This document shows, one piece after another, positions 1-64,000 of a stretch of DNA of 64,000 nt. The notes beneath the pieces were generated by a model. It made no database searches. It saw only the letters and a list, made by a program, of their open reading frames with translations, and had not been told where the DNA came from. The first letter of the stretch is position 1. Each line of letters begins with the position of its first letter. Both the position numbers and the translations under genes were made by a program. Source of the DNA: a virus; the IMG/VR virus record IMGVR_UViG_3300027801_000011, positions 1 through 64,000 of that record; one strand, 5' to 3'.

Positions 1-204
1 CAACACGCATACAAGTTCGCAAAGAGCAAAGGCGTGATAGTTGATCCTTCTGAGATTGACAACAAGGTTGCATCTGGGCCTAAGAAACCATCTTCTGGTA
101 AGACTAATTCTTTTATTCTAGATACTAACAAAAAACAAAAGGTACACATTCAAGTTGCTAATCTCGACAATAAGAGATATGAACTGAACATGTATATTGA
201 CTGA
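1..204 (+). CDS. 3' end of a hypothetical phage protein (partial)
   Basis: Frame 1 open from base 1 (QHAYKFAKSKG...RYELNMYID*); its TGA overlaps the next ATG (TGATG). Confidence 0.7.
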   Translation, partial: QHAYKFAKSKGVIVDPSEIDNKVASGPKKPSSGKTNSFILDTNKKQKVHIQVANLDNKRYELNMYID

Positions 205-593
205 TGATTAAGGTATACTTATTTCTGCTAATCATGGGGATCATGGGAGCAGCTGGTTACGGTGCTTATTATTACTATAAGGACACTCAGTCTAGAATTG
301 CTACTCTTACGGAGAATAGTGCTAAGTTAGAAATGGCTGCAAAGACACAGAAGAACACTATCGATACTCTCATTGCAGATGCAAAGAAGTTTCAAGAATT
401 GAACAGTGAATTGAACATAAAATTAACCGAAGCAACTAAATATAAGAACCTTCTCTTAACTAAGTTGAGAAAGATTAATCTTGCTAAGGTGAGTGCAGAG
501 AACCCTGCCTTATGGGAAAAGAAGATAAACAATGCAAGCAAACGTGTACTGGAAAGTTTCGAGTCTATTACTGCTATCCCTGCTGTTAAGTAG
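204..593 (+). CDS. putative inner-membrane spanin (Rz-like)
   Basis: N-terminal TM helix followed by coiled coil; overlapped at its 3' end by a lipoprotein gene. Confidence 0.7.
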   Translation: MIKVYLFLLIMGIMGAAGYGAYYYYKDTQSRIATLTENSAKLEMAAKTQKNTIDTLIADAKKFQELNSELNIKLTEATKYKNLLLTKLRKINLAKVSAENPALWEKKINNASKRVLESFESITAIPAVK

Positions 594-927
594 CTGTAGT
601 ACTTGGAATCCATTAAAGACAGTTGAGATTAAGACGGTTGAAGTTGACAGGCAAATTCCTGTACAGAATCGCCCTCAACCTATTAAGATAAACAGCAACA
701 TGAAGTGGTGGGTTGTTACTGAGGAAAACTTTAAGGAATTTAAAGAACAATTCCAAAAAGAGAATGGCGATCCTTTGGTTGCATATGTGCTAAGTGTTAA
801 AGATTATGAGACGCTAGCGATCAATATGGCTGAGATTAAGAGATATATTGAACAACAGAAATCGATAATTGTGTACTATGAAGACGCAGTTAAACCTGTA
901 GTGAAGGAAAAAGATATTAAGAAATGA
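532..927 (+). CDS. putative outer-membrane spanin lipoprotein (Rz1-like)
   Basis: Lipobox LLLSSC, proline-containing periplasmic part, overlaps the i-spanin in another frame. Confidence 0.7.
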   Translation: MQANVYWKVSSLLLLSLLLSSCSTWNPLKTVEIKTVEVDRQIPVQNRPQPIKINSNMKWWVVTEENFKEFKEQFQKENGDPLVAYVLSVKDYETLAINMAEIKRYIEQQKSIIVYYEDAVKPVVKEKDIKK

Positions 928-972
928 CGTTCATCCCAATGGGACGGAAGTAGCTATGCTGCGAAGGAACGC
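928..972 (+). ncRNA. glutamine-I riboswitch (glnA RNA motif)
   Basis: CGTTC-A-TCCC(AAT)GGGA-CGGAAGTA-GC(TATGCT)GC-GAAG-GAACG-C: P1 CGTTC/GAACG, P2, and E-loop AGTA/GAA match the glnA motif consensus as I recall it. Confidence 0.85.
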
Positions 973-1001
973 ACTTAACCTGTAAAGAGGGGAAGTGTGA
1001 T

Positions 1002-1109
1002 ATGCCTAAATTAATATACTACCAATACTTAAAATTGATTAGAGAACGAAGAATTAAAGAAATTAATAAGATACTACAAAGAAGGAAGAGAACATATGGG
1101 AACTTTTAA
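1002..1109 (+). CDS. small basic peptide (35 aa) downstream of the riboswitch
   Basis: MPKLIYYQYLKLIRERRIKEINKILQRRKRTYGNF*; purine-rich SD-like GAGGGGA upstream; below the ORF-track cutoff. Confidence 0.6.
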   Translation: MPKLIYYQYLKLIRERRIKEINKILQRRKRTYGNF

Positions 1110-1608
1110 TGGGAAGATCACAGCGGAGTTTACCCCACCCCAGACTTGGGTGTTGGAGAAGGGTCTTTCCTTTGCTACAGATGATCTAACAGACCAAGAA
1201 ATTGCTACACTAAAACATGTTGGAGCTAATATTGCAGAAAGCGGTAGGATTACTTGTAAGAAAGGTATGAAGACAGATTTGGCATCAACTCCAAGAATTC
1301 TGTGGAACTTCATTGCCCCTTGGGATGTTGCTCGAGCCGCTATTATACATGATCATTTGTATTCAACTCTCAGAGTATTTTATGACAACAATATCAGATT
1401 GGGTAAAGGCGACAAAGAGGAACACAAAAATAAGTGGGCTCAGGCAAGAGCAATATCTGATAAGGTATTTCGATTGGCCATGGAAAGTGCAACTCCAGAA
1501 GTTCCTGCTTGGAAGATTAAATCAGCATATCAAGCTGTACGACTATTCGGAAGGTGGCCTGCTTCTAAACAAGAAGAATCGGCATACTTGACAGGTAAGG
1601 GGAAATAG
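1096..1608 (+). CDS. DUF1353-family protein
   Basis: TDLASTPR...AAIIHDHLY...AYQAVRLFG motifs. Confidence 0.75.
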   Translation: MGTFNGKITAEFTPPQTWVLEKGLSFATDDLTDQEIATLKHVGANIAESGRITCKKGMKTDLASTPRILWNFIAPWDVARAAIIHDHLYSTLRVFYDNNIRLGKGDKEEHKNKWAQARAISDKVFRLAMESATPEVPAWKIKSAYQAVRLFGRWPASKQEESAYLTGKGK

Positions 1609-1764
1609 ATGACCCAATGTAGTAACTGTGGTCATGATTCTCACTGTGGTACTAAACTTATGAAAGACTATCGCCGTGAACCTTATAATCACGGAATGGA
1701 AGGTCAGATAGAAGTTTGCAAGAAGTGTAGATGTGAGAAATGCACTGCTCCAGATTGGGGCTAA
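1609..1764 (+). CDS. small Cys/His-rich putative zinc-binding protein (51 aa)
   Basis: MTQCSNCGHDSHCG...VCKKCRCEKC; abuts both neighbours. Confidence 0.7.
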   Translation: MTQCSNCGHDSHCGTKLMKDYRREPYNHGMEGQIEVCKKCRCEKCTAPDWG

Positions 1765-1765
1765 T

Positions 1766-2005
1766 ATGATTAATACCGAACACCCTAGAGATGTGGGGCT
1801 AACCTATTTTCAGCATCTCAAATTTGCGTGGTTTGAATCTATTTGCGCTTTTAGAATTTTCCTTTTAATGTTTATTCATGGTCTACTCCCTTGGATTTGG
1901 GATTGGAAATTTAATGAATATCTTGATGACGCAAAAAAACGAGTGGAACCTCAAGATAAAGTGAGGAAAAATTCTTGGGGTAAACCCACAATTTGGATGG
2001 AATAA
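1766..2005 (+). CDS. DUF6356-like small membrane protein
   Basis: HPRDVGLTYFQHLKFAW...HGLLPW. Confidence 0.6.
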   Translation: MINTEHPRDVGLTYFQHLKFAWFESICAFRIFLLMFIHGLLPWIWDWKFNEYLDDAKKRVEPQDKVRKNSWGKPTIWME

Positions 2006-2253
2006 TGTGGATTTTTTTAATTAGTAGTATCGCATCCAGTATACTAGGAAGTGCAGCTGATAGTTGGTTTTCAGGCACCAAAGCTGGTGTGTGGTTCTAT
2101 AAGAAAGTTGACAATGTTTCGACATGGGCTTCTGAAAAGTTGGGATTGAAGGTTTTGGCAGATGAAGAGAATTGGAAAGCACAATACCCCAATGTCAGTA
2201 AGAAAATTGACAAACTTGAGGCCAGAGTTAACAAATTAGAAAAAGGAGATTAA
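2005..2253 (+). CDS. hypothetical protein
   Basis: ORF coupled to the upstream stop (TAATG). Confidence 0.6.
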   Translation: MWIFLISSIASSILGSAADSWFSGTKAGVWFYKKVDNVSTWASEKLGLKVLADEENWKAQYPNVSKKIDKLEARVNKLEKGD

Positions 2254-2254
2254 C

Positions 2255-2422
2255 ATGATTTCAGATTGGATTGGAAATCGAATCAAAGAAGGCTCTACAC
2301 ATCAAGGCACTATCGTTGTTATTGCTGCTGTAGCTGTACTTTTCTTTGCAATACCATTAACCAAAGTAATTCTTTGGGGCGCACTCGCTTGGGGCGCTTG
2401 GTCGATTTTGAAAAGCAACTAG
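2255..2422 (+). CDS. small 2-TM protein, holin-like (55 aa)
   Basis: MISDWIGNRIKEGSTHQG followed by two hydrophobic segments; AGGAG SD. Confidence 0.55.
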   Translation: MISDWIGNRIKEGSTHQGTIVVIAAVAVLFFAIPLTKVILWGALAWGAWSILKSN

Positions 2423-2423
2423 G

Positions 2424-2858
2424 ATGGCTTCAGAGTTAGAGACAAAGGTTAACTTTTTAAAGAAAGAACTTCATGATCAAGCAAAGATACATGACCGGCT
2501 AGATATAGCAATTGAGAAATTGACTGATGTCTCTAACTCTATCCACCGCATGCTTGCTGTCCACGAAGAAAAGATTGCCCGACAGGAAGATGCAATTATA
2601 CTGGCAGAGAGAAACGTCGAAACCCGTAGGAACGATCTGGAAAAGAAAATAGACGATCTTCACTCTCGAATTACTACAAACACTAAAGAGATTATGAGTG
2701 CTGCTTCAACGCAACATAACGAACAGAACCAGGCGATTCAGAGAATTAGGGACGAATTGTCCAATAGAGTAGGTGTGCTAGAGAAGTGGCGGTATGTGCT
2801 TATAGGTTCATCTATAGTAATAGGTTTCATTCTTCATAAATTTGTAGATTTTACCTAA
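2424..2858 (+). CDS. coiled-coil protein with C-terminal TM helix
   Basis: Heptad-rich ORF ending in a hydrophobic helix; immediately upstream of primase. Confidence 0.6.
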   Translation: MASELETKVNFLKKELHDQAKIHDRLDIAIEKLTDVSNSIHRMLAVHEEKIARQEDAIILAERNVETRRNDLEKKIDDLHSRITTNTKEIMSAASTQHNEQNQAIQRIRDELSNRVGVLEKWRYVLIGSSIVIGFILHKFVDFT

Positions 2859-2901
2859 AAGTCCCTTGACAATTATGGCCGAATAGTATACTATCTGTTC
2901 T

Positions 2902-3900
2902 ATGAGTTCATACATTGACATTAAATATCTTAACATAATTTCCCCACAGCTAATGCAATTCAAGAAGAAGGGCGATGCCCTTTGGAATTTTCGTTGCCCG
3001 TACTGTGGAGATTCGAAGAAGAACAAGACTAAAGCCAGAGGATTCGTTTATCGTAAGAAGAATGATCTGTTCTTTAAGTGTCATAATTGTCAAGTTGGCA
3101 CTACTCTAAGTAAGTTGATAGAGCTCCTAGACTCTAAAACTCACAATGACTATATAATGGAACGATATAAAAAGGGTGTTAAGAAACAGACGCCAGAACC
3201 AGAGTTTAAATTCAATGCACCAGTTTTTCGCAAAAAGGGTATCTTTAAAGACCTCACTTCTATCTCAGAACTTGAGCCTGATCACCTTGCTAGAAAAATT
3301 GTTGAAGAGAGAAAATTACCACCCGAATCACTCAAGGACTTATTCCTATGTGATTCATTCTTTAAATTCACCAATAGTTTAATACCAAATAAGTTCCCTT
3401 CTTTGGATGGAGATCATCCAAGGCTATTAATACCGTTTCGAAATGAGCAAGGAGAAATATTTGCATATCAAGGAAGAGCATTTGGAGAAGAAAAACCAAA
3501 ATATATTACGATCAAGTTAGAAGATCGTACTAAGATTTTTGGACTAGACAAACTTGACAGAGATCAACCTCTGTTTATTGTTGAGGGCCCACTAGATAGC
3601 TTGTTTCTGGATAACTGTATAGCAGTTGCTGGATCAGACTTTGGAGTGTATCCGAATGAAGTTACTATAATATACGATAACGAACCAAGGAATAAGGAAA
3701 TTAATAAACAGATTGAGAAGTCTATTGATTTGGGTAATAATATAGTTATATGGCCTGACTCAATGGAACATAAAGATATTAACGATATGATTATCGCTGG
3801 TTACACTAAAGAAGAATTAATGGAAATAATAACAGTTAACACCTTTACTGGCGCTTCGGCTAAGTTAAGGTTCGCAGAATGGAGAAAGATCGATGCCTAG
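2902..3900 (+). CDS. DNA primase (T4 gp61-like)
   Basis: Zn finger CPYCGDS...CHNC; TOPRIM motifs VEGPLDSLF, YDNEPRN, KDINDM. Confidence 0.95.
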   Translation: MSSYIDIKYLNIISPQLMQFKKKGDALWNFRCPYCGDSKKNKTKARGFVYRKKNDLFFKCHNCQVGTTLSKLIELLDSKTHNDYIMERYKKGVKKQTPEPEFKFNAPVFRKKGIFKDLTSISELEPDHLARKIVEERKLPPESLKDLFLCDSFFKFTNSLIPNKFPSLDGDHPRLLIPFRNEQGEIFAYQGRAFGEEKPKYITIKLEDRTKIFGLDKLDRDQPLFIVEGPLDSLFLDNCIAVAGSDFGVYPNEVTIIYDNEPRNKEINKQIEKSIDLGNNIVIWPDSMEHKDINDMIIAGYTKEELMEIITVNTFTGASAKLRFAEWRKIDA

Positions 3901-5812
3901 CAATTACCTACCAACGTCCTACCAAGAATTTATTCACTTATCAAGATACTCAAGGTGGTTGCCAGAAGAGGAACGCCGAGAAACGTGGGATGAAACCGTA
4001 GGGAGATATTTCAATTTCTTCAAAGAACATTTGGATGAAATGCATGAGTATAAACTTTCAGATAAACTTAGGAAAGAACTAGAAGAGGCAGTTCTCTCTC
4101 AAAGAGTTATGCCCTCCATGCGTTGTCTTATGACTGCTGGTGAAGCATTGAAGCGTGAGAACATCGCTGGATACAATTGTTCATATGTTGCAGTTGATCG
4201 CCCACAGGCGTTTGATGAAATCCTGTATGTGTTGATGAATGGTACAGGTGTTGGTTTCAGTGTTGAACGCCAATACGTATCTGAGCTACCACGGGTTGCT
4301 GAAGAATTCCATCCTACCGACACTACTATCACCGTTGCCGATTCTAAGATGGGTTGGGCAAAGGCCTTTAAGGAATTGGTTGGTATGTTGTATATCGGTC
4401 AGATTCCACGTTGGGATTTGTCTAAGGTACGTCCTGCTGGCGCTCCCCTTAAAACTTTCGGTGGTCGTGCATCTGGGCCAGAACCCTTAGAGAGTCTATT
4501 CAACTTTTCTGTAACGACATTCCAGAACGCTGCTGGTCGTAGATTGTCTTCACTTGAAGCACATGATATCGTATGTAAGATTGCTGAAGTTGTTGTAGTT
4601 GGCGGTGTTCGTCGTTCTGCTCTCATTAGTCTATCTAATCTATCTGATGACCGTATGCGTGATGCAAAGGCAGGACAGTGGTGGATCAATGATGGACAGC
4701 GTGCATTAGCAAACAACTCTGCTTGTTATACTGAGAAACCCGACATGGGGATTTTCATGAGCGAATGGAAAGCTCTTTATGATTCCAAGTCTGGTGAACG
4801 TGGTATCTTCAATCGTGAGTCTGCTGTTAAGATGGCTGCAAAGAATGGTCGTAGGAATACAGAAGACTATGATTTTGGTACAAACCCTTGTTCTGAGATT
4901 ATCCTACGTAATCGTGAGTTCTGTAATTTGTCTGAGGTTGTTGTTCGTGTTACTGATACGAAGGAGACTCTTTTGGAGAAGGTGCGTCTAGCAACGATTC
5001 TTGGCACTATCCAGGCAACACTTGTGAACTTCAAGTACGTATCATCCTCATGGAAAAAGAATTGTGAAGAAGAGAGACTTTTAGGAGTCTCTCTTACTGG
5101 TATTATGGACTGCCAGTTCACTAATGGTAAGAAAGCTGGACTTGAAACTCTTCTTGATGACTTACGTGCTATGGCAGTTAAGACTAATAAGGAGTTTGCA
5201 CAAAAGATAGGAATCCCACAAAGTGTCGCTATAACGTGCGTCAAACCCTCAGGCACTGTCTCTCAGTTGGTTGATGCTGCAAGTGGTATACATGCTAGGC
5301 ATAATCCCTACTATATTCGAACTGTACGTGGCGACAAGAAAGACCCACTTACAAAGATGATGACAGACGTTGGATTCCCTGTAGAAGATGATGTTATGAA
5401 CCCCAATAATACTGTTGTGTTCTCATTTCCTCATAAGATCGACAAGGGTGCTGTATTTCGTACAGACATGACTGCTATTGAACAGTTGGAGTTATGGTTG
5501 ATATATCAGAAACATTGGTGTGAGCATAAACCTTCTGTGACCATTTCAGTGAAAGATAATGAATGGATGTCAGTTGGTGCATGGGTATATGAATATTTCG
5601 ACTACATGTCTGGCGTCAGCTTCCTGCCTCACACAGACCATACATATAAGCAAGCACCGTACCAAGACATCCAAAAAGAAGAGTATGAAGTTCTTCTTGG
5701 ACAGATGCCAAAAGATGTGGATTGGAATAAATTGTCAGAATACGAAAAAACAGATATGACCGTGGGAGCCCAAGAGTTAGCATGTGCAGCTGGGTTCTGT
5801 GAGATTCAATGA
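3893..5812 (+). CDS. nrdJ: class II adenosylcobalamin-dependent ribonucleotide reductase
   Basis: YNCSY, VVVGGVRRSALISL, TNPCSEIIL, TCVKPSGTVS, C-terminal CAAGFCE; no beta-subunit gene alongside. Confidence 0.9.
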   Translation: MPSNYLPTSYQEFIHLSRYSRWLPEEERRETWDETVGRYFNFFKEHLDEMHEYKLSDKLRKELEEAVLSQRVMPSMRCLMTAGEALKRENIAGYNCSYVAVDRPQAFDEILYVLMNGTGVGFSVERQYVSELPRVAEEFHPTDTTITVADSKMGWAKAFKELVGMLYIGQIPRWDLSKVRPAGAPLKTFGGRASGPEPLESLFNFSVTTFQNAAGRRLSSLEAHDIVCKIAEVVVVGGVRRSALISLSNLSDDRMRDAKAGQWWINDGQRALANNSACYTEKPDMGIFMSEWKALYDSKSGERGIFNRESAVKMAAKNGRRNTEDYDFGTNPCSEIILRNREFCNLSEVVVRVTDTKETLLEKVRLATILGTIQATLVNFKYVSSSWKKNCEEERLLGVSLTGIMDCQFTNGKKAGLETLLDDLRAMAVKTNKEFAQKIGIPQSVAITCVKPSGTVSQLVDAASGIHARHNPYYIRTVRGDKKDPLTKMMTDVGFPVEDDVMNPNNTVVFSFPHKIDKGAVFRTDMTAIEQLELWLIYQKHWCEHKPSVTISVKDNEWMSVGAWVYEYFDYMSGVSFLPHTDHTYKQAPYQDIQKEEYEVLLGQMPKDVDWNKLSEYEKTDMTVGAQELACAAGFCEIQ

Positions 5813-5973
5813 AATTAATAGTATGTGAAAAGTGTGAAGCGGAATGGAAGATGTTACACAATATGAGTGAACACTACTATGTGGTTACATATTGTACTTT
5901 TTGTGGTGAGGAATTAACACAGGAAGAGCTTCAAGATGAAATTGATCTTGAGATTTTTGATGAGGATGATTAG
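5809..5973 (+). CDS. small zinc-ribbon protein with acidic tail (54 aa)
   Basis: CEKC...CTFCG; ATGA overlap with nrdJ. Confidence 0.7.
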   Translation: MKLIVCEKCEAEWKMLHNMSEHYYVVTYCTFCGEELTQEELQDEIDLEIFDEDD

Positions 5974-5975
5974 AT

Positions 5976-6812
5976 TTGAAACTAGAACATGATGAGATAA
6001 TTGTTAAAGATGATTTGATAGAAGATAAGTTACACCAGGCGGTATACGATTGGGGACAAAATGTCTCTTGGTATACTATGTGGTTAGCGGCAACTTCTAT
6101 AAAGGGCATGGAACAAGCAGTTCCCATGAACGAATACATTCCATCTAAACATGGCAACTACAATAACAGACACATCCTTGGGCCTGTTAATGATCTGTCT
6201 GCCTTACATAAACTAACAAAGTTTGTAATGTATAGACACCCTGTAGGTTGGGATGATGAAAGTTGTGAACTGAGATCACCCGTTATCTGGGATTTGTGGT
6301 CTAAGATCAATAAACATTTCTTTGATGGCAATGCTACACTAGATGGAATCAAAGAACCGTGTGGTGGTCTGCGAGGGCCAAATCACTTCTATGATGGAGA
6401 AGATTTCTATAAGAAGCATGATGTGCCCTTTAACAACAACGAATGGTCTTCTATGTTAAATGCTAGAACAGTAGAAATATTCGATACTGAAATAGGTAAT
6501 CGGGTTGGACAATACCACAAAGATACAGCACCAGAACATAAAGATTCTGATAAACACTTCACAGTCCTATATGTTGCCAATAGAGAATGGTATCCAGATT
6601 GGGGTGGTGAACTAACTTACTTTGATGGTGGTGAAACTGGAGCTAAACATTGGAGAAGGGGATATGACTTAGGATGGCCTTGTAAGGTTGTTGGTCATAA
6701 ACCAAATCGAATTATGATATATCGTCATGATCAAATCCACAACACCGCTCCACCTAAACCAAACGCTCCAGAGATGACACAGAAAATTGCCTTTAGAGTT
6801 AGAATGAAGTAA
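5976..6812 (+). CDS. 2OG-Fe(II) oxygenase
   Basis: HKD...WGGEL...H...AFR pattern. Confidence 0.8.
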   Translation: MKLEHDEIIVKDDLIEDKLHQAVYDWGQNVSWYTMWLAATSIKGMEQAVPMNEYIPSKHGNYNNRHILGPVNDLSALHKLTKFVMYRHPVGWDDESCELRSPVIWDLWSKINKHFFDGNATLDGIKEPCGGLRGPNHFYDGEDFYKKHDVPFNNNEWSSMLNARTVEIFDTEIGNRVGQYHKDTAPEHKDSDKHFTVLYVANREWYPDWGGELTYFDGGETGAKHWRRGYDLGWPCKVVGHKPNRIMIYRHDQIHNTAPPKPNAPEMTQKIAFRVRMK

Positions 6813-6961
6813 TGTGGGAATATTGGTGTAAAGCAATAGGTACTAAAGCATACGATGATAAACGACAAGCAGACAAAGTTGCTGTATTAAGGACTATTTG
6901 GATCGTCCTACATATATGTACATGTGGAGCGATTATAATGAATACTTGGAGACAGTGGTGA
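6812..6961 (+). CDS. small membrane protein (49 aa)
   Basis: MWEYWCKAIGTKAYDDKRQADKVAVLRTIW...; TAATG coupling. Confidence 0.6.
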   Translation: MWEYWCKAIGTKAYDDKRQADKVAVLRTIWIVLHICTCGAIIMNTWRQW

Positions 6962-7052
6962 ACAATCCTTGGTACGTATGGGTAATGGTTACATTTACAG
7001 CCGTTTTTATAGGATGGACTATTTGGATGAAATATAATGGATATACGATAGG

Positions 7053-7403
7053 ATGAAAACTAGTAGTGCAAAAGCAAAAGGTAGACGATTTCAACAGTGG
7101 GTTCGTGATCAACTTATTGAACAGTTAGATGTACATCCAGAAGATGTTGAATCCCGTAGTATGGGTGCTGGTGGTGAAGACCTCATTATGGCACGTGCTG
7201 CTAGGGAAAAGTTTCCATACTCAATTGAGTGTAAGAATCAAGAGAGCTTGAACATATGGAAGGCATATGAACAAGCAACAGAAAACTCTGGTAAATATGA
7301 ACCAGTTTGTTTTATTAAACGCAACAACCAGAAACCTCTTGTGGTGGTTGATGCAGAATATTTTATTAGGATACATAATGGCAAAGTCGAATTGGTGGAT
7401 TGA
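7053..7403 (+). CDS. PD-(D/E)XK nuclease, Holliday-junction-resolvase-like
   Basis: SAKAKGR..Q, GEDL, SIECK motifs. Confidence 0.75.
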   Translation: MKTSSAKAKGRRFQQWVRDQLIEQLDVHPEDVESRSMGAGGEDLIMARAAREKFPYSIECKNQESLNIWKAYEQATENSGKYEPVCFIKRNNQKPLVVVDAEYFIRIHNGKVELVD

Positions 7404-7950
7404 ACAATACAAAGAATATCATGCAGATCAGAATACCAGATACCCTGGCAACAATTTAAAACCTCAACTGCATCACATCAAAACTCTCGTAGAGGATACT
7501 AAGGCCGAATCACTTTTAGATTTCGGTTGTGGTAAAGGACTCCAGTATACCAAATGGAAGCATCATGAAGAACTAGGTATCATGCCTGCTCTCTATGATC
7601 CTGCTGTACCAGAGTATGAAAATCTACCAGACGGCAAATTCGATGGCGTTTACTCTACAGATGTAATGGAACATATCCCCAAAGAACAACTTCCAGAAAC
7701 TTTTGATATGATTTTTTCGAAGGCCGAGAAATTTGTATTCCTTGCAATATGTACTCAACCCGCTATCGCTATACTCCCTAGTGGAGAGAACGCTCACTGT
7801 ACAGTAGAACCGATTGGGTTCTGGAAAACTATGGTAGACAAGTATGCTCCCAAGAGGGTATACACACATATCAAAACCTACGGTAATTGTAATAACTATG
7901 AAATCATGAATGAAGATTTGTATCTAGAATGGTATGTCGATCAACTATGA
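7378..7950 (+). CDS. class I SAM-dependent methyltransferase
   Basis: LLDFGCGKG, YDPA, DVMEHIP. Confidence 0.85.
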   Translation: MAKSNWWIEQYKEYHADQNTRYPGNNLKPQLHHIKTLVEDTKAESLLDFGCGKGLQYTKWKHHEELGIMPALYDPAVPEYENLPDGKFDGVYSTDVMEHIPKEQLPETFDMIFSKAEKFVFLAICTQPAIAILPSGENAHCTVEPIGFWKTMVDKYAPKRVYTHIKTYGNCNNYEIMNEDLYLEWYVDQL

Positions 7951-8594
7951 GGCATATAGTAGAATATGTTGGTGGTAGTAAAGGCGATATGGTCTGTAGA
8001 TTTCTTAACAGGGAAGCTCCTTCTATGGATAAAAATGGAAAGACCCTTCCTCTCAGTTTAGAGTTGAAGATGTTGAATCCTTTTGACTATACATTAGAGC
8101 TGTTCGAAAAGGCTCTTGTTGAAAATGAGTATGAATATATGCCTGCTCATCCTATGTGGTATACTAACGATACCCGATACATGGATTTGATGAAGAAACA
8201 TAAGTATGATATTATATCAATTAAGTTTGAACAAAAGCATTACACTACTATTTCTATAGAGAATATGATTAAAAACAAATTGCCCGATCTGCTGGCCAGA
8301 TTAGATGAGGTTCCAGATTTTGCATACAAAATGAGAGCTATCCCTAATAACCTGTTCAATGAGATGTTAGACGATAGAAAACTGCTTCACTATGAAGACT
8401 TGTTTTGTAGTGATCAACCTTTCCCACATTATCCACACAGAAGAACAGAATGGTTGTCTCTAGTACAAGATAGCTGGTGTGATTTTAATGGGCATGGTTA
8501 TAGAGAATTTAAACTACCAAAAACCTTTGATGGGACTAGACGCCCCATTCCTATGGTAGAACAGATAGAAAAATATCTGTCTGGTTTTAAATAG
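7947..8594 (+). CDS. hypothetical protein, possibly sulfotransferase-like fold
   Basis: N-terminal YVGGSKGD and LHYEDLF; weak resemblance only. Confidence 0.45.
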   Translation: MRHIVEYVGGSKGDMVCRFLNREAPSMDKNGKTLPLSLELKMLNPFDYTLELFEKALVENEYEYMPAHPMWYTNDTRYMDLMKKHKYDIISIKFEQKHYTTISIENMIKNKLPDLLARLDEVPDFAYKMRAIPNNLFNEMLDDRKLLHYEDLFCSDQPFPHYPHRRTEWLSLVQDSWCDFNGHGYREFKLPKTFDGTRRPIPMVEQIEKYLSGFK

Positions 8595-8607
8595 AAAGAA
8601 GATTATA

Positions 8608-9147
8608 ATGGAAAGTGAAATAAAAGAATTTTTTGGAAAGACATGGAATCAGACTGAAGTGGATGATCATGTAGTGGACAGATTGAAGGCTGCTAGAAAT
8701 GTTATTGATGTGGGGTGTGGTTTTAATCCTTATAAGAAACATACTAATAATCTAGTCGGTGTTGATATTGTTAATGGCAGTGCTGATTGGATAGGTGATA
8801 TTATAGATTATAAGCCTGTTACAAAATTTGATGTAGCAATCTGCTATGGTATCTTACACTTCAATTCTTACGATTGGATACGAGAACGTCTAGAGTGGGT
8901 TGTGAATAATCTTACAGAAGATGGTGAAATTCTAATTAAAGTAAATCCATCCAGAAAAGAAGATCAGGCAGAAGAACTACGGAGTTCTGATGTCATTTGG
9001 TTTGATAAGTGGAACCGTGGATTAGCAGATCATTTTGCTGACATATATAAATTAGAAGTTTGGAATTGGAGGGAATGGCGTAACCCGCTAGATAATAGTT
9101 TACGCATTAAATTTGATTATAGGAGAAAAGATCATGGACTCAAGTAG
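8608..9147 (+). CDS. class I SAM-dependent methyltransferase
   Basis: VIDVGCGFN, VGVD, FDVAICYGILHF. Confidence 0.8.
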   Translation: MESEIKEFFGKTWNQTEVDDHVVDRLKAARNVIDVGCGFNPYKKHTNNLVGVDIVNGSADWIGDIIDYKPVTKFDVAICYGILHFNSYDWIRERLEWVVNNLTEDGEILIKVNPSRKEDQAEELRSSDVIWFDKWNRGLADHFADIYKLEVWNWREWRNPLDNSLRIKFDYRRKDHGLK

Positions 9148-18059: not shown

Positions 18060-18693
18060 ACCATTTTCCCCAATGATAATGGAGTCGTGTGTTCCGAATA
18101 GATTTGTTTCTATTATTAATCACTCAGCAGACGGCGTATTGAATGATGAGAAGAAATCTGTTCAATGGGATTGGTCACATAAACTTGTGGGCAAAGTTAG
18201 TAAAGAAATACAAATACCTATTATGCCTGATGAGATCGAATATACAAAGACGATCATGAAGGAAGCGTGCTTAAGTTATCTAGAGAATTCAATAGAGAAC
18301 AAAACTGATCATAATTGGAAAAGGGCTGCTGGAAATGCAAAACCTGAGCTCAAAAATATTCACCTGACTCAAAGTTGGGTAGTTAGTCAATTTGCAGGCG
18401 AGTATAACCCTTGGCATCATCACACGGGAGACTTCTCTGCCGTGATCTATCTTAAACTACCACCTAAGATGAATGAAGAGCACAAAGAAGATAACAAAGA
18501 TCACTATCCAGCAAATGGATTGATCGAATTTATGTTTGGTGAGAACCAGACATTTCGATGTGACAATATTAAATTTAAACCAGAAGTGGGCAAGTTGTTG
18601 GTATTTCCATCATGGCTTAAACATTTCGTATATCCGTTCCATGTGTCGGGTGAAAGAAGGAGTATGAGTTTTAACGCTCATATACAGTTATAA
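18031..18693 (+). CDS. 2OG-Fe(II) oxygenase (HxH type)
   Basis: YNPWHHH...SAVIYLK...VFPSWLKHFVYPF...RRSMSFN. Confidence 0.85.
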   Translation: MMVMTPKFHRPFSPMIMESCVPNRFVSIINHSADGVLNDEKKSVQWDWSHKLVGKVSKEIQIPIMPDEIEYTKTIMKEACLSYLENSIENKTDHNWKRAAGNAKPELKNIHLTQSWVVSQFAGEYNPWHHHTGDFSAVIYLKLPPKMNEEHKEDNKDHYPANGLIEFMFGENQTFRCDNIKFKPEVGKLLVFPSWLKHFVYPFHVSGERRSMSFNAHIQL

Positions 18694-18694
18694 T

Positions 18695-19540
18695 ATGATA
18701 CTAGTTGATATGAACCAAATTTCTGTTGCGTCTGTGATGATGCAAATGGCGATGAACAAGACTAACGAACCAGATCATGGTCAAGTACGGCATATGATTC
18801 TCAATTCATTACGGATGTATCGTTCTCGCTTCCTGTCTGAATTTGGTGAGGTTGTGTTGTGTTATGATTCGAAACATTACTGGAGGCGTGATTACTTTCC
18901 AGAGTACAAGCATAATCGTAGGAAGGGACGAACTTCTGATAGCAAGGATTGGGACGCTATTTTTGATTGTCTAAATACTATTAAGGAAGAAATCAAAACG
19001 AATATGCCTTATAAGTTTTTAGAGGTGTATGGTGCAGAGGCCGATGACATTATTGCGACAATATGTTCTGAGTATGCTGAGGAGATTATGATACTATCTG
19101 GTGATAAAGATTTCATCCAACTACAGAAGTTTCCTAATGTGAAACAGTATAGCCCTATTACTAAGAAGTTTGTAGATGGCGAAAATCCAGAGACATATAT
19201 AAAAGAGCATATCTTTAAAGGAGATTCTAGTGATGGAGTACCGAATGTACTTTCACCAGACAATACCTTTGTGGATGGATTGAGACAGAAGCCGATGACT
19301 AAGAAGAAGATCGAAGCGTGGTTAGATCATGATTTTGAAGATGTGGCACCAAATGACGAAGTTAAACGAAACTATCAAAGAAATCGTAAGTTGATTGATT
19401 TGAGTTACACCCCAAAGGAACTGTCCAGCGAGATACTTGAAACATATCGGGACGCTCCAAATGGAAACCGAAGTAAGATATTAAATTATTTTATACAAAA
19501 GAGGCTAAGCACCCTCACTGAATCGATAGGAGAATTCTAA
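18695..19540 (+). CDS. rnh: T4-type RNase H (5'-3' exonuclease)
   Basis: MILVDMNQI, WRRDYFPEYK, EADDIIA, SGDKDFIQL, GDSSDGVPN. Confidence 0.93.
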   Translation: MILVDMNQISVASVMMQMAMNKTNEPDHGQVRHMILNSLRMYRSRFLSEFGEVVLCYDSKHYWRRDYFPEYKHNRRKGRTSDSKDWDAIFDCLNTIKEEIKTNMPYKFLEVYGAEADDIIATICSEYAEEIMILSGDKDFIQLQKFPNVKQYSPITKKFVDGENPETYIKEHIFKGDSSDGVPNVLSPDNTFVDGLRQKPMTKKKIEAWLDHDFEDVAPNDEVKRNYQRNRKLIDLSYTPKELSSEILETYRDAPNGNRSKILNYFIQKRLSTLTESIGEF

Positions 19541-19541
19541 A

Positions 19542-20042
19542 ATGGCTAGAGAAAATAATGGTTACACCCCCCTTTATTCCGAAATCTTGGAAGAGGTGAG
19601 TAAGAAGAAGAGTAAGAAAGAAAAGGTACAATATCTACAGCTGCATAATTCAGATGCTCTGAGGATGATCATCAAAGCTTCATTTGATCCAAAGATCGAA
19701 TGGTTGCTACCCCCTGGCGATGTTCCTTTCACACCGAATGATGCCCCAGAAGGCACTGAACATGGCAATCTAGCATATGAGTCCCGTAAGTTGTACCATT
19801 ACATTAAAGGTGGTAACGGTAAGTTGACTCAGAACAAGCGAGAATCTATGTTTGTTCAGATGCTCGAGAATCTACATCCAGATGAGGCAGATATTCTAGT
19901 TGCTGCTAAGGATAAGGTTTTGCATCAGAAATACAAGGGATTGTCCAAAAACGTAGTTATGGAAGCCTTTAATTGGGATGATAACTTCATGGTAGTCGAG
20001 CAGGCTAAATATCCACAGACGCCTGGTGGAGCCAACGGATAA
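19542..20042 (+). CDS. DUF6433-like conserved T4-like protein
   Basis: FDPKIEWLLPPG...KRESMFVQMLENLHPDEA; follows rnh. Confidence 0.7.
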   Translation: MARENNGYTPLYSEILEEVSKKKSKKEKVQYLQLHNSDALRMIIKASFDPKIEWLLPPGDVPFTPNDAPEGTEHGNLAYESRKLYHYIKGGNGKLTQNKRESMFVQMLENLHPDEADILVAAKDKVLHQKYKGLSKNVVMEAFNWDDNFMVVEQAKYPQTPGGANG

Positions 20043-20076
20043 TCTTTTTTAAAGTTTTTTCAAGTTTCCTTTAAAA

Positions 20077-20132
20077 TCAATGACTTACAAGGTACGATTT
20101 TGCTTGACATTATCCTTTTAGTGTGTTACTAT
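20077..20132 (+). promoter_or_regulatory. early promoter with conserved upstream boxes
   Basis: TCAATGACTTA-N4-GTACGATTTTGC-TTGACA-17-TACTAT. Confidence 0.75.
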
Positions 20133-20150
20133 AAGGTATAATCAAGAGAC

Positions 20151-20204
20151 AGAGACTTCTGGAGATGGAATCACCATCTAGGGCATGTGCCACCGCTAGT
20201 CTCT
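20151..20204 (+). ncRNA. unrecognised structured leader RNA, copy 1
   Basis: AGAGACT/AGTCTCT, AGATGG/CCATCT and GGC/GCC stems; second copy at 46708. Confidence 0.65.
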
Positions 20205-20218
20205 TCAAAGGAGATTTA

Positions 20219-20518
20219 ATGAATAAAGTGATTGATGTAGGTTCTACCTTAATAGAAATCAATACTAAGAAATTAGGTGAAGCCTGTGGTTGGATTGGAA
20301 TGATTCTAATCCACGGGGCGACTGCTCCTACTTCTATTTCTGTTCTAATGGGGTGGAGTAGTGCTCTTCCCCCTTTGAACTTTATATTGTTGATTTGGGC
20401 AGGATTGTTCTTGTTCTTAATTAGGGCAATTGTTGCTAAAGATGTGTTATATATGGTGTCCAATGCAATTGGATTTGCCCTAAATAGCTTGCTTCTTAGT
20501 TTAATTGCTTTTTCTTAG
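20219..20518 (+). CDS. 3-TM protein, SemiSWEET/PQ-loop-like
   Basis: GWIGMILI...P...LYMVSNAIGF; AAGGAG SD. Confidence 0.5.
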   Translation: MNKVIDVGSTLIEINTKKLGEACGWIGMILIHGATAPTSISVLMGWSSALPPLNFILLIWAGLFLFLIRAIVAKDVLYMVSNAIGFALNSLLLSLIAFS

Positions 20519-20526
20519 AGGTTTAA

Positions 20527-20997
20527 ATGAACTATATTAATGTAGTTGGTGGAACGAAAACGGATAGGGCCCTTGCTAAAAAGGTCGCCCTATTCTGCAT
20601 CAAAGAATTGATGCCAAGATTCAGTACGTTAGATATTGAGATTATGTTTACAAAATGTCTAGATGATGGTGCTTATGGCTTTTGCTACGGCATGGACACG
20701 GATCGTGAATTTACGATTGAGATAGACAAAAGAATTACAAAATTTAAGAATGGTAAGGTCAAGAAAAGTGGTAGAGATATCTTCATTGAGACGCTTTGCC
20801 ATGAATTTGTTCACGTTATGCAGACTGCTAAAGGTCTGATGGTGGACAGGGTTTATCCTAAGAAATTAGGATATAGAAGGTTGTGGAAAGGTGTCGATCA
20901 TACAAAAACGACATATAGCAAACAGCCTTGGGAACGTCAGGCATATAGGATGCAGGGCAAATTGGTAACAGACTTTAAGAAGAGTGAGAAAATATGA
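20527..20997 (+). CDS. zincin-like metalloprotease
   Basis: TLCHEFVHVMQ and PWERQA. Confidence 0.8.
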   Translation: MNYINVVGGTKTDRALAKKVALFCIKELMPRFSTLDIEIMFTKCLDDGAYGFCYGMDTDREFTIEIDKRITKFKNGKVKKSGRDIFIETLCHEFVHVMQTAKGLMVDRVYPKKLGYRRLWKGVDHTKTTYSKQPWERQAYRMQGKLVTDFKKSEKI

Positions 20998-21173
20998 GTA
21001 AGATGAAGAACTTTATGATGGACATGGAAGAGTTGGTAGATTGTGCTTTGATCGAAGGATCAGAGACTTTCAAGGAAGTTGGGAACTACGTGATGGCAAA
21101 CTACAAGCCCATGTCATTTGTTGATCTTGAGTATTGCAAAGAATACTACAACAAAACCATCAAGGAGATGTAA
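20994..21173 (+). CDS. hypothetical protein (59 aa)
   Basis: MSKMKNFMMDMEE...; coupled to neighbours. Confidence 0.6.
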   Translation: MSKMKNFMMDMEELVDCALIEGSETFKEVGNYVMANYKPMSFVDLEYCKEYYNKTIKEM

Positions 21174-21698
21174 ATGGATATAGGAGCGCTAATCGCTGGA
21201 CTGCTGTTTATAACACCAGTTCAGGCAGACATATCTAACGTGAAGTCGGCACAATGTCTTGCTATGAATATGTATCATGAGGCTAGAGGACAAGGAGTTG
21301 CTGGCGTACTGGCGGTTTCTTTTGTCGTTCTAAATAGAGTTAAGGATAAGAGGTTTCCTTCCACAATATGTGAGGTTGTGAAACAAGGCCCTGTTAGGGA
21401 AAGTTGGAAAACTAGACAAACCAAGAATCCTAATGATGCCAAATTTTTTCCTATTAAGAATCGCTGCCAGTTCAGCTGGTGGTGTGACGGCAAATCTGAT
21501 GTACCTAAAGACAAGGTAACGTATCAGAGGTTGCTAGCAATATCACAGGGAATAGTTGATAAAGACTATACCTTAGTTGATATAACAGATGGTGCTTTAT
21601 TTTACCATGCTGATTATGTAACGCCCGGCTGGGCAAAAACGAAGGTGAAGACTGTAGAAATACAGGATCACATATTTTATAGGTGGGAAACCAAATGA
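21174..21698 (+). CDS. cell wall hydrolase (SleB/Hydrolase_2)
   Basis: CLAMNMYHEARG, VVLNRV, CQFSW, GALFYHA, HIFY. Confidence 0.92.
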   Translation: MDIGALIAGLLFITPVQADISNVKSAQCLAMNMYHEARGQGVAGVLAVSFVVLNRVKDKRFPSTICEVVKQGPVRESWKTRQTKNPNDAKFFPIKNRCQFSWWCDGKSDVPKDKVTYQRLLAISQGIVDKDYTLVDITDGALFYHADYVTPGWAKTKVKTVEIQDHIFYRWETK

Positions 21699-22003
21699 CA
21701 TTTGATGAGTATCAAGAATTCGCTAGATCAACGGCAGTCTATCCAGAAGACTGTAAAGTAGTATATCCAACACTAGGTTTGTGTGGAGAAGCAGGCGAAG
21801 TCGCAGAAAAGATTAAGAAACATATGAGAGATGGCCGATCACTAGTTGGAGTAGGACTTGAACTAGGTGATGTGCTTTGGTATATCTCTGCTCTTGCAGA
21901 TGATCTGGGGGTAACTCTAGAAGAGGTTGCACAGGCGAATGTAGATAAACTTCAATCACGTAAAGACCGTGGTAAGATAGGTGGCAGTGGGGATAATCGT
22001 TGA
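21695..22003 (+). CDS. MazG-like NTP pyrophosphohydrolase
   Basis: LGLCGEAGEVAEK...ELGDVLWY. Confidence 0.88.
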   Translation: MTFDEYQEFARSTAVYPEDCKVVYPTLGLCGEAGEVAEKIKKHMRDGRSLVGVGLELGDVLWYISALADDLGVTLEEVAQANVDKLQSRKDRGKIGGSGDNR

Positions 22004-22581
22004 ACGATTTCAGCGAGCATGCTCGCATGAGCCATTTCAGATTCATAGAAGAGAATTTGGATGTCAAAAACATCTTACAAGAAGTATTAGATAATCCTCA
22101 AGATTGGGATGTCGCTGGTAACATCAAGGGTGCTTCTGGAGACTTGAAACCGTATGGATTTCTACCATTAACGATGGCAGTGATTCGTGCAGCAGGCGAC
22201 GATCCCAAAAATACGGAGTTACAACAGGACACTCCGTTGAGGGCAAAATATAAAAAGATAAGAAAGTTTCTTAAACGACATAAGTGTCAACAACACTCTA
22301 GGGCTGCCTTTTTTAAATTGGCGCCAGGAGATCAAGTAGGTTGGCATATAGATGACGGGACTTACTATCTAACTAGAGACAGATACCACTTGTCTCTACA
22401 AGGAACGTATCAGTATTGGGTTGGAGATGAACCTAATGTTGAAACAGCAGAACTTCATACTATTGAACCAGGCACATTCTTTTGGTTTGATAATAAGAAG
22501 CATCATCGTGCCCTTAATGTAGGGGATGTTGATAGAATTTCTTTTGTATTTGACGTACCTAAGAAAAAAAGTAACCCATAG
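22000..22581 (+). CDS. aspartyl/asparaginyl beta-hydroxylase-like oxygenase
   Basis: WHID...RYHL...WFDNKKHH...RISFVFD. Confidence 0.8.
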   Translation: MNDFSEHARMSHFRFIEENLDVKNILQEVLDNPQDWDVAGNIKGASGDLKPYGFLPLTMAVIRAAGDDPKNTELQQDTPLRAKYKKIRKFLKRHKCQQHSRAAFFKLAPGDQVGWHIDDGTYYLTRDRYHLSLQGTYQYWVGDEPNVETAELHTIEPGTFFWFDNKKHHRALNVGDVDRISFVFDVPKKKSNP

Positions 22582-22585
22582 TGAC

Positions 22586-22614
22586 TTGACATATTATAGT
22601 TTCTGTGGTATATT
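22586..22614 (+). promoter_or_regulatory. sigma70-type promoter
   Basis: TTGACA-17-TATATT. Confidence 0.7.
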
Positions 22615-22717
22615 AAGAACATCATAACGAATAGGAGTATTTTATGGTTTTAGGTTTAGCAATTTTTGGCGGCATTATCGTTGCCAATACAGCATTATAT
22701 TTAATTGGTTCCATTTT

Positions 22718-23245
22718 TTGAACGTATTTTATTTAAATCGTGACCCTGTTATAGCTGCACAAATGAGTTGTAACAAACATGTGGTTAAGATGATCTTGGA
22801 GAGCGCTCAGTTGCTCTCCACAGCTCATCGTGTTCTAGACGGTGATGATTACGCCGACTTAGCAGGAATGTATAAGTTGACTCATAAAAATCACCCTACC
22901 AATATCTGGGTTCGTGAATCTGATAAACACTATGATTGGGTGTACTCCCATATGATAGGACTCATGCAAGAGTATACGTATCGCTATGATAAACATCATG
23001 CCACTGAGCGTCTAGAATTTGCTCTCTCTAACTGTCCAGATAACATCCCTGTCGGAGACTATCGTGATCCGCCCCAATGTATGCCTGATAATTGTAAGGG
23101 AGATGACGCAGTTCTAGCTTATCAAACTTACTATATAGTAGAGAAATCTGGGTTCGCACAATGGAAAAGACGCAGACAGCCGGAGTGGTTTAATGAAGAC
23201 AGCAAGAGAATCCTATTGGGATTACATGGGAAGAAGATTGCGTGA
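22718..23245 (+). CDS. pyrimidine-dimer DNA glycosylase family protein
   Basis: MNVFYL..DP...KHVVKMILESAQLLSTAH...HKNHP...PPQCMPD. Confidence 0.8.
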   Translation: MNVFYLNRDPVIAAQMSCNKHVVKMILESAQLLSTAHRVLDGDDYADLAGMYKLTHKNHPTNIWVRESDKHYDWVYSHMIGLMQEYTYRYDKHHATERLEFALSNCPDNIPVGDYRDPPQCMPDNCKGDDAVLAYQTYYIVEKSGFAQWKRRRQPEWFNEDSKRILLGLHGKKIA

Positions 23246-23432
23246 AGATAGAAAAGAACGTGGTGAAGAACCAATGACGCCGAACATGACTGATATGGCA
23301 AACCTTACAGAATCGTATTATAATGTTTTGAAACGTACCAAAGAACTTAGTGACAGGGTACACGATCTAGAATACAAAGTCCGTACAATGGGCGGCGATT
23401 CTAGACAATTAGAATTAAAATTTGGAGATTAA
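23193..23432 (+). CDS. hypothetical protein
   Basis: ORF within the operon. Confidence 0.55.
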   Translation: MKTARESYWDYMGRRLREDRKERGEEPMTPNMTDMANLTESYYNVLKRTKELSDRVHDLEYKVRTMGGDSRQLELKFGD

Positions 23433-23433
23433 G

Positions 23434-23757
23434 TTGCCTACCTATACATTTATTGACGATTCCATCAAAGATGGAGAAGAGTGGGATGACTTCATTTCCA
23501 TGTCTGAGAAAGAAATTTACCTCGCTGCAAACCCCAATATAAGACAGGTCATAAAACCTGTAGCTCTGGTTGGAGATCATATGATGGGCGTTGGCCCTAA
23601 GACTGATGGAGGTTTTCAAGAGAACATGCAACGTATCAGTGCCGCTCATCCAGGCAGCCCATTAGCAGACAAATTTGGCGGTAGCACTGAGACACATAAA
23701 AATATTAAACTACGATCAGCTCTAGACAAAATGAAAAAGAAAAAAGGAATTACATAA
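23434..23757 (+). CDS. FmdB-like protein (Cys-less)
   Basis: (M)PTYTF start; AHPGSPL; precedes phoH. Confidence 0.6.
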   Translation: MPTYTFIDDSIKDGEEWDDFISMSEKEIYLAANPNIRQVIKPVALVGDHMMGVGPKTDGGFQENMQRISAAHPGSPLADKFGGSTETHKNIKLRSALDKMKKKKGIT

Positions 23758-24467
23758 TGGCATCTAAAAAGAATAAAGAAATTCAAATTGGTAGTCTGCT
23801 ACCCATTAAACCTTTAACAGAATCCCAAGGTACAGTATTTAAGACTTGGAAGAAAGGTTTGAATCAATTCCTTTTTGGGTGTGCTGGTACGGGTAAAACA
23901 TTTGCTCCGTTGTACTTGGCATTGAATGATGTACTTGATCTAAAGACACCTCAAGACAAGGTGATCTTGGTTCGATCTCTTATTCCCACACGTGAGATTG
24001 GTTTCTTGCCTGGCGATGAAGAGGACAAGGCCGCCCTGTATCAAGTACCGTATCAAAATATGGTACAGTTCATGTTTGAGCAACCTAACGAACAGGCATT
24101 TAATAATCTATATGATCGCCTCAAGGGACAGGGTTCTCTCTACTTCCTATCAACTTCTTTTCTAAGGGGGTTGACATTTGATAATGCAATCATTATAGTG
24201 GATGAATGTCAGAATATGAACTTTCATGAGCTAGACACAATCATTACCCGTGTAGGTAAAGATTCTAAAATTGTTTTCTGTGGTGACTTCGATCAGACTG
24301 ATCTACAGCGTACCAATGAACGTAATGGTCTACATGACTTCTTACGTATCCTTGAAGAGATGGAAGAGTTTAACTGTACTGAGTTTACAATTGGAGACAT
24401 TGTACGCTCGGGTTTTGTTCGTAGTTATCTTATCAACAAAACCAAACTAGGAATAGGGATGGAATAA
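23757..24467 (+). CDS. phoH: PhoH-like ATPase
   Basis: GCAGTGKT, IGFLPG, FLRGLTF, DECQN, GDFDQ, IVRS. Confidence 0.93.
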   Translation: MASKKNKEIQIGSLLPIKPLTESQGTVFKTWKKGLNQFLFGCAGTGKTFAPLYLALNDVLDLKTPQDKVILVRSLIPTREIGFLPGDEEDKAALYQVPYQNMVQFMFEQPNEQAFNNLYDRLKGQGSLYFLSTSFLRGLTFDNAIIIVDECQNMNFHELDTIITRVGKDSKIVFCGDFDQTDLQRTNERNGLHDFLRILEEMEEFNCTEFTIGDIVRSGFVRSYLINKTKLGIGME

Positions 24468-24907
24468 TGGACTTAGAAAAGTTACAAAAGCAACTAGAAA
24501 TTGACGAGGGCGTTAAATATGAAATTTATAATGATCATCTTGGGTACGCTACTTTTGGTGTTGGCCATCTCGTATTGGAATCCGACATGGAACATGGACT
24601 CCCAACAGGTACGGGGGTTTCAGAAGATAGAGTTAATGAGGCCTTCAGATCGGATTGCGAAAGTGTCTTGTCTGACTGCAACATCCTTTACGAAGACTTT
24701 GAAGATTTGCCAGAAGAAGTTAAACAAATAGTGGCAAATATGATGTTCAATATGGGGCGTCCTCGCTTATCCAAATTTAAGGGTATGAAACGTGGTGTAG
24801 ATGCCCAAGATTGGAACGCAGCTGCTGATGAGATGGTAGATAGCGGTTGGTATAAACAAGTAACTAATCGAGCAGATCGACTAGTGGATAGAATGAGGAA
24901 CGTATGA
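24467..24907 (+). CDS. T4-type lysozyme (GH24)
   Basis: DEGVKYEIYNDHLGYATFGVGH, MMFNMG, EMVDSGWYKQV..RA. Confidence 0.9.
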   Translation: MDLEKLQKQLEIDEGVKYEIYNDHLGYATFGVGHLVLESDMEHGLPTGTGVSEDRVNEAFRSDCESVLSDCNILYEDFEDLPEEVKQIVANMMFNMGRPRLSKFKGMKRGVDAQDWNAAADEMVDSGWYKQVTNRADRLVDRMRNV

Positions 24908-25095
24908 GTGAAAATGTAACACATCGTGTCAGTGACAAAGTTTGGGATTATGATGCAATTGATGCCCAGCGTAATGAAGAATGGGGTGGCATCCATAAAC
25001 TCGTAACAGATCATGCCGTAGAGAAGCGTGTAACAGCACAAGAGATTGCTAAACGAAACTCTATATTTTACAACCATAAAGAGATTAATAAATAA
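24904..25095 (+). CDS. hypothetical protein
   Basis: Coupled ORF. Confidence 0.5.
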   Translation: MSENVTHRVSDKVWDYDAIDAQRNEEWGGIHKLVTDHAVEKRVTAQEIAKRNSIFYNHKEINK

Positions 25096-25823
25096 TGTTC
25101 AACCATTTAAACGTGGAGTTGCCTCCTATAAGTGCAACAACAACAGACGGTGTACGCCTTTATGAGACACCAGAGGGTAACAAGTACCCATCAATCACAA
25201 CCATTTTACAAGTTCGTAATAAGTCTGGACTTGATCAATGGCGTAAACGTGTGGGCGAAAAGACTGCTAACTACATTGCTGGTAAAGCAGCCGCTCGTGG
25301 TACTAAGGTACATCACATGTGTGAGGACTATCTAAACAATATGGAATCTAATTTTCCCAAAGATTGGGAGAAGCATAAGAAGGATTTCCTGCCTTTTTGT
25401 TTGTTTGGTCAATTAAAAACCGTTATTCAGAATATAGATAACATACATGCACAAGAAGCAGGCCTCTATTCTGATAAATACAAGGTAGCAGGAAGGGTTG
25501 ACTGTATCGCAGAGTACAATGGAGTGCTGTCGATTATAGACTTCAAGACTTCAACCAAAGAACGCAATGATGAATGGAATGAAAACTATTATATTCAATG
25601 TTCGGCTTATGCAGAGATGTATGAAGAAAGAACTGGTACAGAGATAGAACAAATTGTTATTCTATGTGTAACCGAAGACGGCACTGTACAAGAGTTTGTA
25701 AAAGAGAAGTATGATTACCTCGATTCATTGGTAGAAACCGCTACCATATGGAGAGAACAAAATGAAACACCTAATAGCAATATGGGCGGTGTTTCTGTTA
25801 ATGGGTTGTCAGACCAACAATAA
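25095..25823 (+). CDS. PD-(D/E)XK exonuclease
   Basis: YPSITTIL, RGTKVH, AGRVDC, IIDFKTS, Q..AYA. Confidence 0.88.
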   Translation: MFNHLNVELPPISATTTDGVRLYETPEGNKYPSITTILQVRNKSGLDQWRKRVGEKTANYIAGKAAARGTKVHHMCEDYLNNMESNFPKDWEKHKKDFLPFCLFGQLKTVIQNIDNIHAQEAGLYSDKYKVAGRVDCIAEYNGVLSIIDFKTSTKERNDEWNENYYIQCSAYAEMYEERTGTEIEQIVILCVTEDGTVQEFVKEKYDYLDSLVETATIWREQNETPNSNMGGVSVNGLSDQQ

Positions 25824-26232
25824 TATTCCCAAAGACAGCATATCGTCTACACCAATAGTAGAAGCAGATGAAGAGCTGGCAGAAGAATCTCAAAAAACGC
25901 CAGAAGAACCAAAAGTGGAAGGTCAACTAAACCAACCTCAAGTTGGTGCCTTTGTGGTACACAGACCAACTCTATGCGGGGATGCTGTCTCAATAATGAC
26001 GGGAATTGATAAGAATTCTAAAGAAGAACCTGTTGCTTTTTGGACTGATGCTCAATATGGACATAAGGTTATGATGCTTCGTAATGATGAGACTAAGACT
26101 GTTAGTATGATTGAATGGCCTAGGCCTGAGATTGCTTGTTTTATATCAGTTGGTACTGATTCTATGATGAAACCAGCTGAAGATGTTGGACAGAAAGTAG
26201 TTTATAAAAGGGACTTGACATTTGCACCTTGA
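25762..26232 (+). CDS. lipoprotein
   Basis: Lipobox LMGC. Confidence 0.6.
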   Translation: MKHLIAIWAVFLLMGCQTNNNIPKDSISSTPIVEADEELAEESQKTPEEPKVEGQLNQPQVGAFVVHRPTLCGDAVSIMTGIDKNSKEEPVAFWTDAQYGHKVMMLRNDETKTVSMIEWPRPEIACFISVGTDSMMKPAEDVGQKVVYKRDLTFAP

Positions 26233-26245
26233 TATGGTATAAATA
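26215..26245 (+). promoter_or_regulatory. dual early/late promoter for tmRNA
   Basis: TTGACA-17-TATAAA; the -10 extends to the late consensus TATAAATA. Confidence 0.75.
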
Positions 26246-26249
26246 GTAT

Positions 26250-26642
26250 ACAATTTGATGATACGAATTGAAAGCTGAACTGGACGAGGGGGCAGTACCC
26301 TCCGCCTCCACCAAAAGGAGACTAGAATGCTAGAGATATTGTTAGGGGATTCTGATGAAGACCCCCTTAGTACGAGAGGTTAGTAAGTGGATGTTTAAAG
26401 CATATATCGTTTGGAGTATATGTGCTGACATTACCCTACTAGCGGGTTTAATATACCTAGTCTTTTTTTGATGGGGGCGAAATAGGATCGACAGGCAGAG
26501 ATAGATGAGTGGAGAATTGTCGGATGACTCCGTTATTGGTCAAATTAGTAAATGCAAACGATAATATTGCATATGAGGATTTCGCACTAGCTGCGTAATC
26601 TGTCGGGGTTCGGGGAGTAACCTAGCAACAGAATACTCCCCA
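26250..26642 (+). ncRNA. ssrA: circularly permuted (two-piece) tmRNA, alphaproteobacterial type
   Basis: Acceptor piece ...GGGGCAGTACCCTCCGCCTCCACCA ends 26313; coding piece starts GGGGGCGAAATAGGATCGAC at 26473 (G3:U pair); tag ANDNIAYEDFALAA* at 26554-26598; 3' CCTAGCAACAGAA element. Confidence 0.93.
26355..26471 (+). CDS. 38-aa membrane peptide inside the tmRNA intervening segment
   Basis: MKTPLVREVSKWMFKAYIVWSICADITLLAGLIYLVFF*; stop lies 1 nt before the coding piece. Confidence 0.55.
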   Translation: MKTPLVREVSKWMFKAYIVWSICADITLLAGLIYLVFF

Positions 26643-26660
26643 CTTTATTCGTAAAGGGGG

Positions 26661-26689
26661 TTGACATATACATAAGACTATGTTATACT
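26661..26689 (+). promoter_or_regulatory. sigma70-type promoter
   Basis: TTGACA-17-TATACT. Confidence 0.75.
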
Positions 26690-26804
26690 CTGTACATAAT
26701 AAGAATTCGGGTGAAAGCTCGATGAGTTTGGAAGTTCTCTTGTAAAAACTTCACAATAAAAGTTGATGCTTTTTTCAACTTATTTGTCATGTAAAGGATA
26801 TTTT

Positions 26805-27059
26805 ATGACTATTACTACCCAGGCCGCTAAGGTCGAAGCCGCACTCGTAAATGGTGCATCACTAACCGCTAAACAGATTACATCACGTTATGGTGTTAAG
26901 AACGTCCGTTCGGTAATCAGCAAACTTCGTTCTGAAGGTCTTACGATCTATCTGAATAAGCGTGTGTCCACCTTTGATGGCCTATCGTATATGAAGTACA
27001 TGATTGGTACTCCTACACGAGCAGTAGTTGCAGCCGGTTACAAGGCGCTACGTGCTTAA
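26805..27059 (+). CDS. winged-helix DNA-binding protein
   Basis: LTAKQITSRYGVKNVRSVISKLRSEG HTH pattern. Confidence 0.75.
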   Translation: MTITTQAAKVEAALVNGASLTAKQITSRYGVKNVRSVISKLRSEGLTIYLNKRVSTFDGLSYMKYMIGTPTRAVVAAGYKALRA

Positions 27060-27203
27060 AACGTAATACCTTGTTGACCGATAGACAGGTCATTAATTAG
27101 TGTCTATCGGGTAATGCCGTAATACATTCGGGTCATGCCGTAATACATGCGAGTGGGGTCTATGGTTAACCCCACACTTTATTATTTTAATTGGAGAAGA
27201 CTA

Positions 27204-27422
27204 TTGTCATTGAACACACCGAAAACTTTCGCTATCAAGATAGAAGAAGTTGTTAAAGAAAAAAAGATATCACATATGGATGCTGTCCTGTGGTATTGTG
27301 AGGATCAAGCAATTGAACCAGATTCGGTTAAGAGTTTAATCTCCAAAGCGTTGAAGGAAAAGATCGAAGCTAATGCTAGAGATTTGAATTTCCTTCCCCG
27401 CCAGGCACAATTGCCAATATAG
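27204..27422 (+). CDS. late transcription coactivator (gp33-like)
   Basis: FAIKIEEVVKEKKISHMDAVL...LISKALKEKIEANARDLNFL. Confidence 0.85.
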   Translation: MSLNTPKTFAIKIEEVVKEKKISHMDAVLWYCEDQAIEPDSVKSLISKALKEKIEANARDLNFLPRQAQLPI

Positions 27423-27434
27423 CTAGGAGCTACT

Positions 27435-27644
27435 ATGTTTATTCTACTTGCAATCATTCCACTTATATTTGTAACCGCCAATGATGAGGCGCTAGACAAG
27501 TTCGCAGAAGAACGTGCTTTAGGTGCAGAATGGCACTACGTAGGTAAACAACCAGTAGACCCAGATGCTAAATCTATACCCCTACAAGTAGAGGGTGAAG
27601 AACCTTATATTTTATATAAGTTGAAAATGCCAGATGCAAAATAG
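27435..27644 (+). CDS. hypothetical protein
   Basis: AGGAG SD, hydrophobic N-terminus. Confidence 0.55.
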   Translation: MFILLAIIPLIFVTANDEALDKFAEERALGAEWHYVGKQPVDPDAKSIPLQVEGEEPYILYKLKMPDAK

Positions 27645-27825
27645 TCTATTACAGGCTATTATAGTATTATTACCAACGTACATTGTCGCCTATTTTACAG
27701 ACAAGATGATATACGTTATTCCTATGTTGGCTGCATGTTCGTTTATTGCAGCCAGTTTATCTCCTGCTAGTGTGAGAAGTAGAGTTGAAGAAGATGGCTA
27801 CCGAAAAGACGATGGAACCGATTGA
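27634..27825 (+). CDS. small membrane protein
   Basis: Two hydrophobic segments. Confidence 0.55.
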   Translation: MQNSLLQAIIVLLPTYIVAYFTDKMIYVIPMLAACSFIAASLSPASVRSRVEEDGYRKDDGTD

Positions 27826-28396
27826 CGTTTATTTGATGTATTGTGCATTGAAGGCTCATTTCGGCAAGGGTGATTACGACTACATCACCTATAAAGGTAA
27901 GACAAAGATCAAGAGAGAATCGTTCTATAAACGTAAAGATAGAGGTTTCTTCGCTCGTATATCTAAGAAGTATTCAAATCCACAGGATTACTTTATAGCA
28001 AATTTCATCAAGGACAGAAGTGGCTATGTTGCTAACTTCACTGATGAACATTATCAATCGTGGAAATTAAAGAGACAAGGTTTCTTTGAAGAATTTTTAG
28101 TTGAACTACAACCCCTAATCAATGCCCCACCGTTTGACAATCTTTTTAAAGTTGAGGATGGCACTCATCCTAAGCTCTTGAAAGAATTTCTTGGTGGGCG
28201 TGTGTCTATAGAGACAGTAATTATATTAGATGAACTGGTTGGGTTCAGCGTAGAATGGGATCAAAAACTGAATGAGGATGTTATATGGCCTAACTTAAAA
28301 AAACTTATGAAAGATTACAAAAGGTTCTTGACAATTGATGTCAAGAGGTATAAACTAAAGCTATTGAAGTTGATAGAGGAGTCCAATCATGGATGA
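27812..28396 (+). CDS. helicase loader (gp59-like)
   Basis: YLMYCALKAHF..YDY...FYKRKDRGFF; start may instead be 27794. Confidence 0.88.
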   Translation: MEPIDVYLMYCALKAHFGKGDYDYITYKGKTKIKRESFYKRKDRGFFARISKKYSNPQDYFIANFIKDRSGYVANFTDEHYQSWKLKRQGFFEEFLVELQPLINAPPFDNLFKVEDGTHPKLLKEFLGGRVSIETVIILDELVGFSVEWDQKLNEDVIWPNLKKLMKDYKRFLTIDVKRYKLKLLKLIEESNHG

Positions 28397-28619
28397 AAAA
28401 AATAAGGCCATTTTGGCCAAGACGGTCAGAGTCGAAGGGTTCTTTGAATCCAAGACTGCCGAACTTACAGCTCAAGTTTCGAAACTTGAGGGAGAGTGTG
28501 CTGAGTTGGTAGTTTCCAACAAAGAACTCTCAGAGCGTTGTGCTAAGTTAGCAACACGCCATCCTACGTGGCCGCAAGGTTATAAACCACGTAAGTATGT
28601 GAATAACGGAAGTCGATGA
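28389..28619 (+). CDS. hypothetical coiled-coil protein
   Basis: Preceded by TTGACA-17-TAAACT (28328-28356) and GAGGAG SD. Confidence 0.6.
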   Translation: MDEKNKAILAKTVRVEGFFESKTAELTAQVSKLEGECAELVVSNKELSERCAKLATRHPTWPQGYKPRKYVNNGSR

Positions 28620-30067
28620 CAACTGTTGTTGTAGTCGGTGGTGGTACAGGAGGCGCACTAACGTGTGGCCTCCTTGCTACTAATGGTTATAATGTTATAT
28701 CTGTACGTAGTGTAGATATACCTATAATTGGTGTAGGTGAAAGTTCTACTCCACCACTCGTAGCCGCATTAAATCGTATGGGTATTGCCAAGGAGTTTGT
28801 TGAATCAAATAATTGTTGGCCAAAATACGGTGTTGTCTTTGAAGGTTGGGGTGATACTCCAATGGTTGGTGGATGGCCTGTTAACGGTAGACGTAATGAA
28901 TGTATTACCTACCTAGAGGGTTTAACGAGAGGCGAAGAGATAGGTCGTATCGGTAGTGAAGTCATAGATGGCAAGATGCCGTATATGGAAGAAGCTGATA
29001 GGTTCTATACTACTATAGCATTGCATATAGATTCTACTGATACATCTGAGTTTATATTTGATAAGTTTAAAGATAAGATACAAACTGTTTATGGTAATGT
29101 TGTTGATGTCCAAAAGGGCTCACAGGGTATTGACCATATACTAGTTGATAATACTGGCGCCAATGGCGGTGCCACAGTATTATCTGGAGATTACTTTATT
29201 GATGCCACGGGGTTCAGTAGAGTGTTGATTAAAGAGATGACTGATTCCTTTATCCCGTCAGAGATACCAACGAACTCTGCTGTGTTTGGTGAGATAAAGA
29301 GATTAGATAAGGCGCCAAACGAGGTTTTGTTTGGATGGAATAGTATGATGACTACCGCTAAGACAGCGACTGCTGGGTGGATGTGGAACATACCACTGAG
29401 AGATAGATACGGTTCTGGGTATGTTTATAGTTCTGATTTTCTTACAGAGGAAGAGGCAGAGAAAGAGTTTTATGATTATAGTGGTTGTGAGAAGTTTGGG
29501 CATATGCATTATACGCCTGGATGGATGGCTGACCCAGCAGTAGGTAACTGTTTCGCAGTAGGTATTGCCGCTGGATTTTTAGATGCTTTGGACTCTCCGT
29601 CTATTGGATTGACCGTACTACATATTATGAGTTTCATGAGGAATAAGGAAACGCCCCATAAACACAATAAGTACTGTTCTGGTGCATTTAATGAGTTAGA
29701 AGAATACCTCTTAATGCACTATAAAACCTGTAATAGAACTGAAGCATTTTGGAAGAGCTTCACTCACTTTACAGAAGAGGAAATGAAACTAAGATTTGTG
29801 ATGGCAATAAATTCTAAGGATTGGGATGATAGGTCTGTTAGTGGATTCACTAATAGTGCCACTGCTAGAATTATTACACACAGAATGAAAATCGATGAAG
29901 ACTATGCTAGTATGATATATGAGAATATACCTCAAGCAGAACGAGATCAAGCAAAGATTCAATGGATCATGGCTAGAGATCAATTCGTACCATTTTCATA
30001 CGAACTGTTTACACGGCACGTATTGGAATCAACTAACATCAAAGAAAGAGAAGGACAGTTTAGATGA
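28616..30067 (+). CDS. flavin-dependent (tryptophan) halogenase family protein
   Basis: GGGTGG, IGVGESSTP, K in WPKYGVVF, FIDATGF, WMWNIP (WxWxIP). Confidence 0.85.
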   Translation: MTTVVVVGGGTGGALTCGLLATNGYNVISVRSVDIPIIGVGESSTPPLVAALNRMGIAKEFVESNNCWPKYGVVFEGWGDTPMVGGWPVNGRRNECITYLEGLTRGEEIGRIGSEVIDGKMPYMEEADRFYTTIALHIDSTDTSEFIFDKFKDKIQTVYGNVVDVQKGSQGIDHILVDNTGANGGATVLSGDYFIDATGFSRVLIKEMTDSFIPSEIPTNSAVFGEIKRLDKAPNEVLFGWNSMMTTAKTATAGWMWNIPLRDRYGSGYVYSSDFLTEEEAEKEFYDYSGCEKFGHMHYTPGWMADPAVGNCFAVGIAAGFLDALDSPSIGLTVLHIMSFMRNKETPHKHNKYCSGAFNELEEYLLMHYKTCNRTEAFWKSFTHFTEEEMKLRFVMAINSKDWDDRSVSGFTNSATARIITHRMKIDEDYASMIYENIPQAERDQAKIQWIMARDQFVPFSYELFTRHVLESTNIKEREGQFR

Positions 30068-30738
30068 GTAAAGTAACATATGTCGATCACATGGGATCAG
30101 ACCTATCCGTAGTTAACGCTGCTAGGGTTAGTTTTGCAAAAACGTCAGAGTGGATGTCTATACCAGAAGCAGGCCCAACAGTGGGTCTTTTGACTGAACA
30201 AGATGAGAAGATTATTAATTATCTTGCTAAGCATAATCATTGGAGTCCTTTTGGTCATGCATCTTTACAAATCCATGTCAAGGCCCCAGTGTTTGTTGCC
30301 AGGCAGTTGGTTAAGCACCAAGTTGGATTGGTGTGGAATGAAGTATCTCGTAGGTACGTAGATCATGAAGTAGAATTTCATATGCCCGATGTGTGGCGTG
30401 GTCGTGCTGATGATAAGAAGCAAGGATCGTCTGAAGAAGAGATTGATATCAATCCTAGACATTCTATGGTAGATGATTATGAACAGGTTTGTCAGAAAGC
30501 AAAGTGGACGTATGAACACCTTCTAAGGCAGGGTGTGTGTCCAGAACAAGCTCGTATGGTACTACCACAATCAATGATGACTGAATGGTACTGGAGTGGT
30601 ACACTAATGGCATTTGCCCGTGTATGTAATCTACGATGTAAACCAGATACACAACTTGAGACACAGATGGTAGCAAATCAAATAGATGAGATAGGTAATG
30701 ACCTCTTCTCTTATTCATGGGGAGCTTTGCGTAAGTGA
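30064..30738 (+). CDS. thyX: FAD-dependent thymidylate synthase
   Basis: VNAARVSF, HWSPF, ARQLVKH...NEVSRRY, EQARMVLP. Confidence 0.95.
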   Translation: MSKVTYVDHMGSDLSVVNAARVSFAKTSEWMSIPEAGPTVGLLTEQDEKIINYLAKHNHWSPFGHASLQIHVKAPVFVARQLVKHQVGLVWNEVSRRYVDHEVEFHMPDVWRGRADDKKQGSSEEEIDINPRHSMVDDYEQVCQKAKWTYEHLLRQGVCPEQARMVLPQSMMTEWYWSGTLMAFARVCNLRCKPDTQLETQMVANQIDEIGNDLFSYSWGALRK

Positions 30739-31799
30739 AGGACTTTGTTTACATAAGCAATCACTACCGTAATTGCTGGAAGTCCTATGTTGAGAACATT
30801 GAGAAATGGGATCACTGGGAACCCTTTGATGATGATTTTAAATTTGAATTTGATTTCCTATTAGAGAAAGAAAGCAGGCAACTAAAGAAAGTCAATAGGT
30901 TGCCCAGTTGGTATCTTAATGATGCTCTTGGTTACGGTGATGAATTTCTGTTTAGGACTAGTAACAAGTTCTATGAAGAGGTCGAATACAAGTACACCGA
31001 AAACCTACCAGCCTTTAAAGACATTATGATAGAGCGTGCCACAGAGATGCGTGATATGGGTAAGATCATTGATGTTCTATATTCTGGTGGTATTGACAGT
31101 GTTGCTATACTTCTTGCCCTTTATGAAGTGTGTCCCAAAGATCAGATAAACGTAATAACATCTGGGTGGGATGCGATAAAAGAGTATCCTAAAGCATACA
31201 AAGAAATGATAGCATGGACTAAAACCACCCAGAATACAGGTAACATCTTTGGGGCCGCAGATATACGTAACCATCTATTCACCACGGGTTGTGAGGCAGA
31301 TAGGTTATTTGGTAGTACGGGATACCCTCATAGTAGGAACACCAACAAAGAAAGATACACCCATGAAAATGACTACGATTACCACCACAAGCGCTGGTGG
31401 GAAATAACACAATATACGTTGCTAACACAATCGTTCCGTTTTCTACAGAATATTAAGGAAGACTTTGATATGAATCATTATCAGCCGTTCTTCCTATGTC
31501 CCCAGATACACAAGTTCGCCATCAATCAACACATTGATCGTGAAATAGTTTGGCACACAAATACATGGAGTGGTGATGAATTCCTAAAGTCGAAAATGGC
31601 TATTAGACATTTCATCGCTGGATTTGATCCAGACTATGCATACAGCAAAAGAAAAACTGATATGCCTCTGAGTGTTCAATATGGGATGGGTATGCCATTC
31701 CAAACAATATATAATGTGTGGGCCATAACGTCAGATGGTAAGATTGTCAATCAAGATAATATCATGGATTATATGGATAGGGAGTATCTAACAATATGA
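30735..31799 (+). CDS. adenine-nucleotide alpha-hydrolase (PP-loop) protein, asparagine-synthase-like
   Basis: LYSGGIDS and TGCEADRLFG. Confidence 0.7.
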   Translation: MKDFVYISNHYRNCWKSYVENIEKWDHWEPFDDDFKFEFDFLLEKESRQLKKVNRLPSWYLNDALGYGDEFLFRTSNKFYEEVEYKYTENLPAFKDIMIERATEMRDMGKIIDVLYSGGIDSVAILLALYEVCPKDQINVITSGWDAIKEYPKAYKEMIAWTKTTQNTGNIFGAADIRNHLFTTGCEADRLFGSTGYPHSRNTNKERYTHENDYDYHHKRWWEITQYTLLTQSFRFLQNIKEDFDMNHYQPFFLCPQIHKFAINQHIDREIVWHTNTWSGDEFLKSKMAIRHFIAGFDPDYAYSKRKTDMPLSVQYGMGMPFQTIYNVWAITSDGKIVNQDNIMDYMDREYLTI

Positions 31800-31956
31800 C
31801 AGACTTAGAAAGAATGATTGTACTAGTCGAAGAGATTGGTATGATGAAAAACAGGTATGAAGAAAATGCCGGCATGGGAAACCTCAACACAGCAATATCT
31901 GTGTTAGAGCGCCGTGTTGAAGACTTAAAACTTAGAGTTGAAGCGACAAGGCAATC

Positions 31957-32865
31957 ATGCTAACTAGAGAACGAAACAAAATATTTGAGTTTTCACCTAT
32001 GATCAATTTAGATAATGCACAGAATAAGGCTATTGTTTTTGGTAATGGTGAATCTAGAAAGTGGTGTGAAGGCAACCAGCATAATTGGAAAGATATACCT
32101 ACATGGGGTTGTAATGCTATCTATCGTGACTTCTGGGTAGACAACTTAGTGGCTGTAGACTATGCCATGCAACAGGAAATATACACTTCTGATCTACTAG
32201 AAGAGCAACACGATTCTGATGATGTTGAGCAGGGGTCAATGAAGTTTCACTTTGCTAACTGGAATCCTATTCCTGCTGAGATTGCAGATATGATGTTCAT
32301 GGGACAAGACGTTCCAGAGGAATTTATCCATAGGACTCCTAGAAGTGGCAACCACACAGAGCAGTGTGTAGTGTCTGGTAAGGAACCTAGTAAGATACAG
32401 GAGAGCATCGAATCGATGATCAAGCAGTTCCCCGATCTTGATGAGTTAGACCTAATGCTCAAAATGGGGAAGGATGTGGGTGTTTGGATCACCTATCTAA
32501 GAGACGTTGATTTTGTTAAATCAATAGACTTCCCTGTGGGGTGGTCTGCTGGTAATACAGCCCTACATCTTGCATGTCAAGAAGGGCCAAAAGAAGTATA
32601 CATGTTGGGATTTGACTTGTCATCATATGACGAGCCTCTAAACAACATATATAAGGGGTCAGATAACTATCTGCCCAGTGATGCAAAAGGTTTTAACACA
32701 ATCAATTGGTTTAACCAGATGCAAACAGTGTTCAGCGAGTTTAAGGATATTACCTTTAATTGGGTAGACCCTATTCATCGTGCTGGAGAGATATCTAATG
32801 TTAATAATAATAACATAAGGTACTTGACAAAAGAAGAACTCTGTGGTATATTACATATACGATAA
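31957..32865 (+). CDS. conserved T4-like protein upstream of gp32
   Basis: VFGNGESR, WGCNAIYRD, LVAVD, WSAG, MLGFD. Confidence 0.65.
   Translation: MLTRERNKIFEFSPMINLDNAQNKAIVFGNGESRKWCEGNQHNWKDIPTWGCNAIYRDFWVDNLVAVDYAMQQEIYTSDLLEEQHDSDDVEQGSMKFHFANWNPIPAEIADMMFMGQDVPEEFIHRTPRSGNHTEQCVVSGKEPSKIQESIESMIKQFPDLDELDLMLKMGKDVGVWITYLRDVDFVKSIDFPVGWSAGNTALHLACQEGPKEVYMLGFDLSSYDEPLNNIYKGSDNYLPSDAKGFNTINWFNQMQTVFSEFKDITFNWVDPIHRAGEISNVNNNNIRYLTKEELCGILHIR
32824..32852 (+). promoter_or_regulatory. sigma70-type promoter for gp32
   Basis: TTGACA-17-TATATT. Confidence 0.75.
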
Positions 32866-32898
32866 CAAAAAAGCATATATTTACATAAGGAGATACAT

Positions 32899-33789
32899 AT
32901 GTCGTTAAGTACACTAAAGAAGTCCAATTCTTTGGACAAACTGCTCGGTGCAGTCCAAGCAGAGAACGCCCCCCAAGAGAAGAAATCCTACGTGGATGAT
33001 CGTATCTGGAAGCCAGTAATGGATAAGACAGGTAACGGTTATGCCGTAATTCGTTTTCTACCAGCAGTCGATGGTGAAGATATGCCATGGGCAAAGGTTT
33101 GGAACCATGCGTTTCAAGGCCCTACTGGTCAGTGGTATATTGAGAACTCTCTCACTACCATCAATCAGAACGATCCAGTATCAGAATTGAATTCTAATTT
33201 CTGGAACTCTGGAGTAGAATCTGATAAGGAAATCGCTCGTAAGCAGAAGCGTAAGTTGCAATACTTCGCTAATATCTTGGTAGTTCAAGATAAGGCTAAT
33301 CCTGCCAATGAAGGTAAAGTTATGCTTTATCGTTTTGGTAAGAAAATCTTTGATAAGTGCATGGAAGCAATGCAACCAGCATTTGAAGATGAGACTCCTA
33401 TGAATCCTTTTGATTTCTGGGAAGGTGCAGACTTCAAGTTGAAGTTACGTAAGGTTGAAGGTTATTGGAACTATGATAAGTCAGAGTTCGCTGATCCATC
33501 ACCTGTCTTTGATAATGATGAAGAGATTGAAGCACTGTGGAAGAAGCAGTATCCGCTTTCGGAGTTTACTTCTGCTTCCAACTTCAAGTCTTATGATGAG
33601 TTGAAGACTCGTATGGAGACAGTCTTGTCTGGAACTACTAGTGTTAGTAAGGCTGCTGAGATGATGGTTGCAGAACCATCTACTACAGTTACAGTTGATA
33701 CTGTTGCTGTTCCTGCTCCGTCTGTGTCTGCTTCATCTGATGATGAGGACACTATGTCCTACTTTGAAAAACTTGCAGATAAGGGGTAA
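32899..33789 (+). CDS. single-stranded DNA-binding protein (gp32)
   Basis: DDRIWKP..DKTGNGYAVIRFLP, WYIENSLTT, NYDKSEF, acidic tail. Confidence 0.96.
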   Translation: MSLSTLKKSNSLDKLLGAVQAENAPQEKKSYVDDRIWKPVMDKTGNGYAVIRFLPAVDGEDMPWAKVWNHAFQGPTGQWYIENSLTTINQNDPVSELNSNFWNSGVESDKEIARKQKRKLQYFANILVVQDKANPANEGKVMLYRFGKKIFDKCMEAMQPAFEDETPMNPFDFWEGADFKLKLRKVEGYWNYDKSEFADPSPVFDNDEEIEALWKKQYPLSEFTSASNFKSYDELKTRMETVLSGTTSVSKAAEMMVAEPSTTVTVDTVAVPAPSVSASSDDEDTMSYFEKLADKG

Positions 33790-33796
33790 TCTGATA

Positions 33797-34294
33797 ATGC
33801 AAAACTATTTAGCATCGGCAATTGTCGTAGTTACTTTAGTGTCTCCAGCCATAAGTCTGGCTGGAGATAAAACTCTAACTGTTCCTGTGCCCAAGACCAT
33901 CACACTAGTTTGTTCTGATGATGTTGAGCAGGGGTCAGTTGTACTTACCAATCCACCTAAGTTTAGTTGTAAAGATTATGAAACTATTCAAGGAGTTGTT
34001 GGTTTGGGTATTACTATTGGGCCTGATTCTAAGGCGTTGGAAATCTCTCAAGCAATTAAAGATGCTAAGAAAGAACCAACCTTCGTAGCCAAACGTAATG
34101 TAATGCCTCCACTAACTGCTACTAAGGAGTTTGATATTGATCGTAGGGAGAGTAATCCTATTGTTCAACAGAAACGGTTGGAATTGGTTAGAGCTAACCG
34201 CCTAGAGTATTGGCGTGCTTGGGATCAGAACAACGGTACTTATACAGATAAGTTCGCTGGTATCAAGAGGAATCGGTCATTTTTCAATGACTGA
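33797..34294 (+). CDS. exported hypothetical protein
   Basis: Signal peptide. Confidence 0.55.
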   Translation: MQNYLASAIVVVTLVSPAISLAGDKTLTVPVPKTITLVCSDDVEQGSVVLTNPPKFSCKDYETIQGVVGLGITIGPDSKALEISQAIKDAKKEPTFVAKRNVMPPLTATKEFDIDRRESNPIVQQKRLELVRANRLEYWRAWDQNNGTYTDKFAGIKRNRSFFND

Positions 34295-34360
34295 TGGTAA
34301 GGCGAAACGTCTCCCTGTCGCTGAATAGGATTCGGGCTAAAAAGATCGCTGTAAAGAAGA

Positions 34361-34387
34361 GCCCCTCATGGAAACATGGGGGGTTTT
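34361..34387. terminator. hairpin terminator between convergent units
   Basis: GCCCCTCATG-GAAA-CATGGGGGGT followed by TTT. Confidence 0.7.
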
Positions 34388-34940
34388 ACTTAGCTACGTA
34401 CCACAAGTAACCCCAAATTAGGGCAACAACACCTATAACTATAATAGTACCACCAATGTTGTTTATCAGTTTAAGTAACTTCTGACGCTTCTTCTCTCGT
34501 TCCTCTTCGAATTTGAGTTTAGCAATCTTACGTCTCTCTTTATTCTCTTCTAATCTTTCATCTCTAAGGTCTAGTATCTCATTCCATGTATTGAAACCAA
34601 AGCGCTTGTTTATCATACGTGCCATCTGTGCTATAGATTCTTCTATCTGCTTCTTCTGAATAACTTCGGCAGTAATATCTGACATGGATTCTCCAGGCGT
34701 TTGACCATCATCTTTCCATTTTTTAGATAGGAAAGACTTCCACTGAGGATCGCCTTTATGGAGTTTATGTTCATTCTCTATATTGTATTGTGCTTGAAAT
34801 ACTTGATCTACATAACCAGCGACTTCTGAGGGGTCTTTACAATTAGAGATCATCCCCTTCACACCGGCGACTGCTGCTTTAGATAACGCAAGTGCGTCCA
34901 CACACATCTTTAGACCTAGAGCTACTTCTACTATGGCCAT
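34386..34940 (-). CDS. hypothetical protein with C-terminal TM
   Basis: 184-aa ORF. Confidence 0.6.
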   Translation of the reverse strand: MAIVEVALGLKMCVDALALSKAAVAGVKGMISNCKDPSEVAGYVDQVFQAQYNIENEHKLHKGDPQWKSFLSKKWKDDGQTPGESMSDITAEVIQKKQIEESIAQMARMINKRFGFNTWNEILDLRDERLEENKERRKIAKLKFEEEREKKRQKLLKLINNIGGTIIVIGVVALIWGYLWYVAK

Positions 34941-34983
34941 ATGGGATTTCCTTTTCCTCTATGTCTATAGCAACCCCAATTTA

Positions 34984-37191
34984 TCAGCCCTGGCTGAATC
35001 TAGCATGTCCTTGCGCTGTAACTTGTACCTGAGTTTTTTTGTTTATAACGGTGTTGCTAGTGTTAAATTGACCACCACCACCACTTGCTGCACCTAGCAT
35101 CGCCACGGTAAGAGCGTCTATAGATTTTGTTAATTTCTCATTCCAAAGCGAATCACCAGTACTTGCACCATCACTTGGTGCTTCCACGGCGGGTGGAGCA
35201 CCAGGCATCGTTGTTTCCATACCAAGAGATGCTCTCAAGGTAGCTACATTTTTTGATGCCTCAGTGAACTTAATTTCTGGACTTGCTAAACCTTTAAGTT
35301 TTGATCCAGAACTAAACCAACCTTTACCTACCGTACCACCCATAATTGCTACTTCTAGGGCGGGGATAGATTTCATTAAATCTCCTGTAAATCTAGATAT
35401 TGACATTCTTGTCGTACCAAGACTACCTAATTTTGCGAACTCTTGTAATGCTTGTACATTCTTCTTGACCTTTAAAGGATCAATGTCTTTTTTAGCAAAT
35501 GTCTCTAGGTCGGTCATAGGGTCACGATCTTTTGTGAATATACTACCTATACCTGTCATGAGATTACCAATCATATCTCCAAATGTGGTTGGGATTTTAA
35601 GTCCAGTTAAACCACTCATTGCTGTAACATATGCTTTAATACCTTCTCCATTCGATTTGATTTTTACTACCTCTGCGTCTGTCACAGTTGTTTTAGCAAA
35701 CATCTTTAAATCATCTAGTGGGCTCTTAACCTTACCACCAAACATTTTTGTCAATCCATCAAATGCTCCACCAAGCATATTAAATACTGAACCTAATGCT
35801 TTACCACCACTACCAGCAGCGCCGGCTGCCATGGCACCAGCAAATGCAACCATCGCTTCAGCATTGGCCTTTATCTTAACTACATCGATACCTGTAGCTG
35901 CACTTAATTTCTGCATACCCAATATTTGGGCATCTAATACACCCTTACCACCAATTGCTTTACTAACTCCATCCATAATCTCAGAAACTGTATTGCCCGC
36001 ACTAGCAATGGCCTTTCCAACACTACCAACAGCGCCGGCTGCCATGGCACCAGAAAATGCAAGAGCAGCACCAGCAAAGATCAGAATCTTATCTTTGGAA
36101 ATACCTTGCGCTGCACTGATCTTTTGCATACCCGATATTTGGGCATCTAATACACCCTTACCACCAACTGCTTTACTAACGCCGTCTAGTACTGAACTAA
36201 CTGTATTAGCAAGTGCCGCAACAGCTTTCATACCCATCGCAGCAGCGCCGAGTGCCATTGCTTTAAGATATTCCATCATTGCTTCGGCGTTGTTTATAAC
36301 ACCCTCTTTGTTTACAACTGCAAGACCAAATTTTTGCATTGCTTCTAACGGTGGTACTCCACCTATAAGTTTACCAAGTCCACCAATAGCTCCAGATGCA
36401 AGAGTACCAACAGCAGCAAGGGTAGTTCCACCAGCACCCAGCGCCATGGCGCCACCGTATGCAACCATTGCTTCAGCGTTACTTTTAATGTTTTTAGCGT
36501 CCAGTTTAACCGCACCAAACTTCTCCATCTTTTTGAATAAAGTATCTTCCGATGCCTCAACACCAAATAATTTACCAATACCATCAGCGGCAGCACCAAT
36601 CAGATTACCAACTGCTCCCATTGCTCCACCAAAACCTTGGGCGCCTAGGCCAAGACCCATAGCACCCATACCGATACCAACTTCTTCAAGTTTCTTACCA
36701 TCTAAGACTTCAAACCCCTTCATTCCTGCTATAATAGTAGGGAAGGCCTTGGTGTATAGGGCCATACCAAGAACAAGTGGCGCCATAAATGCGGCGATAC
36801 CAACACCTAAACCACCCATGACCAAAATGAATGGGCCAATAGAAGCGACACCAGCAGCCATGCCAGTCATAAATCCACTTACTAGTCTACCTATTCCAGA
36901 ACCAATACCACCTACTGCTTTAGCAATAGATGCGAATATTCCACCAGACTTTTTATCACCAGAGGATTCTGAACCGGCGTCTGGGATTGATCCCATAGCT
37001 GCAGCAATGGTTGAAAGGTATGCGTTATTCTCTTTCGCCATCTGGTTGCCTTCACGCTTCTCTTCAGCGGAGGCAGAACCCTTACTTTTAGTTGACCTTG
37101 CTAATATCATAGCAGCTTTGTCTAATTTAGTTGCAGTATTAGCTAATTTGTCTATGGTGTCACTAAATTTTTTAGTATTGTCATCAGCCAT
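34984..37191 (-). CDS. tape-measure / baseplate hub (gp29-like) protein
   Basis: Ala/Gly-rich helical repeats (~71 aa period); downstream of gp26/gp51. Confidence 0.7.
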   Translation of the reverse strand: MADDNTKKFSDTIDKLANTATKLDKAAMILARSTKSKGSASAEEKREGNQMAKENNAYLSTIAAAMGSIPDAGSESSGDKKSGGIFASIAKAVGGIGSGIGRLVSGFMTGMAAGVASIGPFILVMGGLGVGIAAFMAPLVLGMALYTKAFPTIIAGMKGFEVLDGKKLEEVGIGMGAMGLGLGAQGFGGAMGAVGNLIGAAADGIGKLFGVEASEDTLFKKMEKFGAVKLDAKNIKSNAEAMVAYGGAMALGAGGTTLAAVGTLASGAIGGLGKLIGGVPPLEAMQKFGLAVVNKEGVINNAEAMMEYLKAMALGAAAMGMKAVAALANTVSSVLDGVSKAVGGKGVLDAQISGMQKISAAQGISKDKILIFAGAALAFSGAMAAGAVGSVGKAIASAGNTVSEIMDGVSKAIGGKGVLDAQILGMQKLSAATGIDVVKIKANAEAMVAFAGAMAAGAAGSGGKALGSVFNMLGGAFDGLTKMFGGKVKSPLDDLKMFAKTTVTDAEVVKIKSNGEGIKAYVTAMSGLTGLKIPTTFGDMIGNLMTGIGSIFTKDRDPMTDLETFAKKDIDPLKVKKNVQALQEFAKLGSLGTTRMSISRFTGDLMKSIPALEVAIMGGTVGKGWFSSGSKLKGLASPEIKFTEASKNVATLRASLGMETTMPGAPPAVEAPSDGASTGDSLWNEKLTKSIDALTVAMLGAASGGGGQFNTSNTVINKKTQVQVTAQGHARFSQG
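35817..36182. repeat. 213-bp-period tandem repeat within the tape-measure-like gene
   Basis: CAGCGCCGGCTGCCATGGCACCAG at 35817 and 36030; TGCATACCCrATATTTGGGCATCTAATACACCCTTACCACCAA at 35912 and 36125. Confidence 0.85.
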
Positions 37192-37487
37192 TATTTGCTA
37201 TCCTTCTTTCCACCAGAACCAACATAAAGACCAAACCATGCGGCTCCTGCTCCTACAATGACACTTACAAATGCACTTTGAGGAGCAGTAGGTTCTGGGA
37301 TTGCCATGAACCATTCTGTAGTACGCCAGAACATGATACCATATAGAGTAATCAATGCCCTGGGCCAAATACGCCATTTGTCGATAACGGAAGAACTGAT
37401 ATGATTATACCATGAGGTTTCTTCTACTTCAGTAGTGCTACGATCCACTTCAACAATTGTGATAGGATCAGATTTTCTACTTGCCAT
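37191..37487 (-). CDS. 2-TM membrane protein
   Basis: DKWRIWPR...WFM...QSAFVSVIVGAGAAWFGLY. Confidence 0.65.
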   Translation of the reverse strand: MASRKSDPITIVEVDRSTTEVEETSWYNHISSSVIDKWRIWPRALITLYGIMFWRTTEWFMAIPEPTAPQSAFVSVIVGAGAAWFGLYVGSGGKKDSK

Positions 37488-37884
37488 TTTCTATCTCCGT
37501 TATGCGACTATCGTTGTTCTTTATCTGTACATTGTTATTTAGGGGAGTTCGGTCAAAAATTATCTTTTCTAATTTAAGAAAATCGATACGTTCATTCGGC
37601 ACATAACGCCATACATAATCCCCATCTAATTCACCACCTTTTTTAGTTACCCCAAATACGGTCTGTGATATACCTATCTTAACGATTAAGGCACGTTCTC
37701 CATCAATAAGAACATGATCACCCTCTTGAAACTGCTTATTCATGCTAAATGCAAGACCCTTGCTAAACTTAGTCGCAAAATCCTTTATCATAAACCCTAT
37801 GATGACGATCATTATCATACCAATGTATGGCAATAGGTATTGAGTCATCTCAATAGCAGCTGTGTTGGGTGTAGGTATTTCCAT
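37477..37884 (-). CDS. truncated MscS-like (mechanosensitive channel) protein
   Basis: TM + F.EGDHVLIDG....IVKIG...T.F...VPN. Confidence 0.55.
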   Translation of the reverse strand: MEIPTPNTAAIEMTQYLLPYIGMIMIVIIGFMIKDFATKFSKGLAFSMNKQFQEGDHVLIDGERALIVKIGISQTVFGVTKKGGELDGDYVWRYVPNERIDFLKLEKIIFDRTPLNNNVQIKNNDSRITEIENGK

Positions 37885-38058
37885 TTAATTTCTCATCTTT
37901 CTTTCTTCAGCCGAAATTTTATCTCTTTCCTCTTTCAAATATTGCATTAACAGTCCTAAGTATATTTCCCTCTCCCATGGCATCATATCTTCTAATTCTG
38001 TTAGACTGTAATTGTGGTGTTGCATCATTGCAAAATTAGTTTTATAATAGTTCTCCAT
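37885..38058 (-). CDS. baseplate hub assembly chaperone (gp51-like); frame open upstream to the gp26 slippery site
   Basis: YYKTNFAMMQHHNYSLTELEDMMPWEREIY; absent from the ORF track. Confidence 0.85.
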   Translation of the reverse strand: MENYYKTNFAMMQHHNYSLTELEDMMPWEREIYLGLLMQYLKEERDKISAEERKMRN

Positions 38059-38075
38059 ATTCTCATGTGAGAGGG

Positions 38076-38780
38076 CTATTCGAAAAAACTTTGCAGGCCC
38101 TCCACTACAATCTCATTCTTCTTCTTAGTCACGGGGTTGGTCACATTGATAATATGCCTTAGTTTTGGCATAGTCTCAAAGAAAGCACTAACCTTAGCGA
38201 ATTGATCTTGACTCATACTGTCGATGAAATCATCCAACTCTTTGTCTGTCATGTCTACCCTATTGTGAATAGAGGCACCATCGTGGATTTCACTAACACA
38301 TCGTTTGATCATATCGAAGATCATCTTGATCTGTCCACCGCCATCAAATAAGGCCATATCAGACAACATAGGATAACGCATGTGTATACTAATCTCATCA
38401 TTAATTTCAATGACATGACTATGATCCAAATCCATTTGAATCTTAACGTCTGTTAGATCGACTTCTTGTTCTACTCTAGTTACCTTATCATCATCGCACA
38501 GCAGACTTAGTTTAAGTTTCTCTCCTACTGATTTGCCTCGTAGTTGTAGAAAGATATATTCCACATCAAATAGAGGCACCTCGTAGGGATCAATCTTACC
38601 AAACGTGCAATCCCGTACAATAGATGCAAATGCACTTTCTACCTGTTTAGTGTCTTCAGACTCTTGGGCAATCATAAGAACCTTTTGTTCCTTTACAAGC
38701 CAAGGCCTGTACTTAATTTTCTTAGTGGTAGAAGGTAACTCCAACTCATATGTTAACGTACTCAGTTTAGGTAAAGCCAT
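38076..38780 (-). CDS. baseplate hub subunit (gp26-like)
   Basis: MALPKL...YRPWLVKEQKVL, FDVEYIFLQLRGKSVGE, GLQSFF. Confidence 0.9.
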   Translation of the reverse strand: MALPKLSTLTYELELPSTTKKIKYRPWLVKEQKVLMIAQESEDTKQVESAFASIVRDCTFGKIDPYEVPLFDVEYIFLQLRGKSVGEKLKLSLLCDDDKVTRVEQEVDLTDVKIQMDLDHSHVIEINDEISIHMRYPMLSDMALFDGGGQIKMIFDMIKRCVSEIHDGASIHNRVDMTDKELDDFIDSMSQDQFAKVSAFFETMPKLRHIINVTNPVTKKKNEIVVEGLQSFFE

Positions 38781-38807
38781 AATTTTTCATCCTTTAAAAT
38801 AATATGA

Positions 38808-39530
38808 TTAACGAAGACCGTTTCGCAATACAGCGGGTAAGGCCCTTGATATGTTTCTTTCGACTGTATTGATTACAGTCTGTCCAATTTTATCCATCAA
38901 ACTTGGTGGTTCTTGATTAAGGTCGGCGGTAGTCCAGTATCTAAAATTCATGTTCATTGTGAATTCTACGATTTGATTTCCACTCCCATACGACAAGGAC
39001 ACAGGGCCCACAGTCTTAGGGAAACACTCCCACAACTTCAGTCCATAACGTCTTTGCATCTGGTTGTCTAAAAGGTAGATGAACACAGTGCCGACATAAT
39101 CATTATAATAACCCATGTTCCATGTTTGTGGGTTATATGCTGCGTACTGCCATTTCTCAAATAAGACTCGTTCTGACAGGTCAGAACTACTCTGGAAATT
39201 GATAGAAATACCATCATCAAATATAACATTGTCTGCCACTTGTCGTTGCGGCCCATGTATGTTGGTGTCTGGGGATGTCGCTAAAGTTCTGCCAGGCAAT
39301 GTAATACTAGATGCTCGTAAGGATATGTTTGAGATATCCTGTTTGCTTACTCCCTGTACTAATCCCCTCATGGCATTTTCTGAAGTACCAGATGATGAAC
39401 CAGCGGGTGGGAAAATTTCTACTTCATAATGGTTGGGTGTAGCGTATCCTTCATTAGAATGAAACGATGACAGGATGTTATTCAATATCCCATAAGCGCC
39501 GCCTTCTAGAAACTTAGGTAATACAGACAT
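38808..39530 (-). CDS. tail tube initiator / tube-family protein (gp54-like)
   Basis: TLPGR, FEKWQ, YYNDYVG, ECFPKTV, FRYW. Confidence 0.7.
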   Translation of the reverse strand: MSVLPKFLEGGAYGILNNILSSFHSNEGYATPNHYEVEIFPPAGSSSGTSENAMRGLVQGVSKQDISNISLRASSITLPGRTLATSPDTNIHGPQRQVADNVIFDDGISINFQSSSDLSERVLFEKWQYAAYNPQTWNMGYYNDYVGTVFIYLLDNQMQRRYGLKLWECFPKTVGPVSLSYGSGNQIVEFTMNMNFRYWTTADLNQEPPSLMDKIGQTVINTVERNISRALPAVLRNGLR

Positions 39531-40087
39531 TAGATCATTCCCCTAGAGTCTTTCCATACAACAGACTCACTGCTCTTCTTGAATCTCTGTACGGGCAACA
39601 GTGTGGCCACAGTAAATTCATCAGCATCTATTCTACGGAATTGTGTTTTAACGTGACCAGCCAAATATCTCTTTAAGGTTGGCTTAATTTCTCTTATGTT
39701 TTTAAGGGCACTGTAGTCCACATCTAATTTCGTTGACTCATCAAATTTGGTGTTATTACTAAAGTCCACCAACTTATCCAACAACCTCATCCTCAAACCT
39801 AACGGCAGATAATGTAGATTACACCCTAGAAACCCATCCTTATACAGTTCAATAGGTAGAACTAGGGGGAATGAATCATAGTAAGGTAACGTCTTCTTAT
39901 GCTTTGGATCATAGATAAACATATTAAGTCTACCGAAGAATGGGGCGCTTGCCCTTTTACCGTCTCTAATTAAGTCCATAGCGCCTGGTTGCCCAAACTC
40001 TTTGATCTTGTCTTTGTACCAATTGGTTGAACGTGGTCTTCCACCTTGTGCCTTTAGTACTGATTGTATATATTTGCTCTGTGCCAT
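39530..40087 (-). CDS. DNA end protector (gp2-like)
   Basis: YDPKHKKTLPYYDSFPL, GCNLHYL; minus-strand TATAAATA at 40093-40100. Confidence 0.9.
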   Translation of the reverse strand: MAQSKYIQSVLKAQGGRPRSTNWYKDKIKEFGQPGAMDLIRDGKRASAPFFGRLNMFIYDPKHKKTLPYYDSFPLVLPIELYKDGFLGCNLHYLPLGLRMRLLDKLVDFSNNTKFDESTKLDVDYSALKNIREIKPTLKRYLAGHVKTQFRRIDADEFTVATLLPVQRFKKSSESVVWKDSRGMI

Positions 40088-40091
40088 ACCT

Positions 40092-40535
40092 CTATTTATA
40101 CGATATGCCCAGATGATCCTCGTTTAGTATTTTAAACTCAATACCATTGATGTCACAAAATTCTGTAGCATACTTCCATTTTGCTTCATTAACAGCCCAC
40201 GTTTTGATGTCTCTATAGAATCTATTGGTCTTCCTTTGTGGTATCTTGGGTGGAGAGCATTGGGCCTTGGGTTTGATCTCTACAATAGACTTCTCTATTT
40301 TACCATCTGCCCTTTTCACTTTAATATAAAAATCTGGGAAGTATCTGTGGATTCTACCATCGACAGGTGATAAATAGGGGATGATGATCTCTTCACTACC
40401 CCATTCTAGTACTGCCTTGTTAGTGTCGCAGTACACCATGAACTTACGTTCCCATAGAGAGCGGTATACAATACGAGATAGATCACCCCGATATTTTCTT
40501 GGATTGATTGGTATATATTTCCCTTTGTATGCCAT
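40092..40535 (-). CDS. head completion nuclease (gp4-like)
   Basis: YRSLWE, WGSEE, HRYFPDF, EIKP, NEAKW; minus-strand TATAAATA at 40572-40579. Confidence 0.92.
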   Translation of the reverse strand: MAYKGKYIPINPRKYRGDLSRIVYRSLWERKFMVYCDTNKAVLEWGSEEIIIPYLSPVDGRIHRYFPDFYIKVKRADGKIEKSIVEIKPKAQCSPPKIPQRKTNRFYRDIKTWAVNEAKWKYATEFCDINGIEFKILNEDHLGISYK

Positions 40536-40579
40536 GACTAAGTTACCTAAATAGTTGTGTATTATAAGGATATTTATAA

Positions 40580-41716
40580 ATGGCGTTTACATCAGCAATA
40601 TCTAACCAAGTCGCCCGAAGTGTTAATAGTAGGGTTTCGGGTGTTATCTCCAAAGGACTAAAAGATGTTTTTGGTACTAACGGTGGATCGAACTCTTCAG
40701 ACACACGAGCTCTTGCTGCCAATGGTGGTGCAACGACTAAGAATTTTCAATATCCTCTAAACGTAGAAGGTGATGAACAACAGGGTCATTACATTATGTT
40801 TATGATCAATACTGCCCAACAACCAAAGATTGGTAAGGGTAAGGGCGGAGCACCAGCTACCCCTAGTTCAAACCAACAACAAAATGGCCCATCCAAAACA
40901 AACCAAGAAGCATTTAGAAGTGGTAGTGGTGGTAACACGCTATCTGCTAAACGTCCACCTAGTACTAGATTAGATACTGCAATATCTCTTTACATGCCAC
41001 CTAGTGTTACTGTTGCATATAAGGCAGAATATGTTGATGATGAAATTGGTGGTATGGCAGAGGCTGGTGTGAAAGCGGGCAATAAGATTATTGAAGCATT
41101 TAGTAGTGGTGGCATTAAGAGTGCAATGAAAGAAGGTGCTAGTCAGATAACTGGCACAGTACTCCCAGCAGTTGGACAAGTCGCTGGACAAGCAGTACTG
41201 GGCATGATGGATAAAGTTGCTCAAGGTTCTGGTACATTGGTACAATTACAAAGTGGTGTGGTGTTTGGTAGTAAATTCGAATTGCTCTTTAAGAACATTG
41301 GACGTAGACAGTTTTCTTTCTCATTCAACTTCTTACCGAAGAGTGAACAGGAAGTTATTATGGTTGCTCAGATATGTGACACATTCAAACGGCATATGAT
41401 GCCTAGTGTTGCTGAGTCCATGAACGTAGGTAGTATTTCACTCAAACAACCAAAAGGACGCCTCCTGACAATTCCTGATACATTTGATATACAGTACATG
41501 TATCAAAGTAAAGAGAACCCATTTCTCAATAAGATTTCAACGTGCTATCTTACAGGTGTTGACGTATCGTATGGTGGTGATAAGTACTCCACATTCGAAC
41601 CAGTTCAACATCCAATTACTAAAGGTATTGGGCCTGCTCCACAGAAGACTAGTATTAAACTAGATTTCAATGAAATTGAGATCATGACTAAAGAACGTAT
41701 AGAGGAGGGCTACTAA
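40580..41716 (+). CDS. baseplate tail-tube cap (gp48-like)
   Basis: ISLYMP, RQFSFSFNFLPKS, L.F.E.EIMTKE. Confidence 0.85.
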   Translation: MAFTSAISNQVARSVNSRVSGVISKGLKDVFGTNGGSNSSDTRALAANGGATTKNFQYPLNVEGDEQQGHYIMFMINTAQQPKIGKGKGGAPATPSSNQQQNGPSKTNQEAFRSGSGGNTLSAKRPPSTRLDTAISLYMPPSVTVAYKAEYVDDEIGGMAEAGVKAGNKIIEAFSSGGIKSAMKEGASQITGTVLPAVGQVAGQAVLGMMDKVAQGSGTLVQLQSGVVFGSKFELLFKNIGRRQFSFSFNFLPKSEQEVIMVAQICDTFKRHMMPSVAESMNVGSISLKQPKGRLLTIPDTFDIQYMYQSKENPFLNKISTCYLTGVDVSYGGDKYSTFEPVQHPITKGIGPAPQKTSIKLDFNEIEIMTKERIEEGY

Positions 41717-42240
41717 TGTATTTTGCAGCATTCCCTAAGATATATTACGATGGTAAAGGAGATGGACACTTCAAGGTAGTAACTAATTTCTTACGCCGAG
41801 TAGCAGTACGTACCAAACTAAAAACACATGGAGCCCTATTCGATACCTATGATGTTAAAGAGGGTGAAACTCCAGAGATGATTGCACACAAACTGTATGG
41901 AGATTCAGAGTACCATTGGGTGGTACTGCTTATGAATGATGTAGTTGATAGGTTCCACGGGTGGCCAATGTCTACTCCACAGTTCCTAGCATTTGTTGAA
42001 GAGAAGTACGACAGTGCAGATGATATACATCATTACGAAATAGATTCTGTGTCTGGGCCTGTTAAGAAGATCGACATAGGTAAGGACAATACAGATTACC
42101 CTATGGCTAGTATTGTTACTAACATAGAATTTGAAGAGGCAGAACAGGATAAGAAACGGAAGATTAAACTACTAGACCCACGATACTTAGAACAATTTAC
42201 GACAGAATATAAAGCAATAATGTCGGAGTCGCAGATATAA
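41716..42240 (+). CDS. baseplate wedge subunit (gp53-like)
   Basis: MYFAAFP, GETPEMIAHKLYGD...HWVVLLMN. Confidence 0.9.
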   Translation: MYFAAFPKIYYDGKGDGHFKVVTNFLRRVAVRTKLKTHGALFDTYDVKEGETPEMIAHKLYGDSEYHWVVLLMNDVVDRFHGWPMSTPQFLAFVEEKYDSADDIHHYEIDSVSGPVKKIDIGKDNTDYPMASIVTNIEFEEAEQDKKRKIKLLDPRYLEQFTTEYKAIMSESQI

Positions 42241-42241
42241 A

Positions 42242-43690
42242 ATGGTTGATACTATTGGTAATGCCGGCGAATTCTCACTTGAATTAGTGCAGATAATCGC
42301 TGCAGACGGAACAGAACTAGACATTACATCAAATGTCATGGAGATCGATATATACGAAGATATTGAATCTCCATGCATTAGAGGTACAATAGCATTCAAT
42401 GATCCGATAAACTTTATGAACACACTGCCTGTTGTAGGGCAAGAGATGATTCGGGTACAGGTTAAAACTCCTTCATTCAAAACCTCAGAAGAAATCATAG
42501 AGTACCTATTCTACATGTACACGATTAGGTCTATGGTTGAAACCAATCCAAACAGCAATGTTGTTGTTATGGAATTCAGTTCTGTTGAATATATTGTCGA
42601 TGCTAGGAAGAGAGTCAACAGGACGTTAAAGGGTACGTGGTCAGATATAGTTACAGCCATAGTACGAGGTGATCTAGAAAGCACCAAAGATGTATGGGCT
42701 GAACCTACCGCAGGCATTAAACAAATAATGGCCCCAGACATTTCTCCATTAGCTGTTATTAAGAACGCTAAGAGGGAGGCTATATGTACTGAGTTCGGTT
42801 CGCCCACATATCATTTCTATGAGACAACACAGGCATTTCATTTCAGATCATTAGAGAGTTTGTACACAAAGGAAATTGCTGGATACTACACCACAGCACC
42901 ACAGGGCGGATTAGAGAAGAGAAATAAGGGTATGCCCAATGTCCTTGCAGACTTCCAGAAGATAAGAGAATGGACAATAGACCAGACACGTGATACCCTA
43001 TCTAACAGTGCAAATGGCATGTGGTCATCTGAAACCATTGAGCATGACATATTCAACAAGACGTTCACTACAACCAATTATAACTATTTCGATTCCTTTG
43101 AGACTGAGAAACATATAGACGATTTCGATGAGAAGACTACTTCACAGCCTCTCTTTAGTGCTGGTGCTGTAGATGATTCTAATGGTAGGTTGTCAGACTA
43201 CTATAAGAAGAGTTATCTGTTGCCAGTATCAATCAAGGATAAGACATCTGGTAGTGACTCACATTACACAAATTCCAAGGGTCGATATCCTTTCACTGGA
43301 TATAATCCCAGTAAGTGGATAGGTAGACGCACATCCACAGTAGAGCAAGTTAATGCAGGCCTTAGTATAACCATGACTGTTGATGGATACACTGCCATTC
43401 ATGCTGGTGATGTTGTAGAATTAGAACTGCCCTCCTCTAGTCAGAATAAGAGTGCAGACGGACAAACGGTTGATAGGTGGTTTCGTGGTAAATTCCTTAT
43501 TAGGAATATGAAACACTCATTTAGTGTGACTACGGGTAAGCATGAAATCATGATGCAATGTGTTAAGGACAGCACAGCATCTCAACCAGAAGGTGATCCC
43601 AAAGAACCTAGTCCACAACCAAAACAATACGGCAAGTCAAATCAATTGGCGCCGAAGACATATAACAAACGTAGCGATTTCTACGGATAA
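42242..43690 (+). CDS. baseplate hub protein (gp27-like)
   Basis: DIYEDI, FYET...FHFRS, AGDVV, GKFLI..MKH; follows gp53. Confidence 0.7.
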   Translation: MVDTIGNAGEFSLELVQIIAADGTELDITSNVMEIDIYEDIESPCIRGTIAFNDPINFMNTLPVVGQEMIRVQVKTPSFKTSEEIIEYLFYMYTIRSMVETNPNSNVVVMEFSSVEYIVDARKRVNRTLKGTWSDIVTAIVRGDLESTKDVWAEPTAGIKQIMAPDISPLAVIKNAKREAICTEFGSPTYHFYETTQAFHFRSLESLYTKEIAGYYTTAPQGGLEKRNKGMPNVLADFQKIREWTIDQTRDTLSNSANGMWSSETIEHDIFNKTFTTTNYNYFDSFETEKHIDDFDEKTTSQPLFSAGAVDDSNGRLSDYYKKSYLLPVSIKDKTSGSDSHYTNSKGRYPFTGYNPSKWIGRRTSTVEQVNAGLSITMTVDGYTAIHAGDVVELELPSSSQNKSADGQTVDRWFRGKFLIRNMKHSFSVTTGKHEIMMQCVKDSTASQPEGDPKEPSPQPKQYGKSNQLAPKTYNKRSDFYG

Positions 43691-43760
43691 CCAAAGGAGA
43701 GTCCACATCAGTCAGCGTAACAAGTTTATCTCAGAACGAATTAAAGCAAAGGAACTCAAA

Positions 43761-43937
43761 ATGGCTAAAACAAAAAACAGAATCAAAAATATGACATTTC
43801 AGACCCAACCTCGCCAGATGGAACCGTTAACCCCCCTTTCAGAAAGTGATAAATATATTGCGAACCTACAGAGATACAGTTACAAAGAACTAGGACAATT
43901 AGATGAAAAGATACCACGAACTACTGCCCTTGCTTGA
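43761..43937 (+). CDS. small hypothetical protein
   Basis: AAGGA SD; MAKTKNRIKNM. Confidence 0.45.
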   Translation: MAKTKNRIKNMTFQTQPRQMEPLTPLSESDKYIANLQRYSYKELGQLDEKIPRTTALA

Positions 43938-44589
43938 AGGGGTGTACGACAAAAATATCTTTAAAGCAGTCTTCCTCGCTGGTGGGCCTGGTAGCGGCAA
44001 ATCTTATGTCGTTGGCCAGACCACTGGTGGGTTGGGCCTTAAAGTAGTCAATTCAGATGATAATTTTGAAAGACTATTAGATAAGGCAGGGCTGACTAAG
44101 AAGATGGATACTAAACGAGGTGAACGTGAGGCAGAAAAAAGAGATGTCGTGCGGGATCAGGCTAAGAGTATCACTGATAAACAGAAGAACACCTATGTTG
44201 ATGGTCGCCTTGGGTTGATCATTGATGGTACTGGACATGACTTTGAAAAGATTAACAGGATGTCTTCGAAACTGAGGATGTTAGGATATGAGACATATAT
44301 GGTCTTTGTTAACACTTCTCTAGACGTTGCACTACAATCCAATGCAGAAAGAGACAGAGTTGTACCTAGTGCTATTGTTGCTAAGTCCCATAAAGCAGTG
44401 CAGTCTAATCTAGGTAAATTCAGTAATCATTTCAGAGGCAATCTAGTCATCGTGGACAATAACGACAGAACACAGGAACCTATTAAGCTAGCCACTAAAC
44501 AGGTTAGACGTTTGCTTAAGAAACCAGTAAACACCTCAATATCAAAGAATTGGATCGCTGGTGAGATGGAGAAGAAAAGAGCTAAATAA
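43903..44589 (+). CDS. P-loop kinase (zeta-toxin / Pnk-like)
   Basis: AGGPGSGKS, NSDD, IIDGTG, R.RVVP. Confidence 0.8.
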   Translation: MKRYHELLPLLEGVYDKNIFKAVFLAGGPGSGKSYVVGQTTGGLGLKVVNSDDNFERLLDKAGLTKKMDTKRGEREAEKRDVVRDQAKSITDKQKNTYVDGRLGLIIDGTGHDFEKINRMSSKLRMLGYETYMVFVNTSLDVALQSNAERDRVVPSAIVAKSHKAVQSNLGKFSNHFRGNLVIVDNNDRTQEPIKLATKQVRRLLKKPVNTSISKNWIAGEMEKKRAK

Positions 44590-45152
44590 TGAATTTTTGG
44601 GAAACTCTTGACTCTTGGGCAGACAACGATCTAACAGACCTACTTCATGATCACGTAGACAATCACGCCACCATGCTCTCTGAGTGTGAGGCGTTTGAGC
44701 ATTGGACACGGGTAGATGAAAACTATGGATTCTGGACACCAGATTCAATAAAGAACCATATCAAAGGCATTGCACCTAATATCGCCAAGTCATCACCACA
44801 TGGCCCTTGGGATAGGTGGTTTGCTATGCCCACAGAAGAAGACTTCCCCACACTACACAAATACCTCTATTCACACAGTGAATACAAGAACCCCATCATA
44901 TCTAAGCTTGGCCCAGGAGCTCAACTAGCTCCCCATTCACATCCTAAACAAAAAATGCTTTATAATATGTCGATTAACTACCCAGAAGGGTGTCAATTTG
45001 CGGTGTATCCTACAGGACTTATACCATATAAGGCAGGAGATGTGTATAAAATCAAGGTTCAGCAGGAACATGCGGTATATAACCGCTCTAATAGTGACAG
45101 ATATCATGTTCAAATAGCAGATGTTGCAGATATGTCACGCATCTTCAGATAA
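44589..45152 (+). CDS. aspartyl beta-hydroxylase-like oxygenase
   Basis: LAPHSH...EHAVYN...DRYHV. Confidence 0.7.
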   Translation: MNFWETLDSWADNDLTDLLHDHVDNHATMLSECEAFEHWTRVDENYGFWTPDSIKNHIKGIAPNIAKSSPHGPWDRWFAMPTEEDFPTLHKYLYSHSEYKNPIISKLGPGAQLAPHSHPKQKMLYNMSINYPEGCQFAVYPTGLIPYKAGDVYKIKVQQEHAVYNRSNSDRYHVQIADVADMSRIFR

Positions 45153-45173
45153 TTTAAAAATAATGCATTTAAT

Positions 45174-45214
45174 GTACGATTTCGCTTGACATTACCCTTT
45201 GGATGGTCTATACT
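45174..45214 (+). promoter_or_regulatory. early promoter with GTACGATTTCGC box
   Basis: GTACGATTTCGC-TTGACA-17-TATACT. Confidence 0.8.
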
Positions 45215-45243
45215 AAGGTATAAACTGAGAAAAGGAAGACAAG

Positions 45244-45543
45244 ATGTTAATTAGTAATTGGAAAGAGAATTTTAAAGGCACTGGCGTTTGGGAAGCAACT
45301 AACTGCATCTCAGGCAATATCTCGCAGAGTCCTAAACTTGTCGGCGATGCCCCCGATGGATGGGGTCATAAAACAAGCTTTACGGCATTTGGTGGTTTCG
45401 GTGAAATCATGAATATGGGTGAGGCGTTTGAGACTTTTGAGGAGGCCGCTGAATTTATGGAGGCGTGCTTCACTTGGGAAGTTGAACTCAACGGACGCTC
45501 CCTTACTCTAACAGGTGATAGGGTGAACCTCAATGATGAATAA
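45244..45543 (+). CDS. early hypothetical protein
   Basis: First ORF after the promoter. Confidence 0.6.
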   Translation: MLISNWKENFKGTGVWEATNCISGNISQSPKLVGDAPDGWGHKTSFTAFGGFGEIMNMGEAFETFEEAAEFMEACFTWEVELNGRSLTLTGDRVNLNDE

Positions 45544-45805
45544 TGAATTCGTATTCCTTTCCCCCGAAGTCTCTAGTAAGACTAGAGATGTCATGGGCTT
45601 TGATGACTGTGGCACAGGGGAGAATATCATGATAAACTCTTCTTGGATGATGGCTCATATCATGCACCGAATCGGTTTGTTCCCAAGTGTGGGAATCGCC
45701 CGTAAAAATGGGTGGAATAAGGCCATTCCAGAGGGCTTTTCGGAGTGGACGGTAGGAAAAAATAAAATAAAAGTTTGGATTCTCAATGAATTCAATGAGT
45801 TATAG
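45533..45805 (+). CDS. early hypothetical protein
   Basis: HRIGLFPSVGIARKNGW. Confidence 0.6.
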   Translation: MMNNEFVFLSPEVSSKTRDVMGFDDCGTGENIMINSSWMMAHIMHRIGLFPSVGIARKNGWNKAIPEGFSEWTVGKNKIKVWILNEFNEL

Positions 45806-45847
45806 GGTACGATTTCGCTTGACAAAACCCTTTAGTGCTGTTATACT
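45792..45847 (+). promoter_or_regulatory. early promoter with conserved upstream boxes
   Basis: TCAATGAGTTA-N4-GTACGATTTCGC-TTGACA-17-TATACT. Confidence 0.8.
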
Positions 45848-45880
45848 ATGTATATAATGAGAGTTAACAAAGAGAAAGAT

Positions 45881-46123
45881 ATGATTATGAAAAACGATTT
45901 TGCAATGTTTACCACTAAAGGTAATAATGAAGTTGGTAAGTTAGTTGATGCCGCTATCGCTGGTGAATGGAAGTGGGAAAAGACTTCTTATGCCTTGGCT
46001 TTACTTGGTGGAACTGAGATTGGTGGTGAATTTGAAGAAGCCACGGATACTGCTGTTAGAGAAGCAGTTTGGGAAGCCATGATTACTTACAATCCTGGCA
46101 TGGACTATGGAGTAACAAAATAA
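45881..46123 (+). CDS. early hypothetical protein
   Basis: FAMFTTKGN...EATDTAVRE. Confidence 0.6.
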   Translation: MIMKNDFAMFTTKGNNEVGKLVDAAIAGEWKWEKTSYALALLGGTEIGGEFEEATDTAVREAVWEAMITYNPGMDYGVTK

Positions 46124-46527
46124 TGGTTATGGTTAATAAAAAGTTCGACAATATCGATGACGGTATTGCAAATATGATCGCTGCTGCGAATTATGATTAT
46201 GATAATTTCAACGTGAGTGATGACATGAAGGCCGACTTTAAGAAGGGTTGGGAGATCAAGAAAGGTTCTAAGTACATCAAGATTAATACTAAGAACTCTG
46301 CTTGGGGATTCGTTGTCAACACTGATGACGATAAGAAGTTCATGAAGGGCGACTTGCTCATGTGTGCTGGTTATAAGGCCCCTGCTAGAAATGGTGCAAG
46401 AGGTAACGTCCTTGAAGGTGGTTTCGAAATCCGCTGGACTGGCCCTCTCTACTTGGTAGATAAAGGTCGAAAGGCCGCAAATTGGGGCAACCCTGCCGCA
46501 AAACTTAGCATTAACATTGGAGGTTAA
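46123..46527 (+). CDS. early conserved phage protein
   Basis: KYIKI...WGFV...GDLLM.AGYKAPARNGARGNV. Confidence 0.65.
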   Translation: MVMVNKKFDNIDDGIANMIAAANYDYDNFNVSDDMKADFKKGWEIKKGSKYIKINTKNSAWGFVVNTDDDKKFMKGDLLMCAGYKAPARNGARGNVLEGGFEIRWTGPLYLVDKGRKAANWGNPAAKLSINIGG

Positions 46528-46529
46528 TT

Positions 46530-46658
46530 ATGGAAAACCCTAACACATTTCGAGAGAAATTCATCACGTTCAGCAGGATTGCTGGAGACACCCTTGCTAT
46601 CTTGTCTATCTTTGGCATGGGTTACGTTTGTTTGGTAGTTTTTGGAGATAGATATTAA
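46530..46658 (+). CDS. small membrane peptide (42 aa)
   Basis: GGAGGT SD; one TM. Confidence 0.55.
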   Translation: MENPNTFREKFITFSRIAGDTLAILSIFGMGYVCLVVFGDRY

Positions 46659-46666
46659 AAAGGTAC

Positions 46667-46695
46667 TTGACATCTTGGTGATGTTATGGTAGTAT
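46667..46695 (+). promoter_or_regulatory. sigma70-type early promoter
   Basis: TTGACA-17-TAGTAT. Confidence 0.7.
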
Positions 46696-46707
46696 AATAA
46701 CACTGAA

Positions 46708-46774
46708 GGAAGACTTCTGGAGATGGGTTTAGTGACTTTTCCCATCTAGGGCATAACGCCACTGTTAGTCTTTC
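46708..46774 (+). ncRNA. unrecognised structured leader RNA, copy 2
   Basis: GGAAGACT/AGTCTTTC, AGATGGG/CCCATCT and GGC/GCC stems. Confidence 0.65.
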
Positions 46775-46971
46775 ATTCGGATTTCCTCTGGTAATCAAAC
46801 TACCCCCCAGAGGAATAGCAAGAGGGACGCAGCTCGAAACGCCAAAGATAAAATCAAGGCGACAACAAGGCGGGGTATTGGTGATGTACGTACTACCATT
46901 AAAGATGTACCGCTGTTGGGGGTCAGCGTTAACAAAACCCCCACTTATTGGTTTCTAATGGAAGAAAGTAT

Positions 46972-47283
46972 ATGTCTAAAATTGACGCTCTAATGAAAAC
47001 TTACGAAGGTGTGGAAACTGTTTCTGTTATCCATGCCGCTATGGATGATGCAATCAGTCCAACTGTGGTTGCAATGGTCGAAGTCTCTAGTGGACTTAGC
47101 GATACTGCTAAGTTAGAGAAGGCCTTCATGTTGACGAACTCTATTAATGATGCATGGTGGAATAACAAAGATGTTACCCCTATGTTCAGCGAGAAAGGTT
47201 GTCGATCTACTATGGTTGGAGACATGGTGCTAATCGGTACTGTGAAATATAAATGTGACTCAATGGGATGGAGTAAAGTATAA
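46972..47283 (+). CDS. early hypothetical protein
   Basis: LTNSI...RSTMVGD. Confidence 0.6.
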   Translation: MSKIDALMKTYEGVETVSVIHAAMDDAISPTVVAMVEVSSGLSDTAKLEKAFMLTNSINDAWWNNKDVTPMFSEKGCRSTMVGDMVLIGTVKYKCDSMGWSKV

Positions 47284-47352
47284 TGTGGAAGTTTAAATCA
47301 AATGTGTATGGGGGGACTGCCCCTGCCGTAGTACGGCGGTTGAAGAGACAGG

Positions 47353-47706
47353 ATGTCGATTTGTCTGATTCAGTTAGTCGGGCGAAGTTTGGATACAACT
47401 ATTTGGAGTATGTGTCCAATGATTAAAGCGATGTTGATTGTTGCCTCTATGGGCATCAATACGGAGATGCCTGATATGGACTCTTGCTTAAAAGCAAGGG
47501 CCATGATCATGTCCCAAGATTCTTCAATCAAGAGTCTATGTGTACCAAAGGCGGCCGATAGTGATAAGATGAAGGAGATGTTCGGCGTCTTCATGGATAT
47601 GATTGATAGAATAAAGGAGTATGAAGAACTTGATAGATTCAATAGAGAAGAAGATAGACAGTGCTGTACGGATGAGGGAAATCTCGACTACAGACTGGGC
47701 TCGTAA
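47353..47706 (+). CDS. hypothetical protein (true start probably the internal MIKAML)
   Basis: ORF track. Confidence 0.45.
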   Translation: MSICLIQLVGRSLDTTIWSMCPMIKAMLIVASMGINTEMPDMDSCLKARAMIMSQDSSIKSLCVPKAADSDKMKEMFGVFMDMIDRIKEYEELDRFNREEDRQCCTDEGNLDYRLGS

Positions 47707-47785
47707 TTACTGGACGATGGTAGTTAAACAACTCCTTGCAATCGCAACGAGGGTCGAACCTAAATAATAATGAAAGAACTATAGA

Positions 47786-48028
47786 ATGATCGATGACGAA
47801 AAGCTAATGGAACTCTATAATAAGAGTTTCGTTCAAACCGTACAATTATCAGAAGAGTACAGCGTTCTCGCTGTCGCTGCAACCTTGTTAGGTCAGTCGA
47901 TGAGATTGTATAAAACTGTTTTGGATGAAGATGAGTTTTATGATATGATTGAGGCGTTTACTGAAACGGTGGGAGAGATCAAACCGTATGACCCTCAAAT
48001 GATAGCAGAAGGGTCTACAATCCATTAA
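47786..48028 (+). CDS. hypothetical protein
   Basis: ORF track; ends STIH. Confidence 0.6.
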   Translation: MIDDEKLMELYNKSFVQTVQLSEEYSVLAVAATLLGQSMRLYKTVLDEDEFYDMIEAFTETVGEIKPYDPQMIAEGSTIH

Positions 48029-48040
48029 AAAGGGGCGGAA

Positions 48041-48364
48041 ATGGTAACTATTACAGAAGCAGCACGAAAATATATGAAGAGTGTTATCTTATATGGTGAC
48101 TTTGTAACGCTTGGTGTTAAGGGCGGTGGGTGTTCAGGCTTTCAATATGTCTGGGGACTCAAGAATGGTGATCTGCAAGGTATGACTGAAAACGTGAAGT
48201 GGTCAGACCCTATTGATGAGGTACTAGTATTAGACCCATTGGCAGAGATGTATATCATGGGCAGCGAAATAGATTATGTCACCGAATTGGGTGGATCATA
48301 TCTCGCAGTCAAGAACCCCACTAGTAAGAGTAGCTGTGGTTGTGGCGAGAGTTTTGGAGTATAG
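48041..48364 (+). CDS. IscA/HesB Fe-S cluster carrier
   Basis: VKGGGCSGFQY and NP...SCGCGESF. Confidence 0.92.
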   Translation: MVTITEAARKYMKSVILYGDFVTLGVKGGGCSGFQYVWGLKNGDLQGMTENVKWSDPIDEVLVLDPLAEMYIMGSEIDYVTELGGSYLAVKNPTSKSSCGCGESFGV

Positions 48365-48368
48365 CGTC

Positions 48369-48863
48369 TTGTGGCGTAGACTGAACATACAATATGATAT
48401 CGATCAGATCAAATGGGAATACGAAAATACCAAGAACATGTTGTCTTGGTATGACTCCATTGGCGGTTCGAAGCAACTGGCATTACAGTCCTATGATGGT
48501 GATCCTACCCCATATAAGAGTGGCTGTGGTAGCATGAAGCGTCAGCCAGGTATGACAGAGTACGATTATAATGTGATAAATCCCGCTTTCAATAAAGGCA
48601 TATTTTCTAGGATAATCACCCCATATCATCGTGCTAGATTCATGACAATGATTAAACACAGTACATATAGTGTACACAAGGATAAATCACCTCGCCTTCA
48701 TATGGCAATAGACACACACCCCCATGCATATTTCTTTTGGCCTGACACCAAAGAGGTTGTACATATACCAGCAGATGGTTTTGTGTATTGGGTGGACACT
48801 ACAGAGAATCACACATTTGTCAATGCAGGGCCAGATAGAACGCATTTAGTTATGGTCGAATAG
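48369..48863 (+). CDS. aspartyl beta-hydroxylase-like oxygenase
   Basis: YSVHKD..PRLH...HTFVNAG..RTHLV; start uncertain. Confidence 0.7.
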   Translation: MWRRLNIQYDIDQIKWEYENTKNMLSWYDSIGGSKQLALQSYDGDPTPYKSGCGSMKRQPGMTEYDYNVINPAFNKGIFSRIITPYHRARFMTMIKHSTYSVHKDKSPRLHMAIDTHPHAYFFWPDTKEVVHIPADGFVYWVDTTENHTFVNAGPDRTHLVMVE

Positions 48864-48872
48864 GAGATTATT

Positions 48873-49190
48873 ATGGACATCAAGAGCAAGTACACATACG
48901 TGACTAACAATAAGGATGAGACTCAATGTATTGGACTCACGCCTGAAGCTAGTACATTCCAAGGTGTAATATACAAATACGGCAAGGTGTCAGCACCTAA
49001 CCCAGATGAATTAAATTCAGAAGGGGACTTGCCTTTACGGTTCGACTATGATATAGTAGATAATAATTCGCTTCCAGAAGAATGGTTGAGAAGCGATGAA
49101 TTTCATACACTCATTGGTGATATCCTTGTGGATATTATGGATGAACAACTAACTAAAGGAACATTGAATTTTGCCAACACAGACGATTGA
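48873..49190 (+). CDS. gp40-like protein
   Basis: GVIYKYGKV...F.YD...IGDILVDI; immediately before gp41. Confidence 0.55.
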   Translation: MDIKSKYTYVTNNKDETQCIGLTPEASTFQGVIYKYGKVSAPNPDELNSEGDLPLRFDYDIVDNNSLPEEWLRSDEFHTLIGDILVDIMDEQLTKGTLNFANTDD

Positions 49191-50565
49191 ACGAACGACT
49201 TTAAGTCAACTAGTATATAATGAAGAATATGCACGTAAGGTGCTTCCCCATATGAAGGCAGACTATTTCTCAGACAGGACTGAGAAGATCGTGTATCAAG
49301 AGATACAGAAGTTTGTAGAACGATACAATGCCCTACCTACCAAAGAAACCCTTGAGATAGAGATTGACACACGCCGTGATCTGAATGAAGATGACGTTAA
49401 GCGTGTGCTATTGGTGGTCAAGGACTTAGACCCAGATAAGGATGTCAATTTTGAGTGGTTGGTAGAGACTACTGAGAAATTCTGTAAAGACAAGGCTGTG
49501 TATAATGCCATTGTCGAGGGCATATCCATCATTGATGGCAAGGATAAGGATAGGTCAGCAGATGCTATACCTACCATATTGACAGATGCCCTTGCTGTGG
49601 GATTTGACAATAGAGTGGGCCATGATTATCTGCAAGATGCAGAAGAGCGTTTTGATTACTACCACACGATAGAAGAGAAGATACCATTTGATCTGGAATT
49701 CTTTAATAAGATCACGAAGGGTGGACTACCACCTAAGACATTGAACATTGCCCTCGCTGGTACAGGTGTAGGTAAATCGTTGTTTATGTGTCACGTTGCT
49801 GCCAATTGTATGACACAGGGAAAGAATGTCCTGTATATCACACTAGAGATGGCAGAAGAACGTATCGCTGAACGTATAGATGCCAATCTCATGAACATAT
49901 CAATGGAAGACTTACATGATCTACCTAAGACCATGTTTGATTCTAAGATTGGTCGTATCATGAAGAATACCACAGGTCAGCTCATTGTCAAGGAATACCC
50001 TACTGCTGCTGCCCATACAAATCATTTTCGTGGACTGCTTAAGGAATTAGCAGTCAAGAAATCATTTAAACCAGACATCATATTCATAGATTATCTGAAT
50101 ATTTGTGCATCATCACGACTCAAGGGAGCAGCGAATGTCAATTCTTACACGTATATTAAATCAATTGCAGAGGAACTTAGGGGACTTGCTGTTGAGACTA
50201 ACGTACCGATTATGTCTGCTACACAGACTACAAGGTCGGGGTTCTCTAACTCAGACGTTGGGTTGGAAGACACAAGTGAAAGTTTTGGACTTCCTGCTAC
50301 AGCAGACCTCATGTTTGCTCTTATTAGTAACGAAGAGCTTGACGCTCTCAATCAGATCGCAGTTAAACAGTTAAAGAATAGGTATAATGACCCAACTGCC
50401 AATAAGAGATTTGTGATTGGCATAGATCGTGCCAAGATGCGACTCTATGATGTGAAGTTGACTGAACAGGAAGGTATACTGGATGCTAATCTAACTGGTG
50501 ATGTACCAGATGCATTTAGTGAACCAGTATTCGATAAAACAGATTTCGGTGGATTCAAGGTATGA
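49171..50565 (+). CDS. replicative helicase (gp41)
   Basis: LAGTGVGKS, ITLEMAEERIAERID, KEYPT, IDYLNIC, SESFGLPATAD, KQLKNRY. Confidence 0.96.
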   Translation: MPTQTIERTTLSQLVYNEEYARKVLPHMKADYFSDRTEKIVYQEIQKFVERYNALPTKETLEIEIDTRRDLNEDDVKRVLLVVKDLDPDKDVNFEWLVETTEKFCKDKAVYNAIVEGISIIDGKDKDRSADAIPTILTDALAVGFDNRVGHDYLQDAEERFDYYHTIEEKIPFDLEFFNKITKGGLPPKTLNIALAGTGVGKSLFMCHVAANCMTQGKNVLYITLEMAEERIAERIDANLMNISMEDLHDLPKTMFDSKIGRIMKNTTGQLIVKEYPTAAAHTNHFRGLLKELAVKKSFKPDIIFIDYLNICASSRLKGAANVNSYTYIKSIAEELRGLAVETNVPIMSATQTTRSGFSNSDVGLEDTSESFGLPATADLMFALISNEELDALNQIAVKQLKNRYNDPTANKRFVIGIDRAKMRLYDVKLTEQEGILDANLTGDVPDAFSEPVFDKTDFGGFKV

Positions 50566-50574
50566 GGTTGCCCT

Positions 50575-51816
50575 TTACTTGTCCCAAGACTTGATGGCAG
50601 TAAAGTTATTGTAAGAGAATTCCATACGATCCACTAGTTTGACAGCATCACCAGAGATACGATCAATCGCAACATAACCCTCTGGGTTAGTCACCTTGAA
50701 GCCATCAGCAGTACGTACAAATGTACCCATACCCTTAACAGAATTCAATTTCTTAACAATCATCATCTTACCCTCAACCAATAGGTTCTGAAAGGTGATA
50801 ACCTGTACGAGATTGATGGTATGCTTCTTGACTTCTCTCATGAATTCTTTCTGAATATTCGTGTATTTCTTCTTACCGCCCTCTGATTTGGCTTTATCAA
50901 TCTGCTTCTGTATGCTGGTCATAACCCATTCCTCATATCCCTTGGCATGCTTGGCTGGATTAGTAATGATCTGACCAGCACGTACCTTAGAGTTATTGTA
51001 GGTTTTGAGGGATGCACCAGCAACGGCGCCTGTCATAGAGTTTTGTAGAGCAAGGAAAGATCGTAGTTTAACAGCACTAATCTTTTGGAATGTCTTACCA
51101 GTAGAGGATAGAATCGCTGTGATTTTCTCTGTCTCGCCCGTAGTGAATGTAGACGAACCAGACGTATCCTTATAAGTGGCATCATCCATCCATATAGAAG
51201 AGGGTTTCTTCAAAGAACTGATATTGGCACCAAATGATGCTTTCATTCCTTGGAGTGTACTACCTGTATATGTGGTATGCCATACGATACCTATTTTAGA
51301 CTTTTTTATATAATTACCAAGATCACTATCCACGGGTACAGCATAGACAATAGTGTTAGGTTGAAATGTGATATATTTAATGCCATCGATAGTCTTATTC
51401 TCAGTATCATCAGTCCACATAAGATCGCCCTGTAGAACGCCTTTGATACCAAGTTTAGAGAATTCAGTAAGTGCCACCTTGAATTTACTATTCAATGCAC
51501 CAGATAGATCATCATCAATTTCCTTAATAGACTTATACAATTTGGGATTAACATTAAACACAGACTTTTTGGCAACAAAGAACTTACCATCATCGGGGTC
51601 TATACCAGCAAAGATCGCTGGTGCGCCATCCCATTTGACAGTCATATTAACAGAAGAACGAGAAGAACCAGCCAACATATCACGTAGAGAACGAAGGAAG
51701 TTCAATGCTGCCCTACCACCATCAACACCAAAGTTAATGATCTCATCCTCTAAGTGTTCAAGATGTAAGTTCTTGCCACCTTTATCTTCAGTAATCATTG
51801 TATTAAATTTCATCAT
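50575..51816 (-). CDS. DUF6267-like protein with ligase-type nucleotidyltransferase motifs
   Basis: KNLHLEHLED, TVKWDGAPA, QGDLM, EGYVA, VKLVDR; start reassigned to MMKF below the promoter. Confidence 0.75.
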   Translation of the reverse strand: MMKFNTMITEDKGGKNLHLEHLEDEIINFGVDGGRAALNFLRSLRDMLAGSSRSSVNMTVKWDGAPAIFAGIDPDDGKFFVAKKSVFNVNPKLYKSIKEIDDDLSGALNSKFKVALTEFSKLGIKGVLQGDLMWTDDTENKTIDGIKYITFQPNTIVYAVPVDSDLGNYIKKSKIGIVWHTTYTGSTLQGMKASFGANISSLKKPSSIWMDDATYKDTSGSSTFTTGETEKITAILSSTGKTFQKISAVKLRSFLALQNSMTGAVAGASLKTYNNSKVRAGQIITNPAKHAKGYEEWVMTSIQKQIDKAKSEGGKKKYTNIQKEFMREVKKHTINLVQVITFQNLLVEGKMMIVKKLNSVKGMGTFVRTADGFKVTNPEGYVAIDRISGDAVKLVDRMEFSYNNFTAIKSWDK

Positions 51817-51821
51817 GCTTC

Positions 51822-51852
51822 TATTTATATCATAAACAATATAGTATGTCAA
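51822..51852 (-). promoter_or_regulatory. dual early/late promoter
   Basis: Minus strand TTGACA-17-TATAAATA. Confidence 0.7.
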
Positions 51853-51870
51853 GTCACAATAAATAGAATA

Positions 51871-52074
51871 ATGCCAGATAGATACGGAGAAAATACAAGA
51901 GAATGGATGATCATGTATAGTGATATAGAGATGGATAAAGAGTGGCATACGACTGCCTGTATAGGGGTTTGCACGCTCGAGGATGACGTATGCATAGGGT
52001 GTAATAGGACTATGGATGAGATTAGAGAAGCGTATATAGAGAGTATGCGGAGAGATTCCCATATAATCCCATAG
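51871..52074 (+). CDS. DUF1289-like small Cys protein
   Basis: ACIGVCTL...CIGCNRTMDEI. Confidence 0.75.
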   Translation: MPDRYGENTREWMIMYSDIEMDKEWHTTACIGVCTLEDDVCIGCNRTMDEIREAYIESMRRDSHIIP

Positions 52075-52375
52075 GAACCCATAAAATAGGGTATTTAAAT
52101 AAAGGTTAAAATAAACATGATGCCGTTGTGATATGAATTTGTAGACTCTCAGCATAAGCTCCACACAGCCCTCAGAATTATTATAGAAAGGGACTTGACA
52201 ATGGCCCCATATAGGTGTATATTAGGCCATGCTGGGCTTTTAAGGGTAGCTATAGAGTGTAACATTAATACAACACAGAGATAATAAACACAAATAAGCT
52301 AAATGAGTGCTTGACATATCCCTGCCAGCCATGTATAGTATTACTATAATGAGGATTAACGGTAAGGATAGAGAG

Positions 52376-52594
52376 ATGACTGAATTAACACTAGTGGCAG
52401 ACGGCTGGATGGAGAAGGGTGTACGAGTGGTATGCTGGAGATATGGTTCATATGACTATGAGATAGAGATATACAATATGAAGCTAACATCTAAGGAGAC
52501 TAAGGTCACTATACCGTATAAGGCCTCCTATGAGGCGACTATCGCCCATGTTAAGGAGATGTGTGCAGCTACTAACGCCTGTTGTGTGTATTAA
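52376..52594 (+). CDS. early hypothetical protein
   Basis: Follows promoter 52311. Confidence 0.55.
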   Translation: MTELTLVADGWMEKGVRVVCWRYGSYDYEIEIYNMKLTSKETKVTIPYKASYEATIAHVKEMCAATNACCVY

Positions 52595-52644
52595 AAGAAA
52601 GTACTTGACATATACCTTATAGTGTGTTATAGTACTAATAGAAT

Positions 52645-52726
52645 TGAGAGAGTGATTCGTTAAGGTTGGATGGGTCATGTTAAAGTTCCACAATGGTGGT
52701 GTGACAAGTGAGTCGATCCTCTCTCA
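52645..52726 (+). ncRNA. candidate small structured RNA
   Basis: Starts just after promoter 52605; TGAGAGAG/CTCTCTCA closing stem with inner stems; no ORF. Confidence 0.45.
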
Positions 52727-53124
52727 GCTCTCTCTAAGAAGGGTGGCCCCTTTAAACTGGCCGCCAATGTCTAATCTATAAATGTAATAAGTATCCAATG
52801 AAACATCTAACAGCAACTGAAAGGATCAACCCCCCAATGGCCAATTCCCCTATATCTTTAAGCTCCTCAGAGGCAATCACAATATCAGTATTAGAGAAGG
52901 AACTTGGTTCACCCTCTATAGATTCCCGATACAGAGAATGTATCATTAGGAGAATTGAGTACATCAAGGAGAACTTACAGGACAACATGGCCACCCCCTA
53001 AAACTGGAAGGGGGCCATATCCCTTAACTGGGAATAAAAATTCAGCTGGCCCAAAAAAAGACTTGACAAGGCTGTTTATATGTGTTACTATAACACTTAA
53101 CAATTGAGAAGGAACTACTACACT

Positions 53125-53445
53125 ATGAATGAATACAATATTGGCGACACCGTGTCCTATCTGGACGAATATAACGGAATGAAGTCTGGAGTTATCGCAG
53201 AGGTTGCCTCTGATATGGACTCCTATAACGATATGAAGCTTGAGGATGGTATTCCTTACTATGCTTCGAAGAAGCTGACAGCAGCTGCGAATAAGAAGTT
53301 AAAAAATGAAGCGAAAGCTCCGTTAACCTCTCCCGTATATGCGAAGGTCAAGCCGAAGAACATGGAATCAGTCTTCCTTATTCTGAAGAAGGATTTGGCG
53401 GCTGTTGAGGAGGAGTTTATCATGATGGATGATGTTATTGGATAA
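53125..53445 (+). CDS. hypothetical protein
   Basis: Follows promoter 53063. Confidence 0.55.
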   Translation: MNEYNIGDTVSYLDEYNGMKSGVIAEVASDMDSYNDMKLEDGIPYYASKKLTAAANKKLKNEAKAPLTSPVYAKVKPKNMESVFLILKKDLAAVEEEFIMMDDVIG

Positions 53446-53983
53446 CCTTATAAGGACTGTGGATGGCGCTCTTAGTGCTGAGCAGTGTGATTACCTTATC
53501 GATATGTTTGAGAGGAACGTAGCTCTTCAAGAGACGCAGATGAATGGCAAAGGCCAATCATTAACCCGTATGAATTTGATGGGTTCCTCTCATACCCCCT
53601 TTAGAGAAGACTTGGATTACTTAACCAAGGTCTTTAGTGCTGGTGTGGAGAAGTACAAGGCTGCATGTGGTATTCAGTCATGGCAGTTCCCGAAGAAGTA
53701 TGCCCTAGAGGCCATAAAAATCAAGCGATACGAGCCTGATACTAATGAGAGCTTCCCCGATCATATAGATGTGATGGATTTAGAGATGAGCCGCCGTTTT
53801 TTGGTGATGTTTATCTACCTTACTGACAATGAGGGTGGTCAGACGTTCGTACAGGACTTTGTAAGCCCCTGTAAGCAAGGCACTATGCTATTGTTCCCAC
53901 CTATGTGGCCTTGGGTTCATTCAGGCGAGTCTCCTGTGAAAACATCTAAGTATATTTTAGGGAGTTATCTGCATTATGTCTAG
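53429..53983 (+). CDS. 2OG-Fe(II) oxygenase (prolyl-hydroxylase-like)
   Basis: FPDHID...FIYLTD..GGQT...FPPMWPWVHSG...KYI. Confidence 0.88.
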   Translation: MMLLDNLIRTVDGALSAEQCDYLIDMFERNVALQETQMNGKGQSLTRMNLMGSSHTPFREDLDYLTKVFSAGVEKYKAACGIQSWQFPKKYALEAIKIKRYEPDTNESFPDHIDVMDLEMSRRFLVMFIYLTDNEGGQTFVQDFVSPCKQGTMLLFPPMWPWVHSGESPVKTSKYILGSYLHYV

Positions 53984-54626
53984 TTTATCTCGTTTGGCTG
54001 GTTCTGTGACGCCGGGCGCTACATTCAGTGAGAAGTTTAAGGCGAAAGTGGTTGACTTGGAACAGTCGATGCACTATAATACCGAACGAGCCACTGGAAC
54101 TTGCGTTGGTGGCACCGAAGGCTATACGATGGCCGAGATGAACGATGCCCTACGGAATGATATAAGAGAATCAGGCGATTCGTTTCAAGGTCGGAACTCT
54201 TCTACTGCCTCCTTTATGACAAGATGGGACATGCATCAAACCTATGGTTCATTTTCTCTTCTGGGTGATCTAGCAATAGAGGCAGCCGCAGACATACCCC
54301 TGGCGATACGGACGTTTGCTGATGGAAGTCCTAATCCTATATCTCTTTACGTTCAAGAGAGCTGGGGTTTGATATATAATAAGGGTCATACGTGTAAAAC
54401 GCATACGCATTGGCCTTCCACGTGGTCTTACACCTATTGTGTGGATGCATGTGAGAAATGTGCGCCTCTTTGTTTCCCAACAAATGATGGTGTTCATCCT
54501 ATACCCCCAAAGCAAGGGCAGTTAATACTCTTTCCTTCTTGGGTTAATCACTTTGTGCCAGAGCATGAGTGTGATCACGAAAGAATTATGATCTCTGGCA
54601 ACCTAGACGTAGATTGGAAAAAGTAA
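53976..54626 (+). CDS. 2OG-Fe(II) oxygenase (HxH type)
   Basis: THTHWP...LFPSWVNHFV...RIMISGN. Confidence 0.85.
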   Translation: MSSLSRLAGSVTPGATFSEKFKAKVVDLEQSMHYNTERATGTCVGGTEGYTMAEMNDALRNDIRESGDSFQGRNSSTASFMTRWDMHQTYGSFSLLGDLAIEAAADIPLAIRTFADGSPNPISLYVQESWGLIYNKGHTCKTHTHWPSTWSYTYCVDACEKCAPLCFPTNDGVHPIPPKQGQLILFPSWVNHFVPEHECDHERIMISGNLDVDWKK

Positions 54627-55273
54627 TGCAAGGTAAAATGAGTTTAAAAGAATTAAGTGCTATGGTTAATGTCAACAATAAGGCGTTCGATGCTAATCGA
54701 CGGCCTGATATGTACCAGCATCCGAAGAACAGACCCTTTCAAGTGGGATATCCGCTCATTCAACAGCATGTTGATCTGCCAGAGGGTGTAGATGAGGAAC
54801 TTATACAGATTATCAAGGGCCGAGGTGATACACAACGTCACAAAACGAACGTCAAAGCGGATATGACGGATTGGTTCATGCAAAAACAGCACCCACAGTT
54901 TCAATTGGTGGGCGATGTAGCGATTGAACTCGCAAAACGTGAGTCTCCCTATGACATGGCGATGGAACTGTTCGATTGTTGGGGTGTCATCTATCAAAAA
55001 GACGATTGGACAAAGGCCCACGATCATTGGCCTCACCCGTGGTCGTTCGTTTATTACATAAGATGCGGAGTAGACGATTCGCCCCTAGCGTTCCCCGATG
55101 GATATCAAGGTGAGCATCATTTGAAGCCTGTTTCTGGTGACATGATCCTCTTTCCAGGCCATTTGAGGCACAAAGTACCCAGACAAACGCATGATTCAGA
55201 GAGAATCATAGTGGCAGGGAACATTTCACCCATGCTTTTACCTTTGGCACACCCTTTTAGAAGGTTTGATTAG
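54626..55273 (+). CDS. 2OG-Fe(II) oxygenase (HxH type)
   Basis: AHDHWP...LFPGHLRHKV...RIIVAGN. Confidence 0.85.
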   Translation: MQGKMSLKELSAMVNVNNKAFDANRRPDMYQHPKNRPFQVGYPLIQQHVDLPEGVDEELIQIIKGRGDTQRHKTNVKADMTDWFMQKQHPQFQLVGDVAIELAKRESPYDMAMELFDCWGVIYQKDDWTKAHDHWPHPWSFVYYIRCGVDDSPLAFPDGYQGEHHLKPVSGDMILFPGHLRHKVPRQTHDSERIIVAGNISPMLLPLAHPFRRFD

Positions 55274-55289
55274 TCTAAATAAACTTCAC

Positions 55290-55508
55290 ATGACAATAAG
55301 AACCACAAAAACGGGAAACAAGTTTCGTGTAATGGTCTTAGAAGACCCTAATGTTCCAGATGTGTATCTGGAGTATCAGAGCGGACTGAGCTTTGAGGAG
55401 GCACATGAGATGTTAGCCTTCTACGCAGACCAAGGAAAGAATGACTTGGTACTTGAAGAATACTATCCAGATGCTAATCGTATAGGACGCAATCCCGAGC
55501 TCCATTAA
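55290..55508 (+). CDS. hypothetical protein
   Basis: ORF ending IGRNPELH. Confidence 0.55.
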   Translation: MTIRTTKTGNKFRVMVLEDPNVPDVYLEYQSGLSFEEAHEMLAFYADQGKNDLVLEEYYPDANRIGRNPELH

Positions 55509-55512
55509 TCCT

Positions 55513-55520
55513 TATAAATA
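55513..55520 (+). promoter_or_regulatory. T4-type late promoter
   Basis: TATAAATA before gp5. Confidence 0.8.
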
Positions 55521-55525
55521 GGTTT

Positions 55526-57040
55526 ATGGAAACAGAAAATCAATATTTTATGGGCATGGACGGATTCGTATGGTTCGTTGGTGTTGTTGAAGATCGTAAC
55601 GATCCAGACCAACAAGGCAGGGTTCGAATACGCTGTCTAGGATATCATAGTCAGAACCATCATGAGGTTCCAACAACTGATCTACCTTGGGCTCACGTTA
55701 TGCATCCCGTCACAGACCCTTCTATGCATGGAATGGGCAACAGTCCTTCTTGGCTTGTTGAAGGCTCTTGGATTATCGGATTCTTTCGAGATGCAATAGA
55801 GAAACAACAACCCATCATCATAGGTTCAATGCCTGGCCAACCTTCTGAGGTTGCGAACTACCGAACAGGGTTCAACGATCCTCGACACAAAGAGTCCACT
55901 CAGACAAATGATGCTGGTATTAAAGAATATGCAGCCAACCCAGAAGATGAGGCGGATTACGGCCCCTATCCTTTGGGAGCGATAAAGGATAACTCTCTAC
56001 CAGAAGACAAACAAACGAAATTCAGTAGGTTCTCTGGACACACTGTCGGAGAAACGGACACAAGTCGTTTGGGTAGAGGTATAACATCAGAAAATCATGC
56101 TGCACTATCACGAAGACGCAAGCAACGCCGTACGAAGATACCTACTGCCACCAAACCATTCATACCTACGGTTGAAAACCTTAGTGTAAATGGAACTAAT
56201 AAAGCAGATGTGATGAAACCGTGGGATGAATTGCATCCTAAAGGTCTAACCAAGGATGCATCTCCCTATATCTCAGCCGCTTATCCATACAACCACGTAT
56301 ATGAGAGCGAGTCTGGTCATCTTATGGAGATTGACGATACGCCAGGCGGAGAAAGACTCCACAGAGAGCATATGTCTGGTACGTTTGAAGAGATTCATCC
56401 AAAAGGAGATAAGGTTGTCAAGGTTGTCGGATCGAACTACGAGATTATCGCTGGTTCCTCTAATGTTATTATAACAGGAGATGTAAATCTTACAATAGAA
56501 GGCACGAAGAAAGAACTTATCAAGGGAGATTACGTTCTAGAGGTAGAAGGCGATTATACGAGGAAGATACATAAGAACGAGAGAATGAAAGTTGGGTCTG
56601 GAATAGGTGGCAACCTAGAACAAGAGATTGTTGGAAACAATTCCTTCAATATCAATGGTGCAGTAAAGGGCCGGATTAATAAAGACTCCGATACTACCAT
56701 TGTAGGAAACCAACAACACACCGTAGAGGGATTCCAACGTACTTCTATCACAGGAGACATCGGCAGGAAGTCTACTAAGGGTTCTATTATGGATGAGGCG
56801 TTTGTTAACTACTCTCAACTGTCGATATCTGGTATCATGTCTGTCAAGTCTGGTACAACAGGTAACTTTAAGACTGCTGATGTCATGACAATTCATTCAG
56901 AGGCCGCAACCAATTGGCGTTCCGAAGGCTTGGTTACAGAAACCTTCGAAGCAAGTCATACTAATAACACTACAGGGATTTTCGACTTGAACGTATCGAC
57001 TGAAGTTGATATCGACAGTGCGTTGATTAACTTAAACTAG
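55526..57040 (+). CDS. baseplate central spike (gp5-like), no lysozyme domain
   Basis: WFVGVVEDRNDP...GRVRIRC.G.H OB-fold; YPYNHVYESESGH..E.DDTPG; beta-helix repeats. Confidence 0.92.
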   Translation: METENQYFMGMDGFVWFVGVVEDRNDPDQQGRVRIRCLGYHSQNHHEVPTTDLPWAHVMHPVTDPSMHGMGNSPSWLVEGSWIIGFFRDAIEKQQPIIIGSMPGQPSEVANYRTGFNDPRHKESTQTNDAGIKEYAANPEDEADYGPYPLGAIKDNSLPEDKQTKFSRFSGHTVGETDTSRLGRGITSENHAALSRRRKQRRTKIPTATKPFIPTVENLSVNGTNKADVMKPWDELHPKGLTKDASPYISAAYPYNHVYESESGHLMEIDDTPGGERLHREHMSGTFEEIHPKGDKVVKVVGSNYEIIAGSSNVIITGDVNLTIEGTKKELIKGDYVLEVEGDYTRKIHKNERMKVGSGIGGNLEQEIVGNNSFNINGAVKGRINKDSDTTIVGNQQHTVEGFQRTSITGDIGRKSTKGSIMDEAFVNYSQLSISGIMSVKSGTTGNFKTADVMTIHSEAATNWRSEGLVTETFEASHTNNTTGIFDLNVSTEVDIDSALINLN

Positions 57041-57048
57041 GAGATGTT

Positions 57049-57345
57049 ATGCCAGAAGTAACAAGAGTGGAATCAGACCAGCATGTAGGACACGCAAGTC
57101 CTACGCCAGGCCCATTCCACAAAACAGCATATGCAACAGGTTCGCCAGATGTGTTTGTGAATGGTAAAAAGTGTACACGTATTACAGACACTACGGCTTG
57201 TGGTGATCCAGCTGTGGTAGGAAGTGCAACTGTATTTGCAAACGGTCTTAAAGTTCATCGTAAAGGTGACGGGACAGGTGGTCATGCTTCATGGGTTCCT
57301 AATGCTTCTGCATCTGGTTCACCTAATGTGTTTGCTGGAGGTTAA
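57049..57345 (+). CDS. PAAR spike-tip protein (gp5.4-like)
   Basis: GSPDVFVNG...CGD....GSATVFANG...GSPNVFAG. Confidence 0.9.
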   Translation: MPEVTRVESDQHVGHASPTPGPFHKTAYATGSPDVFVNGKKCTRITDTTACGDPAVVGSATVFANGLKVHRKGDGTGGHASWVPNASASGSPNVFAGG

Positions 57346-57347
57346 CT

Positions 57348-58067
57348 ATGGATTTTAATGTACCTAATTTGCCAGGCGCTAGTGCCATATACAATAAGAT
57401 TGCAGCCAAAGTTGCGGATATCGAAAAGGATATTAAAGCAGCGCTAGATATTACGGCTTCTGAAATCAAAGCGATCATGGATGCTAACATGGTAGACCTT
57501 GTGGAAAGAACCAAAGGTCTTATTCCAGAGTTGCCGACTACCACTCCTGTAAATTTTCAAGCAGAGGTGGAAGGTTTGCTTTCTATGGCACCCACTAGTG
57601 CTATCTATGCGGAAAAGCTTGCATCACTAACAACAAGTTTTGGCCCAGGCCTAAAAGATGCTGGATATGCGTTAGATGATTTGGTAGTTGCTGGAGCAGC
57701 TGCATTGAAAGGTGATGCTGCCAGTCTGGCCGGAGCAATACCTAACTTTGAAATACCGCCTGGTTCTCTAGATGCAATTGAAGTTGCACACGCATCTTTA
57801 ATGCCAGACCTGTTAACCTTAAAAGAGGCCGCTCATAAATTTTCGGAAGATGTTTCGGAAGATGATATCAAAGGATTGTTTGGAGATAAGTTCTCTACGG
57901 AAGAATTAAATAAAACCAAAACTGCTATGGAAGCTCATGCGAAACAGATTGAAAAGGTATGGGGAGCTAAAATGAAAAGACTTGGAGTTGAAATTGAAGC
58001 AAGGGCAGAAGAAGTTAGAAAAGATTCACAAAACATCGGCACTTCAGCTGAAGTTATATCACTATAG
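57348..58067 (+). CDS. hypothetical virion-associated protein
   Basis: In the late operon after PAAR. Confidence 0.55.
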   Translation: MDFNVPNLPGASAIYNKIAAKVADIEKDIKAALDITASEIKAIMDANMVDLVERTKGLIPELPTTTPVNFQAEVEGLLSMAPTSAIYAEKLASLTTSFGPGLKDAGYALDDLVVAGAAALKGDAASLAGAIPNFEIPPGSLDAIEVAHASLMPDLLTLKEAAHKFSEDVSEDDIKGLFGDKFSTEELNKTKTAMEAHAKQIEKVWGAKMKRLGVEIEARAEEVRKDSQNIGTSAEVISL

Positions 58068-58075
58068 GATTAGTT

Positions 58076-58339
58076 ATGGGTAAGAAGAAATCAAGAGAAG
58101 GACAAACATCGAAAGGTGAGCGTAGGAATGTTGTTGCTGGGAAGGGCCCCGATTGGAGTCCCCTAGAAACTCTACATCATAAGGTAGATGCTTGGAAACG
58201 GGGGAAACCAGTAATGCTAACTATTGCTAACCCTATTAAGAGTGAAACGTCAAAACCATTTGTAAAAGTACAAGCAACAGACGTTTGGGGTAAATATACT
58301 CCTTATCTAATGAAGCACAATCCTGCCGCCGGAGTATAA
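58076..58339 (+). CDS. small basic conserved protein
   Basis: SKGERRNV...AWKRGK.V.LTI.NP. Confidence 0.6.
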   Translation: MGKKKSREGQTSKGERRNVVAGKGPDWSPLETLHHKVDAWKRGKPVMLTIANPIKSETSKPFVKVQATDVWGKYTPYLMKHNPAAGV

Positions 58340-58342
58340 ATA
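58335..58342 (+). promoter_or_regulatory. T4-type late promoter
   Basis: TATAAATA before gp25. Confidence 0.8.
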
Positions 58343-58359
58343 GAAGAAGGAGTTAATAA

Positions 58360-58824
58360 ATGTCTACTACGAATACAAATTATGCATGGCGAAATACCGA
58401 TGTTGCTCGTGATGCCGCTGGAGCAGGGGCATCCCGTAGTTCCAATTTGTATACAGACCTTGATTTATTCTTTAGTAAAAACAATACTACTGGTGACGTT
58501 AATACACTAACAGATGTTGCCGCTGTTAAGCGGTCTATACGTAATTTGGTATTGACCAATCAATATGAGAAACCCTTTCATCCAGAAATTTTCTCTGGGG
58601 TAAGGGGGCAGTTGTTTGAACTGATGACTCCTATAACAGCAGTCATTATAGCACGCCAAGTTGAAGATGTTATCACAAACTTTGAACCAAGGGCCAGACT
58701 AGTTGGTGTACGTGCTACACCAGACCTTGATCGTAATATGTATGAAATAACCGTAGAATTTTATATTGTTAATGCTCCTACTGAATTGGTTGACTTAACA
58801 CTAACATTAGAGAGAGTACGATAA
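58360..58824 (+). CDS. baseplate wedge subunit (gp25)
   Basis: YTDLDL, AVKRSIRNLVLT..YEKPFHP, FEPRA. Confidence 0.92.
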   Translation: MSTTNTNYAWRNTDVARDAAGAGASRSSNLYTDLDLFFSKNNTTGDVNTLTDVAAVKRSIRNLVLTNQYEKPFHPEIFSGVRGQLFELMTPITAVIIARQVEDVITNFEPRARLVGVRATPDLDRNMYEITVEFYIVNAPTELVDLTLTLERVR

Positions 58825-60734
58825 TGGCCACAGGAACAAATCGAAGATTAGATGTAACAGAGTTTGATTTTGATGAGGTAAAATCAAATCTAAAAACTTT
58901 CCTCAAAGGGCAGTCTCAGTTTAAAGATTATGACTTTGAAGGTGCTGGTATTAACGTGCTTCTAGATACTCTCGCTTACAACACTCACTACCTTGGTTAT
59001 AACTTGAACATGGTTGCTAATGAGATGTTCTTGGACAGTTCTACTCTACGTTCTAGTATAGTATCACATGCAAAGACACTAGGATACGAAGTTAGTTCTG
59101 CAAGGGCTTCTTATGCGGAAGTTAATATTGTCCTAAACGATGCTTCCAAGGCCTCCGCTGTTATGCCTGCTGGTACAAAGTTTTTAACCAAATTAGATAA
59201 TATAGATTATCAGTATGTCACTGTAGCAGATGTTGTGGCTTCAAGTACTGGAGTGGAGATTCCTTTTAACAATATTAAGATATATGAAGGATCGTATATA
59301 ACAACACGATACGTTGTAGACTCTACCGATCTTAATCAGAGATTTCTTATAAACGACAACTCTACTGATACGACAACTCTTACTGTTAAGGTACAGAACT
59401 CCGTATCTGATTCTACGACAACCAAATACACCAGAGCATCTGACATAACTCAATTGATAGGTGATTCTACAGTTTACTTCTTACAGGAAGTCGAGAACGG
59501 AAAGACGGAAATCTATTTCGGTGACGGTGTTACTAGTGCTAAAGTTCTGGACGGTAATGTAGTTTACCTTGAATATGTTATATCAAACAAGGCCGCTGGA
59601 AATGGTGCGAAAGACTTTACTCCATCTGGGGGTATTGATTCAGTAACAGACGTTACGGTCACTACACTTAACAGATCGATAGGTGGTGCAGAATCAGAAT
59701 CACTGGCTTCTATAAAACTAAATGCTCCCTTGGATTACGCTTCTCAAGGGCGATGTGTTACTACGGAAGACTATAAAGTTTATGCAAGGAAACTGTTTCC
59801 GCAAACTCAAGCGGTAATGGTGTTCGGCGGAGAAGCCGGTTCCTTTGATCCTAGTCTTGGTGTAACAAGTACAGCGTCTTATGGTAGAGTTTATATATCA
59901 ATCAAATCTACCACAGGAAATAATTTAACAATATCTCAGAAAGAGCTACTTGTATCTCAGTTAGGAAAATTTAATGTTGCTTCTATTACTCCTGTCATTA
60001 TTGACCCAGACGTAACCTCACTAATTTTGAATATTGGATTCAAATACGACTCCAGTAAAACCACCAAAGAAAAATCTGGCCTGCAAACTGCCGTTATCAA
60101 TGAGTTAAAAGATTATAACAACAAACAGCTAAAATCTTTTAACCAAGTATTCCGTTTCTCTAACGTGTCTGCTATTGTTGATAGTGTGGACACATCGATT
60201 TTAAATAATACAATGACTGTTACTATGTCTAAAAAAATCGAACCAGTGCTAAATGTTAAACGTGGTTACTTCCTATATTTCAATAACCCAATTTACAACC
60301 CCCATCCGACACATAACGAAGAGAATGGCGGTGTTACTACTTCATCAGGCTTCTATCAAGACGGGAATACTACTAACGAAATATTCTTTGATGATGATGG
60401 TGAGGGGAATATGAGAACATACTATATTTCTGGTATTACCAGATTATATACAAATCGTCTAGCAGGGAAAATTGATTACAATACAGGCTCAATCGTAATC
60501 AACTCTATCAACATTACGAAGATGTCTAAAGTGGATGGATTGAAAACAACTACAATCCGAATTACTGCTTTACCGACATCTAAAGATATTGTACCTGTTC
60601 GAAATCAGATATTAGAATTAGACATAGTGAACTTAGGATGCGTAGGAGAAATAGATACAATTGCTGTTGGGGATGCTGGTGCTAGTTCAACCTATACCAC
60701 CACACCTTCAGCTCCAGATAATAAGAGTTATTAA
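58824..60734 (+). CDS. baseplate wedge subunit (gp6)
   Basis: DFDEVKSNLK, DYDFEG, LAYNTHY, NEMFLDS, YFGDG, QGRCVTTEDY. Confidence 0.94.
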   Translation: MATGTNRRLDVTEFDFDEVKSNLKTFLKGQSQFKDYDFEGAGINVLLDTLAYNTHYLGYNLNMVANEMFLDSSTLRSSIVSHAKTLGYEVSSARASYAEVNIVLNDASKASAVMPAGTKFLTKLDNIDYQYVTVADVVASSTGVEIPFNNIKIYEGSYITTRYVVDSTDLNQRFLINDNSTDTTTLTVKVQNSVSDSTTTKYTRASDITQLIGDSTVYFLQEVENGKTEIYFGDGVTSAKVLDGNVVYLEYVISNKAAGNGAKDFTPSGGIDSVTDVTVTTLNRSIGGAESESLASIKLNAPLDYASQGRCVTTEDYKVYARKLFPQTQAVMVFGGEAGSFDPSLGVTSTASYGRVYISIKSTTGNNLTISQKELLVSQLGKFNVASITPVIIDPDVTSLILNIGFKYDSSKTTKEKSGLQTAVINELKDYNNKQLKSFNQVFRFSNVSAIVDSVDTSILNNTMTVTMSKKIEPVLNVKRGYFLYFNNPIYNPHPTHNEENGGVTTSSGFYQDGNTTNEIFFDDDGEGNMRTYYISGITRLYTNRLAGKIDYNTGSIVINSINITKMSKVDGLKTTTIRITALPTSKDIVPVRNQILELDIVNLGCVGEIDTIAVGDAGASSTYTTTPSAPDNKSY

Positions 60735-60737
60735 CAG

Positions 60738-63700
60738 ATGGCGCCCTTTGATGCAGAATTAACAACTAAAATTTCTCCACTGATAGAAGGCCAGGTGCCT
60801 GATTATCTTCAGGCAGAGAATCCAAAGTTTGTCGAATTTCTAAAACAGTATTATCAGTTTTTGGAAGCTGCTGAACTACGGGTCAGTGGTATTATTAATA
60901 ATATAGTTTTAGAGAATACTGATGTTCGATATCTACGTAGTGAAGATGGCACAAAGATTGTTGCTGAATCAGGCGTAGGTACTACTGGTAAATTTATCGA
61001 AGGTGAATTAATAACTGGTACTGATACCAAAGCTACAGCTACAGTTTTGATTGATGATCTAGATCAAGAAAAACCTAGATTGTTTATTTCCTCTACTCAG
61101 AAATTTAATATAGGTGAAACGGTCACGGGTGCAACTTCTGGTGCTTCTGCTCAGATCATTCAGTATCGTGCTAATCCTATTCAGAACATACAACAACTAT
61201 TAGATTACTCCAATGTGGACAATACTACTTCCACAGTATTAGATGAAATGCAACGGCAGTTTATGGATGCTATTCCAGAGACTTTGGCTAATGGAGTTTC
61301 TAAGAGAAATCTATTAAAGAATATTAAAGACCTCTATGCGGCTAAAGGAACTTCTGAAGGACATAAACTCTTTATGCGTTTGATGTTTGCTGAAGAGGCA
61401 GAAATCTTCTATCCTACACAATACATGTTAAGAGCATCAGATGGTAACTGGACTAAGAAATCTGTTATCCGTTGTGAAAATTCACAAGGAGCAAATGGTC
61501 AAGAAGTTATAGGACAGACACTAGTAGGACGATCCTCTGGTGCTTCAGTCTTTGTTATTAATGCAGTTACGTTTGCCCAAGGTAGTGCTTCCATAACAGA
61601 ATTCGATGTAGACTTACGATATGTTGTTGGTACTTTTATTGATGGTGAAACTCTAACGGCCGATGGACTACTAACCTTCACCGAACAAAATTTTACTATT
61701 CAAAAGATTATCGCAAGTGCCACAGTAGATAACGGTGGTATACTTTACAATGCTGGTGACATTATTTCTATTAGTGCTGGTGGTAACAATGCAGCTCGTG
61801 CTCAAGTCAACACTACTGGTGTTGGTACTGTGGATGGTGTTCATATCGATACTGGGGGTTCTGGTTATAGAGTTGGCGATAGATTTGTTTTCACTAGTGA
61901 TGCTACATCTCAACCAGCTGAGGGTTATGTCTCTTCTATTGGTGGATCGTTTCTTTTAGAAAACAATGAAAATATAGACGGTGTGATCAGCGAAGATTAC
62001 TTATCACAGGAAGAAAATACAACTTATCAATATGCAGATATTAATATAGGACTAGAAGAAGGTGGTTCACTATTAATAGATGCTACAGACTCCAGCGGGA
62101 CAGATGAGAATTGGTATTTTGATTATGAGGCCGCCGTTGAACGAAAGTTAATAGCGGACGGTAATGCTTCTAAAAGAATTACCTTTGAAGCTAACACCAA
62201 CTTAACGTATGGTGAAATCGCAAACGTGATAGTGACAACCAGAGGCGCTGGTTATATTAGGTTGCCTCAAATTTCAATAACATCTGTGAATGGTACAGGT
62301 GGTAAAATTATTCCTACTACAAATACTATTGGTACAATTCAAGATGTGTCTATTGTTGATGCTGGGTTTAACTATAAGGTTGTTCCCGAAGCAGCCGTTG
62401 ATGCTAAGTTTATTGTTAAACAAGTCTCTGGATCATTTTCTGCGGCAGAGAAATTAACAACTCACACAGGTACAGTTACGGGTTGGAGTTCCCAAGATCA
62501 AGTACTCTCAGTTTCAATTGAAGATGTTATCCGTATTAAGATGGAACAAGAGACTGCTGACATAAATGAGAATATCCAATTAGAAGTAAATACCGATAAT
62601 GAATTTAATAGAGTACTAGGTGAGAATGCTGTAGAAGGAAACACTGGCCCAGAACTAGTTGCTAGAGGTTTGGATGATGTAGACACTACTGGTATTGTAG
62701 TAAAAGAAGAATACAGATATGATATAGAAGATCAACTAGTACTTGATTCAGATGGTAGTACTAAGGTAACAATTCCTTTAGAACGGCCGTCTGCCCCAGG
62801 CCCTAGAGCAGTCTTCAATCAACCATCTGTGGCATCAGGCATGACGCCGTTTCCGCCTTTACGACATCAATTTCCAGACCCTGGCTTGGGGGGATATGAT
62901 AATGACGGCGCACTCTTTAGAGAGAACGTAGAACTTGAACAAAGATTTGTTGGCCCCGATGGTTTTGAGGATACTATTTTTGATGGTGTGACTAAGTTGC
63001 CTTCTCTTACTACTTACAGTGGTGCGTTTTCTGATGTTAACCTTCTATTAGAAGGTACTGCTGTGGGTGATGATCTACAATTAAATGGCACAGATGCAAG
63101 TCAGACTGACGCTGGTGATGATTTCCGTCAAGAAGATGGATCAACAGGCTCTGGTATGGGCGACAAGTTGATACAGGAATCCTTGGATGATGGTAATAGA
63201 GTTCGATACGAAACTCATGGCATGGTGGATAACCTCCAGTATAAGAAAGATAAGTTTCAATTAAACGGAACTAAAGAACAAGTATATACTAGTGGTGGTT
63301 GGGTTGATGCAGATCGAGCAACTTCTGAAGAGTTACAGATAGTCAGCAGTCACGTTGTTGTTGAACCTGGCAAAGAAGGTGATAGAATTATTACAGAAGA
63401 CGGCGTTGATCTTATAGTGCTGGATGGTACTAATGGTAAAGCGCTTTTTAGAATAGGGTCTGCTGCGACATTCTGGGAGAAGACACTTGACGAAGGTAGC
63501 TACCTTAGAAACGAACCATTGCCAGATCGATATGTTAATGTTGAACACCCATCATCTAGAATAGTAGATGATACAGATGGTATTTTACTAGAAGATGCAT
63601 CTGCTCAATCTACTGTTAACTGGACAGAGTATTTGATTCTACAGGGTCAAGATGGTACTTCTAATTCTGATGCTGACGGTTGGTATACTGAGTACACAGA

Positions 63701-64000
63701 TTATAAAGCTTCTCATGGTAACGATGATAGAGACATTTGGATTTTAGAAGATGGAGATTGTGTCTTATCAGAAGAGTCTGTAGATGACCCTAATGGTGGA
63801 TTTGATGCTGCCACATTATTGGCAAGGACTACTAATTCGGGAAGTAGAGTTATACTCGACAATAATATTGTGGGTGGTCTTGATGATATTCATATTGTTC
63901 TAGATGGGACAGATACAGAATTGACAAATGCCGGCGGGTATATGCTTCACGATGGTTTCTCTACAACAGAAAGAGGTGGAACAACTCTAGTACAAGAGAG
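60738..64000 (+). CDS. baseplate wedge initiator (gp7-like), very long, runs off the window
   Basis: MAPFDAELTTKISPLIEGQVPDYL...FVEFLKQYYQFLE, IKDLYAAKGT, SDGNW; later acidic L.GTD/LLED repeats; no stop noticed. Confidence 0.85.
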   Translation, partial: MAPFDAELTTKISPLIEGQVPDYLQAENPKFVEFLKQYYQFLEAAELRVSGIINNIVLENTDVRYLRSEDGTKIVAESGVGTTGKFIEGELITGTDTKATATVLIDDLDQEKPRLFISSTQKFNIGETVTGATSGASAQIIQYRANPIQNIQQLLDYSNVDNTTSTVLDEMQRQFMDAIPETLANGVSKRNLLKNIKDLYAAKGTSEGHKLFMRLMFAEEAEIFYPTQYMLRASDGNWTKKSVIRCENSQGANGQEVIGQTLVGRSSGASVFVINAVTFAQGSASITEFDVDLRYVVGTFIDGETLTADGLLTFTEQNFTIQKIIASATVDNGGILYNAGDIISISAGGNNAARAQVNTTGVGTVDGVHIDTGGSGYRVGDRFVFTSDATSQPAEGYVSSIGGSFLLENNENIDGVISEDYLSQEENTTYQYADINIGLEEGGSLLIDATDSSGTDENWYFDYEAAVERKLIADGNASKRITFEANTNLTYGEIANVIVTTRGAGYIRLPQISITSVNGTGGKIIPTTNTIGTIQDVSIVDAGFNYKVVPEAAVDAKFIVKQVSGSFSAAEKLTTHTGTVTGWSSQDQVLSVSIEDVIRIKMEQETADINENIQLEVNTDNEFNRVLGENAVEGNTGPELVARGLDDVDTTGIVVKEEYRYDIEDQLVLDSDGSTKVTIPLERPSAPGPRAVFNQPSVASGMTPFPPLRHQFPDPGLGGYDNDGALFRENVELEQRFVGPDGFEDTIFDGVTKLPSLTTYSGAFSDVNLLLEGTAVGDDLQLNGTDASQTDAGDDFRQEDGSTGSGMGDKLIQESLDDGNRVRYETHGMVDNLQYKKDKFQLNGTKEQVYTSGGWVDADRATSEELQIVSSHVVVEPGKEGDRIITEDGVDLIVLDGTNGKALFRIGSAATFWEKTLDEGSYLRNEPLPDRYVNVEHPSSRIVDDTDGILLEDASAQSTVNWTEYLILQGQDGTSNSDADGWYTEYTDYKASHGNDDRDIWILEDGDCVLSEESVDDPNGGFDAATLLARTTNSGSRVILDNNIVGGLDDIHIVLDGTDTELTNAGGYMLHDGFSTTERGGTTLVQE

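Follow-up and report, generated by a model that had tools for sequence, protein, structure and literature searches.

A glutamine riboswitch and a small basic peptide gene as a probable mobile cassette in a T4-like phage

Few metabolite sensors are carried by viruses, and glutamine riboswitches belong to these few. In the T4-like phage studied here, such an element lies between a spanin gene and a DUF1353 gene and is followed by a reading frame of only 35 codons. This arrangement raises the question of which gene the riboswitch controls, in which direction, and how the two came to lie at this site. We analysed a window of 64,000 nt (the whole stretch of DNA under study), which is part of a 115,309-bp virus record and has the lysis region of the phage at its start. 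The features discussed below are as follows:

204–593 (+), i-spanin-like gene (PHROG 739, Rz-like spanin, E 9.5e-13)
532–927 (+), o-spanin-like lipoprotein gene, overlapping the i-spanin-like ORF (PHROG 812, Rz-like spanin, E 1.1e-13)
926–975 (+), type-1 glutamine riboswitch aptamer, glnA RNA motif (RF01739, full-length cmscan match)
928–1095 (+), inserted cassette comprising the aptamer, the platform and the greater part of the sORF (four syntenic relatives lack it)
970–999 (+), expression-platform helix enclosing the Shine-Dalgarno sequence (MFE folds; pairing kept across phage copies)
987–992 (+), Shine-Dalgarno-like GAGGGG, 9 nt before the ATG (sequence and fold)
1002–1109 (+), sORF for a basic, predicted single-helix peptide, the putative regulated gene (homology, open frame, pN/pS and AlphaFold2)
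1096–1608 (+), DUF1353 gene (PF07087, E 1.1e-14; phrog_1158, E 7.3e-22, PHROG label 'tail assembly chaperone')
26211–26642 (+), alpha-type two-piece tmRNA (RF01849, 137 bits; RF04321, 123 bits)

A megablast search with positions 1–6000 of the window gave no match among cultured phages. The primase is 53% identical to that of Melnitz (Methylophilales, OM43), 50% to that of Pelagibacter phage Mosig, 46% to that of HTVC008M (SAR11) and approximately 45% to that of cyanophage S-RIM8, and the OM43 phage Melnitz and the SAR11 phages Mosig and HTVC008M are the nearest cultured relatives. Neither psbA nor a glutamine synthetase (GS) gene was found in the virus record. Based on the primase relatives, the alpha-type tmRNA and the lack of psbA and GS genes, we place the phage in the branch of Kyanoviridae that infects marine heterotrophs.

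Aptamer and expression platform

The aptamer begins at the stop codon of the o-spanin gene, where a glnA-type aptamer had been proposed in a sequence-only reading of the window. The cmscan alignment covers model positions 1–53 of 53 with 50.2 bits (E 4.8e-8), well above the RF01739 gathering score of 35 bits, and thus bears out this assignment. When the same aptamer is scored in its own virus record, the E-value is 2.1e-11, and it is the only RF01739 copy in the 115,309 bp. The P1 pairs extend from C928–G971 through C932–G967. The conserved junction strings are all intact in the cmscan alignment, and both the three-stem junction (P1, P2 and P3) and the C directly 3′ of P1 are present. From its position, we take this nucleotide, C972, to be the linchpin C of the aptamer. 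In the 48 phage copies compared, the junction columns and the C on the 3′ side of P1 are invariant, and pairing amounts to 100% in P1 and P2 and 87.5% in P3. P3 has a U-U mismatch in place of its third pair, in the window as well as in the closest relatives (L256 and L260).

In the MFE fold of positions 920–1020 (−26.8 kcal/mol, z = −2.6), nucleotides 970–976 pair with 993–999, and an inner CCU (979–981) pairs with AGG (988–990). The purine-rich Shine-Dalgarno sequence at 987–992 lies inside this helix, with A988–G990 paired to 979–981, and the ATG follows 3 nt after the helix, which links the 5′ leader with its platform to the start of the gene. The helix takes C970 and G971, which are P1 nucleotides, and also C972. 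The sequence-only reading had described a hairpin that buries the Shine-Dalgarno sequence and shares nucleotides with the 3′ end of the aptamer; the fold recovers it at 970–999, with C970, G971 and C972 as the shared nucleotides. The helix alone has a stability of −13.5 kcal/mol, about half of which is lost, leaving −7.0 kcal/mol, when the three pairs of C970, G971 and C972 are removed. The hairpin that is left after removal of these competing pairs (4+3 bp) can still cover the Shine-Dalgarno sequence.

Pairing in the helix reaches 99.2% among 48 distinct phage copies, in which the helix begins with the same G-C at which the aptamer ends and stops 2–5 nt short of the start codon. Compensatory changes are found at two helix pairs (25 C-G, 21 U-A and 2 U-G at one; 38 C-G, 8 U-G and 2 U-A at the other). 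None of 500 shuffles reached the covariation score of the helix, and pairing falls to 27–53% when the partner strand is shifted by one to three columns. Cyanobacterial gifB-type leaders have the same design in other letters, with GCGCCUC pairing with GAGGCG in place of GCACUU with AAGUGU in the window, and many of the cyanobacterial leaders retrieved with the same pattern precede full-length IF17 genes.

Glutamine-dependent activation has been shown for the Synechocystis gifB leader, and a model was proposed in which ligand binding leads to a long-range G-C pair, upon which a short helix masking the ribosome binding site melts (Klahn et al. 2018, PMC6212724). An equivalent mechanism can be formulated for the window. 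At low glutamine, the helix would form fully, occupying C970 and G971, which P1 needs, together with C972, and initiation on the sORF would be hindered. Upon glutamine binding, P1 and the long-range pair would claim C970, G971 and C972, the stability of the helix would drop from −13.5 to −7.0 kcal/mol, and the peptide would be translated. We interpret the element as a switch that turns translation ON, because of the gifB mechanism and because half of the helix energy resides in the competing pairs; the ON-type logic suggested earlier for this locus thus draws support from the analogy with gifB, which has the same helix design. Because the residual hairpin may mask the Shine-Dalgarno sequence, the magnitude of the glutamine response, and indeed its direction, are only what we infer from this comparison. 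What the riboswitch most likely turns on, by the same analogy, is a small, conserved, basic and helical peptide.

A simple scan of the window copy detected neither a sigma-70 promoter of its own nor an intrinsic terminator. A −10-like hexamer is enriched just upstream in many other cassettes. In a few copies inspected by eye, a terminator-like GC hairpin with a T run precedes the cassette.

The sORF and its peptide family

The sORF extends from the ATG at 1002 to the TAA at 1107–1109 and encodes an unannotated peptide of 35 aa, with 11 Lys or Arg residues against 2 Asp or Glu residues and a net charge of +9. Its end overlaps the start of DUF1353 by 14 nt. The closest relatives, L256 and L260, were found by a second scan that used the platform sequence of the window, and they agree with the window in its unusual P3 and in the spacer ahead of the ATG. 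The peptide that they encode shows 55% identity to that of the window over 31 aa (BLASTP with L260, E 9e-9). Further relatives are found in L248, L251, L271 and P0019, the last of which is nearly identical to the window peptide in its central stretch. Comparison of the window with L260 gives a pN of 0.30 and a pS of 0.75 (pN/pS 0.41), and the value for the family is 0.25, calculated from sequence pairs that are not independent. Frame 0 alone is open in the window, L260 and L248. On these comparisons, the sORF is evidently coding and its peptide under purifying selection. The Arg/Lys-rich frame that had been picked out beside DUF1353 from the letters of the window is therefore real, and the conservation that it should show in related genomes is found in L256 and L260.

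AlphaFold2, supplied with an alignment of 26 sequences, predicts a single helix over residues 3–33 (mean pLDDT 89.8), in which the N-terminal third is hydrophobic and aromatic and the remainder is basic. The idea of an amphipathic helix was dropped because the hydrophobic moment, 0.14, is below the shuffled mean of 0.23. The peptide has no match in Pfam at E up to 1, no usable match in the ESM Atlas and, by tblastn at E up to 10, no match in cultured phages; the best E-value of a PDB profile search was 0.11, which is not meaningful. We know of no functional homologue. The possibility that the sORF is a frameshifted remnant of a longer DUF1353 N-terminus was rejected because the DUF1353 start that is conserved in the closer relatives (MG.FN) coincides with position 1096.

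A pattern scan of IMG/VR for the conserved aptamer core yielded at least 120 loci. Among the 123 riboswitch matches listed, 121 are followed by a short ORF behind a Shine-Dalgarno sequence, and this ORF is complete in 119. The ORFs called in these listed matches have 13–78 codons, some of the shortest reflecting mis-picked starts, and they begin 7–36 nt after the aptamer except in four tandem cases. Of the 97 distinct peptides called among the matches listed, 93 are net positive, and the other four are start-codon artefacts. The payload peptides form several unrelated families. One is characterized by a YRG motif and shows sub-threshold matches to DUF4278 (E 3e-4 to 1e-3), and another, of 50–51 aa, is annotated in Mosig as Mosig_00116. 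In a large family of approximately 28–38 aa, an aromatic-Cys motif precedes a basic stretch that ends in K-I-L or N-x-I-L.

The window peptide belongs to this 'W-C ... K-I-L' family of approximately 30 aa. A family HMM built without the window gave it a modest 15.8 bits, a score reached by none of 2000 composition-preserving shuffles, and the sORF has the placement typical of the family, starting approximately 25–30 nt after an RF01739 aptamer and behind a homologous helix. The aromatic-Cys motif near residue 7–8 is absent from the window peptide, which has Y-Q there. Because L260, L248, L249, P0019, P0021 and P0023 lack the motif as well, we assign the window peptide to a Cys-less subfamily. 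A profile search against 1.84 billion representative proteins gave 20 matches, all of 29–72 aa; none is fused to another domain, and the longest is a tandem duplicate. This protein (P0013, 72 aa) has two copies of a W..YCR-type peptide in tandem in one ORF, which suggests a duplication of the payload. No source in a cluster look-up names these peptides.

In Melnitz, an unannotated homologous sORF of 32 codons lies directly behind the riboswitch and the same helix (L125, 1572–1667 (+), corresponding to approximately 46469–46564 of MZ577097.1). GenBank instead has an opposite-strand ORF of 33 aa at this site (MelnitzEXVC044M_89).

Several variants were seen alongside this family. The viral contigs L247, L250, L262 and L273 have an aptamer variant, in which P2 is closed by CACCC with GGGCG, and the same platform in front of a different payload of 79–81 aa. 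In L024, L051, L072, L080, L090 and L176, the last in a Rickettsiales-labelled MAG, an ORF of 77–78 aa starts with a GTG inside the 3′ strand of the helix. RF01739-type aptamers, often in tandem, are also present in records labelled SAR86, SAR116, Gamma- or Betaproteobacteria (including L130, L135, L139, L144, L164, L168, L169, L175, L178, L179 and L184), and one carrier is a complete SAR86 chromosome. These non-cyanobacterial aptamers are followed by ORFs for small basic peptides or, in SAR86, for a protein of approximately 198 aa with a signal peptide. Because of their occurrence in SAR86, SAR116 and proteobacterial records, the class does not appear to be confined to cyanobacteria and their phages; some of these matches may be phage DNA binned into MAGs.

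Insertion at the spanin/DUF1353 junction

The DUF1353 protein retrieved no relatives from IMG/VR. A metagenome scan with the same protein gave six relatives, one of which is near-identical and five of which have approximately 50% protein identity and the same spanin–DUF1353 synteny. The near-identical contig, L275, is 99.7% identical over 4605 nt and contains the identical cassette; it is the only one of L275–L280 with an RF01739 match. In L276, L278, L279 and L280, riboswitch and sORF are both absent, and the stop codon of the spanin gene overlaps the start codon of DUF1353 (TAATG). Because these four syntenic relatives join spanin and DUF1353 directly, we regard positions 928–1095 as an insertion of approximately 168 nt. 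It abuts the o-spanin stop precisely on one side and the DUF1353 start on the other, and the last codons of the sORF are read from the 5′ end of DUF1353. In L277, a different ORF of approximately 55 codons occupies exactly the place of the cassette at this junction (2740–3035). Among these relatives, the boundary between spanin and DUF1353 has the appearance of a hot spot for insertions.

As a side observation, the DUF1353 proteins of Melnitz (L122, 4899–5504) and HTVC008M (L124, 4173–4778) have 201 aa and an N-terminal hydrophobic segment, and those of the window and its metagenome relatives have approximately 170 aa without such a segment.

Related cassettes are found at other genome sites. 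The Melnitz cassette lies between the tmRNA and a gp33-like gene. On the 3′ side of the window tmRNA, a 98-aa ORF is followed by a gp33-like late-transcription coactivator gene (27147–27422), and this junction is intact and, unlike that of Melnitz, free of a riboswitch. In Mosig, the cassette adjoins tRNA genes. That of L260 stands alone on a contig whose best match among cultured phages is pelagiphage HTVC115P, and that of L042 is on a contig with a capsid gene like those of jumbo phages. These positions indicate that the sensor moves with its peptide, as one small cassette, among marine phages that are not related to each other.

Known systems and competing explanations

The closest characterized counterpart is the gifB leader of Synechocystis sp. 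PCC 6803. As in the window, an RF01739 aptamer is located directly before a small protein gene, and a short helix formed from nucleotides just 3′ of P1 pairs with the ribosome binding site. The two differ in that the window payload is non-homologous, with no DUF4278 and no IF7-like region, and in that it is carried not by a cyanobacterium but by a phage with relatives among the phages of marine heterotrophs. Glutamine riboswitches have been reported in Melnitz and Mosig (Buchholz et al. 2022, PMC9004378), which are T4-like relatives of the window phage, with 50–53% primase identity. The aptamer and platform of Melnitz are 85.5% identical to those of the window over 76 nt and are followed by the homologous sORF, whereas the cassette occupies a different genome site in each of the three phages. 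In the published analysis, the riboswitch is linked with tmRNA or the timing of lysis, and the sORF is not described (PMC9004378). In marine picocyanobacteria, the Downstream-peptide/glutamine-II riboswitches likewise place a glutamine sensor directly before a conserved ORF of 17–100 codons (PMC2864571), with DUF4278 'IF17-like' sORFs (Weinberg et al. 2010, PMC2864571; Klahn et al. 2018, PMC6212724). This class differs from the window element in its family (RF01704, not RF01739), in its peptides and in being chromosomal, not phage-borne. The survey that described short ORFs behind the Downstream-peptide motif also recorded glnA RNAs in marine metagenomes, some of them in tandem (PMC2864571), and a glutamine riboswitch is known in T4-like cyanophages (PMC9964418). 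In the literature searched, we did not find a description of the peptide family as a regulated payload in phages related to heterotroph phages, of the unannotated Melnitz sORF, or of sensor and peptide as one unit of insertion and deletion.

The sequence-only reading had gone further and proposed the peptide as a candidate GS inactivator, that is, a functional analogue of IF7/IF17 that binds host GS via basic residues and shuts it off at high glutamine. In cyanobacteria, gifB (IF17) is under the control of this riboswitch class (PMC6212724), and GS genes were found in all three tested non-cyanobacterial genomes carrying the riboswitch. Payloads for nitrogen control do occur, since some phage cassettes with the same sensor carry the YRG peptides with their sub-threshold DUF4278 matches. 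However, the window peptide has neither the YRG motif nor a DUF4278 match (Pfam, E up to 1). Homology to the IF7-like C-terminal region of IF17 was rejected: an hhalign comparison of the family including the window with this region of 14 cyanobacterial IF17 proteins gave a probability of 0.08 and a score of 6.25, which is at background level, as the column-shuffled controls average 6.9 and 125 of 200 score as high. The net charge of +9 fits binding via basic residues, but basic charge is non-specific, being common to nearly all peptide families behind the riboswitch. IF7 is a disordered protein, from which the predicted rigid helix differs. Furthermore, Melnitz carries a homologous peptide though its host lacks glnA, as stated by the authors (PMC9004378). 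These results speak against the proposed role, and we consider it improbable; a low probability is kept because functional analogues need not be homologous. The published assignment to tmRNA (ssrA) has a different basis, namely that the Melnitz aptamer overlaps the annotated 3′ end of ssrA (PMC9004378). In the window, the tmRNA is 25 kb from the riboswitch and none adjoins it, so that such control is contradicted by the coordinates, and there is no obvious way for a switch at the 3′ end of an RNA gene to act. In Melnitz itself, the aptamer is followed by the same helix and then by the unannotated homologous sORF. For the window riboswitch, control of tmRNA is extremely unlikely, and the published statement for Melnitz does not fit the data as we read them, because the switch follows the tmRNA, the homologous sORF follows the switch, and the two elements are far apart in the window.

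Two other explanations keep the sensor at its present place and assign it a different output. The sORF could be a mere leader, the relevant output being glutamine-dependent expression of DUF1353 and later genes via translational coupling. The sORF stop is 14 nt inside DUF1353, no terminator follows the sORF in the simple scan, and the relatives couple spanin and DUF1353 by the overlapping TAATG, a link that the insertion broke. Nevertheless, the peptide is under purifying selection in unrelated contexts without an overlapping gene, an SD-like GGAAGAG belongs to DUF1353 itself, and four relatives have DUF1353 without any switch, which makes this reading rather doubtful. Control of DUF1353 by the riboswitch is plausible only as an incidental result of the insertion: the sORF ends inside DUF1353 and could pass on some glutamine dependence, and DUF1353 may be partly coupled to sORF translation. 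Of the earlier suggestion that downstream genes are tied to nitrogen status, such a side effect is the most that stands, given that the four syntenic relatives are switch-free. Alternatively, the element may be an OFF switch, or an unresponsive sensor that was recently inserted as a passenger without regulatory effect. The residual −7.0 kcal/mol hairpin could mask the Shine-Dalgarno sequence in the bound state, the third pair of P3 is mismatched, and the simple scan found no promoter of its own. However, no conserved aptamer position is altered, the score exceeds the cut-off by a wide margin, L256 and L260 have retained this P3, and the helix design is that of gifB-type leaders, the Synechocystis example of which is experimentally ON (PMC6212724). 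The L275 copy, from another metagenome contig, is unchanged as well, which has little weight at 99.7% identity. An OFF or unresponsive element is thus quite unlikely.

The explanation we prefer, with a probability of roughly 0.75, is a mobile cassette in which a glutamine riboswitch switches ON a selected, basic, single-helix peptide. The region would be a sensor-effector cassette consisting of the aptamer (926–975), the helix enclosing the Shine-Dalgarno sequence (970–999) and the 35-codon peptide gene (1002–1109), and the peptide would be its selected payload. During infection, the peptide may act in the nitrogen or translation physiology of the host. A bolder and considerably less probable proposal is that the helical peptides of approximately 30 aa constitute a new class of phage effectors, which would be made only at high host glutamine, act on a nitrogen or translation target of SAR11/OM43-type heterotrophs (for example GS, as non-homologous IF7 analogues, or PII) and spread as a sensor-effector minicassette.

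The targets of phage riboswitches are mostly unstated or, in the Melnitz paper, given as tmRNA, and the regulated unit here would be a tiny conserved peptide gene. Standard annotation misses such a gene. That this riboswitch class exists and is associated with small proteins was already known, and the present locus extends this knowledge without adding a new principle. It offers a concrete and testable starting point for asking how phages that infect abundant heterotrophs of the ocean may read the nitrogen status of their hosts, for which cultured systems exist in Melnitz on OM43 and Mosig on SAR11.

Follow-up and report, generated by a model that had tools for sequence, protein, structure and literature searches.

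A new family of structured leader RNAs on some early transcripts of uncultured marine T4-like phages

Introduction

Regulation through structured leader RNAs is known, and several described systems come close to the one reported here. Purine riboswitch aptamers are three-way junctions that require a conserved kiss between loops L2 and L3. The T4 gene 32 mRNA leader carries a pseudoknot at its 5' end that is a protein docking site, through which the gene regulates itself. The putL and putR elements of HK022 are RNAs of about 65–70 nt, each made of two stem-loops, which occur two per genome and act in cis after an early promoter. Among marine T4-like phages, the Melnitz-type group has been described to carry both a permuted tmRNA and a glutamine riboswitch, and its use of riboswitches has been reported (PMC9004378). 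In a 2023 survey of IMG/VR, Fremin et al. listed 10,006 predicted candidates for structured RNAs, some of them associated with gp32 (PMC10690425). A further element of T4-like phages, PeSL, is a terminator stem-loop upstream of an early promoter, with a proposed role in DNA recombination (PMC4122927).

Here we describe an RNA motif from an uncultured marine phage that resembles each of these systems in part. Like the purine aptamers, it is a three-way junction of 60–70 nt in a 5' UTR, with conserved junction strands and a P1 stem that closes near the expression signals; unlike them, it has loops that vary freely, a P2 that can shrink to 3 bp and a P3 that may hold a second motif, and it lacks an Rfam match, alternative pairing of the Shine-Dalgarno (SD) sequence as a general feature, and a coherent set of downstream genes. 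It shares with the glutamine riboswitch (RF01739) a small three-stem build and a place in a marine T4-like phage ahead of a small ORF without known function, and it sets a precedent for placing small phage genes under the control of an RNA (PMC9004378). The two differ in consensus and fold, no model match links them, and the glutamine family also occurs in bacteria. Like the gene 32 leader, the motif is a structured 5' element upstream of an accessible ribosome-binding region, at which docking is putative in our case; unlike that pseudoknot, which serves one gene, it is a three-way junction that precedes at least 20 unrelated small genes. It is similar in size to the put elements, lies just past an early promoter and occurs twice in this genome. 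As with PeSL, it is a short conserved module that is tied to early promoters and hyperplastic regions, is repeated around small ORFs and is probably shuffled (PMC4122927).

Two copies of a three-way junction follow early promoters

The window, a stretch of 64,000 nt, covers positions 1 to 64,000 of IMG/VR record IMGVR_UViG_3300027801_000011, a 115,309-bp uncultured T4-like myovirus with a T4-type RNase H, gp6 baseplate wedge, class II RNR and tryptophan halogenase. The nearest relative of its gp6 is that of OM43 phage Melnitz (48% identity), followed by those of the Pelagibacter myophages Mosig and HTVC008M (44%). The window also contains an alpha-type permuted tmRNA and a glutamine riboswitch (glnA RNA, RF01739; window 926–975, 50.2 bits with Rfam) that precedes a small ORF without known function.

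A covariance model of the motif found exactly two copies in the whole phage record (Table 1). The first-pass annotation had placed two copies at these positions from the letters alone, and direct reading of the sequence agreed. The junction strands UCUGG and AG proved identical in both, the P2 and P3 loops differ in length and sequence, and the differences between the two closing stems are compensatory, all as had been claimed. An exact gapped pattern of the shared letters matched twice, at the two known copies, with 0.00 matches expected, none of 100 dinucleotide-preserving shuffles having matched. RNAfold gave copy 1 a minimum free energy (MFE) of -22.5 kcal/mol (z -2.8), reproduced the junction and added three pairs, U13.G59, G14-C58 and G15-C57; copy 2 folds at -22.1 kcal/mol (z -2.5).

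Table 1. Coordinates of the two motif copies and of associated features, numbered in the window unless a contig label is given.
Feature	Position	Strand	Remarks
Copy 1 promoter, early sigma-70-type	20104-20132	+	-35 TTGACA 20104-20109, 17-nt spacer, -10 TACTAT 20127-20132
Copy 1, second -10-like TATAAT	20137-20142	+	
Motif copy 1, full covariance-model match	20148-20207	+	81.4 bits, E 1e-24
Copy 1 P1	20151-20157/20198-20204	+	sequence reading
Copy 1 J1/2 UCUGG	20158-20162	+	
Copy 1 P2	20163-20168/20174-20179	+	loop AAUCA
Copy 1 J2/3 AG	20180-20181	+	
Copy 1 P3	20182-20184/20189-20191	+	loop AUGU
Copy 1 J3/1 ACCGCU	20192-20197	+	
SD AAGGAG of the gene after copy 1	20208-20213	+	begins 3 nt past P1
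99-aa ORF	20219-20518	+	three predicted TM helices; first gene of the copy 1 transcript
Copy 2 early promoter	46667-46695	+	-35 TTGACA 46667-46672, -10 TAGTAT 46690-46695
Motif copy 2	46706-46776	+	65.4 bits, E 3e-19 (covariance model)
Copy 2 P1	46708-46715/46767-46774	+	
Copy 2 UCUGG	46716-46720	+	
Copy 2 P2	46721-46727/46741-46747	+	13-nt loop
Copy 2 AG	46748-46749	+	
Copy 2 P3	46750-46752/46758-46760	+	
Copy 2 ACUGUU	46761-46766	+	
Leader after copy 2	46777-46971	+	195 nt, no ORF of at least 40 aa
Hairpin in copy 2 leader	46783-46816	+	
Block GGGACGCAGCUCGAAAC in copy 2 leader	46824-46840	+	
G5/C5 hairpin in copy 2 leader	46918-46942	+	
103-aa ORF	46972-47283	+	first gene past copy 2, no family match
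~65-aa early-protein family, members	L004:6888-7079 and 25 others	- (L004)	
~65-aa early-protein family, window member	52377-52592		

Both copies start shortly 3' of a -10 box, as annotated, and each belongs to a TTGACA-N17-TAnnAT promoter. At copy 1 the stem was said to end 3 nt ahead of an AAGGAG, and it does: its last pair lies at 20204, the SD begins at 20208, and 14 nt separate the stem from the ATG (20219). The 99-aa product of this gene had been called SemiSWEET-like. Three TM helices are indeed predicted, but the SemiSWEET identity is a lead only: the protein has no Pfam match at E ≤ 0.01 and no PHROG match, and among its Atlas neighbours at a score of 0.90 only 18–23% of members carry MtN3_slv (PF03083) or PQ-loop (PF04193). 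The genes that follow it include a Hydrolase_2 cell-wall hydrolase, MazG and an Asp/Arg hydroxylase-like protein. Copy 2 does not adjoin a gene: the next ATG, at 46972, follows only after 195 nt in which no plausible ORF is seen.

The window has about 14 early promoters, of which these two bear the motif, and the remaining leaders run 25–35 nt straight to an SD. At many of the promoters (e.g. those at 20104, 45186, 45819, 52311 and 52605) a second TATAAT or TATAAA follows 3–4 nt past the -10 and is itself followed by GAGAG. As this arrangement is generic, the 5' strand of P1 appears to be built on the phage's generic early-leader start.

Covariation of the stems and invariance of the junction

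Four pattern scans of IMG/VR and one of marine metagenomes, filtered by the covariance model, yielded more than 100 distinct relatives. We aligned 39 distinct IMG/VR sequences (A2) and 74 distinct marine-metagenome sequences (A3), two largely independent sets. In both alignments, standard pairs fill 98.1% of cells and 12 of the 16 pairs have changed on both sides, with covariation in each of P1, P2 and P3. No shuffle (0 of 500) paired as well as the observed alignment, and sliding the 3' partners lowered pairing to 33–46%. Positions 2–4 of P2 each show four to six pair types, and P3 alternates between GGC/GCC, GUC/GAC, GUC/GGC and others. Several positions also admit G.U or U.G pairs, which indicates that the transcript of the + strand is what folds. 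The lack of covariation that would have counted against the original proposal was therefore not seen, and the motif is a genuine structured RNA with strong covariation.

The invariant part of this RNA is its junction, about 13 nt that are kept over more than 100 sequences: (U/A)CUGG, an A-U pair that opens P2, AG, a G-C pair that opens P3, and ACUG. RNAfold predicts the pairs U13.G59, G14.U58 and G15-C57, and the G-C middle pair of copy 1 is the sole variation seen there. In the architecture modelled in this way, a 2x2 internal loop (UC/YU) likely lies beneath a tight junction. In a second junction subtype ACUGG occurs together with ACUGAA or ACUGAC, so that the letters of the internal loop change jointly. 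A self-pairing of J2/3 with J3/1 as CUAG/CUAG was rejected because several variants break it.

The arms are far more permissive. P1 is usually GAGAGAGACU/AGUCUCUCUC and typically 9–10 bp long, and other lineages have replaced it outright, with GUGAGGUU/AACCUCAC, UCCUCU/AGAGGA, GGGAU/AUCCC or CCAGAGACU/AGUCUCUGG. P2 goes down to 3 bp, capped by a GNRA loop (GAAA, GCAA or GAGA) or by UUCG. P3 is sometimes long, and in L013 and L042/L207 it contains a complete second copy of the motif. As P1 can be replaced, P2 shrunk and P3 made to hold a second motif, only the junction is constrained, and it is there, not in the arms, that selection acts. The first-pass annotation had taken conserved junctions with variable loops as typical of a binding RNA; that pattern holds across the family and points to recognition at the junction.

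The nested double motifs (L013:580-690, - strand; L042:4429-4523, - strand; and L207) arose at least twice independently, and their inner copies have a covarying P1 of their own, GGAUU/AAUCC or GUCU/AGAC. Such repeated origins would suit cooperative or dimeric binding, which is putative.

A family outside Rfam that appears restricted to phages

The first reading could place the motif in no known family, and Rfam 15 (4227 models) likewise excludes one: neither copy was matched at the gathering score, and at E ≤ 10 the only hits, HYMAI and sR4 at a chance-level 11 bits, lay in the flanks and not on the motif. Two divergent representatives (L279 and L117) had no Rfam match, and 15 homologous loci returned one tRNA and nothing else. 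Models of the hammerhead, twister, twister-sister, pistol, hatchet, HDV and hairpin ribozymes found no match at E ≤ 10. The motif is thus a new family within a known kind, the structured cis-acting leader RNA, with its newness measured against Rfam 15.

Beyond Rfam, no similar stretch turned up when 50,697 GenBank phage records were searched by blastn with the motif, and the covariance model, run to E ≤ 10, had no hit in Melnitz-3, Mosig or HTVC008M. The Melnitz paper, whose scan covered known riboswitches only, makes no mention of the motif (PMC9004378). A clade-specific pattern run on one genome from each of 185,579 prokaryote species gave 14 matches, all at 21 bits or less; true copies score 55–87 bits. 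A pattern that ignores P1 gave 4 matches in 401 cyanobacterial genomes vs 3 in a reversed control, and none of them folds. Within the bacterial genomes so searched the distribution appears phage-restricted: every copy recovered came from a phage or marine metagenome contig. It seems to be confined to abundant uncultured marine T4-like phages akin to those of SAR11 and OM43.

Promoters, genes and leaders around the motif

To describe the setting of the family we used 107 distinct instances of the motif with its context. An early promoter of the form TTGAC[AT]-N16-18-TAnnnT lies at most 70 nt upstream in 71 of the 104 contexts with enough upstream sequence. The structure begins 10–23 nt downstream of the -10, most often with 13 nt between the end of the -10 and the first pair of P1, so that it should start only a few nucleotides into the transcript, given a start site placed from the promoter consensus. 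One subgroup departs from this, with no promoter closer to the motif than about 40 nt. Partial genomes carry one to three copies. The new family is located in cis, where it forms the 5' end of some of the early transcripts of uncultured marine T4-like phages.

An SD and ATG directly follow the motif in 71 contexts (~70%), with the SD 2–8 nt past P1 and, three outliers aside, 12–21 nt from the end of P1 to the ATG. In 30 of 101 contexts (~30%) no ORF is adjacent, and these copies head long, apparently non-coding leaders with other conserved modules. The proteins encoded downstream are small and form at least 20 unrelated clusters; none has a Pfam match, and the PHROG matches are solely to families of unknown function. 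Tabulating the genes in this way brought out no riboswitch theme, and the SemiSWEET-like gene is limited to copy 1 of this phage.

The largest downstream cluster (29 of 71) is a family of ~65-aa proteins with the pattern LWGxGNYKYEIE...EVFExSYEEAxxKFE. Its homologue in the window has a plain leader, without the motif. An AlphaFold model of the protein (pLDDT 91) shows a five- or six-stranded sheet and one helix, and its structural similarities are weak (Foldseek, best hit a PARP WGR domain at E 0.23; VIA, best Z 5.3, WGR Z 4.6); no PDB or Pfam sequence matches were found. In another T4-type lineage the order is nrdA, nrdB, motif, a 62-aa membrane-anchored protein and a 5'-deoxyribonucleotidase.

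Several arrangements stand apart from the common one. Tandem copies of the motif bracket one small gene in L004 and L117. Minimal ORFs come right after the motif's SD in L065, L157 and L191, that of L065 being AUG-ACU-UAA; at the position of this AUG, L040 and L087 have ACG or AAG. In L006 (1631-1680) an 11-codon hydrophobic ORF directly follows the motif's SD. The minimal ORFs may be start-stop or leader-peptide devices, or may be due to chance.

The leader appears to fold constitutively and to leave the SD free

The first-pass annotation had proposed a candidate riboswitch. One feature of riboswitches, a conserved structured core in the 5' UTR, is plainly present, with an invariant junction, three covarying stems and a leader position. 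Copy 1 also has a possible switch: the 3' strand of its P1 can form with the SD an alternative 8-bp hairpin (-5.7 kcal/mol) that is nearly isoenergetic with the junction, and when downstream sequence is included the MFE fold swaps P1 for this hairpin. It occurs at copy 1 only. We folded the 3' strand of P1 with each real leader and with 212 SD-containing control leaders from the same contigs, and pairing averaged -2.6 kcal/mol for the real leaders vs -3.8 for the controls (median rank 0.72). With the first 25 nt of the ORF included the median rank was 0.60, and in 0 of 77 cases did the real SD/start region rank at or below 0.05; over the two tests the controls numbered 212–235. The controls thus rule out SD sequestration by the 3' strand of P1 as a general feature. 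Pairing of the 5' strand of P1 with the ORF start was also discarded; it involves only 10 genes that begin MTTL(Y/A), and their codons explain it best.

Folded without constraint, 62 of 95 contexts have the junction as their MFE structure, and the median ddG is 0. No terminator was found between the motif and the AUG, and the 12–21 nt at hand leave no room for one. By these predictions the RNA looks constitutively folded with its SD left free, and does not look like a two-state switch. The riboswitch proposal is thus partly supported and, on balance, weakened: the structured leader RNA and its position at early promoters stand, and the expression platform and coherent gene set are missing.

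Possible modes of action

The reading we favour, tentatively and at somewhat less than even confidence, is that of a constitutively folded leader whose junction docks a putative trans-acting factor, which would set how well some of the early transcripts are translated or how stable they are. The RNA folds by itself into a compact three-way junction, with a long P1 that is interrupted by the UC/YU 2x2 internal loop and extended beyond it by U.G, G.U and G-C pairs, and with P2 and P3 hairpins free in length and loops. The invariant nucleotides would form the docking surface for the partner. The likeliest candidate is a protein or ribonucleoprotein that these infections share, for instance an RNase, the 30S platform, or a factor that represses or activates translation. 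With P1 ending at about -13 to -16 from the AUG and abutting an exposed SD, occupancy of the junction could set 30S access, 5'-end-dependent decay or both; in the case of a non-coding RNA with the element at its head, that RNA would be the target of the same partner. The element does not act through conformational switching between P1 and an anti-SD. An operator or enhancer that binds a factor is in our view the likeliest role, on account of the constitutive fold, the missing platform, the incoherent, regulon-like genes, the seemingly phage-restricted distribution and the recurring double copies, and the motif's presence at 2 of about 14 early promoters fits a regulon-like subset. A role in translation alone would leave out the ~30% of copies that lie away from an SD and AUG. 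Several T4-like lineages with unrelated P1 stems have kept the same junction, and a universal partner (a small molecule, the ribosome or RNAP) or catalysis fits this as well as a protein does.

Several rivals share the evidence with that reading. A phage-restricted new RNA class, either a riboswitch that reads host state at infection or a small self-cleaving ribozyme, would accommodate the core of about 13 nt and the want of a conventional platform, and we consider it possible, if doubtful. More narrowly, a small-molecule or ion riboswitch would use the junction as an aptamer pocket, with ligand altering translation of the adjacent early gene. The invariant junction amid freely varying stems and loops, the 5'-UTR site with the SD just past P1, nested copies reminiscent of tandem aptamers, the hairpin that could sequester the SD of copy 1 and the one lineage with the motif in a nucleotide-metabolism block all favour it, as do the genuine glutamine riboswitch of this phage and the riboswitches of Melnitz-type phages (PMC9004378). 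Against these stand the lack of a conserved expression platform or terminator, a P1 that at its usual length forms unaided, downstream families with no metabolic theme (and, in 30% of contexts, no adjacent gene) and the failure to find the motif in the 185,579 species and 401 cyanobacterial genomes searched, and we think this riboswitch unlikely. A new self-cleaving ribozyme class, or an endoribonuclease processing signal, would trim the leader and leave a defined 5' end. The small multi-helix junction with its short invariant core and dispensable stems is typical small-ribozyme anatomy, and the apparently phage-only distribution, the incoherent genes and the placement before coding and non-coding RNAs alike also agree with it; since the core is kept across lineages with unrelated P1 stems, no lineage-specific partner would be needed. 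RNase III sites in T7 early RNA are a precedent for a processing signal. The seven known small-ribozyme models nevertheless found no similarity at E ≤ 10, the core presumably differs from that of the hammerhead, and we hold self-cleavage or processing to be improbable.

The remaining rivals ask less of the junction. A passive 5'-terminal stabiliser or insulator, which would guard against 5'-end-dependent decay and keep the SD unpaired without a specific partner, would suit a structure of -22 kcal/mol that begins a few nucleotides from the inferred start site and leaves the SD free, and would serve mRNAs and non-coding RNAs equally well. A simple hairpin would suffice for that purpose, however, and 13 junction nucleotides that stay invariant over more than 100 sequences while all stems covary, like the coordinated changes of the ACUGG/ACUGAA subtype, go unexplained, which leaves this reading a small chance. 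An antiterminator analogous to HK022 put, whose nascent junction would bind RNAP and carry it through downstream hairpins, could account for a position immediately past strong early promoters, for one to three copies per genome and for the presence before both coding sequences and long structured non-coding leaders with terminator-like hairpins, such as that at 46918-46942. Yet the motif is a three-way junction where put has two stem-loops, without sequence similarity to it; tight SD/AUG spacing, found in 70% of cases, is not a feature of put and is left unaccounted for, and one subgroup lies well away from any promoter. We hold antitermination to be very improbable. Least credible, to the point of near dismissal, is a repeat that acts at the level of DNA, a promoter cassette spread and homogenised by recombination in the manner of PeSL and devoid of RNA function. 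The motif does travel with an early promoter, flanks small ORFs in hyperplastic regions and is found in tandem around one small gene in two contigs, but compensatory changes in three stems together with frequent G.U pairs argue for selection on the folded + strand transcript. The PeSL stem-loop lies upstream of its promoter, whereas the motif is downstream of its own, 10–23 nt past the -10, where it is transcribed and under selection as RNA (PMC4122927).

For the favoured docking reading, a protein partner would make a new operator-repressor pair in the most abundant phage-host systems of the ocean; with a metabolite as partner, the family would be a class of riboswitches so far found in phages alone, and if the RNA self-cleaves, a new ribozyme class. 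In each case we have a structured leader without an Rfam relative, with more than 100 natural variants and textbook covariation. Since only some of the early transcripts bear it, these phages would seem to have a level of early-gene control that is so far undescribed for them. The small core and freely replaceable stems make synthesis and probing easy.

Other conserved elements of the early leaders

Two modules of the leader after copy 2 (46777-46971) recur after the motif in L101 (3198-3530), L213 and L110: a hairpin of the type CC.C.GAGAAUUAUAUUUCUGG.. and a block GGGACGCAGC(U/C)C. Their recurrence in these sequences suggests that the three-way junction is the first domain of a longer non-coding RNA with several domains.

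After the early promoter at 52605, window 52645-52726 (+) holds another conserved structured RNA, which is unrelated to the first. It reads GAGAG..(A/U)UUAAGGUUGG(U/A)UGG(C/G)CCAC.GUGAAAGUUCC..UAUGGUGUGGGG..CUCUC, and its outer stem covaries. We counted about 20 distinct instances, often a few hundred nucleotides past the three-way-junction motif (L031, L036, L039, L040, L087, L101, L157, L159, L160, L162, L177, L190, L193, L196, L210, L213 and L220 among them), and the Rfam searches run here did not report it.

A further module recurs between small early cassettes, at window 52737-52795 and in L004, L006, L031, L036, L040 and L065. It consists, in order, of a G/C run, UUUAAACUG or UUAAAACUG, about 15 nt, and (A/C)UAUAAAUG(C/U)AAUAAG, and its second half resembles a T4-type late promoter (TATAAAT).

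What the first reader, a model, noticed from the sequence alone, without database searches (positions are those of the whole stretch)
26314..26472. Protein-coding ORF(s) inside the tmRNA intervening segment
The excised spacer is 159 nt. It carries an AAGGAG SD right after CCA, an 18-aa ORF (26327-26383, MLEILLGDSDEDPLSTRG) and an overlapping 38-aa TM peptide ORF (26355-26471) whose stop lies 1 nt before the coding piece. tmRNA maturation would release a mini-mRNA, or translation could modulate RNase P processing. A normally discarded spacer may thus double as a gene (inference).
Basis: partly seen in the sequence, partly recalled or inferred. Interest (0 to 1): 0.75.

Follow-up and report, generated by a model that had tools for sequence, protein, structure and literature searches.

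The report
Membrane-peptide gene inside phage tmRNA spacer
The 159-base spacer that is cut out when this marine T4-like phage's two-piece ribosome-rescue RNA (tmRNA) matures carries a real, selected 38-codon gene for a small membrane peptide, plus a short leader reading frame, so a supposedly disposable piece of a stable RNA very probably also works as a messenger RNA.

Summary
Rfam confirms a permuted tmRNA (137 and 123 bits). Its spacer, 26314-26472, holds an SD-led 18-codon ORF1 and an overlapping 38-codon ORF2 that ends 1 nt before the coding piece.

ORF2 is a real gene:
- It is intact in 89 of 89 distinct related spacers, 120-294 nt long.
- pN/pS is 0.30 in its frame against 0.96-1.73 in the other two frames.
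- Its serine codons switch between AGY and TCY.
- Profile searches find 248 protein clusters (85 at 50% identity), all unnamed.
- The same ORF1+ORF2 module also stands free, outside any tmRNA, in related phages, with sharp cassette edges.

ORF1 shows no amino-acid selection but is always open. It runs over a conserved hairpin that hides ORF2's start, so it is most likely a coupling leader.

The spacer is also RNA. A 12-bp closing stem pairs ORF1's SD with ORF2's last codons, and the UGA stop belongs to the tmRNA's conserved UGAU leader.

The peptide is one helix with an invariant mid-membrane Asp; its function is unknown. A role of translation in tmRNA processing is untested and not required.

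No paper found describes genes in tmRNA spacers. This scan noted the same phenomenon before on other DNA, with other peptides.

The parts
26215..26245 (+). Promoter of the tmRNA precursor: TTGACA (26215-26220), 17-nt spacer, then TATAAATA (26238-26245). It reads both as a sigma-70-type -10 box and as a T4-type late-promoter box.
   Evidence: Read from the sequence. Phage Melnitz has the same arrangement upstream of its SsrA. The scan did not list it, because it requires T at position 6 of the -10 hexamer. Activity is inferred.
26250..26313 (+). Acceptor piece of the permuted tmRNA (T arm and 3' half of the acceptor stem), ending in the encoded CCA at 26311-26313.
   Evidence: Rfam RF04321 and RF01849 alignments.
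26314..26472 (+). Intervening segment (spacer) of 159 nt, which carries the two-ORF module.
   Evidence: Bounded by CCA and G1 in the Rfam alignments. Homologous spacers were found in 89 distinct sequences.
26314..26325 (+). 5' strand of the spacer's closing stem (AAAGGAGACTAG). It contains the SD of ORF1 (AAGGAG, 26315-26320).
   Evidence: Pairs 1-11 with 145-155 form in 53-54 of 54 distinct 159-nt spacers, with covariation at 4:152, 5:151 and 9:147. The twelfth pair comes from the fold of the window's own spacer.
26327..26383 (+). ORF1, 18 codons: an SD-led leader frame that overlaps the start of ORF2 in the -1 frame.
   Evidence: 78 of 86 spacers have a separate SD-led ORF1, with the start 4-7 nt after the SD across all 86. 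It is open in 74 of 74. pN/pS is 0.95. It is kept in free-standing copies.
26339..26375 (+). Hairpin that pairs ORF2's SD-like GGGG (26345-26348) with CCCC in codons 3-4 and leaves the ATG in the loop. It lies wholly inside ORF1.
   Evidence: MFE of the window's spacer. Pairs 31-35 with 51-55 are kept in 44-54 of 54 spacers. All 74 distinct modules fold with at least 4 pairs bridging the ATG, mean z -2.3.
26355..26471 (+). ORF2, 38 codons plus TGA: a small single-helix membrane peptide with the conserved core Y-x-x-W-S-I-C-A-D ... G.
   Evidence: Intact in 89 of 89 spacers. pN/pS 0.30 against 0.96-1.73 in the other frames. 248 and 85 protein clusters. One helix, pLDDT 91.5.
26457..26468 (+). 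3' strand of the closing stem (CTAGTCTTTTTT), which also encodes the last residues of ORF2 (L-V-F-F).
26469..26472 (+). TGAT: the stop codon of ORF2 plus position -1 of the presumed RNase P site. It is a conserved leader of these tmRNA genes.
   Evidence: TGA plus one further base is found in 88 of 89 family spacers, and TGAT in 67 of 98 other spacers. RNase P cleavage at G1 follows from established tmRNA and tRNA biology and was not tested.
26473..26642 (+). Coding piece of the tmRNA: 5' half of the acceptor stem (GGGGGCG, with G3 opposite U), the tag frame at 26554-26598 (ANDNIAYEDFALAA, then stop), and a 3' terminal stem.
   Evidence: Rfam alignments and the sequence.

Best explanation
The spacer of this phage's two-piece tmRNA gene holds a genuine small gene module, and the tmRNA precursor serves as its messenger.

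How it most likely works (inferred steps are marked):
1. Transcription from the tmRNA promoter makes one RNA: acceptor piece, spacer, coding piece.
2. Ribosomes load at the strong SD just after CCA, most easily while the RNA is still being made, because that SD later pairs with the end of the spacer (inferred).
3. They translate the 18-codon leader ORF1. In doing so they melt the hairpin that hides ORF2's own weak SD and ATG (inferred).
4. ORF2 is then translated into a 38-residue peptide. It is probably tail-anchored in the inner membrane, with a basic N-terminus inside and one helix carrying an invariant Ser-x-x-Ala-Asp ... Gly face.
5. ORF2 ends at the UGA of the tmRNA's UGAU leader. A ribosome there must unwind the closing stem and part of the acceptor stem. 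On any one transcript, translation and tmRNA folding or processing therefore exclude each other (inferred). Once the RNA folds, RNase P cutting at G1 and 3' trimming to CCA end its life as a messenger (inferred).

The module is a mobile cassette that also occurs free-standing, so the spacer is a permissive, well-transcribed slot and not a site the peptide needs.

What the peptide does is not shown. The most likely role is binding a host or phage membrane protein, or self-association through its polar helix face, with tightly limited dosage.
For: Shown here:
- The tmRNA and all coordinates are confirmed.
- ORF2 is intact in 89 of 89 distinct spacers of 120-294 nt, with the frame kept through indels of 18 and 33 nt and others.
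- In 46 cores collected without reference to the peptide, pN/pS is 0.30 in the ORF2 frame. It is 0.38 without the motif codons, and 0.96-1.73 in the other frames. Ser codons are 40 AGY and 6 TCY.
- In 3 distinct 120-nt spacers (L233, L274, L284), the SD-linked ATG starts the peptide directly with no ORF1. L019, L236 and L297 also start in the ORF2 frame.
- There are 248 clusters at 90% identity and 85 at 50% identity.
- Ten of ten tested loci have a full permuted tmRNA enclosing the ORF.
- Free-standing copies of the module were found in 12 distinct loci. They lie beside tmRNA genes, inside a tRNA array, or in loci with no tmRNA hit.
- Cassette edges are sharp. L163 and L187 are about 95% identical from ORF2's SD to TTTTGAT. 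L289 and L196 are about 85% identical from ORF1's SD to the stop. The flanks are unrelated in both pairs.
- ORF1 is open in 74 of 74. Eight lineages below 60% identity give a joint chance of about 10^-2.8. Its SD and start spacing are conserved.
- The hairpin forms over ORF2's start in 74 of 74 modules, free-standing ones included.
- The closing stem forms in 53-54 of 54 with covariation.
- AlphaFold2 predicts a single helix over residues 4-37, pLDDT 91.5.
Against: - There is no direct evidence of expression. No isolate phage among 50,697 records carries this peptide, so no proteome or Ribo-seq data exist.
- The SD of ORF1 is sequestered in the closing stem once the RNA has folded, so translation may be inefficient.
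- The coupling role of ORF1 rests on structure prediction and conservation only. ORF2's conserved N-terminal codons (N-P-L-V) and the hairpin constrain each other, so which came first cannot be told.
- ORF1 length varies. It reads on for 52-67 codons in some subgroups.
- No known protein family or function matches.
Confidence: 0.8

Rival explanations
1. Translation of the spacer gene is functionally tied to tmRNA supply. A ribosome translating to the UGA 1 nt before G1 blocks folding and RNase P cleavage, so tmRNA maturation speeds up when free ribosomes are scarce. The reverse is also possible: processing sets the peptide dose as a timer.
For: The stop lies 1 nt from G1 in 88 of 89 spacers. 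The SD and the last codons lie in the closing stem that abuts the acceptor stem, so mutual exclusion on one transcript follows from the geometry (inference).
Against: The same module works as a free-standing gene in 12 distinct loci. Other spacers of sister tmRNA genes are short and without an ORF, or hold ORFs that stop at other places, from -13 to +15 nt relative to G1. TGAT before G1 is also present without the peptide.
Confidence: 0.12
2. The spacer is conserved only as RNA (closing stem, processing signals), and the open frames are by-products that are never translated.
For: A real closing stem and an internal hairpin exist. The U-rich end and TGAT are tmRNA features.
Against: The substitution pattern is frame-specific: 0.30 against 0.96-1.73. 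Ser codons switch between AGY and TCY. Indels stay in frame and 89 of 89 ORFs are intact. The peptide also occurs outside any tmRNA with unrelated flanks. RNAalifold finds no consensus structure over most of ORF2.
Confidence: 0.03
3. The tmRNA gene here is a decaying relic, and the locus now serves only as an mRNA for the peptide.
For: ARAGORN does not call the gene.
Against: The covariance-model match is full-length at 137 bits. The gene has a G3-U pair, an encoded CCA and an intact tag frame ending in ALAA plus stop. Ten of ten relatives score 79-115 bits over the full model.
Confidence: 0.03
4. ORF1 and ORF2 are joined by a programmed +1 frameshift into one longer protein.
For: ORF2 lies in the +1 frame relative to ORF1, and the two overlap by 29 nt in the window.
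Against: ORF2 has its own start (ATG in 80 of 86, GTG in 6) and an SD-like G run 5-9 nt upstream. ORF1's unique part shows no amino-acid selection. Three distinct 120-nt spacers have no ORF1 at all. No conserved slippery site was seen in the alignment.
Confidence: 0.02

Closest known systems
Two-piece (circularly permuted) tmRNA genes of marine T4-like myophages, such as Methylophilales phage Melnitz and pelagimyophages (PMC9004378; Rfam RF01849, RF04321)
   Same: Gene order is the same: PhoH-like gene, PDDEXK nuclease gene, tmRNA, gp33-like gene. The TTGACA-17-TATAAATA promoter is shared. The tmRNA is of alphaproteobacterial type, 76% identical over the mature parts.
   Different: The published description treats the gene purely as an RNA gene. 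The word 'intervening' does not occur in that paper. Melnitz's own spacer holds a different SD-led ORF with an IPKYLSG motif, which is not annotated in the record.
Intervening sequences of bacterial 23S rRNA that carry the S23p ORF (Coxiella burnetii; PMC4990558)
   Same: A segment excised from the precursor of a stable RNA contains an ORF and behaves as a horizontally acquired element.
   Different: According to that paper's abstract, S23p appears not to be made in vivo, its ORF is decaying, and excision is by RNase III. Here the ORF is under purifying selection and carries a conserved SD. Excision is expected to use the tRNA-processing route (RNase P at G1), which was not tested.
hok/mok-type type I toxin mRNAs (from memory, not tested here)
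   Same: A small hydrophobic peptide whose occluded start lies inside an overlapping leader frame that has the accessible SD. The RNA also has 5'-3' fold-back pairing that closes it.
   Different: No antisense RNA was sought or found. Toxicity is unknown. There is no sequence similarity. The host RNA is a tmRNA precursor in a lytic phage.
Dual-function RNAs (SgrS/SgrT, RNAIII/hld) and homing-endonuclease genes in group I introns of tmRNA genes (the latter in PMC11915505)
   Same: One transcript yields both a functional RNA and a protein, and the protein gene sits in a part removed from the mature stable RNA.
   Different: The spacer is not an intron: there is no splicing, and the two pieces stay apart. 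The product is a membrane peptide unrelated to the element's mobility. PMC11915505 reports a tRNA gene and a repetitive element in tmRNA intervening sequences, but no protein genes.

Membership tests
Permuted (two-piece) tmRNA, Rfam RF04321 / RF01849 | Covariance-model score above the curated gathering score over the full model | tested here: met
   137.4 bits (cut-off 50) and 122.6 bits (cut-off 47), both full-length.
Permuted (two-piece) tmRNA, Rfam RF04321 / RF01849 | Acceptor piece with encoded CCA upstream of the coding piece; acceptor stem with a G3-U pair | tested here: met
   CGCCTCC-ACCA at 26300-26313 pairs with GGGGGCG at 26473-26479, with G3 opposite U.
Permuted (two-piece) tmRNA, Rfam RF04321 / RF01849 | Tag reading frame ending in hydrophobic ALAA plus a stop | tested here: met
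   26554-26598 encodes ANDNIAYEDFALAA followed by a stop.
Permuted (two-piece) tmRNA, Rfam RF04321 / RF01849 | Spacer actually excised, leaving a mature RNA in two pieces | not testable with these tools
   Inferred from homology with characterised two-piece tmRNAs.
New small membrane-peptide family (core Y-x-x-[WY]-S-[IV]-x-A-D ... G) | Significant profile match and the conserved core in a single hydrophobic helix | tested here: met
   Alignments A1-A3. 248 and 85 clusters. Helix over residues 4-37. Y, A, D and G are invariant even among members 24-49% identical.
Pfam DUF2542 (PF10808) | Score at or above the curated cut-off | tested here: not met
   15.3 bits against a cut-off of 25.
hok/mok-like type I toxin module | Small hydrophobic peptide with an overlapping leader ORF and an occluded start | tested here: inconclusive
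   The architecture is present and conserved. Dependence of ORF2 on ORF1 translation was not tested.
hok/mok-like type I toxin module | Cis-encoded antisense RNA antitoxin; toxicity of the peptide | not tested
   No search for an antisense RNA was run. The only minus-strand promoter-like site nearby is weak, at 26543-26516 with 9 of 12 matches.
Stem-closed intervening sequence of a stable RNA that carries an ORF (23S rRNA IVS type) | Closing helix formed by the two ends of the excised segment | tested here: met
   11-12 bp stem in 53-54 of 54 spacers, with covariation. The stem is general in sister spacers: median 11 bp, and 57 of 67 have at least 7 bp against 2.25 expected from shuffles.

The most novel reading that the evidence does not exclude
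The nested gene and the tmRNA form a built-in sensor. Ribosomes translating the spacer keep the precursor unfolded and delay RNase P cleavage. When free ribosomes run short, for example because many are stalled, precursors fold and are processed faster. That raises the tmRNA supply and shuts off the peptide. A stable RNA and a protein would then be made from one transcript in a ratio set by the cell's translational capacity.
Probability: 0.1. Interest if true: 0.85.

Novelty: new variant of a known kind. Interest (0 to 1): 0.72.

Why it matters
The spacer of two-piece tmRNA genes is treated as throw-away RNA, and gene annotation does not look for proteins inside RNA genes.

The result here shows three things:
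- A large, unnamed family of phage membrane peptides (at least 248 clusters) is encoded there under purifying selection.
- The peptide gene comes with its own leader-frame and hairpin expression device.
- The module moves as a cassette between the spacer and ordinary intergenic sites.

This gives three concrete uses:
- A testable case of a precursor of a stable RNA that doubles as an mRNA, and a system to ask how translation and RNA processing compete on one molecule.
- A new small-protein family with an invariant membrane-embedded Asp to characterise.
- A warning to annotation pipelines that genes inside tmRNA genes are being masked. Melnitz, the cultured relative, has an unannotated ORF in its spacer.

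Tried and rejected
- ARAGORN finds no tmRNA in the window. Rfam does.
- The first pN/pS estimate (0.25) used sequences partly collected with a pattern that encodes WSICAD, so it was biased. It was recomputed on peptide-independent scans, with and without those codons.
- Pfam, PHROGs and the ESM Atlas give only sub-threshold or unnamed hits: DUF2542 at 15.3 bits, phrog_7343 for 3 of 30 members, and one TciB-like hit for 1 of 19 members at E 0.0023. None was used.
- tblastn against 50,697 isolate phage records found no match.
- A scan of 185,579 species genomes found only two MAG contigs with a good match, which are probably phage DNA. A third hit covers 10 residues and is treated as chance.
- The search for related loci failed on the divergent alignment, which has no conserved stretch, and on a 39-aa single query, which is too short.
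- Two classic tmRNA papers (PMC516066, PMC16621) are not held.
- The four-copy complex prediction gave 'no answer'. It counts neither for nor against self-association.
- A programmed +1 frameshift joining ORF1 to ORF2 was considered and rejected (see the rival explanations).
- A 5'-3' fold-back as an intrinsic feature of free-standing copies appears in only some of them (L126, L187) and not in others, so it is left open.

Full report
**1.
The window comes from a 115-kb uncultured virus record. It is syntenic with the OM43 myophage Melnitz around its SsrA gene: PhoH-like, PDDEXK nuclease, tmRNA, gp33-like.

Rfam finds a full-length permuted tmRNA: alpha_tmRNA 137.4 bits over 26211-26642, and tmRNA_permuted 122.6 bits over 26250-26598. 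ARAGORN finds nothing.

The coordinates:
- CCA is 26311-26313, the spacer is 26314-26472, and G1 is 26473.
- The tag frame 26554-26598 reads ANDNIAYEDFALAA.
- AAGGAG (26315-26320) lies 6 nt before ORF1 (26327-26383, 18 codons).
- ORF2 (26355-26471, 38 codons) overlaps ORF1 in the +1 frame and stops 1 nt before G1.

**2. Relatives.**
Three scans of viral contigs were run:
- one with a pattern from the start of the coding piece;
- one with a pattern that encodes WSICAD (biased for the peptide but blind to context);
- one with the acceptor end plus SD (blind to the peptide).

Together they gave 247 loci with an acceptor-to-G1 pair and 191 distinct spacers of 3-499 nt. Of these, 89 carry a homologue of ORF2, and all 89 are intact. 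The stop ends 1 nt before G1 in 88. The spacer lengths are 120, 157, 159, 160, 165, 166, 174, 177, 183, 186, 192, 256, 260 and 294 nt, and the ORF2 frame is kept throughout. Ten of ten tested loci have a full permuted tmRNA (79-115 bits) that encloses the ORF.

**3. ORF2 is under protein-level selection.**
This was measured on 46 distinct cores from the two peptide-blind scans:
- pN/pS is 0.30 in the ORF2 frame, against 1.18 and 1.71 in the other frames.
- Without the six motif codons it is 0.38, against 0.96 and 1.73.
- The Ser after Trp uses AGY 40 times and TCY 6 times.

In 3 distinct 120-nt spacers (L233, L274, L284) the strong SD-linked ATG opens the peptide directly, with no ORF1. In L019, L236 and L297 the SD-linked start is also in the ORF2 frame.

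Profile searches find 248 clusters at 90% identity among 5.8 billion proteins and 85 clusters at 50% identity among 1.84 billion. All are 'hypothetical' and none has a Pfam domain. Even members only 24-49% identical keep Y, A, D and G of the core Y-x-x-[WY]-S-[IV]-x-A-D ... G.

**4. The same module exists outside tmRNA genes.**
The context-blind scan also returned 18 loci (12 distinct) with the peptide but without a flanking acceptor or G1. Rfam and the sequences show where these copies lie:
- L188: the copy ends just before a tmRNA promoter.
- L123, L126: 160-440 nt upstream of a tmRNA gene.
- L162, L200: 1-2 kb away from a tmRNA gene, on the other strand.
- L144: inside an array of more than 30 tRNA genes.
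- L132, L154, L155, L172, L187: no tmRNA or tRNA hit in the locus. L196 has only a tRNA about 4 kb away.

Most keep the whole device: SD, ORF1, G-run, then ATG-AAG-AAC-CCC.

Pairwise alignments show sharp cassette edges:
- L163 (spacer) and L187 (free) are about 95% identical from ORF2's SD to TTTTGAT and unrelated beyond.
- L289 (spacer) and L196 (free) are about 85% identical from ORF1's SD to the stop, which is TGA in the spacer and TAA in the free copy. Their flanks are unrelated.

Free copies mostly stop with TAA, whereas 88 of 89 spacer copies stop with TGA. The gene is therefore a mobile small-gene cassette, and the spacer is one of its homes.

**5. ORF1 is a translated leader, not a selected protein.**
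- Its unique part has pN/pS 0.95, and in the overlap the ORF2 frame is the constrained one.
- Yet 78 of 86 spacers have a separate SD-led ORF1, and across all 86 the SD-linked start is ATG, GTG or TTG, 4-7 nt after the SD.
- It is open in 74 of 74, against 10 and 50 of 74 for the other frames. Eight lineages below 60% identity give a joint chance of about 10^-2.8.
- Indels keep it open.

ORF1 always runs across a hairpin that pairs ORF2's SD-like G run with the C-rich codons 3-4 and leaves the ATG in the loop.
- Pairs 31-35 with 51-55 are kept in 44-54 of 54 spacers.
- All 74 distinct modules, free-standing ones included, fold this way, with mean z -2.3.

The simplest reading is translational coupling: ribosomes on ORF1 open ORF2's start. 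This is an inference. It resembles the mok/hok arrangement, which I recall from memory and did not test.

**6. The spacer is also structured RNA.**
- Nucleotides 1-11 pair with 145-155 in 53-54 of 54 distinct 159-nt spacers, with covariation at three pairs.
- In the window the stem is 26314-26325 with 26457-26468.
- ORF1's SD is therefore the 5' strand, and ORF2's last codons (L-V-F-F) are the 3' strand.
- Such a closing stem is general. Its median is 11 bp in 67 sister spacers without this peptide. Of these, 57 have at least 7 bp, against 2.25 expected from shuffles.
- TGAT before G1 occurs in 67 of 98 such spacers, so the gene borrows the tmRNA leader's UGA as its stop.
- L188 and L287 have the same stem arms but no ORF of 20 codons or more in the spacer, as expected for a slot whose content is exchanged.

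**7. Mechanism.**
- Shown: the gene, its selection, its leader, the hairpin, the closing stem and its mobility.
- Inferred: the tmRNA promoter (TTGACA at 26215, 17 nt, TATAAATA at 26238) drives the only plausible transcript.
- Inferred: ribosomes must load before the closing stem forms, or must open it.
- Inferred: a ribosome at the UGA covers the first bases of the coding piece, so translation and folding or processing exclude each other on one molecule.
- Inferred: RNase P cleavage at G1 and trimming to CCA end the messenger.

A regulatory tie between translation and tmRNA supply is possible but not needed. The module also works elsewhere (section 4). Sister tmRNA genes have spacers without an ORF, or with ORFs that end at other positions.

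**8. The product.**
- AlphaFold2 gives one helix over residues 4-37, pLDDT 91.5.
- The N-terminal 17 residues carry four basic residues and one acidic residue. Residues 18-38 are hydrophobic, with invariant S21, A24, D25 and G31. This suggests an N-in, tail-anchored peptide with a polar helix face.
- No family or function could be assigned.
- The self-association job gave no verdict.
- The family is essentially absent from cellular genomes, with two probable phage contigs in MAGs, and absent from isolate phages.

**9. Novelty.**
- The Melnitz paper describes the phage ssrA but never its spacer.
- The 2025 tmRNA database paper notes a tRNA gene and a repetitive element in intervening sequences, but no protein genes.
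- Full-text searches found no report of ORFs in tmRNA spacers.
- The nearest published analogue is the S23p ORF in the 23S rRNA intervening sequence of Coxiella. There the protein appears not to be made and the ORF is decaying.
- Earlier notes of this scan report the same phenomenon in at least eight other genomes, with other peptides. By sequence, this peptide had not been noted before.
- What this window adds: a very large peptide family, the leader-plus-hairpin device, and direct evidence of cassette movement between the spacer and free sites.

**10. Limits.**
- There are no expression data.
- Sequences are related, so counts of intact ORFs are not independent events. The frame-specific substitution pattern and the unrelated flanks are the stronger arguments.

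Noticed in passing
L001:3081-3220 (Melnitz); also L042, L097, L082, L016: The spacer of the cultured phage Melnitz's tmRNA holds a different SD-led ORF (MFKWLSK... with an IPKYLSG motif). The motif is shared by ORFs in the spacers of L042, L097, L082 and L016. The ORF is not annotated in the GenBank record, and in Melnitz it reads on into the coding piece.
   Followed up: partly
L058, L078, L117, L013, L063, L015, L062 (spacers of 108-118 nt): A second spacer peptide family (MDEV.LWE.RK...YICINNYS..HARL) has a frame that runs 13 nt into the mature coding piece. It stops at the TAG of the conserved GAAATAGGAT.
   Followed up: no
L083, L041, L199, L300: A Cys-containing spacer peptide (…ANYRRxCN..YDDLCM). 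In L199 and L300 it takes the place of ORF1 ahead of the membrane-peptide gene, so those spacers (260 and 256 nt) hold two genes.
   Followed up: no
L283, L286, L017, L044, L081, L018, L016: Longer spacers (239-499 nt) carry SD-led ORFs of 68-120 codons, several with predicted membrane helices.
   Followed up: no
L188:1813-1987; L270:5104-5308: A manA RNA motif (Rfam RF01745, 72 and 76 bits) lies directly downstream of the tmRNA gene. Melnitz has a glutamine riboswitch at that position. The window has neither there; its glutamine riboswitch is at 926-975.
   Followed up: no
L144:1943-6158: An array of more than 30 tRNA genes in a viral contig. A direct-SD copy of the membrane-peptide gene (5371-5481) sits between two of the tRNAs.
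   Followed up: partly
window 26215-26245: The tmRNA promoter combines TTGACA, a 17-nt spacer and TATAAATA. The -10 element is also a T4-type late-promoter box. Melnitz has the same (L001, about 2982-3012).
   Followed up: partly
L131, L136, L143, L198, L221 (five of six members of one subgroup); also L142, L159, L244, L258: In these subgroups the ORF1 frame has no stop inside the spacer. It reads on for 52-67 codons, through G1 and into the tmRNA coding piece.
   Followed up: no
L188 and L287 spacers (128 nt): These spacers have the same closing-stem arms (AAGGAGATT ... TCTCTTT) as the peptide-bearing spacers but no ORF of 20 codons or more. This is as expected if spacer contents are swapped between fixed stems.
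   Followed up: no
window 25762-26232: The ORF just upstream has a lipoprotein-type signal (…LLMGC) and overlaps the tmRNA promoter with its last codons.
   Followed up: no
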